Shown: piece by piece, positions 1-20,000 of the stretch
Layout: every line of letters begins with the position of its first letter
Numbering within the stretch: the stretch's first letter is position 1
Virus record (IMG/VR): IMGVR_UViG_3300028033_000029
DNA: 20,000 nt
Source of the DNA: an uncultured virus (IMG/VR IMGVR_UViG_3300028033_000029)
Lineage: Duplodnaviria; Heunggongvirae; Uroviricota; Caudoviricetes
Reading direction: 5' to 3' (one strand)
Notes under the pieces: generated by a model
The model's database searches: none
What the model saw: the letters and a program-made list of their open reading frames with translations, nothing else
What the model was told of the DNA's origin: nothing
Program-made: the position numbers and the translations under genes

Positions 1-438
1 AAAGGTGATACATTATATGAAAAATTGAAGTGTGTGCCAGAAATTGTAGGAAATACAAATTTAGAAGCTGCATTAAAATTAATTTTAGGTACTGCTATTA
101 AGCATAAATTAACACAAGAAGATATACCAAAATCATTAATCATTATATCAGATATGCAATTTGATGATGCTACTGAGGATTATGGTAAAATGACATTTTA
201 CGATACAATGAAAGAAATATATAACAGAGCAGGATATGAAATACCAAATATAGTATTTTGGCAAGTAGATAGTAGAAGAGATTCATTCCAAGTCACATCA
301 GAATATAAAGGAGTACAATTAGCAAGTGGACAATCGCCAAGCGTATTTAAATCGATACTTAATACAATAGGGAAAACCCCATATGAAGCAATGTTAGAAA
401 TATTGAATAATCCAAGATATGATTATGTGGTAGTCTAA
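1..438 (+). CDS. DUF2828-like / vWA (TROVE/Ro60-related) protein, C-terminal part; 5' end lies outside the window
   Basis: Frame is open from base 1. Motifs 'NTNLEAA', 'LIIISDMQFD', 'PNIVFWQV' and 'ASGQSPSVFK' resemble the vWA C-terminus of DUF2828/TROVE-type proteins. Confidence 0.7.
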   Translation, partial: KGDTLYEKLKCVPEIVGNTNLEAALKLILGTAIKHKLTQEDIPKSLIIISDMQFDDATEDYGKMTFYDTMKEIYNRAGYEIPNIVFWQVDSRRDSFQVTSEYKGVQLASGQSPSVFKSILNTIGKTPYEAMLEILNNPRYDYVVV

Positions 439-445
439 GTTGTAA

Positions 446-505
446 AAGGCGCTCACAGCAACTACTCAGGGGTTCTTGAAAAACCTTGTTGAGCGCCTTG
501 TTTTT
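446..505 (+). other. Structured RNA hairpin or intrinsic terminator
   Basis: Perfect 10-bp inverted repeat AAGGCGCTCA (446-455) / TGAGCGCCTT (490-499), imperfect inner stem 467-474/482-488, followed by GTTTTT. Confidence 0.6.
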
Positions 506-565
506 ATAATATTTTTCAAAGGTAATGTATTATATAAGAAAAGAACACAATTGGAGGTATGTGTT

Positions 566-862
566 ATGGATTATATTATAGAAATCCATATAAATAATCA
601 CAACAAGACAGATTATCAGGTTAGAGTATTTAAAACAGAGAGTTTTAATAGATATGTTGAAAGGATAAAAAATGGCGAAAGTTTTATTGTGTACGATATT
701 TTTGGTAATCGTGGAGGAGTTACATTACCAAAATTGTATAGTAATTTTAAAATTTTAAGAGAAGATGAAGATAATTTTGTATTTACAATGACAATATTCA
801 CAACGCGTGGTAATTTTGAAAGAACAGTTTATTTAAGCAAAGTATATAGTGAAAAAGATTAA
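566..862 (+). CDS. Hypothetical protein (~98 aa)
   Basis: ORF 476..862; start moved to ATG 566 because of SD GGAGGT at 553-558. No recognisable motif. Confidence 0.65.
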   Translation: MDYIIEIHINNHNKTDYQVRVFKTESFNRYVERIKNGESFIVYDIFGNRGGVTLPKLYSNFKILREDEDNFVFTMTIFTTRGNFERTVYLSKVYSEKD

Positions 863-890
863 ATAAAAAAATGAGAGAGGTGTTAAAATA

Positions 891-1349
891 ATGATGATAA
901 CAAAAGAAATATTAGAAAAATTAAGGAAAGAACAATTTGAATATATGAGAGCTAAATATCCAATGGGTGATTTACCTAAATCTATGTTTATTGGTGGAAA
1001 ATTTAATTTTAATAATTGGAATGGTGCAGATGACTTAATTAGATGTTATTTTTATGATGTTGAGATGTCTGATAAGTGGCAAATAGGGTATGAATTAAGA
1101 GATGGTTATTTGATTGTGAATTTATTTTATCATTGGGATCAAGCTTTTGCTATTGTAATTCATTATTGGCTTAATAATTCAGAAGAAATGTTTGAGGAAA
1201 TACATGATATATACTATTTTTCATGGTATAAGCATCATGGACATACAGATATAGCTATTAAAAATGGGCATATCATGACGGAGGATGAATATATTGAATT
1301 GCTTAATTTGATAGAAAAAACTGGTTATGAGTTTTGGATAGGTAAATAA
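891..1349 (+). CDS. Hypothetical phage protein (152 aa)
   Basis: ORF with SD GAGGTG; aromatic-rich, 'YYFSWYKHHGHTD' segment. Confidence 0.7.
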   Translation: MMITKEILEKLRKEQFEYMRAKYPMGDLPKSMFIGGKFNFNNWNGADDLIRCYFYDVEMSDKWQIGYELRDGYLIVNLFYHWDQAFAIVIHYWLNNSEEMFEEIHDIYYFSWYKHHGHTDIAIKNGHIMTEDEYIELLNLIEKTGYEFWIGK

Positions 1350-1362
1350 GGAGGAATGAAGG

Positions 1363-1668
1363 ATGACAAAAATAGAGGAATATTTGATTAAAAAGAAGGC
1401 AAAAGAACAATTAGAAGCGTTTGCTAAATATAGGGGTAATGATGCATATAATATAGGTATTAATATAATTCAGGAATCCCCCGACAAATATTATTTACAA
1501 ATTAATACTAATGGTATTGCATTCAATAAAGAAGCTATTAGACGTTTTGGAACGAAAATATTTAATGAATTAGGTAATATTGCTATAAAAGCAGCGAGAG
1601 ATTTAGAGGTAGAATTAAATGAAATGAAGGAAGAAGTTAGAATAGAACTAAAAGAAATTCTTAGATAA
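1363..1668 (+). CDS. Hypothetical protein (101 aa)
   Basis: ORF with SD AAGGAGG, tightly packed with neighbours. Confidence 0.7.
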   Translation: MTKIEEYLIKKKAKEQLEAFAKYRGNDAYNIGINIIQESPDKYYLQINTNGIAFNKEAIRRFGTKIFNELGNIAIKAARDLEVELNEMKEEVRIELKEILR

Positions 1669-1706
1669 GAAAATATCTAAAAGGTACAAAGTGTGGAGGT
1701 GTATGA

Positions 1707-1868
1707 ATGTTAAAACTTGATTGGTATGATAAAATGTTGTTGTTAATGCTTTTAGAAGAAAAAATACATAGGTTAGAGGAAGAGAAGCGTCGATTAATAC
1801 TAAAATTAGAGTATTTTAGAGGAACTCTATCAGAAAGTCTTTTAACAAAAAATATCTTGACAAACTAA
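1707..1868 (+). CDS. Small hypothetical protein (53 aa, MLKLDWYDKMLLLMLLEEKIHRLEEEKRR...)
   Basis: SD GGAGGT at 1695-1700, ATG 1707, TAA 1866-1868; below the ORF-track cutoff, translated by hand. Confidence 0.55.
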   Translation: MLKLDWYDKMLLLMLLEEKIHRLEEEKRRLILKLEYFRGTLSESLLTKNILTN

Positions 1869-1884
1869 GAAAATATGCTATAAT
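1857..1884 (+). promoter_or_regulatory. Consensus sigma-A promoter with extended -10
   Basis: TTGACA (1857-1862), 16 nt, TATAAT (1879-1884) with a TGn extension and an A-rich UP region. Confidence 0.85.
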
Positions 1885-1979
1885 ATTTATCGAGGAGGTG
1901 ATATGAGGCAGTAATAAAGTGGTAAACTTAAATGATAATAGTAAACAATATAAATAATGATTAAGGAGGAGATTGTACT

Positions 1980-2780
1980 ATAGCGGAACAAAGATTATAT
2001 AAACATTTAGAAGAATTAGTTTATAATAATAATCCAACAATTATTTGTAATTGGGCTACAGGTTTAGGACGAACATATGGAGTTGCGCAAAAGATAATAA
2101 AAAATAGACTATCAAATGTTTTATATGTGAGTTTTGATTCAAAAATAGACTATTTAGCAAATAAAATATCTGTAATAGTTAAAGACAAAGATTTCCCAGA
2201 TAGAGATAATGTTTTTCTACGAATATCTAAAGAATATATAATTATTGAATATCGAGACAATGAGCATACAAAAACCCAAATTTTTAATGCTGAAACATTG
2301 AGAAGCAGAGATTATGTTTCTGATTGTTTTGATTTAATAATCTTTGATGGGGTATTGCCTTTTAATATTGGTTATAAAGCAAAACAGATGGTATCAATGA
2401 TTAGTGTTAATAATTATGATAAAAAATTGCAAAGATTGTACCCAATGGCTGATATTATCGAGTATGATTATAGATATGGTGTCGAACAAGGTATTTTAGA
2501 TGAAAACACAATTAAAAAAATAGAAGATGAATCTTATTATTATGATAAGTTTGCTATTTTAGATAAACCTGAAAGCAAATTAATAAATAATAATTATAAT
2601 GATAGATATCACGAAGTTGCTGATACTTATATAGTTACAGATCGAAACAAATTTTTGGTACAAACATTAGCAAAACTTTATACTGAATATGATAAAATTT
2701 TCCCAAGTGAAGGGACATTATCGTATAGATTGACTTTGTTAAATATGATTTTTCGAATTAAAAAAGCTTTGGAAAGTTAA
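1980..2780 (+). CDS. Hypothetical protein with a degenerate SF2-helicase-like N-terminus (~266 aa, probable ATA start)
   Basis: ORF 2127..2780 extends in frame to ATA 1980 behind SD AAGGAGGAG (in-frame stop at 1962-1964). The extension contains 'ATGLGRT' (Walker A-like); 'DLIIFDG' (DExD-like) follows. Confidence 0.55.
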   Translation: MAEQRLYKHLEELVYNNNPTIICNWATGLGRTYGVAQKIIKNRLSNVLYVSFDSKIDYLANKISVIVKDKDFPDRDNVFLRISKEYIIIEYRDNEHTKTQIFNAETLRSRDYVSDCFDLIIFDGVLPFNIGYKAKQMVSMISVNNYDKKLQRLYPMADIIEYDYRYGVEQGILDENTIKKIEDESYYYDKFAILDKPESKLINNNYNDRYHEVADTYIVTDRNKFLVQTLAKLYTEYDKIFPSEGTLSYRLTLLNMIFRIKKALES

Positions 2781-2794
2781 GCTACAAATAATTC

Positions 2795-2814
2795 AATAAA
2801 AGAGTAGTTTTATT
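2795..2814. repeat. Intergenic palindrome AATAAAA-N6-TTTTATT, perfect copy
   Basis: AATAAAA gagtag TTTTATT, just after a stop codon. Confidence 0.6.
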
Positions 2815-2858
2815 TAATAAGTACAAATTATAATAATAATGGTATAGGAGGTGGTAGC

Positions 2859-3053
2859 GTGGTATTAACAAAACATCAAATAGAAACATTCTCTATAGAG
2901 GAAGATACATACAGTGCATATATAAAACCTAATGATTATTTTTTAGAAATGTCAGATGATGTAGCGGTATCTTCCTTAATAAAAATTCGCATTAAAGATA
3001 TTGAAACTTATATTAAAAGAGATGATTTGCGAGTAATTTTAAATAATTTATAA
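2859..3053 (+). CDS. Hypothetical protein (64 aa)
   Basis: SD AGGAGGT, GTG start. Confidence 0.6.
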   Translation: MVLTKHQIETFSIEEDTYSAYIKPNDYFLEMSDDVAVSSLIKIRIKDIETYIKRDDLRVILNNL

Positions 3054-3067
3054 GGAGGTAATTTTTA

Positions 3068-4045
3068 GTGGGAATTAAAAAAGCAAGTGCAGTAAGAAAA
3101 AAGCCGTTAAAAATTTTATTGTTTGGAGACGCAGGCACAGGCAAAACTCATTTTTCGCTTCAAGCAACTCCTGGTAAAACATTAGTGTTTGATACTGAAA
3201 ATGGTACGGATTTATTTGAAGGTAGGAAGGGATTTGAGTTTGATTACTGGGTAGATGATGAAGGATTAAAAACTGCAAGCATTAAAGAGCTTAATAAAGC
3301 TATCGATTATTTAGAGACACCAGAAGGGCGTGAACAGTATGAAACATTTGTGGTAGATAATATATCGGATATTTGGGATAATATTCAAGCACAGAGGTTG
3401 GAATACAAAGATAATTTAGCGATAAAAAGAGGTAAAGCAATAGAGGATAGAAACGAAACAGAGATTGAAGCATTCAATATGAAAGATTGGGCAGACATGA
3501 AGAAAATTTATAAAAATATGATGTTAAGATTAAAAAATTTACCACAGAATATTATATTGATAGCAAGAGAAAAAGAAATATCAGAAACTAAACCAGATGG
3601 TAGCGTGGTTAAAACTGGTGAATACATATTTGATGCAGAAAAAGGGACAAAGTATGCTGTAGATTTTATAATTAGGTTAGTTTTCGACGAAAAAACCAAC
3701 AAAAGATATGCAGTCATAATAAAAAGCAGAAGTGATGTATTAAAGAAAAATGAAGTGGTAGAAAATCCAACATTTGCCTTATTTGATAAGGTTGTTAATT
3801 CAATGAAAGATGGGGTAGAAGCTGACAGGTTAAGCATTAAAGAAGAAAATATTTTTGACGAAGAAGAAGAACTAAAAGATGTTTTGCAAGAAATTCATGA
3901 ATTAGCAACTACTATAGCAAAAGTAAATAGAGAAGCTGTGATAGAAGCCATTAAAAAACATCACAGCAGTGCCAACTATAATAGCATTAAAGACATAGAA
4001 GTAGCAAGAAAAGTTTTAGAAGAATTACAAAGTATTAATATTTAG
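3068..4045 (+). CDS. AAA_24-family P-loop ATPase (Sak4-like phage recombination protein)
   Basis: Walker A 'GDAGTGKT', 'LVFDTENG', 'FVVDNISDIW', 'ILIAREK'; lies directly upstream of ssb, the usual sak4-ssb arrangement. Confidence 0.8.
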   Translation: MGIKKASAVRKKPLKILLFGDAGTGKTHFSLQATPGKTLVFDTENGTDLFEGRKGFEFDYWVDDEGLKTASIKELNKAIDYLETPEGREQYETFVVDNISDIWDNIQAQRLEYKDNLAIKRGKAIEDRNETEIEAFNMKDWADMKKIYKNMMLRLKNLPQNIILIAREKEISETKPDGSVVKTGEYIFDAEKGTKYAVDFIIRLVFDEKTNKRYAVIIKSRSDVLKKNEVVENPTFALFDKVVNSMKDGVEADRLSIKEENIFDEEEELKDVLQEIHELATTIAKVNREAVIEAIKKHHSSANYNSIKDIEVARKVLEELQSINI

Positions 4046-4057
4046 GAGGTAATTTTA

Positions 4058-4468
4058 TTGAGTATAAGAAATCATGTAATTTTGATAGGACGTACAACTA
4101 GAGAACCAATTTTAAAGAAATTGCCATCTGGAACATCAGTTATAAATTTTACATTAGCAGTTAGTAGCAACAGAAAAGATAATAAAGGCAATTATCTTAC
4201 TGATTTTATACCTGTTGTAGCTTGGGGTAAAACGGCTGAATTTATAGATAAATATGTCCCCAAAGGAACTAAAATAGTTGTTATGGGGAGTTTACAAACA
4301 AGAACTTGGGTAGACCAGTCGGGCAAAAAACACTTTGCAATGGAAGTTTTAGCTGACAATATAGAGTTTGCAGATGGAAAAAAGGATAATAATCCTAAGA
4401 ATAATGTAAATAATAATGATTTTGGTGATTATCCTTTTACTTCTGATGGAGAGGATTTGCCATTTTAA
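4058..4468 (+). CDS. ssb: Single-stranded DNA-binding protein
   Basis: 'NHVILIGR', 'FTLAV', 'TDFIPVVAWGKTAE', 'GSLQTRTW' and an acidic C-terminal tail ending 'EDLPF'. Confidence 0.97.
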   Translation: MSIRNHVILIGRTTREPILKKLPSGTSVINFTLAVSSNRKDNKGNYLTDFIPVVAWGKTAEFIDKYVPKGTKIVVMGSLQTRTWVDQSGKKHFAMEVLADNIEFADGKKDNNPKNNVNNNDFGDYPFTSDGEDLPF

Positions 4469-4473
4469 GATTA

Positions 4474-4497
4474 GGATAGGGGGTAATACCCCTATCT
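4474..4497 (+). other. Stem-loop after ssb (no U-tract; mRNA stabiliser or processing site rather than a clear terminator)
   Basis: GATAGGGG (4475-4482) / CCCCTATC (4489-4496), loop GTAATA. Confidence 0.5.
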
Positions 4498-4525
4498 CAA
4501 AATAAAAATTTAAGGAGGAGGAATA

Positions 4526-4810
4526 ATGGTTATTAAAGATGATTCATTAGAAAAAGAGTTAATGCAAGAAGTGCGGAAAATTATACTCGAATCATTGAAG
4601 GACTCTTATGTTATAGAATACACACAAGGCAATATAAGAAGTTTAGAAGAAGTTTTTGAAATAAAACAAAAGCAAGTAAAAGAATTACAAGGATTAGTGC
4701 ATAAATTAGTTGATGAAAACAATAAACTTACACAACAAATAAAGGAATCACAAGAAAAAATCAATACATATAAAAATATTATTAAGATTCTTTTAGGAAA
4801 CGATAGTTAA
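4526..4810 (+). CDS. Hypothetical coiled-coil protein (94 aa)
   Basis: SD AAGGAGGAGG; heptad-like E/K/Q-rich C-terminal half. Confidence 0.7.
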   Translation: MVIKDDSLEKELMQEVRKIILESLKDSYVIEYTQGNIRSLEEVFEIKQKQVKELQGLVHKLVDENNKLTQQIKESQEKINTYKNIIKILLGNDS

Positions 4811-4824
4811 AGGGAGAGATATTA

Positions 4825-5130
4825 ATGGATGAGAAAGTAAAACTAAAAAACGCATGGGGATTGATTAATAAATTAGCTGATGAGTTTACAAAAGAAAGAT
4901 TTGAATTAGATGATATTTTATATGATATTTCTGTTAAAATTTTTGAGTATAGAATAAACAATGATTTAACTGTAGAACAGCTTGCTGAAAAGTTAGGAAT
5001 TACTCCAGAGCAAATAAAAGATTTAGAAAGTGGATTATATGATTTTAGCATTAGTGAGTTGTGGTGGATAGCTAAAAAACTTAGGTGGAACTTAGAAATA
5101 AAGTTTTTAGATAGTTGGATAGAGCTGTAA
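4825..5130 (+). CDS. XRE-family helix-turn-helix protein
   Basis: 'YRINNDLTVEQLAEKLGITPEQIKDLESG...SISELWWIAKKL' matches the HTH_3 pattern. Confidence 0.85.
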   Translation: MDEKVKLKNAWGLINKLADEFTKERFELDDILYDISVKIFEYRINNDLTVEQLAEKLGITPEQIKDLESGLYDFSISELWWIAKKLRWNLEIKFLDSWIEL

Positions 5131-5145
5131 TTTTTTGGAGGGGTA

Positions 5146-5442
5146 GTGATGTTAAATCTAATACAAGCAATAAAAGAAATACAAGAAAAGATAGATAAAT
5201 TGATTGACGAAAAAGATGAAAAAATTAAAGAAATTACCCAAAAATATGAAGAAGAAATACAGAAATATAATAATGCTTTATCAATTATTCGAGAATTAAA
5301 TGAGGCTTGTGAGTATTGCGAAGGAAAAGGGAAGGTTTATGTAAAAGATGATTCTTCAGATCCTTATAATCGAGCTGAGTTAATGGATTGTCCAGTTTGT
5401 TTGGGGACAGGTAAAAAGCCACTAAAAATAATGGAGGAATAA
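5146..5442 (+). CDS. Coiled-coil protein with a DnaJ-type zinc finger
   Basis: Two CxxCxGxG motifs (CEYCEGKG, CPVCLGTG). Confidence 0.75.
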   Translation: MMLNLIQAIKEIQEKIDKLIDEKDEKIKEITQKYEEEIQKYNNALSIIRELNEACEYCEGKGKVYVKDDSSDPYNRAELMDCPVCLGTGKKPLKIMEE

Positions 5443-5444
5443 AT

Positions 5445-5693
5445 ATGGACAAAAGTCAATTAAGGAGGATTTTATATCAGAAAGGTTGTACTATTGATGA
5501 AGTAGAATCAATAATAAAATCAGTGTTACCTGAAGCAATATTAATGCAAGTAGAATTTGTAACTGGTATTGTGTGGCAATGTTCAAATTGTCATAGAACT
5601 TTTGTGTTATCTAATCCACAATTGGAGGGTTATAATTATTGCCCTGTTTGTGGTGCACGGTTTGTAGAATATGCCTACTTGGAGGATGAGTAA
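5445..5693 (+). CDS. Zinc-ribbon protein (82 aa)
   Basis: CSNC...YCPVCGA. Confidence 0.7.
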   Translation: MDKSQLRRILYQKGCTIDEVESIIKSVLPEAILMQVEFVTGIVWQCSNCHRTFVLSNPQLEGYNYCPVCGARFVEYAYLEDE

Positions 5694-6172
5694 TGATGCG
5701 TGAGATAAAATTTAGAGTGTGGGATAAAAAAATAAAACAAATGTTTTGCGGGTGTGAATTAGATAGACCTAATATGATAGATTTACAAGGTAATGTATAT
5801 ATTACTGGAAATACTGGTGAATTATGTAATTGTGGATGTTCTGCACAGTACATTAATCTAACCAAAGAGGTTGAACTTATGCAATACACAGGGATACGAG
5901 ATAAAAACGGAAAAGAAATTTACGAGGCAGATATTGTAAAAGTTGTAACGGATAAGAAGGGTGTAATTGGGGAAGTTGTTTATATCCCAGAAGAAACTGC
6001 TTTTTGTGTAAAAGCGAAAGGATTTGAAATATTTCCTTTAGGATTTTTAAATAATTGGTTTGAGATTGAGGTATTAGGTAATATTTATGAAAATCCTGAA
6101 TTATTGGAGGAGGGAGGAGGTATTCTATGCAAAACAAATTGCCATATGATACATCAGCCGAAGCAGGTATAA
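5693..6172 (+). CDS. yopX: YopX-family phage protein
   Basis: 'MREIKFRVWDK', 'LMQYTGIRDKNGKEIYEADIV', 'EVLGNIYENPELLE'. Confidence 0.92.
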   Translation: MMREIKFRVWDKKIKQMFCGCELDRPNMIDLQGNVYITGNTGELCNCGCSAQYINLTKEVELMQYTGIRDKNGKEIYEADIVKVVTDKKGVIGEVVYIPEETAFCVKAKGFEIFPLGFLNNWFEIEVLGNIYENPELLEEGGGILCKTNCHMIHQPKQV

Positions 6173-7467
6173 TAGCAACACTTTTGCAACATCCTGATTT
6201 TATTTTACATAGTGATTATTTGTCTGCATCGCATTTTTACCATAAAGACAATGGGGCCTTTTATTGGGCTATTCAGGAATTATACAAAAGTGGTGTAACT
6301 AAGATAGACTCGTTTAATTTACTTACACAGATTAATAGTCATAATGGAATTAAAAATTTAATAAGCAGGTATAATATTGAGTCAATAGATGACTATATAG
6401 AAAAATCAAAAAATATTGCGAGACATACAGTAGAAGAATATAAAAAATTAGTAGAAATAGTTGTAGCATTAGCTTTTAAAAGAGAACTCCATAAAAAGTT
6501 AATGGAAATTGATGATGTGTGTTTAGATGAAAATAATAATGATATTGCAAAATTAAGTAATTTTGCATACAATTCTTTAGATGAAGTTATTACTCAATTT
6601 ATTACTGCGGAAACAATTGTGCTTTTTGGTGATATAGTAGATGAATTATGGAAAGAAATTGTAGAAAGGAGAAATCCTAACGGTATGTATGGAATACCAT
6701 CGAAATATTCATCAATAAATAAGTATTTTACTTATGAGCCTGGTGAATTAGTTTTATTCCAAGCAAGAATGAAGCGTGGCAAGTCTGCGTTTATGATGAA
6801 TGAAGCTATACATAAATTACAAAATGGAATACCAGTTGCTTATTTTGATACTGAAATGCAGTCGAGATTATTTTTTGAGAGAATGTTAGCTTATCTTACT
6901 AAAATCCCAGTGCAAAAAATTAAATCAGGCAATTATACTACAAGTGAGGAGCAACAAATAGAAGAAGCTAAAAAATGGTTAAAGAAACAAAAATTTGTAC
7001 ATATATATAACCCTGAATGGACAAATGATAAAATTCTTATTACTGCAAAAATTCTTAAACATAAAATCAATTTAGGATTTTTGGTATTTGATTATATAAA
7101 AAGCAACACTAAATCTTCAAGCGAACAGTATAATGAATTAGGGGCAAAAGCTGATTTTTTAAAAAATAATGTAGCAGGTGCTCTTAATATTCCTGTGTTA
7201 GCGGGAGCACAACTAAACAGACAAGGACAAACAGCAGATAGTGATAAATTGGAAAGATATTGTAGTGTAAGTGTAATCTGGCGAGAAAAAACAAAAGATG
7301 AAATACTTACAGATGGAGAAAATTGTGGCAACTACGCCTTAAACGTAAAATTAAATAGATTAGGCGAACAAATGCAAGAAGATGACTATATAGATTTCAG
7401 GTTTGATGGTAGTATAATGACTATCGAGGAGGCAGAGCAGCATTCTAAAGAATTGCCTTTCAACTGA
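6127..7467 (+). CDS. dnaB: Replicative DnaB-like helicase
   Basis: N-terminal 'LPYDTSAEAGII', Walker A 'ARMKRGKS', 'YFDTEM', Walker B 'LVFDYI', 'AQLNR', 'KLNRLGE'. Confidence 0.92.
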   Translation: MQNKLPYDTSAEAGIIATLLQHPDFILHSDYLSASHFYHKDNGAFYWAIQELYKSGVTKIDSFNLLTQINSHNGIKNLISRYNIESIDDYIEKSKNIARHTVEEYKKLVEIVVALAFKRELHKKLMEIDDVCLDENNNDIAKLSNFAYNSLDEVITQFITAETIVLFGDIVDELWKEIVERRNPNGMYGIPSKYSSINKYFTYEPGELVLFQARMKRGKSAFMMNEAIHKLQNGIPVAYFDTEMQSRLFFERMLAYLTKIPVQKIKSGNYTTSEEQQIEEAKKWLKKQKFVHIYNPEWTNDKILITAKILKHKINLGFLVFDYIKSNTKSSSEQYNELGAKADFLKNNVAGALNIPVLAGAQLNRQGQTADSDKLERYCSVSVIWREKTKDEILTDGENCGNYALNVKLNRLGEQMQEDDYIDFRFDGSIMTIEEAEQHSKELPFN

Positions 7468-7472
7468 TTGGG

Positions 7473-8495
7473 GTGAGGCATTTGCAAGAGATTGTAAGGC
7501 TAATCAAAGAAAGGTTGTTTAATAATCCTATTTTGATTAAAGGTATTTTAGAAAAATTAGGTTTTCATAAAATAAGAGAATTAAATAACGAAATAAGAGC
7601 AGCCTTACCTGATGGTAATAATTGGACAAGTACAGTAGTGAAACTTAATGAAAATCTTTCAACATATATATATTCAAGAAATGACTATGATGGGACAGAT
7701 ATTATATCATTAGTGCAATACATAAAAAAAATGAATTTTCGTCAAGCTATTGAATGGTTATGTTTAGAATTAGGTATAGATTACAATAATAATGATATTG
7801 AAATAAAGCTTGAAAGTAGTTCATACAAGATTTTTAAAATGTTTGAAAAGAGGGGAGGTGAAAATATTATCCATGAAATATTAGATGAAGAAATATTAAA
7901 ACAATATGAAGATAGGATTACACAAGAATGGCTTGATGAAGGGATTTCTGAAGAAACACAGTGTAAGTTTGAGGTTAAATTTGACTCTAAAACTAATAGA
8001 ATAGTGTTCCCTATTAGAGATGAAAACGGCAATCTAATTAATATTAAAGGAAGAACTTGTTTCAGTAATTATAAGGAATTAGGTATACCTAAGTATATTT
8101 ATTATTATAAGTTGGGTACTAATGATATATTGTATGGATTGTATCAAAACAGAAATAGTATTCAAGATATATTAATAATTGTAGAAGGCGAAAAATCCGT
8201 TATGAAATTTGATAGTTTAGGAATCAACAATGTAGTAGCAGTTGGTACGCATACTATTAACAAATACCAATTAGATAAAATTTTGGCTTTAAAATGCAGA
8301 GAGGTAGTTATTGCATTTGATAAGGATGTACAATACAAAGAATTAATTGAAGAAGCTAAAAAGCTTAATAGGTACGTTAACGTAAGTATTATATATGATA
8401 CTAATAATTATTTAAATGAAAAAGATGCGCCAATCGATCAAGGAATTTTAGTATGGGAAGAATTATTTGAGAGGAGAGTTAGAATTGGAAATTAA
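7473..8495 (+). CDS. dnaG: DnaG-like DNA primase (TOPRIM)
   Basis: 'DIISLVQ..NFRQAIEWL', 'RIVFPIRDENGNLINIKGR', 'PKY', 'LYGL', 'IVEGEKS', 'IAFDKD'; adjacent to the helicase. Confidence 0.9.
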   Translation: MRHLQEIVRLIKERLFNNPILIKGILEKLGFHKIRELNNEIRAALPDGNNWTSTVVKLNENLSTYIYSRNDYDGTDIISLVQYIKKMNFRQAIEWLCLELGIDYNNNDIEIKLESSSYKIFKMFEKRGGENIIHEILDEEILKQYEDRITQEWLDEGISEETQCKFEVKFDSKTNRIVFPIRDENGNLINIKGRTCFSNYKELGIPKYIYYYKLGTNDILYGLYQNRNSIQDILIIVEGEKSVMKFDSLGINNVVAVGTHTINKYQLDKILALKCREVVIAFDKDVQYKELIEEAKKLNRYVNVSIIYDTNNYLNEKDAPIDQGILVWEELFERRVRIGN

Positions 8496-9252
8496 AGAAA
8501 AAATAAAACAAATGTGTTGGAGTTATTCGAGATTAAATGCATATCATACTTGTCCTTATATGTTTTATCTTCAATACATAAAAGAATATCAAGGAATCCC
8601 ATCGGCATTTGGCTTATTTGGAAGTTTTGTGCATTCAATTTTAGAAAAATATTTTAAAGGTGAATTACTTGTTTTTGAATTAAGCGAATATTACAAAGAA
8701 AACTTTGATAAAGAAGTATATGTAAATTTTCCTCCTAATGCTTATGTAGATTTACGGCAAAAATACTTTGAAGCTGGATTAGATTTCTTCAATAATTTCA
8801 GTGGGTATGAAGATTTAGAAATTCTTGAGGTAGAACCAGAGGTTAACTTTAAAATAGATAAATATTGTATGCGTGGGTTTATTGATTTATTAGCAAAAGA
8901 CCGAAACAGCAACTTGATAATTATTGACCATAAAACAAGAGCGGGATTTAAATCAAAAAAGGAATTAGATGAATATTTAAGACAATTGTATTTGTATAGC
9001 ATACCAATTGTTGAAAAATATAAAGAATATCCTAAAGAACTAATTCTTAACATGATAAAAGAGAAAAGAGATATAAAAGTAGAATACAATACTAATAAAT
9101 TAGAAGAAGCTAAAATGTGGGTAATTCATACAATTGATGCAATAAAAAATGATAATGAATTTAAAGCTAAACCCTCTCAGTTTTTCTGCGATTACATATG
9201 TAGTGTCAGAGAGTATTGTTCTAATAGCAATAAGTATCTTGGTATATCTTAG
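8485..9252 (+). CDS. PD-(D/E)XK nuclease, AddB/Cas4-like with a probable Fe-S cluster
   Basis: 'WSYSRL..YHTCP', 'GSFVHSILE', 'E...RGFIDL...IIDHKT', 'QLYLY' and C-terminal 'CDYICSVREYC'. Likely TTG start at 8485 behind GAGGAG. Confidence 0.88.
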   Translation: MEIKEKIKQMCWSYSRLNAYHTCPYMFYLQYIKEYQGIPSAFGLFGSFVHSILEKYFKGELLVFELSEYYKENFDKEVYVNFPPNAYVDLRQKYFEAGLDFFNNFSGYEDLEILEVEPEVNFKIDKYCMRGFIDLLAKDRNSNLIIIDHKTRAGFKSKKELDEYLRQLYLYSIPIVEKYKEYPKELILNMIKEKRDIKVEYNTNKLEEAKMWVIHTIDAIKNDNEFKAKPSQFFCDYICSVREYCSNSNKYLGIS

Positions 9253-9263
9253 GAGGTATTGGA

Positions 9264-12200
9264 ATGTTTGTAAGTTTACATAACCACTCTATGTATTCTT
9301 TGTTAGATGCTATTTTAAAACCATCTGAAATAATAGAAAAAGTTAAACAATTAGGGCAGAATGCATTTGCTATTACAGATCATGGGGTAGTTTATGGTGC
9401 AGTGGAATTTTATAAATTAGCTAAAGAAAATGGGTTAAAGTTTATTTATGGTGCTGAAATGTATATTTGTGATGATATTAATATAAAGGACAAAAATAAC
9501 AAATATTATCACCTTGTTGTATTAGCCAAAAATGAAACAGGAAGAATAAACCTAAATAAGCTAATAAGTATAAGCAATTTAAAAGGAAAGTATTACAAAC
9601 CACGTATTGATTTTAATATCCTCAAACAGTACAAAGAAGGACTAATAATTTTAAGTGCTTGTATGGCAGGGGAAATACAAAGAGCAATACAAAACAATGA
9701 TATAGCTTTAGCTAAAAAGATAGCATTAAAATATAAAAATGAGTTCGGGAACGATTATTACTTAGAAATTCAAAGTCATCGAGACCCCGAACAACAAAGA
9801 CTCAATAGAATTGTGATTGATATAGCTAAAGAATTAAATATACCTTATGTAATTACTACTGATAGTCATTATGTTAATAAAGAAGACCAAGAATATCATA
9901 GTATATTTGTATCAATAGGACGAGAAAGAGAACCAGGAGAAACATACAATGATTGTTATTGGCAGTCAGAAGAAGAAATATATGAAATTAATTTAGGGAC
10001 ACTCACAGAAGAAGAAATAAAAGTAGCAATAGAAAATACGATTAAAATAGCTGAACAGTGTAATGTAGATATGCCTTTATCACCTCCAATTATACCGCAT
10101 GTGCAGATACCAAAAGAATTTAGCTCTGAATTGGATTACCTGAAATACTTGTGTAAAGAGGGGTGGAAAAAACGAGGCATAAGCAAATTGCCAAATGTGA
10201 GAGAGTATAAAGAAAGATTACTTTACGAATTAGATGCTGTTGAAAAAATGGACTTTGCAGGATATTTCTTACTTGTGAGAAGTTACACAAATCAACTTAA
10301 AAGGAAAGGAATAGCAAGAGGCAGCAGTGGTGGTTCATTAATAGCATACTTATTAGGTATTGTTGATATTGACCCTATAAAATATGGGCTATATTTTGAG
10401 CGATTTATCGATACTTCTATATTGCAAAAAATAGAGGAAGGTACTCTTAAACCAGAAGAATTGAAAGTCCCTGATATAGATGTTGATATGAGTCCATTAG
10501 AAAGAGAAGAAGTTTTGCGATTTATTATAAACACATATGGACAAGAAAATGTGGTAAATATAGGCACATTCCAATATTTGAGAGCTAAAAATGCTATTAA
10601 AGATATTGGAAGGGTTTTAGGGATACCTTTTGAAATTACAAATAAAATAACTAAAAATCTTACTACAGAAACAATTGAAGAAGCACTTGAAATGGGTATA
10701 TTAGATGAATATAAAGAACAATATAGCGAATTATTTAAATATGCACAAAAATTAGCTGGTTTACCAAAAGCTTTATCTATACATGCAAGTGGAAAAATTA
10801 TTACAACCAAACCAGTAGATTATTATTTTCCCGTAGCAACAAATGATGATGGCGAAGTAATAATACAATGTGATATGCATTCAGCAGAAGCGTTAGGGTT
10901 AGTTAAAATTGATTTGTTAGGGTTACGCACTTTAGATGTAATATATAATGTTTTAGATATGATAGGTAAAGATTATTCTTATATTGACCCACATAAGATT
11001 AATTTAGAAGATGATAGTGTGTTTAAGTTATTTAGAGAAGGTAGGACTAATGGAGTATTTCAGTTTGAATCCAATGGAATGAAAAATGTTTTAAAGAGAA
11101 TGCAGGTATCAAGCTTAGATGATTTAGGTGTTGCTAATGCGCTTTTTAGACCAGGAGCAAAGAAATATATTGACAACTATATCAATAGAAAATTTGGAGT
11201 AGAAAAATTTGAGTACTTACATCCTGACTTAGAACCAATTTTAAAAAATACGTATGGTATTATAGTATTCCAAGAACAATTAATTGAAATAGGCAGATTA
11301 GCAGGATTGAGAAACCCAGACCTTTTAAGGAAGGCAACTGCTAAAAAAATACCAGAACTAATGGAGGTAATTGAACCCGAACTTAAAGAAGGGCTCAAGA
11401 AAAGAGGATGGACTCAAGAACAAGTTGACAAATTGTGGGATGATATAATTGATTTTGCACACTATTCATTTAATAAAGCTCATTCTTTTGCTTATGCTTT
11501 AACTGCTTACATTACAGCTTTCTTAAAGGTATATCACCCTAAAGAATTTATGTGTGCTCTATTGAATTCCTATGAAGGCAAAATAGATAAAATTGCTGAA
11601 TCTTTAGAAGAATTAAGAAGGATGGAAATTCAAGTAGAAAAGTTTGATTATAAAAACTGTTATTCTTTATGTGAAATTAAAAATGGTAAATTTTATTATG
11701 GAGTTGGGTTAATTAAACATTGCAATAGAGATATAGCTACTGAATTAAGAAAGCTTAATAAACATTATGATAGTTTTATAGATTTGTTAGTTGATATAGT
11801 TAATGAAACATCAATTAATTCAAAACAAATGGAAACATTGATAGTATTAAATTTCTTTAGTGAGTTTGGCAACAATAAAAAGTTACTAACGTTATGGAAA
11901 GAGTTTAAAGAAGGTAAAAACAAATATAGTAAGAACTATGCTGAAAGAACTAAAGTTAAACGAATAGAAGGACTTAAAAAAATAGAAAAAGAATTACCAA
12001 ATGAAAAAATTCCTTTGTATGAGCAAATAATGTATGAGTATGAGCTTTTGGGTTATCCTATTTCAACTTATGATGTGCCAAAACAATATTCTATAGTGCT
12101 TGAATTAGACAAAAAATATACTCCTAAAGTATTATTATACAATTTAAACACAGGTAAAATTGCTACAGTAAAAGTGACACAAAAATTATTTAACAAAAAT

Positions 12201-12338
12201 AAATTTAAGGTAGATGATGTGTTATACATTACAAAATTCATTAAAAAACCTCAAGTTAAATACGAAGATGGACAATATATAGAAGTAAAGGGGGAATTTG
12301 ATTGGTGGATTGAAAAATATGAGATAAAATCATTTTAA
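9264..12338 (+). CDS. dnaE: DNA polymerase III alpha subunit (DnaE-type family C polymerase)
   Basis: PHP motifs 'LHNHSMYSLLD', 'AITDHG', 'TTDSHY'; 'RGSSGGSLIAY'; catalytic 'PDIDVD'; 'KIDLLGL', 'GVFQFES', 'YSFNKAHS'. Confidence 0.97.
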   Translation: MFVSLHNHSMYSLLDAILKPSEIIEKVKQLGQNAFAITDHGVVYGAVEFYKLAKENGLKFIYGAEMYICDDINIKDKNNKYYHLVVLAKNETGRINLNKLISISNLKGKYYKPRIDFNILKQYKEGLIILSACMAGEIQRAIQNNDIALAKKIALKYKNEFGNDYYLEIQSHRDPEQQRLNRIVIDIAKELNIPYVITTDSHYVNKEDQEYHSIFVSIGREREPGETYNDCYWQSEEEIYEINLGTLTEEEIKVAIENTIKIAEQCNVDMPLSPPIIPHVQIPKEFSSELDYLKYLCKEGWKKRGISKLPNVREYKERLLYELDAVEKMDFAGYFLLVRSYTNQLKRKGIARGSSGGSLIAYLLGIVDIDPIKYGLYFERFIDTSILQKIEEGTLKPEELKVPDIDVDMSPLEREEVLRFIINTYGQENVVNIGTFQYLRAKNAIKDIGRVLGIPFEITNKITKNLTTETIEEALEMGILDEYKEQYSELFKYAQKLAGLPKALSIHASGKIITTKPVDYYFPVATNDDGEVIIQCDMHSAEALGLVKIDLLGLRTLDVIYNVLDMIGKDYSYIDPHKINLEDDSVFKLFREGRTNGVFQFESNGMKNVLKRMQVSSLDDLGVANALFRPGAKKYIDNYINRKFGVEKFEYLHPDLEPILKNTYGIIVFQEQLIEIGRLAGLRNPDLLRKATAKKIPELMEVIEPELKEGLKKRGWTQEQVDKLWDDIIDFAHYSFNKAHSFAYALTAYITAFLKVYHPKEFMCALLNSYEGKIDKIAESLEELRRMEIQVEKFDYKNCYSLCEIKNGKFYYGVGLIKHCNRDIATELRKLNKHYDSFIDLLVDIVNETSINSKQMETLIVLNFFSEFGNNKKLLTLWKEFKEGKNKYSKNYAERTKVKRIEGLKKIEKELPNEKIPLYEQIMYEYELLGYPISTYDVPKQYSIVLELDKKYTPKVLLYNLNTGKIATVKVTQKLFNKNKFKVDDVLYITKFIKKPQVKYEDGQYIEVKGEFDWWIEKYEIKSF

Positions 12339-12351
12339 GGAGGTAGTTTTT

Positions 12352-12528
12352 ATGATTCAAAAACTCTGGAAATTTATATGGGCTATTTTCATTCTTGTAA
12401 CATTATATATTATAATTGGTGTGGCTTTTTGGAATATGTCGATTAGTAGATTTACTTACGAGATAGCGATGTTGTTATTACTCGTCTTTGAGATATTAAT
12501 GTTTTCTGCTGATATTAAAATAAAATAG
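12352..12528 (+). CDS. Small membrane protein (58 aa, two hydrophobic segments)
   Basis: SD AAGGAGGT, ATG 12352; MIQKLWKFIWAIFILVTLYIIIGVAFW...; translated by hand. Confidence 0.65.
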   Translation: MIQKLWKFIWAIFILVTLYIIIGVAFWNMSISRFTYEIAMLLLLVFEILMFSADIKIK

Positions 12529-12545
12529 ATTTGGGAGGTTAAAAC

Positions 12546-13066
12546 ATGGAAATAGATTTTATCAATATGGAAAGTAAGCTTTTTCAAGATACAATAAAAA
12601 TAGTTAACAAATATGATGTTATGGGGTTAGTAAAAGATTTTTTGAATAATACAGACGAATATAAATATGAAACAATTGATATTATTAATCGTTGCTATTA
12701 TGAAGATAATATTGAGAAGATGACAAACACGATAAAAGAAATTTTTGAGTATTGGTTTGCGCCATTGAAAATGGATAATAATCAGTATACTAAAATACGT
12801 AATATGGCAGTACGATTAAGAGAATTGTTTGATAAATACCAAAAAAACAATACGACGATAGAATTTGGTTAATAAGAACATTACGTTTATTAGAAGAGGT
12901 ACATGACTATTATCATGGGAATGGGAAATACAATTTATCTCATCTGGATGACGAAGAAAGAATAGAGAAAGCAAAGGAGTTATGGGATGACATTATATCG
13001 GAGATAGATAAAACTATAAATGATGTGCATACATATCTTAAAAATAAAAACGATACATCAATATAA
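12546..13066 (+). CDS. DUF1871/YugE-like protein (108 aa, stop at 12872) with a -1-frame extension to 13066
   Basis: 'YDVMGL...DEYKYETIDI' resembles DUF1871. The -1 frame is open from the A7 run (12841-12847) to TAA 13064-13066 and fills the gap to the next SD. Confidence 0.55.
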
Positions 13067-13081
13067 TGATGAGGTGATATA

Positions 13082-13669
13082 TTGAGTAGTACTAATAGAA
13101 GCCGAGCAAGAGATACTCATATTTCCGATTATTATGTTACCTCAATAGAAGAAATTGAAAAATTTTTAGAAAAATTTTTAAAGATAGAGAACATAGAGAT
13201 AAGTTACAGAGAGAATATGAAGGTGTTAGACCCAGCAGCAGGGGGAGATAAAATACATAAAATGAGCTATCCAGAAGCTTTAAAAAAGTTTGGGTTTGAA
13301 AACATAGACACTATAGATATTAGACAAGATTCGCTTGCACAATATAAACAGGATTACTTGATGACTAATTGTAAAAACAAATATGATATGATAATAACTA
13401 ATCCTCCTTTCAGTCTTGCTCTAAATTTTATACAAAAAGCATTAGATGATGTAAAAGATGATGGATGGGTAATAATGTTACTACGTTTGAACTTTTTCGG
13501 TGGTAAACAACGCTTTGGGTTCTGGCAACATAATATGCCTAAGTATTGTTTTGTACATCATAAACGTATGAGTTTCACAGATGATGGCAAGACAGATTCT
13601 ATTGAATATTGTCATATGGTGTGGCAAAAAGGATATAAATCTGAGTTCACGAAGTTGATGGTAATATAA
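13082..13669 (+). CDS. Small amino-DNA methyltransferase (probably N6-adenine)
   Basis: SAM-binding 'LDPAAGG' precedes catalytic 'IITNPPF'; also 'DYYVT' and 'MLLRLNF'. Confidence 0.85.
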   Translation: MSSTNRSRARDTHISDYYVTSIEEIEKFLEKFLKIENIEISYRENMKVLDPAAGGDKIHKMSYPEALKKFGFENIDTIDIRQDSLAQYKQDYLMTNCKNKYDMIITNPPFSLALNFIQKALDDVKDDGWVIMLLRLNFFGGKQRFGFWQHNMPKYCFVHHKRMSFTDDGKTDSIEYCHMVWQKGYKSEFTKLMVI

Positions 13670-13673
13670 TAAT

Positions 13674-13705
13674 GATTTAAATAAAATTGGTCTTTTATTA
13701 AAATC
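13674..13705. repeat. Intergenic palindrome AATAAAA-N6-TTTTATT, perfect core with extended arms
   Basis: GATTTAAATAAAA ttggtc TTTTATTAAAATC; 13-bp arms with one mismatch, core 13680-13699. Confidence 0.65.
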
Positions 13706-13736
13706 ATACATTATAATAATAAGGAGACGTGATTAT

Positions 13737-14450
13737 ATGTTAGAATTGAATAAGATTTACAATATGGATTGTTTAGAAGGTCTTGATTTATTAGATAATG
13801 AGTCAGTTGACCTCATAGTAACAAGTCCTCCTTATTACAATGCCAACAAAAAATACCAGCGTGGTAGTGGAATTCATTACACAATGGATATTGGTGAACC
13901 GCTTTATGTTGTTGAAGATATATTTCAAAAAAGTTATCGAATTTTAAAAAATGATGGTTTTTTGTGTATTAATTTAGGATTTTCATATGGTGAAACAGGT
14001 GTATTAAGACCATTTTATATTTTACAGCGAGCCATAAAATTAAAGTGGTTTGTTATTGATACAATTATTTGGGTTAAAACAAATCCAATTCCTATTAAAA
14101 ATAGATTAACTAATGCATTTGAGTATATTTTTGTTTTAGCCAAACATCCACATACTGAGTATCCTTCTAAACCTACTTATGTAAAAAATGTTATCGAGAC
14201 TTCTATATCTAAACCAAAAGATGCTTATTTTCACAATGCAGTTTTTCCTTTAGAAATCCCTAAATTTTGTATTGAAATTTTTACTAAAAAAGGTGATATT
14301 GTTTTAGATCCTTTTATGGGTAGTGGAACAACAGCAATAGCAGCTTTAGAGTTAGGGAGAAAATTTATAGGATTCGAGATTAATCCTGAGTATGTTGAAT
14401 TAGCTAATCAAAGAATTGAAAATTATTTGAACGCACAGGAGAGAGGATAG
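13737..14450 (+). CDS. Beta-class DNA methyltransferase (N6_N4_Mtase; SPPY suggests N4-cytosine)
   Basis: 'DLIVTSPPY', 'HNAVFP', 'VLDPFMGSGTT', 'GFEINPEY'. Confidence 0.92.
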   Translation: MLELNKIYNMDCLEGLDLLDNESVDLIVTSPPYYNANKKYQRGSGIHYTMDIGEPLYVVEDIFQKSYRILKNDGFLCINLGFSYGETGVLRPFYILQRAIKLKWFVIDTIIWVKTNPIPIKNRLTNAFEYIFVLAKHPHTEYPSKPTYVKNVIETSISKPKDAYFHNAVFPLEIPKFCIEIFTKKGDIVLDPFMGSGTTAIAALELGRKFIGFEINPEYVELANQRIENYLNAQERG

Positions 14451-14451
14451 A

Positions 14452-14985
14452 ATGATAATTGAGAGAAAGTGGGCAATGCCCAATAAAAATACTTTTTTGA
14501 TTAGGCCAATTATGGAATTGTTAAAAGAAGAAGTATAAAATGGGATTTGGATTGATCCATTCGCTAATGATAATACAATAAAAAAGATTATACAGAATTC
14601 CAGTGTAACTCTCATTACTAATGATTTAAATCCCGAATATAATACAGATTACCACTTAGATGCTCTTGATTTTTTGAGACAATTTACTGACAATTCTATT
14701 GATGGAGTGTTATATGACCCACCGTATTCAGTTAGACAAGTAGCTGAATCTTATAAACATTTTGGGTATGAAGTAACTTCTGAAATTACAAGAAGTGATT
14801 GGTGGACTAAACACAAAAAAGAAATAGCGAGGATTACTAAAATAGGAGGAAAGGTTATTAGTTTCGGGTGGAATAGTATGGGTATAGGCAAGAACAATGG
14901 TTTTGAAATACAAAGAATATTATTAGTACCGCATGGTGGTATACATAATGATACTATTGTAGTGGTGGAAAAGAAAATTCAATAA
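14452..14985 (+). pseudogene. Small phage adenine-methyltransferase-like gene interrupted by an in-frame TAA at codon 29
   Basis: ATG 14452 (SD GAGAGGA) gives MIIERKWAMPNKNTFLIRPIMELLKEEV* and continues in the same frame NGIWIDPFAN...TNDLNP...DALDFL...LYDPPYS. TAA is at 14536-14538. Confidence 0.8.
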
Positions 14986-15000
14986 AATCTAACTTTTATT
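14981..15000. repeat. Intergenic palindrome AATAAAA-N6-TTTTATT, perfect copy
   Basis: AATAAAA tctaac TTTTATT; the left arm contains the upstream stop codon. Confidence 0.65.
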
Positions 15001-15037
15001 TAAAACAACAGATAAAAATAATAACGAGGTGATTATA

Positions 15038-15844
15038 TTGTCTAATTTCAAGTCTTGGTTTCCTAATATATATTTTGAAACAGAAAAGGGTGTAATAATA
15101 AATGATGATTGCTTTAACGTATTTAAATACATACCAGATAAAAGTATAGATACGATTTTGGCTGATTTGCCTTATGGAATAACTGAATGTAAATGGGATA
15201 GTGTGTTACCTTTAGATAAGCTTTGGGAAGAGTATAGAAGAATCATTAAAGATAATGGAGCAATATTATTGTTTGGAACAGAACCTTTTAGTACTTTTTT
15301 GAGGATACAAGCAATTGATTTGTATAAATACGATTGGATATGGCAAAAAACAGTTCCTACTGGATTTCAACACGCCAAAAATATGCCATTAAGAGACTAT
15401 GAAATTATTAGTGTTTTTTCAAAAGCACCTATAGGGCATAAATCTTTACTTGGAGACAAGAGGATGAAATATAATCCACAAGGTTTACAAGATTGTTTTG
15501 AGATTGAAAACAGCAAAACAAAATTTAAAAATATAATCAGCGAACGCCCCTCACATAAGGATATTATTATAAGACAAAAATGTAATTATCCTAAAATGAT
15601 TATAAAGTTTCCTAATCAAAGTGGCGAGTGTGCAAACAACAAACGACTACATCCTACCCAAAAACCAGTAGCATTATTAGAATATTTGATTAAAACATAT
15701 ACTAATGAAGGTGATTTGGTTTTAGACAATACTGCAGGAGTATGTTCAACAGGAGTAGCAGCTGAAAATACTAACAGATATTGGATTTGCATTGAGAAAG
15801 AATTAGAATATTGCCAAAAAGCAGTAACGAGATTTAGTAAATAA
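15038..15844 (+). CDS. Beta-class DNA methyltransferase (DLPY type, probably N6-adenine)
   Basis: 'DTILADLPYG', 'YDWIWQK', 'HPTQKPVALLEYLIKTYT', and a variant SAM motif 'VLDNTAGVCST'. Probable TTG start at 15038 behind GAGGTG. Confidence 0.88.
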   Translation: MSNFKSWFPNIYFETEKGVIINDDCFNVFKYIPDKSIDTILADLPYGITECKWDSVLPLDKLWEEYRRIIKDNGAILLFGTEPFSTFLRIQAIDLYKYDWIWQKTVPTGFQHAKNMPLRDYEIISVFSKAPIGHKSLLGDKRMKYNPQGLQDCFEIENSKTKFKNIISERPSHKDIIIRQKCNYPKMIIKFPNQSGECANNKRLHPTQKPVALLEYLIKTYTNEGDLVLDNTAGVCSTGVAAENTNRYWICIEKELEYCQKAVTRFSK

Positions 15845-15891
15845 AAATAGTCTTATTGAATACATAAAAATAATAATTAGGAGGTGATACG

Positions 15892-16086
15892 ATAATAAAA
15901 AATTTTGTTATACTCTTGTTAGCTATGTTAATGATGATTATAATTGGTATAGTATTTCTTATTGTTATAGATGTGATATATGATACGCTTATCAGGCGTG
16001 GCGTAGATAAATATATTGTAAGTATTATTTGCGCTGTGATTTATATTTTAGTTACGACAATTTTTGTATGGTATATATTCACGTAA
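15892..16086 (+). CDS. Small two-TM membrane protein (64 aa, probable ATA start)
   Basis: SD AGGAGGTG, then ATA ATA AAA AAT...; aligns without gaps to the next gene. Confidence 0.6.
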   Translation: MIKNFVILLLAMLMMIIIGIVFLIVIDVIYDTLIRRGVDKYIVSIICAVIYILVTTIFVWYIFT

Positions 16087-16102
16087 TAAGGAGAGTGGTA
16101 TT

Positions 16103-16306
16103 ATGATGGATAATTTTTTAATATTCTTCTTTATTATATTGTTTATTACTACCATTTCATTAGTTTTTGCGTTAATAGCAAGCGCAACACAGTATGTGCT
16201 TATTACACATGGTGTAATTCCAATAATTGCAGATATTATCTCTTATTTAATAATGGCTTTGCTTATATCGGCTTTTATATGGTTTATTATTAAAAAACAA
16301 GATTAA
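16103..16306 (+). CDS. Small two-TM membrane protein (67 aa), paralog of the upstream gene
   Basis: SD AAGGAG, ATG 16103 within ORF 16064..16306; two hydrophobic helices. Confidence 0.7.
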   Translation: MMDNFLIFFFIILFITTISLVFALIASATQYVLITHGVIPIIADIISYLIMALLISAFIWFIIKKQD

Positions 16307-16354
16307 AATAAAACTGGAGTTTTAGTGATATATAAATAATTCACAGGGGGAATA

Positions 16355-17446
16355 TTGATGTATAAGTATCCGCTTGGATTAACACAACAGTTTAGGTTTT
16401 GTGGAAATCCATTTAGAATAGATACATACAAAGGTTGTGATTTTGGATGTTTGTATTGTTATGCAAATACCAGAAAGGGTAATTATAAAAATACATTTGA
16501 TATAGCGGATTTTAATGTGATAGAAAGTATGTTTAAAAAAGCGTTTGAATCTGATAGAGAATATTCTAATATTAATATTGAATTATTGAGGCATAAAGTT
16601 CCCCTACATTTAGGGGGGATGTCTGACCCTTTTCAAAGAAGAGAATGGAAATACGGACTTACTTATAAATTATTAGAGTTAAGTAATAAATATAAATATC
16701 CTATAATTATTTCTACTAAAATTGCTAATTTACCTCAAAAATATTGGGATATATTAAATCCAGAAATTCATGCTTTTCAAATTAGCTTAATGGGATACAA
16801 TGAGAATTTTGTTAGAAAATATGAAATAAATACCCCAACACCCCAAGAAAGAATTGAATTCATAAAATTGTTAAAATCAAAAGGATTTTGGGTAGGACTA
16901 AGAATACAACCTTTAATTGATATTGATGAAGCTATATTATTAATCAAAAATGTTGAGCAATACAATATTAACTATATCACTATTGAACATCTGAAAATTC
17001 CAGTTGATAATAAATCAACAAGGAAACTATTTGATGATGTTTTTAAAAAATATAATTTTTATAAACCTAAACAAGGTAGAGCATATGAAATACCAAGAAA
17101 TATAAAGATAGAAAATATAAATAAAATTAAATCAATTACAAATATACCAATAGGTGTTGGCGATAATGATTTACATGAGCTTACTGATACAAGAAACTGT
17201 TGTGGAATTGACACAATTAATAAAAACTTTAATAATTGGCTTAAATATAATTATACTTATTTTGCTACAGCTAAAGGGACAGAAAATAAAAAAAATATAT
17301 GGTATCCACAAAACAATTGTAGGTTTGTTTTGAATAGTGCTGACAGAGGAAGTAAAGATTTTAAAACAGTAAAGGATTATGTAGATTATTATTGTGAAAC
17401 TTTTCAATATAGTGTTTTTAAAAGCAACCAAAATAATTCTCAATAA
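16355..17446 (+). CDS. Radical SAM protein (spore photoproduct lyase-like, COG1533-type)
   Basis: CxxxCxxC 'DTYKGCDFGCLYCYA', 'GGMSDPFQ', 'ISTK', 'PTPQERIE', 'LRIQP'. Confidence 0.88.
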   Translation: MMYKYPLGLTQQFRFCGNPFRIDTYKGCDFGCLYCYANTRKGNYKNTFDIADFNVIESMFKKAFESDREYSNINIELLRHKVPLHLGGMSDPFQRREWKYGLTYKLLELSNKYKYPIIISTKIANLPQKYWDILNPEIHAFQISLMGYNENFVRKYEINTPTPQERIEFIKLLKSKGFWVGLRIQPLIDIDEAILLIKNVEQYNINYITIEHLKIPVDNKSTRKLFDDVFKKYNFYKPKQGRAYEIPRNIKIENINKIKSITNIPIGVGDNDLHELTDTRNCCGIDTINKNFNNWLKYNYTYFATAKGTENKKNIWYPQNNCRFVLNSADRGSKDFKTVKDYVDYYCETFQYSVFKSNQNNSQ

Positions 17447-17495
17447 TTACACATAAAAATAATAATGATTTACAAAAAATAAGGAGGTAATTTGC

Positions 17496-17804
17496 ATGAC
17501 AGCAAATGAATATATGGAGAAATTATATTATGCTTTACTTAAATATTTTGATAATGCAAGTAAACCAATTGTATCTTCAAAAGGAGGAATATTAGAAACA
17601 AAGAATATATATGAAGGTAAAGAAGGGTGTTTAAGATTAGCAAGAGAGTTTGGATACGGGTTAAAGGATTATCCTGAAAAAGAAAGATTAGATGTAGCAA
17701 AATCAAGTTATAGTTATTTATGTGTGCGAATATATAATTTAAAGCCACCTATATCCAACAAAGAGTGGACACAAGAAATAATAAAAACATGGGAAAATAA
17801 ATGA
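17496..17804 (+). CDS. Hypothetical protein (102 aa)
   Basis: SD AAGGAGGT plus ATG. Confidence 0.7.
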   Translation: MTANEYMEKLYYALLKYFDNASKPIVSSKGGILETKNIYEGKEGCLRLAREFGYGLKDYPEKERLDVAKSSYSYLCVRIYNLKPPISNKEWTQEIIKTWENK

Positions 17805-17838
17805 TAAATAAAAGGAATATTTTAAGGAGGTAAGTGAG

Positions 17839-18237
17839 ATGAAGCCCTTTACAAAAAGATATAAAAATGATAGCATTGAAAAATATCCAATTATTAGTAA
17901 AAAGACAGGTAAAAAATATTTTGTAACGATACAACCATATTATTTAGACGAAAAATATTACAAGGAAGGTTGTATAGTGCGACTGTATGATGGTAAATTT
18001 AGATTGGGGATATTCCCTAATAAGCAATTAATAGAAATCCATTGCAAAAACGAAAATGGTATAATAAAAGAAGAATATCCTGACAAGGATATGCATAGTA
18101 ATTTCCCTTATAATTTGATTGGGTTGGCAAAATATGCAGTTGCTAGTTATGAGATAAACTGCGAAAAAGAGAAAAAGGTTATAGAAACATTTGAAAAAGA
18201 TTTTGAGGAGTTTGAAAAATGGGATGGAGTAGTGTGA
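17839..18237 (+). CDS. Hypothetical phage protein (132 aa)
   Basis: SD AAGGAGGT plus ATG. Confidence 0.7.
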   Translation: MKPFTKRYKNDSIEKYPIISKKTGKKYFVTIQPYYLDEKYYKEGCIVRLYDGKFRLGIFPNKQLIEIHCKNENGIIKEEYPDKDMHSNFPYNLIGLAKYAVASYEINCEKEKKVIETFEKDFEEFEKWDGVV

Positions 18238-18283
18238 TTTGATTATTAACATATAAAAACAATAAAAATTTCATAAAAAACTC

Positions 18284-18311
18284 TTGACAAAGAAAAAATA
18301 CGTGGTATAAT
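18284..18311 (+). promoter_or_regulatory. Consensus sigma-A promoter with extended -10, upstream of cas12f
   Basis: TTGACA (18284-18289), 16 nt, TATAAT (18306-18311) with TGn and an A-rich UP element. Confidence 0.85.
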
Positions 18312-18403
18312 ATAAAATGTGAGGTGAACGAGATGGATACAAGTTAATAAAATTTATTTTTCAGTGCACGTTATAATAATAATGATAATGAGGAGACGAT
18401 AAA

Positions 18404-19777
18404 ATGGCGAAGCGAAAAAGAGATAAAAATGCTGTAGTTAAAACATTAAAACTTGAATTAGTAGATGTTTTAAATTATGAACCACCGCCTAAAAAAGATG
18501 GTGAAGAGTATACTGAAAAAGAAAAGAAACGGATGTTTAGAAAAGAACTTAGAAACTTACAAAAAAGGATAGCCCAAACTAGTAATTATATTATGCGTGA
18601 ATATTTTTTGTGGGAACTTAAAAGAATTGAGGCATCTAAAAATGGGATTATACTCAATGAAAAAGAAGAATTAGGCACCACACTACAAAACAAAGGATAT
18701 AGAATTGCAACTGAAACTTTAAAAGGGTTAAACACAAGGAATATATCGGCTTTAACATCTTGGTTGTGGGAAAATTGGCGAAAGTATAAAAAGAAAGTAT
18801 TTAATGGAAGCATGAGTTTACCTTCTTATGGCTTAAAGCAACCCATACATATCATAAAAGAGAATTATAAAATAATGCCATATAAAAATAATAATGAGTA
18901 TATAGTAGAAATAACATTTCTAAGTCCTTCTGAAGGAAGAAATCGTACTTTAAAATTTGTTACTGTAAGGCAGGACAAGTATCGCCAAAATATCATTAAT
19001 AAGATATTAAGTGGTGAGTATAGGCAAGGGTCAGCACAACTTATTTTAGAAAATAATCCTAATAAAAATTTAAGCGCACAAAAAATATTTTTCCATTTCA
19101 ATTATGAGTTTGTACCTCAAGTAAAAGAAGAGTTATCTGATAAAATTTTGGGACTTGATTTAGGACTTAAAAATGTGGTTGTTATGCAAGTGTACGACCC
19201 ACAACAAGGGAAATTTGAAGATTTAGATGAAAATGAGTGTATGATAGATGGTACAGAATTAGTTATTTACAAAAACAAAATAGAAGCTTTAAGAAAAAAA
19301 GCTAATAAAGCCACTAAATGGAAAGGTCAGGGCAACACAGGACATGGTAGAAAAAAAAGAACTAAAAATGCCTTAAATATAGGACACAAAATTAAAAATT
19401 CTAAGAGCACTTATAATTATAAACTAGCTAAATATATAATTGATTTTGCATTAAAGTATCAATGTAAATATATTAAAATGGAAAAATTAACAAGACATGG
19501 GTTTAGTGATACATTACTTCAAAATTGGACATTTAATGATTTGCAAAACAAGATAAAAAATAAAGCTAAAGAAAATGGAATTGAGGTTTTATTTGTTGAA
19601 CCGCAGTATACTTCTCAACAATGCAGCAAATGTGGATATATAGATAAGGAAAACAGGGAAACAAGGGATAATTTTAAATGTAAGAAGTGCGGTTTTGAAA
19701 TAGATGCTGATATAAATGCAGCACGAAATATAGCACTTTCGGAAAAAATTATTAAAGAAGATGATGATGATGAATAA
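18404..19777 (+). CDS. cas12f: Type V-F CRISPR effector, Cas12f1-like (TnpB superfamily), 457 aa, RuvC intact
   Basis: RuvC-I 'LGLDLG', RuvC-II 'IKMEKL', RuvC-III 'DADINAARNIA'; Zn finger 'YTSQQCSKCG...CKKCG'. Blocks 'GSMSLPSY', 'ILSGEY', 'GHGRKKR' and 'LQNWTFNDLQNKI' match AsCas12f1 as recalled. No tnpA nearby; tracr-like element, leader and repeat follow. Confidence 0.85.
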   Translation: MAKRKRDKNAVVKTLKLELVDVLNYEPPPKKDGEEYTEKEKKRMFRKELRNLQKRIAQTSNYIMREYFLWELKRIEASKNGIILNEKEELGTTLQNKGYRIATETLKGLNTRNISALTSWLWENWRKYKKKVFNGSMSLPSYGLKQPIHIIKENYKIMPYKNNNEYIVEITFLSPSEGRNRTLKFVTVRQDKYRQNIINKILSGEYRQGSAQLILENNPNKNLSAQKIFFHFNYEFVPQVKEELSDKILGLDLGLKNVVVMQVYDPQQGKFEDLDENECMIDGTELVIYKNKIEALRKKANKATKWKGQGNTGHGRKKRTKNALNIGHKIKNSKSTYNYKLAKYIIDFALKYQCKYIKMEKLTRHGFSDTLLQNWTFNDLQNKIKNKAKENGIEVLFVEPQYTSQQCSKCGYIDKENRETRDNFKCKKCGFEIDADINAARNIALSEKIIKEDDDDE

Positions 19778-19800
19778 ATAGTACCTTGAAAATAAAATAC

Positions 19801-19863
19801 GGGGTGTTTCCACACCCCAAGCCGAGTTCGCCATTCTCGGCAATCCCCTATATTAAATAAAAC
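19801..19863 (+). ncRNA. Putative tracrRNA, very compact
   Basis: Hairpin 1 GGGGTGT/ACACCCC contains TTCCAC (19808-19813), complementary to repeat GTGGAA. Hairpin 2 is GCCGAG-TTCGCCATT-CTCGGC. Anti-repeat TCCCCTATAT (19844-19853) is complementary to repeat ATATAGGGGA, and terminal AAAC to repeat GTTT. Confidence 0.75.
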
Positions 19864-19870
19864 AAAATGG

Positions 19871-19969
19871 CTGTCGTCGATCCCCTATAGTTTTTGCATT
19901 ATTAAACATCGACGACAAAATAAAGAAAACAAAACCTATACATATTGGGAAATAAGGGTTTTAAAACGG
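19871..19969 (+). promoter_or_regulatory. CRISPR leader
   Basis: Perfect inverted repeat TGTCGTCGAT (19872-19881) / ATCGACGACA (19908-19917), then an AT-rich tract with AAAACC...GGTTTT, ending ...ACGG at the repeat. Resembles clostridial CRISPR leaders as recalled. Confidence 0.65.
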
Positions 19970-19999
19970 GTTTAGCTCTAACATATAGGGGAGTGGAAC
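19970..19999 (+). CRISPR. First CRISPR repeat (30 nt, GTTTAGCTCTAACATATAGGGGAGTGGAAC); array presumably continues beyond the window
   Basis: GTTT...GAAC termini, 30-nt length, position after a leader and complementarity to the upstream anti-repeat. Only one copy is visible. Confidence 0.7.
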
Positions 20000-20000
20000 G

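Follow-up and report, generated by a model that had tools for sequence, protein, structure and literature searches.

A phage-borne type V-F1 (Cas12f) CRISPR locus with a predicted short tracrRNA and an inverted leader of the type I-B kind

The 20,000-nt stretch of DNA from an uncultured tailed virus that was analysed here (the window) carries near its end a gene which could encode either a transposon-associated TnpB protein or the effector of a miniature CRISPR system carried by a phage. A preliminary description, made from the sequence alone, had proposed the latter, an active Cas12f system serving inter-phage competition or host targeting. The gene (18404..19777, plus strand) encodes an AsCas12f1-like protein of 457 amino acids in which, as had been described, the RuvC triad (D252/E360/D436) is complete and the CCCC zinc finger intact. 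AsCas12f1 is the closest solved relative by sequence (E 1e-61) and also the closest fold match of the predicted structure (pLDDT 76). The alignment pairs D252, E360, D436 and R418 with D225, E324, D401 and R383 of AsCas12f1, residues whose loss is reported to abolish activity (10.1101/2023.07.03.547593), and all four are invariant in the seven members of the clade. Among the PAM-reading residues given for AsCas12f1 in the same source (H72, Y76, S92 and K96), the second and third have kept equivalents in the window protein (Y99 and S115), while H72 and K96 are replaced by Q95 and S119.

The database names point the other way. No NCBIfam Cas12f model passes its cut-off for the window protein (the Cas12f2 model scores 101.8 against 450), NCBIfam and PHROGs name it TnpB or transposase, and one database record calls it IS605 OrfB. 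On this reading the protein would be an IS200/IS605 TnpB with its omegaRNA, lying beside a repeat by chance. In a quick tree of 74 rows, which contains no named reference enzyme and holds five TnpB rows on long branches, the phage clade (SH-aLRT 99) is nested with the array-linked loci L005-L007 (support 100) away from the TnpB rows, and an array was called nearby in 43 of the 51 loci of the support-100 group, two upstream calls being doubtful. A Pfam scan of the 26 window ORFs found neither tnpA nor cas1 or cas2 families, in agreement with the preliminary description, the cas12f site is identical across sister phages, and the guides are array spacers. With multi-spacer arrays that have matching targets, the fixed position and the tree position, the TnpB reading can be regarded as refuted; the true IS-type TnpB of a sister phage (L131:5526-6725) is a separate, distant gene adjoining an integrase. 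The size of the effector (within 400-500 amino acids), its domains and nearest relative, the intact catalytic residues, the adjacent array with unique spacers, the tree position among array-linked Cas12f and the predicted tracrRNA described below, whose anti-repeat, stem 1/pseudoknot and stem 2 core are supported by co-variation, all agree, and judged from sequence the locus belongs to type V-F1 by every feature examined.

The cas12f gene is mosaic. Between the window and L001 genes the identity is 77-86% in the first 1050 nt and 100% in the remainder; the genes of L001, L003 and L083, compared among themselves, give the opposite pattern. This suggests that the 5' and 3' parts of the gene are alleles exchanged independently of each other, with the breakpoint at about codon 340-350. 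No close protein relative was found in the 40 genomes searched. Downstream of a more distant Cas12f relative with 37% identity and catalytic motifs present (L004:172-2121, similar in L052) come a promoter, a short structured segment and a gene with sigma-70 region 2. The arrangement recalls dCas12f-sigma systems, which have reportedly been described in a published study, and may be a chance neighbourhood.

The 30-nt repeat at 19970..19999, recognised earlier from its sequence, is the first of a real array, of which the window holds one further base, the first of spacer 1 (20000..20000). Two sequencing runs, X1 (possibly the one the window came from) and X2 (from another study), contain the window DNA almost exactly, and their contigs continue from the repeat through a 40-nt spacer beginning at base 20000 into a second repeat; X2 also shows a second spacer of 37 nt. 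These contigs come from mixed populations, so spacer order and array size are not fixed by them. Extension of the contig thus supplied the second repeat and the unique spacers that had been expected. Layout and site are the same in four sister loci, whose proteins show 78-83% identity, and in three of them the array is complete, with three spacers in L001 and two each in L003 and L083; L084 ends after the first repeat. The sister loci have no spacers in common. Three repeat types occur across the loci, and the exact window repeat was not found in viral contigs. The trailer of L083 (L083:5831-5867) holds a relic of the window repeat type (24/25) together with an older fragment, and would document that repeats were replaced starting at the leader side.

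All seven spacers of the sister loci match other viral records (36/36, 37/39, 29/36, 36/36, 29/31, 36/36 and 35/37), as does one of the two window-run spacers, the 37-nt one, which matches the terminase gene of G485 at 37/37. A 15-nt piece of the 40-nt spacer had no match in 235 loci. Each of the eight protospacers is preceded by 5'-TYA (TTA in seven, TCA in one; chance about 3e-11), bearing out the T-rich 5' motif anticipated in the preliminary description, and this motif reports acquisition rather than the preference of the nuclease itself. Four of the targets lie in a group of tailed phages (G482-G484) within tape measure, tail and replication genes, and a relative of this group resides in the bacterial genome G077. 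The other four lie in G485, a provirus of 11 kb that encodes capsid, portal, terminase and primase-like proteins and, from a record rated 55% complete, is possibly a capsid-forming satellite. This provirus (L234) has a relative in G059; a 150-bp repetitive non-coding region and one structural protein are common to it and a sister phage (L129:2991-3142). The spacers target both strands, and structural and replication genes alike. In 40 genomes of the host's class and five further sources only chance-level matches were obtained, apart from one prophage-like match (29/37) in G077, and a search against GenBank phages and plasmids gave nothing convincing. Inter-phage targeting is thus borne out by all eight matched spacers, whereas host targeting found no chromosomal target in the genomes searched. 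That the system is carried by a phage also holds; that it is active we infer from spacer turnover.

The structured segment that follows the gene, already noted as bearing an anti-repeat, folds into two hairpins (z = -5.7), and none of 200 shuffles folded as well. Stem 1 (19801..19818, plus strand as all these elements) has 6 bp and a loop at 19807-19812 which pairs over 5 bp with the 3' end of the repeat, forming pseudoknot 1; one double change occurs here in L001/L003, and three more in an orphan copy of the scaffold support the pseudoknot. The shortened stem 2 (19821..19841) consists of 6 bp and a 9-nt loop. It is followed by the anti-repeat (19844..19852), which forms 9/9 pairs with positions 15-23 of the repeat and varies in step with the repeat type, the cognate duplex having -15.5 compared to -8.9 kcal/mol for non-cognate pairs. 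A 3' tail (19866..19871) could form 6 bp with the stem-2 loop, a predicted pseudoknot 2 for which the orphan copy, as the one informative sequence, supplies two double changes. The predicted tracrRNA would thus have a core of 52 nt (19801-19852), or 71 nt when the tail is included. A second TCCCCTATA within the leader was considered as anti-repeat and rejected, as it does not co-vary with the repeat. A search of Rfam gave nothing at gathering level, and no further copies turned up when the scaffold model was run on 65 sources and on 40 genomes.

Stem 1, its pseudoknot and the base of stem 2 are described as the conserved core of Cas12f and TnpB guide RNAs (PMC12255294), and AsCas12f1 (PDB 7wju, 8j12, 8dzj) has the base of stem 2 and a stem 1 with a pseudoknot loop of 6 nt in common with the window scaffold, as well as the catalytic residues, the Y76/S92 equivalents and the T-rich 5' motif. 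The window protein is only about 31% identical to AsCas12f1, is phage-borne and has an extra N-terminal segment; its repeat is 30 nt long and I-B-like, and the motif is TYA rather than NTTR. The scaffold of AsCas12f1 is 171 nt long and its stems 3 and 4 are required for activity, whereas in the window the anti-repeat directly follows stem 2 and leaves no room for these stems, and a second pseudoknot is predicted. In all four phage loci the stem-2 insert has 9 nt; a call was obtained for 27 of 31 array-linked relatives, and in these it spans 15-50 nt, with a median of 40. The guide RNAs of Al3Cas12f, OsCas12f and RhCas12f, which likewise vary naturally in scaffold size, are given as 129-156 nt, with 134 nt for a minimal version (PMC13186708). 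A fused guide for the window system would be about 75-95 nt.

A scaffold so reduced might no longer support catalysis, and the complex might then bind and repress its targets without cutting them. The equivalents of stems 3 and 4 and the distal part of stem 2 are missing, and such removals abolished the activity of AsCas12f1 or reduced that of RhCas12f. OsCas12f tolerates the same deletions, an enzyme of this kind being able to do without stem 4 and the distal part of stem 2 (PMC13186708), the residues essential in AsCas12f1 are invariant throughout the clade, and the spacers are not confined to one strand or gene class. We therefore regard repression without cutting as very unlikely and DNA cleavage as the probable action of the complex.

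One sister phage carries a second, orphan copy of the scaffold, on the minus strand at G002:92591-92684 (L133:4566-4687). The site is 46 kb away from the cas12f locus and has neither cas genes nor an array; it is flanked by an exonuclease-like gene and by a 251-aa gene that precedes the packaging module. Three bases of the stem-1 loop are changed in this copy, and all three pairs are restored by a half repeat located 54 nt past the anti-repeat. The stem-2 loop and tail carry two further double changes, giving five compensatory pseudoknot changes in total, and partners swapped between the main and orphan scaffolds mispair. The pair-restoring 11-mer occurs once in 202 kb. Although a single sequence, the orphan copy is the best evidence for both pseudoknots, and it can be read as a natural single guide of 113 nt whose guide part overlaps the ribosome site of the gene that follows. 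The phage pieces and the target viruses contained no target for this guide, and its ten-base seed had 11 matches compared to 9 control matches in five genomes. An HU-like gene lies 2.7 kb from the orphan scaffold (L133:7425-7715).

Three guesses may be offered on the role of the orphan copy. A site or decoy that binds Cas12f in cis and so tunes the late genes or the pool of effector is a plausible guess with close to even chances, a relic of an older locus is a somewhat weaker one, and a fixed guide to a target not among the sequences searched seems rather doubtful. The tracr-L, scaRNA and crlRNA molecules and the solitary repeat units of phages are described as repeat-derived RNAs with fixed guides that serve in regulation or inhibit effectors (PMC10120712), and they serve as a model for the orphan copy. 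In contrast to these RNAs, the orphan copy comprises the complete tracr scaffold, in which the pseudoknots have been re-coded, lies far from its locus and was without target in our search. It may be a type V regulatory RNA of a new kind.

A consensus sigma-A promoter with extended -10 (18284..18311, plus strand, 12/12 match) precedes cas12f and is conserved in L001. Promoter-like sites are not above chance in the window as a whole (10 found, 12.2 expected), and among the window sites listed none lies on the plus strand after 19515. The promoter probably drives cas12f, tracrRNA and array as a single transcript. The preliminary description had assigned the locus a promoter of its own, and the consensus stands; as 21 promoters of this type occur in the pieces of the sister genome G002, it is a generic early-type promoter and not specific to CRISPR. 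The neighbouring window genes include phage replication and methylase functions, and a PD-(D/E)XK nuclease (8467-9252) matches Cas4 only below the cut-off. A variable slot just upstream of cas12f holds a 132-aa ORF of no known family (17839-18237), which is absent from the sister phages and from runs X4 and X6, and a cluster of DNA methyltransferase genes with a radical SAM gene (13082-17446) varies between sister phages. In L001 (9122-13369) the ribonucleotide reductase and probable terminase genes are split by homing-endonuclease-like inserts. Identification of the gene after the array as thyX was rejected for want of HMM support, and no tRNA genes were found in 12 loci. The sister record G002 (97.8 kb, with terminal repeats) carries integrases, a repressor, MrpR and HU, which indicates a temperate phage. 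No cas1 was found in G002, although its absence is not proven as the record is rated 57% complete.

The leader offers an indication of the origin of the spacers. The palindrome noted earlier (19873..19916) is of the kind found in Firmicutes type I-B leaders, with one match and none in 200 shuffles, and the adjoining leader-proximal segment (19917..19969) ends in an I-B-like ACGG junction, the host consensus ending in AcGG. In bacterial genomes the motif gave 36 matches; with 59 of 132 candidate ORFs scanned, 17 matches were adjacent to cas1b. The palindromic sequence agrees with an I-B leader; its orientation and distance do not. In the 29 of 36 host leaders with a callable repeat the motif has the opposite orientation and lies 97-161 nt from the repeat, whereas in the phages it is inverted relative to the array and 53-55 nt away (53 nt in the window), and none of the 29 falls on the phage side. 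Among viral contigs the short inverted leader occurs only in the three sister records, and in four sets of bacterial genomes (1/34, 0/40, 0/401 and 1/401) both positives are G034. There, at L251 (G034:C44, 5645-13500), two arrays with the phage-type leader accompany csf1, csf2, csf3, a RecD-like helicase and cas6, each of which scores below its curated cut-off; a VirD4-like gene is nearby. No cas1 is present on this contig, and the L251 spacers had no match among the sequences searched. L251 would be a type IV-D-like mobile system, and the inverted and closer palindrome appears, outside the phages and in the genomes searched, only at this cas1-less locus. We infer that the phage and the type IV element both borrow a host I-B integrase by means of a common compact leader. 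It may be speculated that the motif could keep its place in space if one DNA bend were lost and the motif itself turned round.

The spacers of the bacteria were also compared with the phage. Among 765 spacers from leader-bearing bacterial loci, with shuffled controls giving at least 10 mismatches, five of 27 in L097 (G064) and one of 57 in L096 (Caldicoprobacter) match the phage, all behind TTA, and none of the 39 spacers of the cas-adjacent array of G064 does. Since L096 also has a matching spacer, the host is not pinned to one species. TTA is reported as a working I-B PAM in C. thermocellum (PMC6926293), and the 35-39-nt lengths of the phage spacers and the TTA motif equal those of the host arrays. 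G064 encodes one Cas1b with Cas2 and Cas4 and holds anti-phage spacers with TTA, so it is probably a host type I-B module of this kind that supplies the phage spacers. Separately, an array of the candidate host beside csm6 (L097/L253) has repeat positions 15-23 identical to those of the window repeat, and the phage anti-repeat could thus pair with host crRNAs.

Alternatively, the spacers could be obtained by recombination with the arrays of other elements, or through an adaptation module that is not the I-B module of the host, such as that of a co-resident mobile element. The leader geometry resembles the mobile type IV locus and not the host arrays, the three repeat types and the L083 relic testify to array exchange between phages, and cas12f itself is mosaic. 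Yet the type IV locus also lacks cas1 on its contig, and both TTA and the spacer lengths are those of the host arrays, which makes this alternative unlikely and favours supply by the host module.

Taken together, we consider it very likely that the locus is an interference-only type V-F1 system of a phage, with a short tracrRNA, spacers borrowed from the host type I-B system and an anti-virus role. In this reading a temperate phage of thermophilic Firmicutes would use the system against co-infecting viruses. The early-type promoter would give rise to cas12f, the very short tracrRNA and the array, presumably on one transcript; the tracrRNA would pair with the 3' half of the repeat by the 9-bp anti-repeat and the stem-1 pseudoknot, as co-variation shows, and probably fold back through the second pseudoknot, for which one sequence is informative. 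Cas12f, to judge from its intact residues and homology, would cut DNA beside a T-rich motif. Host type I-B Cas4-Cas1-Cas2, recruited by the compacted inverted leader, would insert the spacers and thereby fix TTA/TCA, as suggested by the leader, the repeat length, the spacer length and the shared PAM. Against this reading stand a leader geometry unlike that of all 29 callable host leaders, a repeat only 20/30 identical to the host I-B consensus, the difference in two of four PAM residues and the absence of stems 3 and 4, needed by AsCas12f1.

Phage type V systems without adaptation genes that target rival elements are known (10.64898/2026.04.20.719267; PMC11656645). A comparable case is Cas12r of the Thermus Lalka phages, also a type V effector without adaptation genes in temperate phages of a thermophile, for which host adaptation was proposed from PAM and repeat and whose spacers are directed against integrated elements, maybe satellites. 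Cas12r is, as described there, tracrRNA-free, has an ARG PAM and is linked to type I-E (10.64898/2026.04.20.719267), whereas the window system is tracr-dependent and I-B-linked. Type IV-D (RecD) and IV-A3 plasmid systems are likewise mobile and cas1-less, with repeats like those of co-occurring type I systems; IV-D repeats resemble I-B, and IV-A3 shares leader motifs with I-E, which has been read as borrowed adaptation. Their effector is of Class 1, and the parts of that source available describe no inverted, shortened I-B leader (PMC7038947). In the openly available literature that was searched we found neither a natural Cas12f scaffold as short as this one nor an orphan single guide of Cas12f nor an I-B leader in inverted form. 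The preliminary description had not noticed that the scaffold is reduced, that the leader is of host I-B origin and inverted, or that an orphan scaffold exists. The predicted 52-71-nt tracrRNA with its second pseudoknot, the orphan copy in one sister genome and the inverted, closer palindrome appear to be new.

The size and stability of guide RNAs limit Cas12f editors, and a natural scaffold predicted to have about half the characterised size provides a ready test case. Coming from a likely thermophile phage whose acquisition motif can already be read, it could make a useful compact editor. The phage, the candidate host and the rival viruses form a full triangle for testing borrowed adaptation. 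The inverted leader also bears on leader recognition in bacteria without IHF, which has been raised as a question (PMC13748974), HU being a shown cofactor according to another report (PMC13769266). A further-reaching reading, in which a minimal double-pseudoknot scaffold of about 70 nt, an orthogonal orphan regulator or decoy and an inverted leader docking the I-B integrase are combined, is tentative and on balance unlikely. Were it true, the inverted leader would be a common design of cas1-less mobile systems, working through a different DNA fold.

Follow-up and report, generated by a model that had tools for sequence, protein, structure and literature searches.

A naturally reduced AsCas12f1-type tracrRNA predicted downstream of a phage cas12f gene

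We analyze a 20,000-nt stretch of DNA from an uncultured phage (hereafter, the window) and find that positions 19801 to ~19871 of its plus strand probably encode the tracrRNA of a phage type V-F1 (AsCas12f1-like) CRISPR system, with a core at 19801-19853 that would be processed from the cas12f message. The mature RNA would measure roughly 55-95 nt, versus 140-169 nt in AsCas12f1.

Background

Cas12f nucleases are valued for their small size. Their guides are long (sgRNAs of ~190-210 nt), and much engineering has gone into trimming them. The characterized Cas12f1 effectors form a homodimer on one guide RNA.

The tracrRNAs of characterized Cas12f1 systems have been called “remarkably long” at 153-169 nt, the native AsCas12f1 tracrRNA being 169 nt (PMC8548392), and search pipelines assume lengths of 100-200 nt for Cas12f (10.64898/2026.03.27.714800). 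One structural report (10.1101/2023.07.03.547593) describes the AsCas12f1 RNA as stems 1-4 plus two repeat:anti-repeat pairings, R:AR-1 and R:AR-2, the latter stacked on stem 1. In the same account, stem 2 contains base triples and the core has no RNA on its 5' side; R:AR-1 and stems 3 and 4 make up a coaxial helix, and its truncation abolished cleavage. A long repeat:anti-repeat duplex beside a short pseudoknot of 5-7 bp has been described for Cas12b, f1, g and l (PMC11246509), and a pseudoknot with the 3' end of the repeat has been called characteristic of Cas12 tracrRNAs (10.1101/2025.01.20.633832). Our full-text literature search found no naturally short Cas12f tracrRNA; supplements may still report one.

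Results

The cas12f gene and its surroundings

The window covers a phage replication module (Sak4-like annealing protein, DnaB helicase, primase, exonuclease, DNA polymerase and DNA methyltransferases, as assigned with PHROGs), and its plus strand carries every ORF of at least 100 aa that does not lie inside a larger plus-strand ORF. The elements that frame the proposed RNA are as follows.

18284..18311, plus strand: sigma-70-type consensus promoter, TTGACA / 16 nt / TATAAT, with TG; 12/12 hexamer matches; in front of cas12f
18404..19777, plus strand: cas12f, 457 aa, the last gene of the window; AsCas12f1-like type V-F1 effector by PF07282, PDB phmmer and Foldseek
19873..19916, no strand assigned: 44-bp palindrome, GTCGTCGAT / 26 nt / ATCGACGAC; CRISPR-leader element
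19917..19969, plus strand: remainder of the leader, from the palindrome to the first repeat; variable among phage variants
19970..19999, plus strand: first CRISPR repeat, GTTTAGCTCTAACATATAGGGGAGTGGAAC, 30 nt; the window ends one base later

The 457-aa protein contains a Cas12f1-like TNB domain (PF07282 in Pfam, E 2e-24), and its best phmmer match in the PDB is AsCas12f 8J12 (E 1e-61), with 7WJU and 8DZJ among the other AsCas12f1 entries matched. BLASTP against the AsCas12f1 ORF gives 36% identity over residues 93-452, and the AlphaFold model (pLDDT 81) has AsCas12f 8DZJ, 8J3R and 8J12 as its top Foldseek matches (E ~1e-31). The putative RuvC residues D252, E360 and D436 are unchanged in 11 relatives, and the effector belongs to type V-F1 by size (400-550 aa), TnpB-like sequence, RuvC D-E-D and zinc-ribbon TNB. 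Across three phage variants the dN/dS of cas12f is 0.14-0.18, by which measure the gene is under purifying selection.

The promoter at 18284-18311 is the likely source of a single cas12f-tracrRNA-array transcript, of which the tracrRNA would be the 3' part, later processed. No plus-strand terminator-like site was found in 19400-20000.

Pairing and folding of the tracrRNA core

The core consists of two stems and two anti-repeat segments.

19801..19818, plus strand: stem 1, GGGGTG / CACCCC with loop TTTCCA; predicted to fold; homologue of AsCas12f1 stem 1; starts 23 nt past the stop codon
19808..19812, plus strand: short anti-repeat R:AR-2 (pseudoknot), UUCCA with UGGAA at 19994-19998; exact complement, examined in a family-wide test
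19821..19841, plus strand: stem 2, reduced to a 6-bp base GCCGAG / CTCGGC and the 9-nt loop TTCGCCATT; unchanged in all 4 copies
19844..19853, plus strand: long anti-repeat R:AR-1, 10 bp with the repeat at 19983-19992; exact complement, covarying in a related phage

The segment TCCCCTATAT (19844-19853) is exactly complementary to ATATAGGGGA (19983-19992), TTCCAC (19808-19813) is exactly complementary to GTGGAA (19993-19998) in the adjoining part of the repeat, and 19819-19841 reads AAGCCGAG-TTCGCCATT-CTCGGC. At the RNA level, the proposed helices pair UUCCA with UGGAA, UCCCCUAUAU with AUAUAGGGGA, and GCCAUU with AAUGGC, the last being a second pseudoknot (PK2) discussed below. An R:AR-2 pseudoknot and an R:AR-1 duplex beside it are both present among these pairings.

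The first-pass annotation of this DNA, made from the letters alone, quoted every letter and position correctly, including two segments complementary to repeat 19983-19998; a 6-bp hairpin lies between these. It had also put TTCCAC at the apex of hairpin 1. The pairing with GTGGAA holds; the placement holds for TTCCA only, as the final C lies in the stem. Stem 1 joins 19801-19806 to 19813-19818 in six pairs, and the minimum-energy fold closes even a seventh. Because the 6-bp stem frees only TTCCA in its loop, the pseudoknot has 5 bp (TTCCA/TGGAA) and the stem stays closed.

When the 192-nt intergenic stretch was shuffled 5000 times with its dinucleotides preserved, 14 of the shuffles contained a perfect complement of at least 10 nt to the 30-nt repeat. 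The plus strand of 19798-19872 folds into both hairpins with the anti-repeat single-stranded (z -4.0; 0/200 shuffles as stable), and the A/U-rich 19854-19863 could pair with the 5' end of the repeat (GTTTA). An Rfam scan of 19300-20000 (E up to 10) returned only 3 chance snoRNA matches, far under threshold.

Elsewhere in the window, an 11-nt antisense match to the repeat lies at 13734-13744; we take it as chance.

Homology to the AsCas12f1 tracrRNA

The AsCas12f1 locus (L179) was recognized by its 422-aa ORF, whose alignment to the PDB chains of AsCas12f1 spans the full 422 residues (957-960 bits). Its stem 1 (TCGTCG-GTTCAG-CGACGA) begins 23 nt past the stop codon, as in the window, and has a loop complementary to the repeat end TGAAC; TAAGCCGAGAAGTGCCAA...CGCTCGGTAAGG, two further hairpins and the long anti-repeat follow, so that stem 1 through anti-repeat takes up ~140 nt. 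Common to the two loci is the order stop, 23 nt, stem 1, AAGCCGAG...CTCGG, anti-repeat, palindrome, array. The predicted RNA is, on these sequence grounds, homologous to the AsCas12f1 tracrRNA. The likeness extends to a 6-bp stem 1 whose 6-nt loop forms R:AR-2, the AAGCCGAG...CUCGG base of stem 2, a long anti-repeat that pairs just 5' of the pseudoknot, and the 44-bp palindrome ahead of the array.

The features of AsCas12f1 that the first-pass annotation had cited (pairing of the loop with the repeat, the sequence motifs and a tracrRNA about twice as long) agree with L179 and with the published description. Its proposal of a tracrRNA of AsCas12f1 type on the plus strand is likewise borne out, by the homology to L179 and by G-U pairs in stem 1, which occur in L166 and in a second copy of the RNA in G001 (both introduced below) and would be A-C on the minus strand, placing the RNA on the plus strand.

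To place the short pairing within the family, we compiled 20 distinct rows that combine a delimited repeat with a core of stem 1 and stem 2, a set in which one row is a wrong-strand false positive and one (L034) is nearly a duplicate of another (L017). In 19/20 rows, at least 4 nt of the stem-1 loop are complementary to the final 9 nt of the repeat. The mean complement is 4.45 nt versus 2.90 (sd 0.19) after permutation of the repeat ends, with 0/5000 permutations as high. The two complementary segments, which the first-pass annotation had taken to be functional, each find support: in G001 the repeat and the long segment covary, and covariation of the short segment is seen across the family. 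The annotation had also treated the split anti-repeat as special; for Cas12f it is the published norm (PMC11246509; as R:AR-1 and R:AR-2 in 10.1101/2023.07.03.547593).

Covariation in related phages

Related phage variants are available as G001 (an IMG/VR record, 85% nucleotide identity) and L166/L169. G001 and L166 share the layout of the window, followed by a mini-array and then a thyX-like gene. Among the three phage variants, five substitutions fall inside the proposed tracrRNA helices and none is disruptive. Four are compensated: in G001, 19802 G>A is accompanied by 19817 C>T (stem 1, G-C to A-U), and 19848 C>T and 19849 T>C are matched by 19988 G>A and 19987 A>G in the repeat. The fifth, at 19815 in L166, yields a G-U pair. 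The covariation across homologous loci that had been proposed as a check is thus seen in two related phages, as changes that are either compensated or wobble-neutral, in few and related sequences.

In a 4-row alignment, 93% of cells are paired, versus 31-48% when partners are slid by 1-3 columns, a control that is biased in favor of the structure since the structure was derived from the same sequences. Five pairs changed on both sides, a number equaled in 3/500 shuffles; these figures come from three closely related variants plus one paralogue, and the fourth row is non-homologous in the repeat columns. The 5-bp pseudoknot is invariant within the phage clade, and R:AR-1 measures 10 bp in the window, 9 in G001 and 8 in L166, with two compensated positions.

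The G001-type changes recur in contigs of two sequencing runs (X6 and X7); as these carry the same variant as G001, they are not independent support. Compared with the window, the contigs of four runs gave G001-type sequence only (X6/X7), two short pieces with unrelated flanks (X8) and nothing (X9), hence no new variants. A DNA search of the INPHARED phage collection with 18000-20000 gave no match, a viral_contigs search for the DNA of the P0004 locus found none, and metagenome and genome scans returned only relatives at most 37% identical over full length. Pattern scans of viral_contigs recovered G001, L166 and L169. Pattern matches in L168, L170, L171 and L207 lie inside GC-rich genes and were set aside as chance.

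The array and the possibility of a degenerating locus

With a single repeat inside the window, an array is predicted there from its relatives: G001 has 4 repeats and L166 has 3 plus degenerate remnants, with a period of 66-67 nt. Spacers of G001 and L166 matched nothing in the window, G001 or L166; one L166 spacer searched in IMG/VR matched only itself, and one G001 spacer had no match in INPHARED.

Such tiny arrays of 3-4 repeats with degenerate remnants, and the lack of spacer targets in these searches, are what one would expect if the region encoded no functional RNA and consisted of 3' untranslated hairpins, acting as terminators or antisense terminators, together with a decayed inverted copy of the repeat in a degenerating phage CRISPR locus. 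That reading could also point to stem 1 followed by TATTTTATTT on the minus strand, which scores as terminator-like, and to the missing As-type stems that are reported to be indispensable. We nevertheless consider it very improbable. Compensated changes occur in stem 1 and in the anti-repeat/repeat pair, the G-U pairs fit the plus strand only, and spacing and motifs match those of the characterized AsCas12f1 tracrRNA; cas12f itself is under apparent purifying selection with the putative RuvC residues conserved. Moreover, as all sizeable independent ORFs are on the plus strand, minus-strand terminators would have no gene to serve.

Where the RNA may begin and end

Two further elements bear on the extent of the RNA.

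19698..19787, plus strand: block identical in three phage variants, comprising the last 26 codons, the stop codon and 10 nt; 0 differences over 90 nt
19866..19871, plus strand: PK2 strand AATGGC, proposed partner of GCCATT at 19830-19835 in the stem-2 loop; the fourth helix in the covariation analysis

In the alignment, 100% of PK2 cells are paired and 2 pairs are changed on both sides, both from the second copy in G001 (CCACCACT / AGTGGTGG). This tracr-like copy lies at ~92.6 kb, its similarity begins ~6 nt before stem 1 (~19795), and it is the only copy with a cis handle, in the manner of an omega-RNA. PK2 would extend the RNA to ~19871. The 5' strand of PK2 resembles a strand of the distal stem-2 helix in AsCas12f1 (UGCCAA), so the pseudoknot may replace that helix. 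The length of ~63 nt (19801-19863) given in the first-pass annotation can be regarded only as a guess: a covarying pairing reaches 19871, and a 90-nt invariant block lies upstream.

This block, 19698-19787, is constant in variants that are mosaic elsewhere and is flanked by coding DNA that is ~20% diverged (10 differences per 50 nt just upstream, window versus L166). Possible explanations are a 5' extension of the RNA, a signal for processing, or a joint left by recombination. Its invariance could mean that the functional RNA starts inside the gene. A mature tracrRNA of 120-220 nt with the same core could accordingly be envisaged, starting inside cas12f and/or running through the 44-nt hairpin, in which case only the internal stems would be minimized. 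In keeping with this, no conserved promoter stands in front of 19801, where the -10-like hexamers change in L166 (we had considered a promoter directly upstream of stem 1 and rejected it for this reason), and no plus-strand terminator precedes the array. At 169 nt (PMC8548392), the published AsCas12f1 tracrRNA exceeds the stretch that stem 1 through anti-repeat takes up in L179 by ~29 nt, and guides overlapping an ORF are known for TnpB omega-RNA and for Cas12n tracrRNA (10.64898/2026.03.27.714800). Against it, the AsCas12f1 structure as described (10.1101/2023.07.03.547593) has no RNA 5' of stem 1, the G001 duplicate begins only ~6 nt ahead of stem 1, and recombination between mosaic phages could account for the invariant block as a joint; the hairpin, for its part, is inverted relative to AsCas12f1 and also occurs in type-I-like array leaders, so it would be no part of the scaffold. 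On balance we think so long an RNA unlikely, and favor a short tracrRNA ending ahead of the palindrome.

The leader palindrome and a second anti-repeat-like stretch

The same 44-bp palindrome lies between the AsCas12f1 tracrRNA and its array, where its loop has the opposite orientation (in antisense, 34/44 positions of the element and 17/26 of the loop are identical, versus 8/26 of the loop in sense). Its arms together with a CCCC...TTTTT signature were found 87-142 nt away on the leader side of an array in 8/9 copies (64 genomes of one order), most of these arrays being type-I-like; in the phage clade the palindrome has the inverse orientation and lies just 54-55 nt away from the array. The inversion relative to AsCas12f1 and the recurrence in leaders of other arrays mark it as a CRISPR-leader element rather than tracrRNA scaffold, and on the same grounds we rejected the 44-nt hairpin as a 3' domain or terminator of the tracrRNA. 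Being common to V-F and type-I-like arrays, the palindrome offers a separate lead on CRISPR leader function.

Inside the palindrome loop is a second 9-nt complement to the repeat, TCCCCTATA (19881-19889), which the first-pass annotation did not mention. Could this copy (19881-19889 onward) be the functional long anti-repeat, and the one at 19844-19853 a relic? It is an exact complement, and its duplex with the repeat has the best RNAduplex energy in the window, covering almost the whole repeat (-21.2 kcal/mol versus -19.7 kcal/mol for the first anti-repeat); in L166, read by eye, it can pair if two G-U pairs are allowed. In G001, however, the copy reads TCCCTAAAGG and keeps 5 bp after the change in the repeat, whereas the first copy changed in step. 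In addition, TCCCC belongs to the consensus of the leader palindrome in unrelated loci, and the orientation is inverted in the AsCas12f1 locus. We therefore give this arrangement very little credence; since 19881-19889 does not follow the G001 repeat change, we treat it as incidental and retain 19844-19853 as R:AR-1.

Compaction relative to other Cas12f scaffolds

Measured from AAxxCGAG to CTCGxxAA, the stem 2 unit takes up 25 nt in the phage clade, 51 in AsCas12f1 and 28-94 in the 16 other true rows; the stem 2 of the window is the shortest among the 19 loci compared. It reads GAG-UUCGCCAUU-CUC, whereas L179 and AsCas12f1-like relatives carry the GAGAAG/CGCUC triple motif (as defined in 10.1101/2023.07.03.547593); neither this internal motif nor the nested distal helix of an As-type stem 2 is found in the window, where that helix may be rebuilt as the pseudoknot with the strand 3' of the anti-repeat. 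For the window as well as for G001 and L166, fold prediction places no hairpin in 19842-19872; it predicts both stems 3 and 4 in L179. R:AR-1 is 8-10 bp in the phage clade, versus ~25 nt in the AsCas12f1-like relatives and most of the repeat in AsCas12f1 itself. Overall, the core spans 53-71 nt versus ~140 nt.

The proteins differ as well. Beyond the 36% identity, the phage and AsCas12f1 N-termini fail to align, and the phage protein has a longer charged insert where AsCas12f1 has D16/W17, two residues reported to stack on bases flipped out of stem 3 (10.1101/2023.07.03.547593). AlphaFold models the insert as a loop between strand 11-22 and helix 38-79. Such an insert would fit an RNA-for-protein trade; it proves nothing.

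We built a maximum-likelihood tree of 33 proteins (27 chosen loci plus P0001, P0002 and P0004-P0007, the last four being deeper relatives, 46-71% identical); P0003 was omitted because it nearly duplicates the proteins of G001 and L166. The phage proteins form a single clade (support 100/100) whose sister group is L012/L008 (99/97), and the tracrRNA of L012 is of the long As type. As the sister clade keeps a long tracrRNA, the short form is derived. To judge from these comparisons, the compaction of the predicted RNA is real and derived, and the earlier description of it as naturally minimized is fair: the distal part of stem 2 and AsCas12f1 stems 3 and 4 are lost, in a lineage whose sister is long.

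The layout is not unique to this phage. L015, a metagenome contig from another protein clade (with L037, 100/100), has the same compact arrangement: stem 1 is followed by a stem 2 of 28 nt, after which come “AA” and, with nothing further in between, an anti-repeat of 10 nt. Its array begins 80 nt past stem 1. Unlike in the window, its tracrRNA and array lie upstream of the gene, and it has neither a PK2 strand nor a 44-bp palindrome.

A short core is also seen in TnpB omega-RNA (reRNA) and in the cis-guides of L037 and L042/L043, which share the pseudoknot between the stem-1 loop and the guide-adjacent sequence and a short stem 2 (23-27 nt). There, the core is fused in cis to the handle in omega-RNA style, whereas the locus in the window would have a tracrRNA plus a spacer array. 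Unlike a TnpB omega-RNA, whose guide is joined in cis at a transposon right end and has no array, this type of locus keeps scaffold and repeat-spacer units separate, with an array in the relatives.

The predicted RNA further resembles engineered scaffolds from which peripheral stems were removed, namely the truncated AsCas12f sgRNA “S3-5v7” (titles of PDB 8J3R/8J1J) and a Cas12f tracrRNA with a 70-nt 5' truncation (PMC13137049). What the engineered truncated guides retain is likewise the hairpin of the pseudoknot, the basal part of the stem after it and a short repeat:anti-repeat duplex. They differ in being designed in the laboratory, whereas the scaffold predicted in the window is natural and kept in at least 3 phage variants.

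Discussion

The kind of system is unchanged by our analysis: this is a naturally reduced AsCas12f1-type tracrRNA, and its split anti-repeat is textbook for Cas12f. In the model we favor, the stem-1 loop UUCCA would pair with the final repeat bases UGGAA as the R:AR-2 pseudoknot, stem 2 would be trimmed to its 6-bp base, and two bases further on an R:AR-1 of 8-10 bp would form just 5' of the pseudoknot. AAUGGC would pair back to the stem-2 loop, and the pseudoknot so formed perhaps restores the distal stem-2 helix. With crRNAs supplied by the mini-array, the tracrRNA would guide Cas12f to the DNA of phage competitors. Truncation of AsCas12f1 stems 3/4 reportedly abolishes cleavage (10.1101/2023.07.03.547593), so an RNA that lacks these stems might depend on additional parts or might not be active.

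A bolder combination of claims is possible, if doubtful when taken as a whole. The window would then hold the smallest natural V-F scaffold yet seen (a tracrRNA of ~55-75 nt with a 457-aa Cas12f), with stems 3/4 gone, PK2 rebuilding distal stem 2 and the N-terminal insert taking over the lost RNA contacts; the second G001 copy, located before a phage gene, would perhaps be a natural single-guide unit (re-fused, omega-RNA-like) used for homing or regulation by the same Cas12f.

For the short tracrRNA that we consider probable, the significance is that a natural, conserved AsCas12f1-like system appears to use about half the scaffold, without the AsCas12f1 stems reported to be indispensable. If confirmed, it would provide a ready template for short guides and a test case for the exchange of structural roles between protein and RNA, as well as a data point on how tracrRNAs shrank, or stayed small, after their split from omega-RNA.

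A leader-side palindrome near CRISPR arrays

Downstream of cas12f in the window, and at the locus whose ORF matches AsCas12f1 (L179), we find the same palindromic element:

Window 19873-19916: 44-bp palindromic element
L179 1288-1331: 44-bp palindromic element
L185, L186, L188 and L194-L197: further loci bearing the element

Its 9-bp arms are identical (GTCGTCGAT / ATCGACGAC), and the loop carries the signature CCCC...TTTTT. In 8 of 9 copies (64 genomes, one order), the palindrome lies 87-142 nt from a CRISPR array, on the leader side, and the neighboring arrays differ in type, with both V-F and type-I-like repeats represented. In the phage clade (the window and the related variants G001 and L166), its orientation is inverted and the distance to the array is just 54-55 nt. 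The element is possibly a leader site or a host-factor site; we know of no published description of it. The only part of the window matched by an 813-nt contig from a different metagenome (run X8, record 6) is the palindrome, at 19872-19924. The match has 7 differences and the contig's flanks are unrelated, which is consistent with the element being present in further contexts.

A second tracr-like copy in G001

The variant G001 carries an additional tracr-like element, distant from cas12f and flanked by a 395-aa ORF and a 251-aa ORF:

L002 about 1480-1590 (G001 about 92.57-92.68 kb), minus strand of L002: second tracr-like copy

The stem-1 loop of this copy differs (ATCTCTGC), and 47 nt downstream the copy carries in cis a handle, GAGGGA-A-CAGAG, which is complementary to that loop and has the same layout as the repeat end GAGGGA-A-TGGAA. 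The copy resembles an omega-RNA or a naturally occurring single guide. Its “guide” would consist of the next gene's ribosome site and start, and neither G001 nor the window yielded any other target.

Other features of the module and its relatives

Many As-like loci (L009, L019, L021, L091, L012) share a pairing of GTGCGAA(C) with (G)TTCGCAC. The 5' strand falls within the last cas12f codons, and the topology differs by locus, the pairing forming a hairpin ahead of stem 1 in some and spanning stems 1 and 2 in L009. This pairing is absent from the phage clade.

Beyond its third repeat, the L166 array (minus strand) ends in two successive truncated, degenerate repeat 3' halves, GCTCTAACATATAGGGGGGTGGAAC and then GGGGAATGGAAG, the first being of the window repeat type, not L166's own.

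Upstream of the Cas12f module lie probable phage anti-restriction methylases:

Window 13082-15844: three consecutive DNA methyltransferase-like ORFs (PHROGs 799 and 67)

Mosaicism at the cas12f 3' end

Comparison of window 19450-19800 with L001 (a stretch of G001) and L166 reveals a mosaic make-up in all three phage variants. Up to about 19449, G001 matches L166; over 19450-19801 it agrees exactly with the window, and all three are without differences at 19698-19787. Recombination thus shuffles the cas12f 3' end jointly with the guide module.
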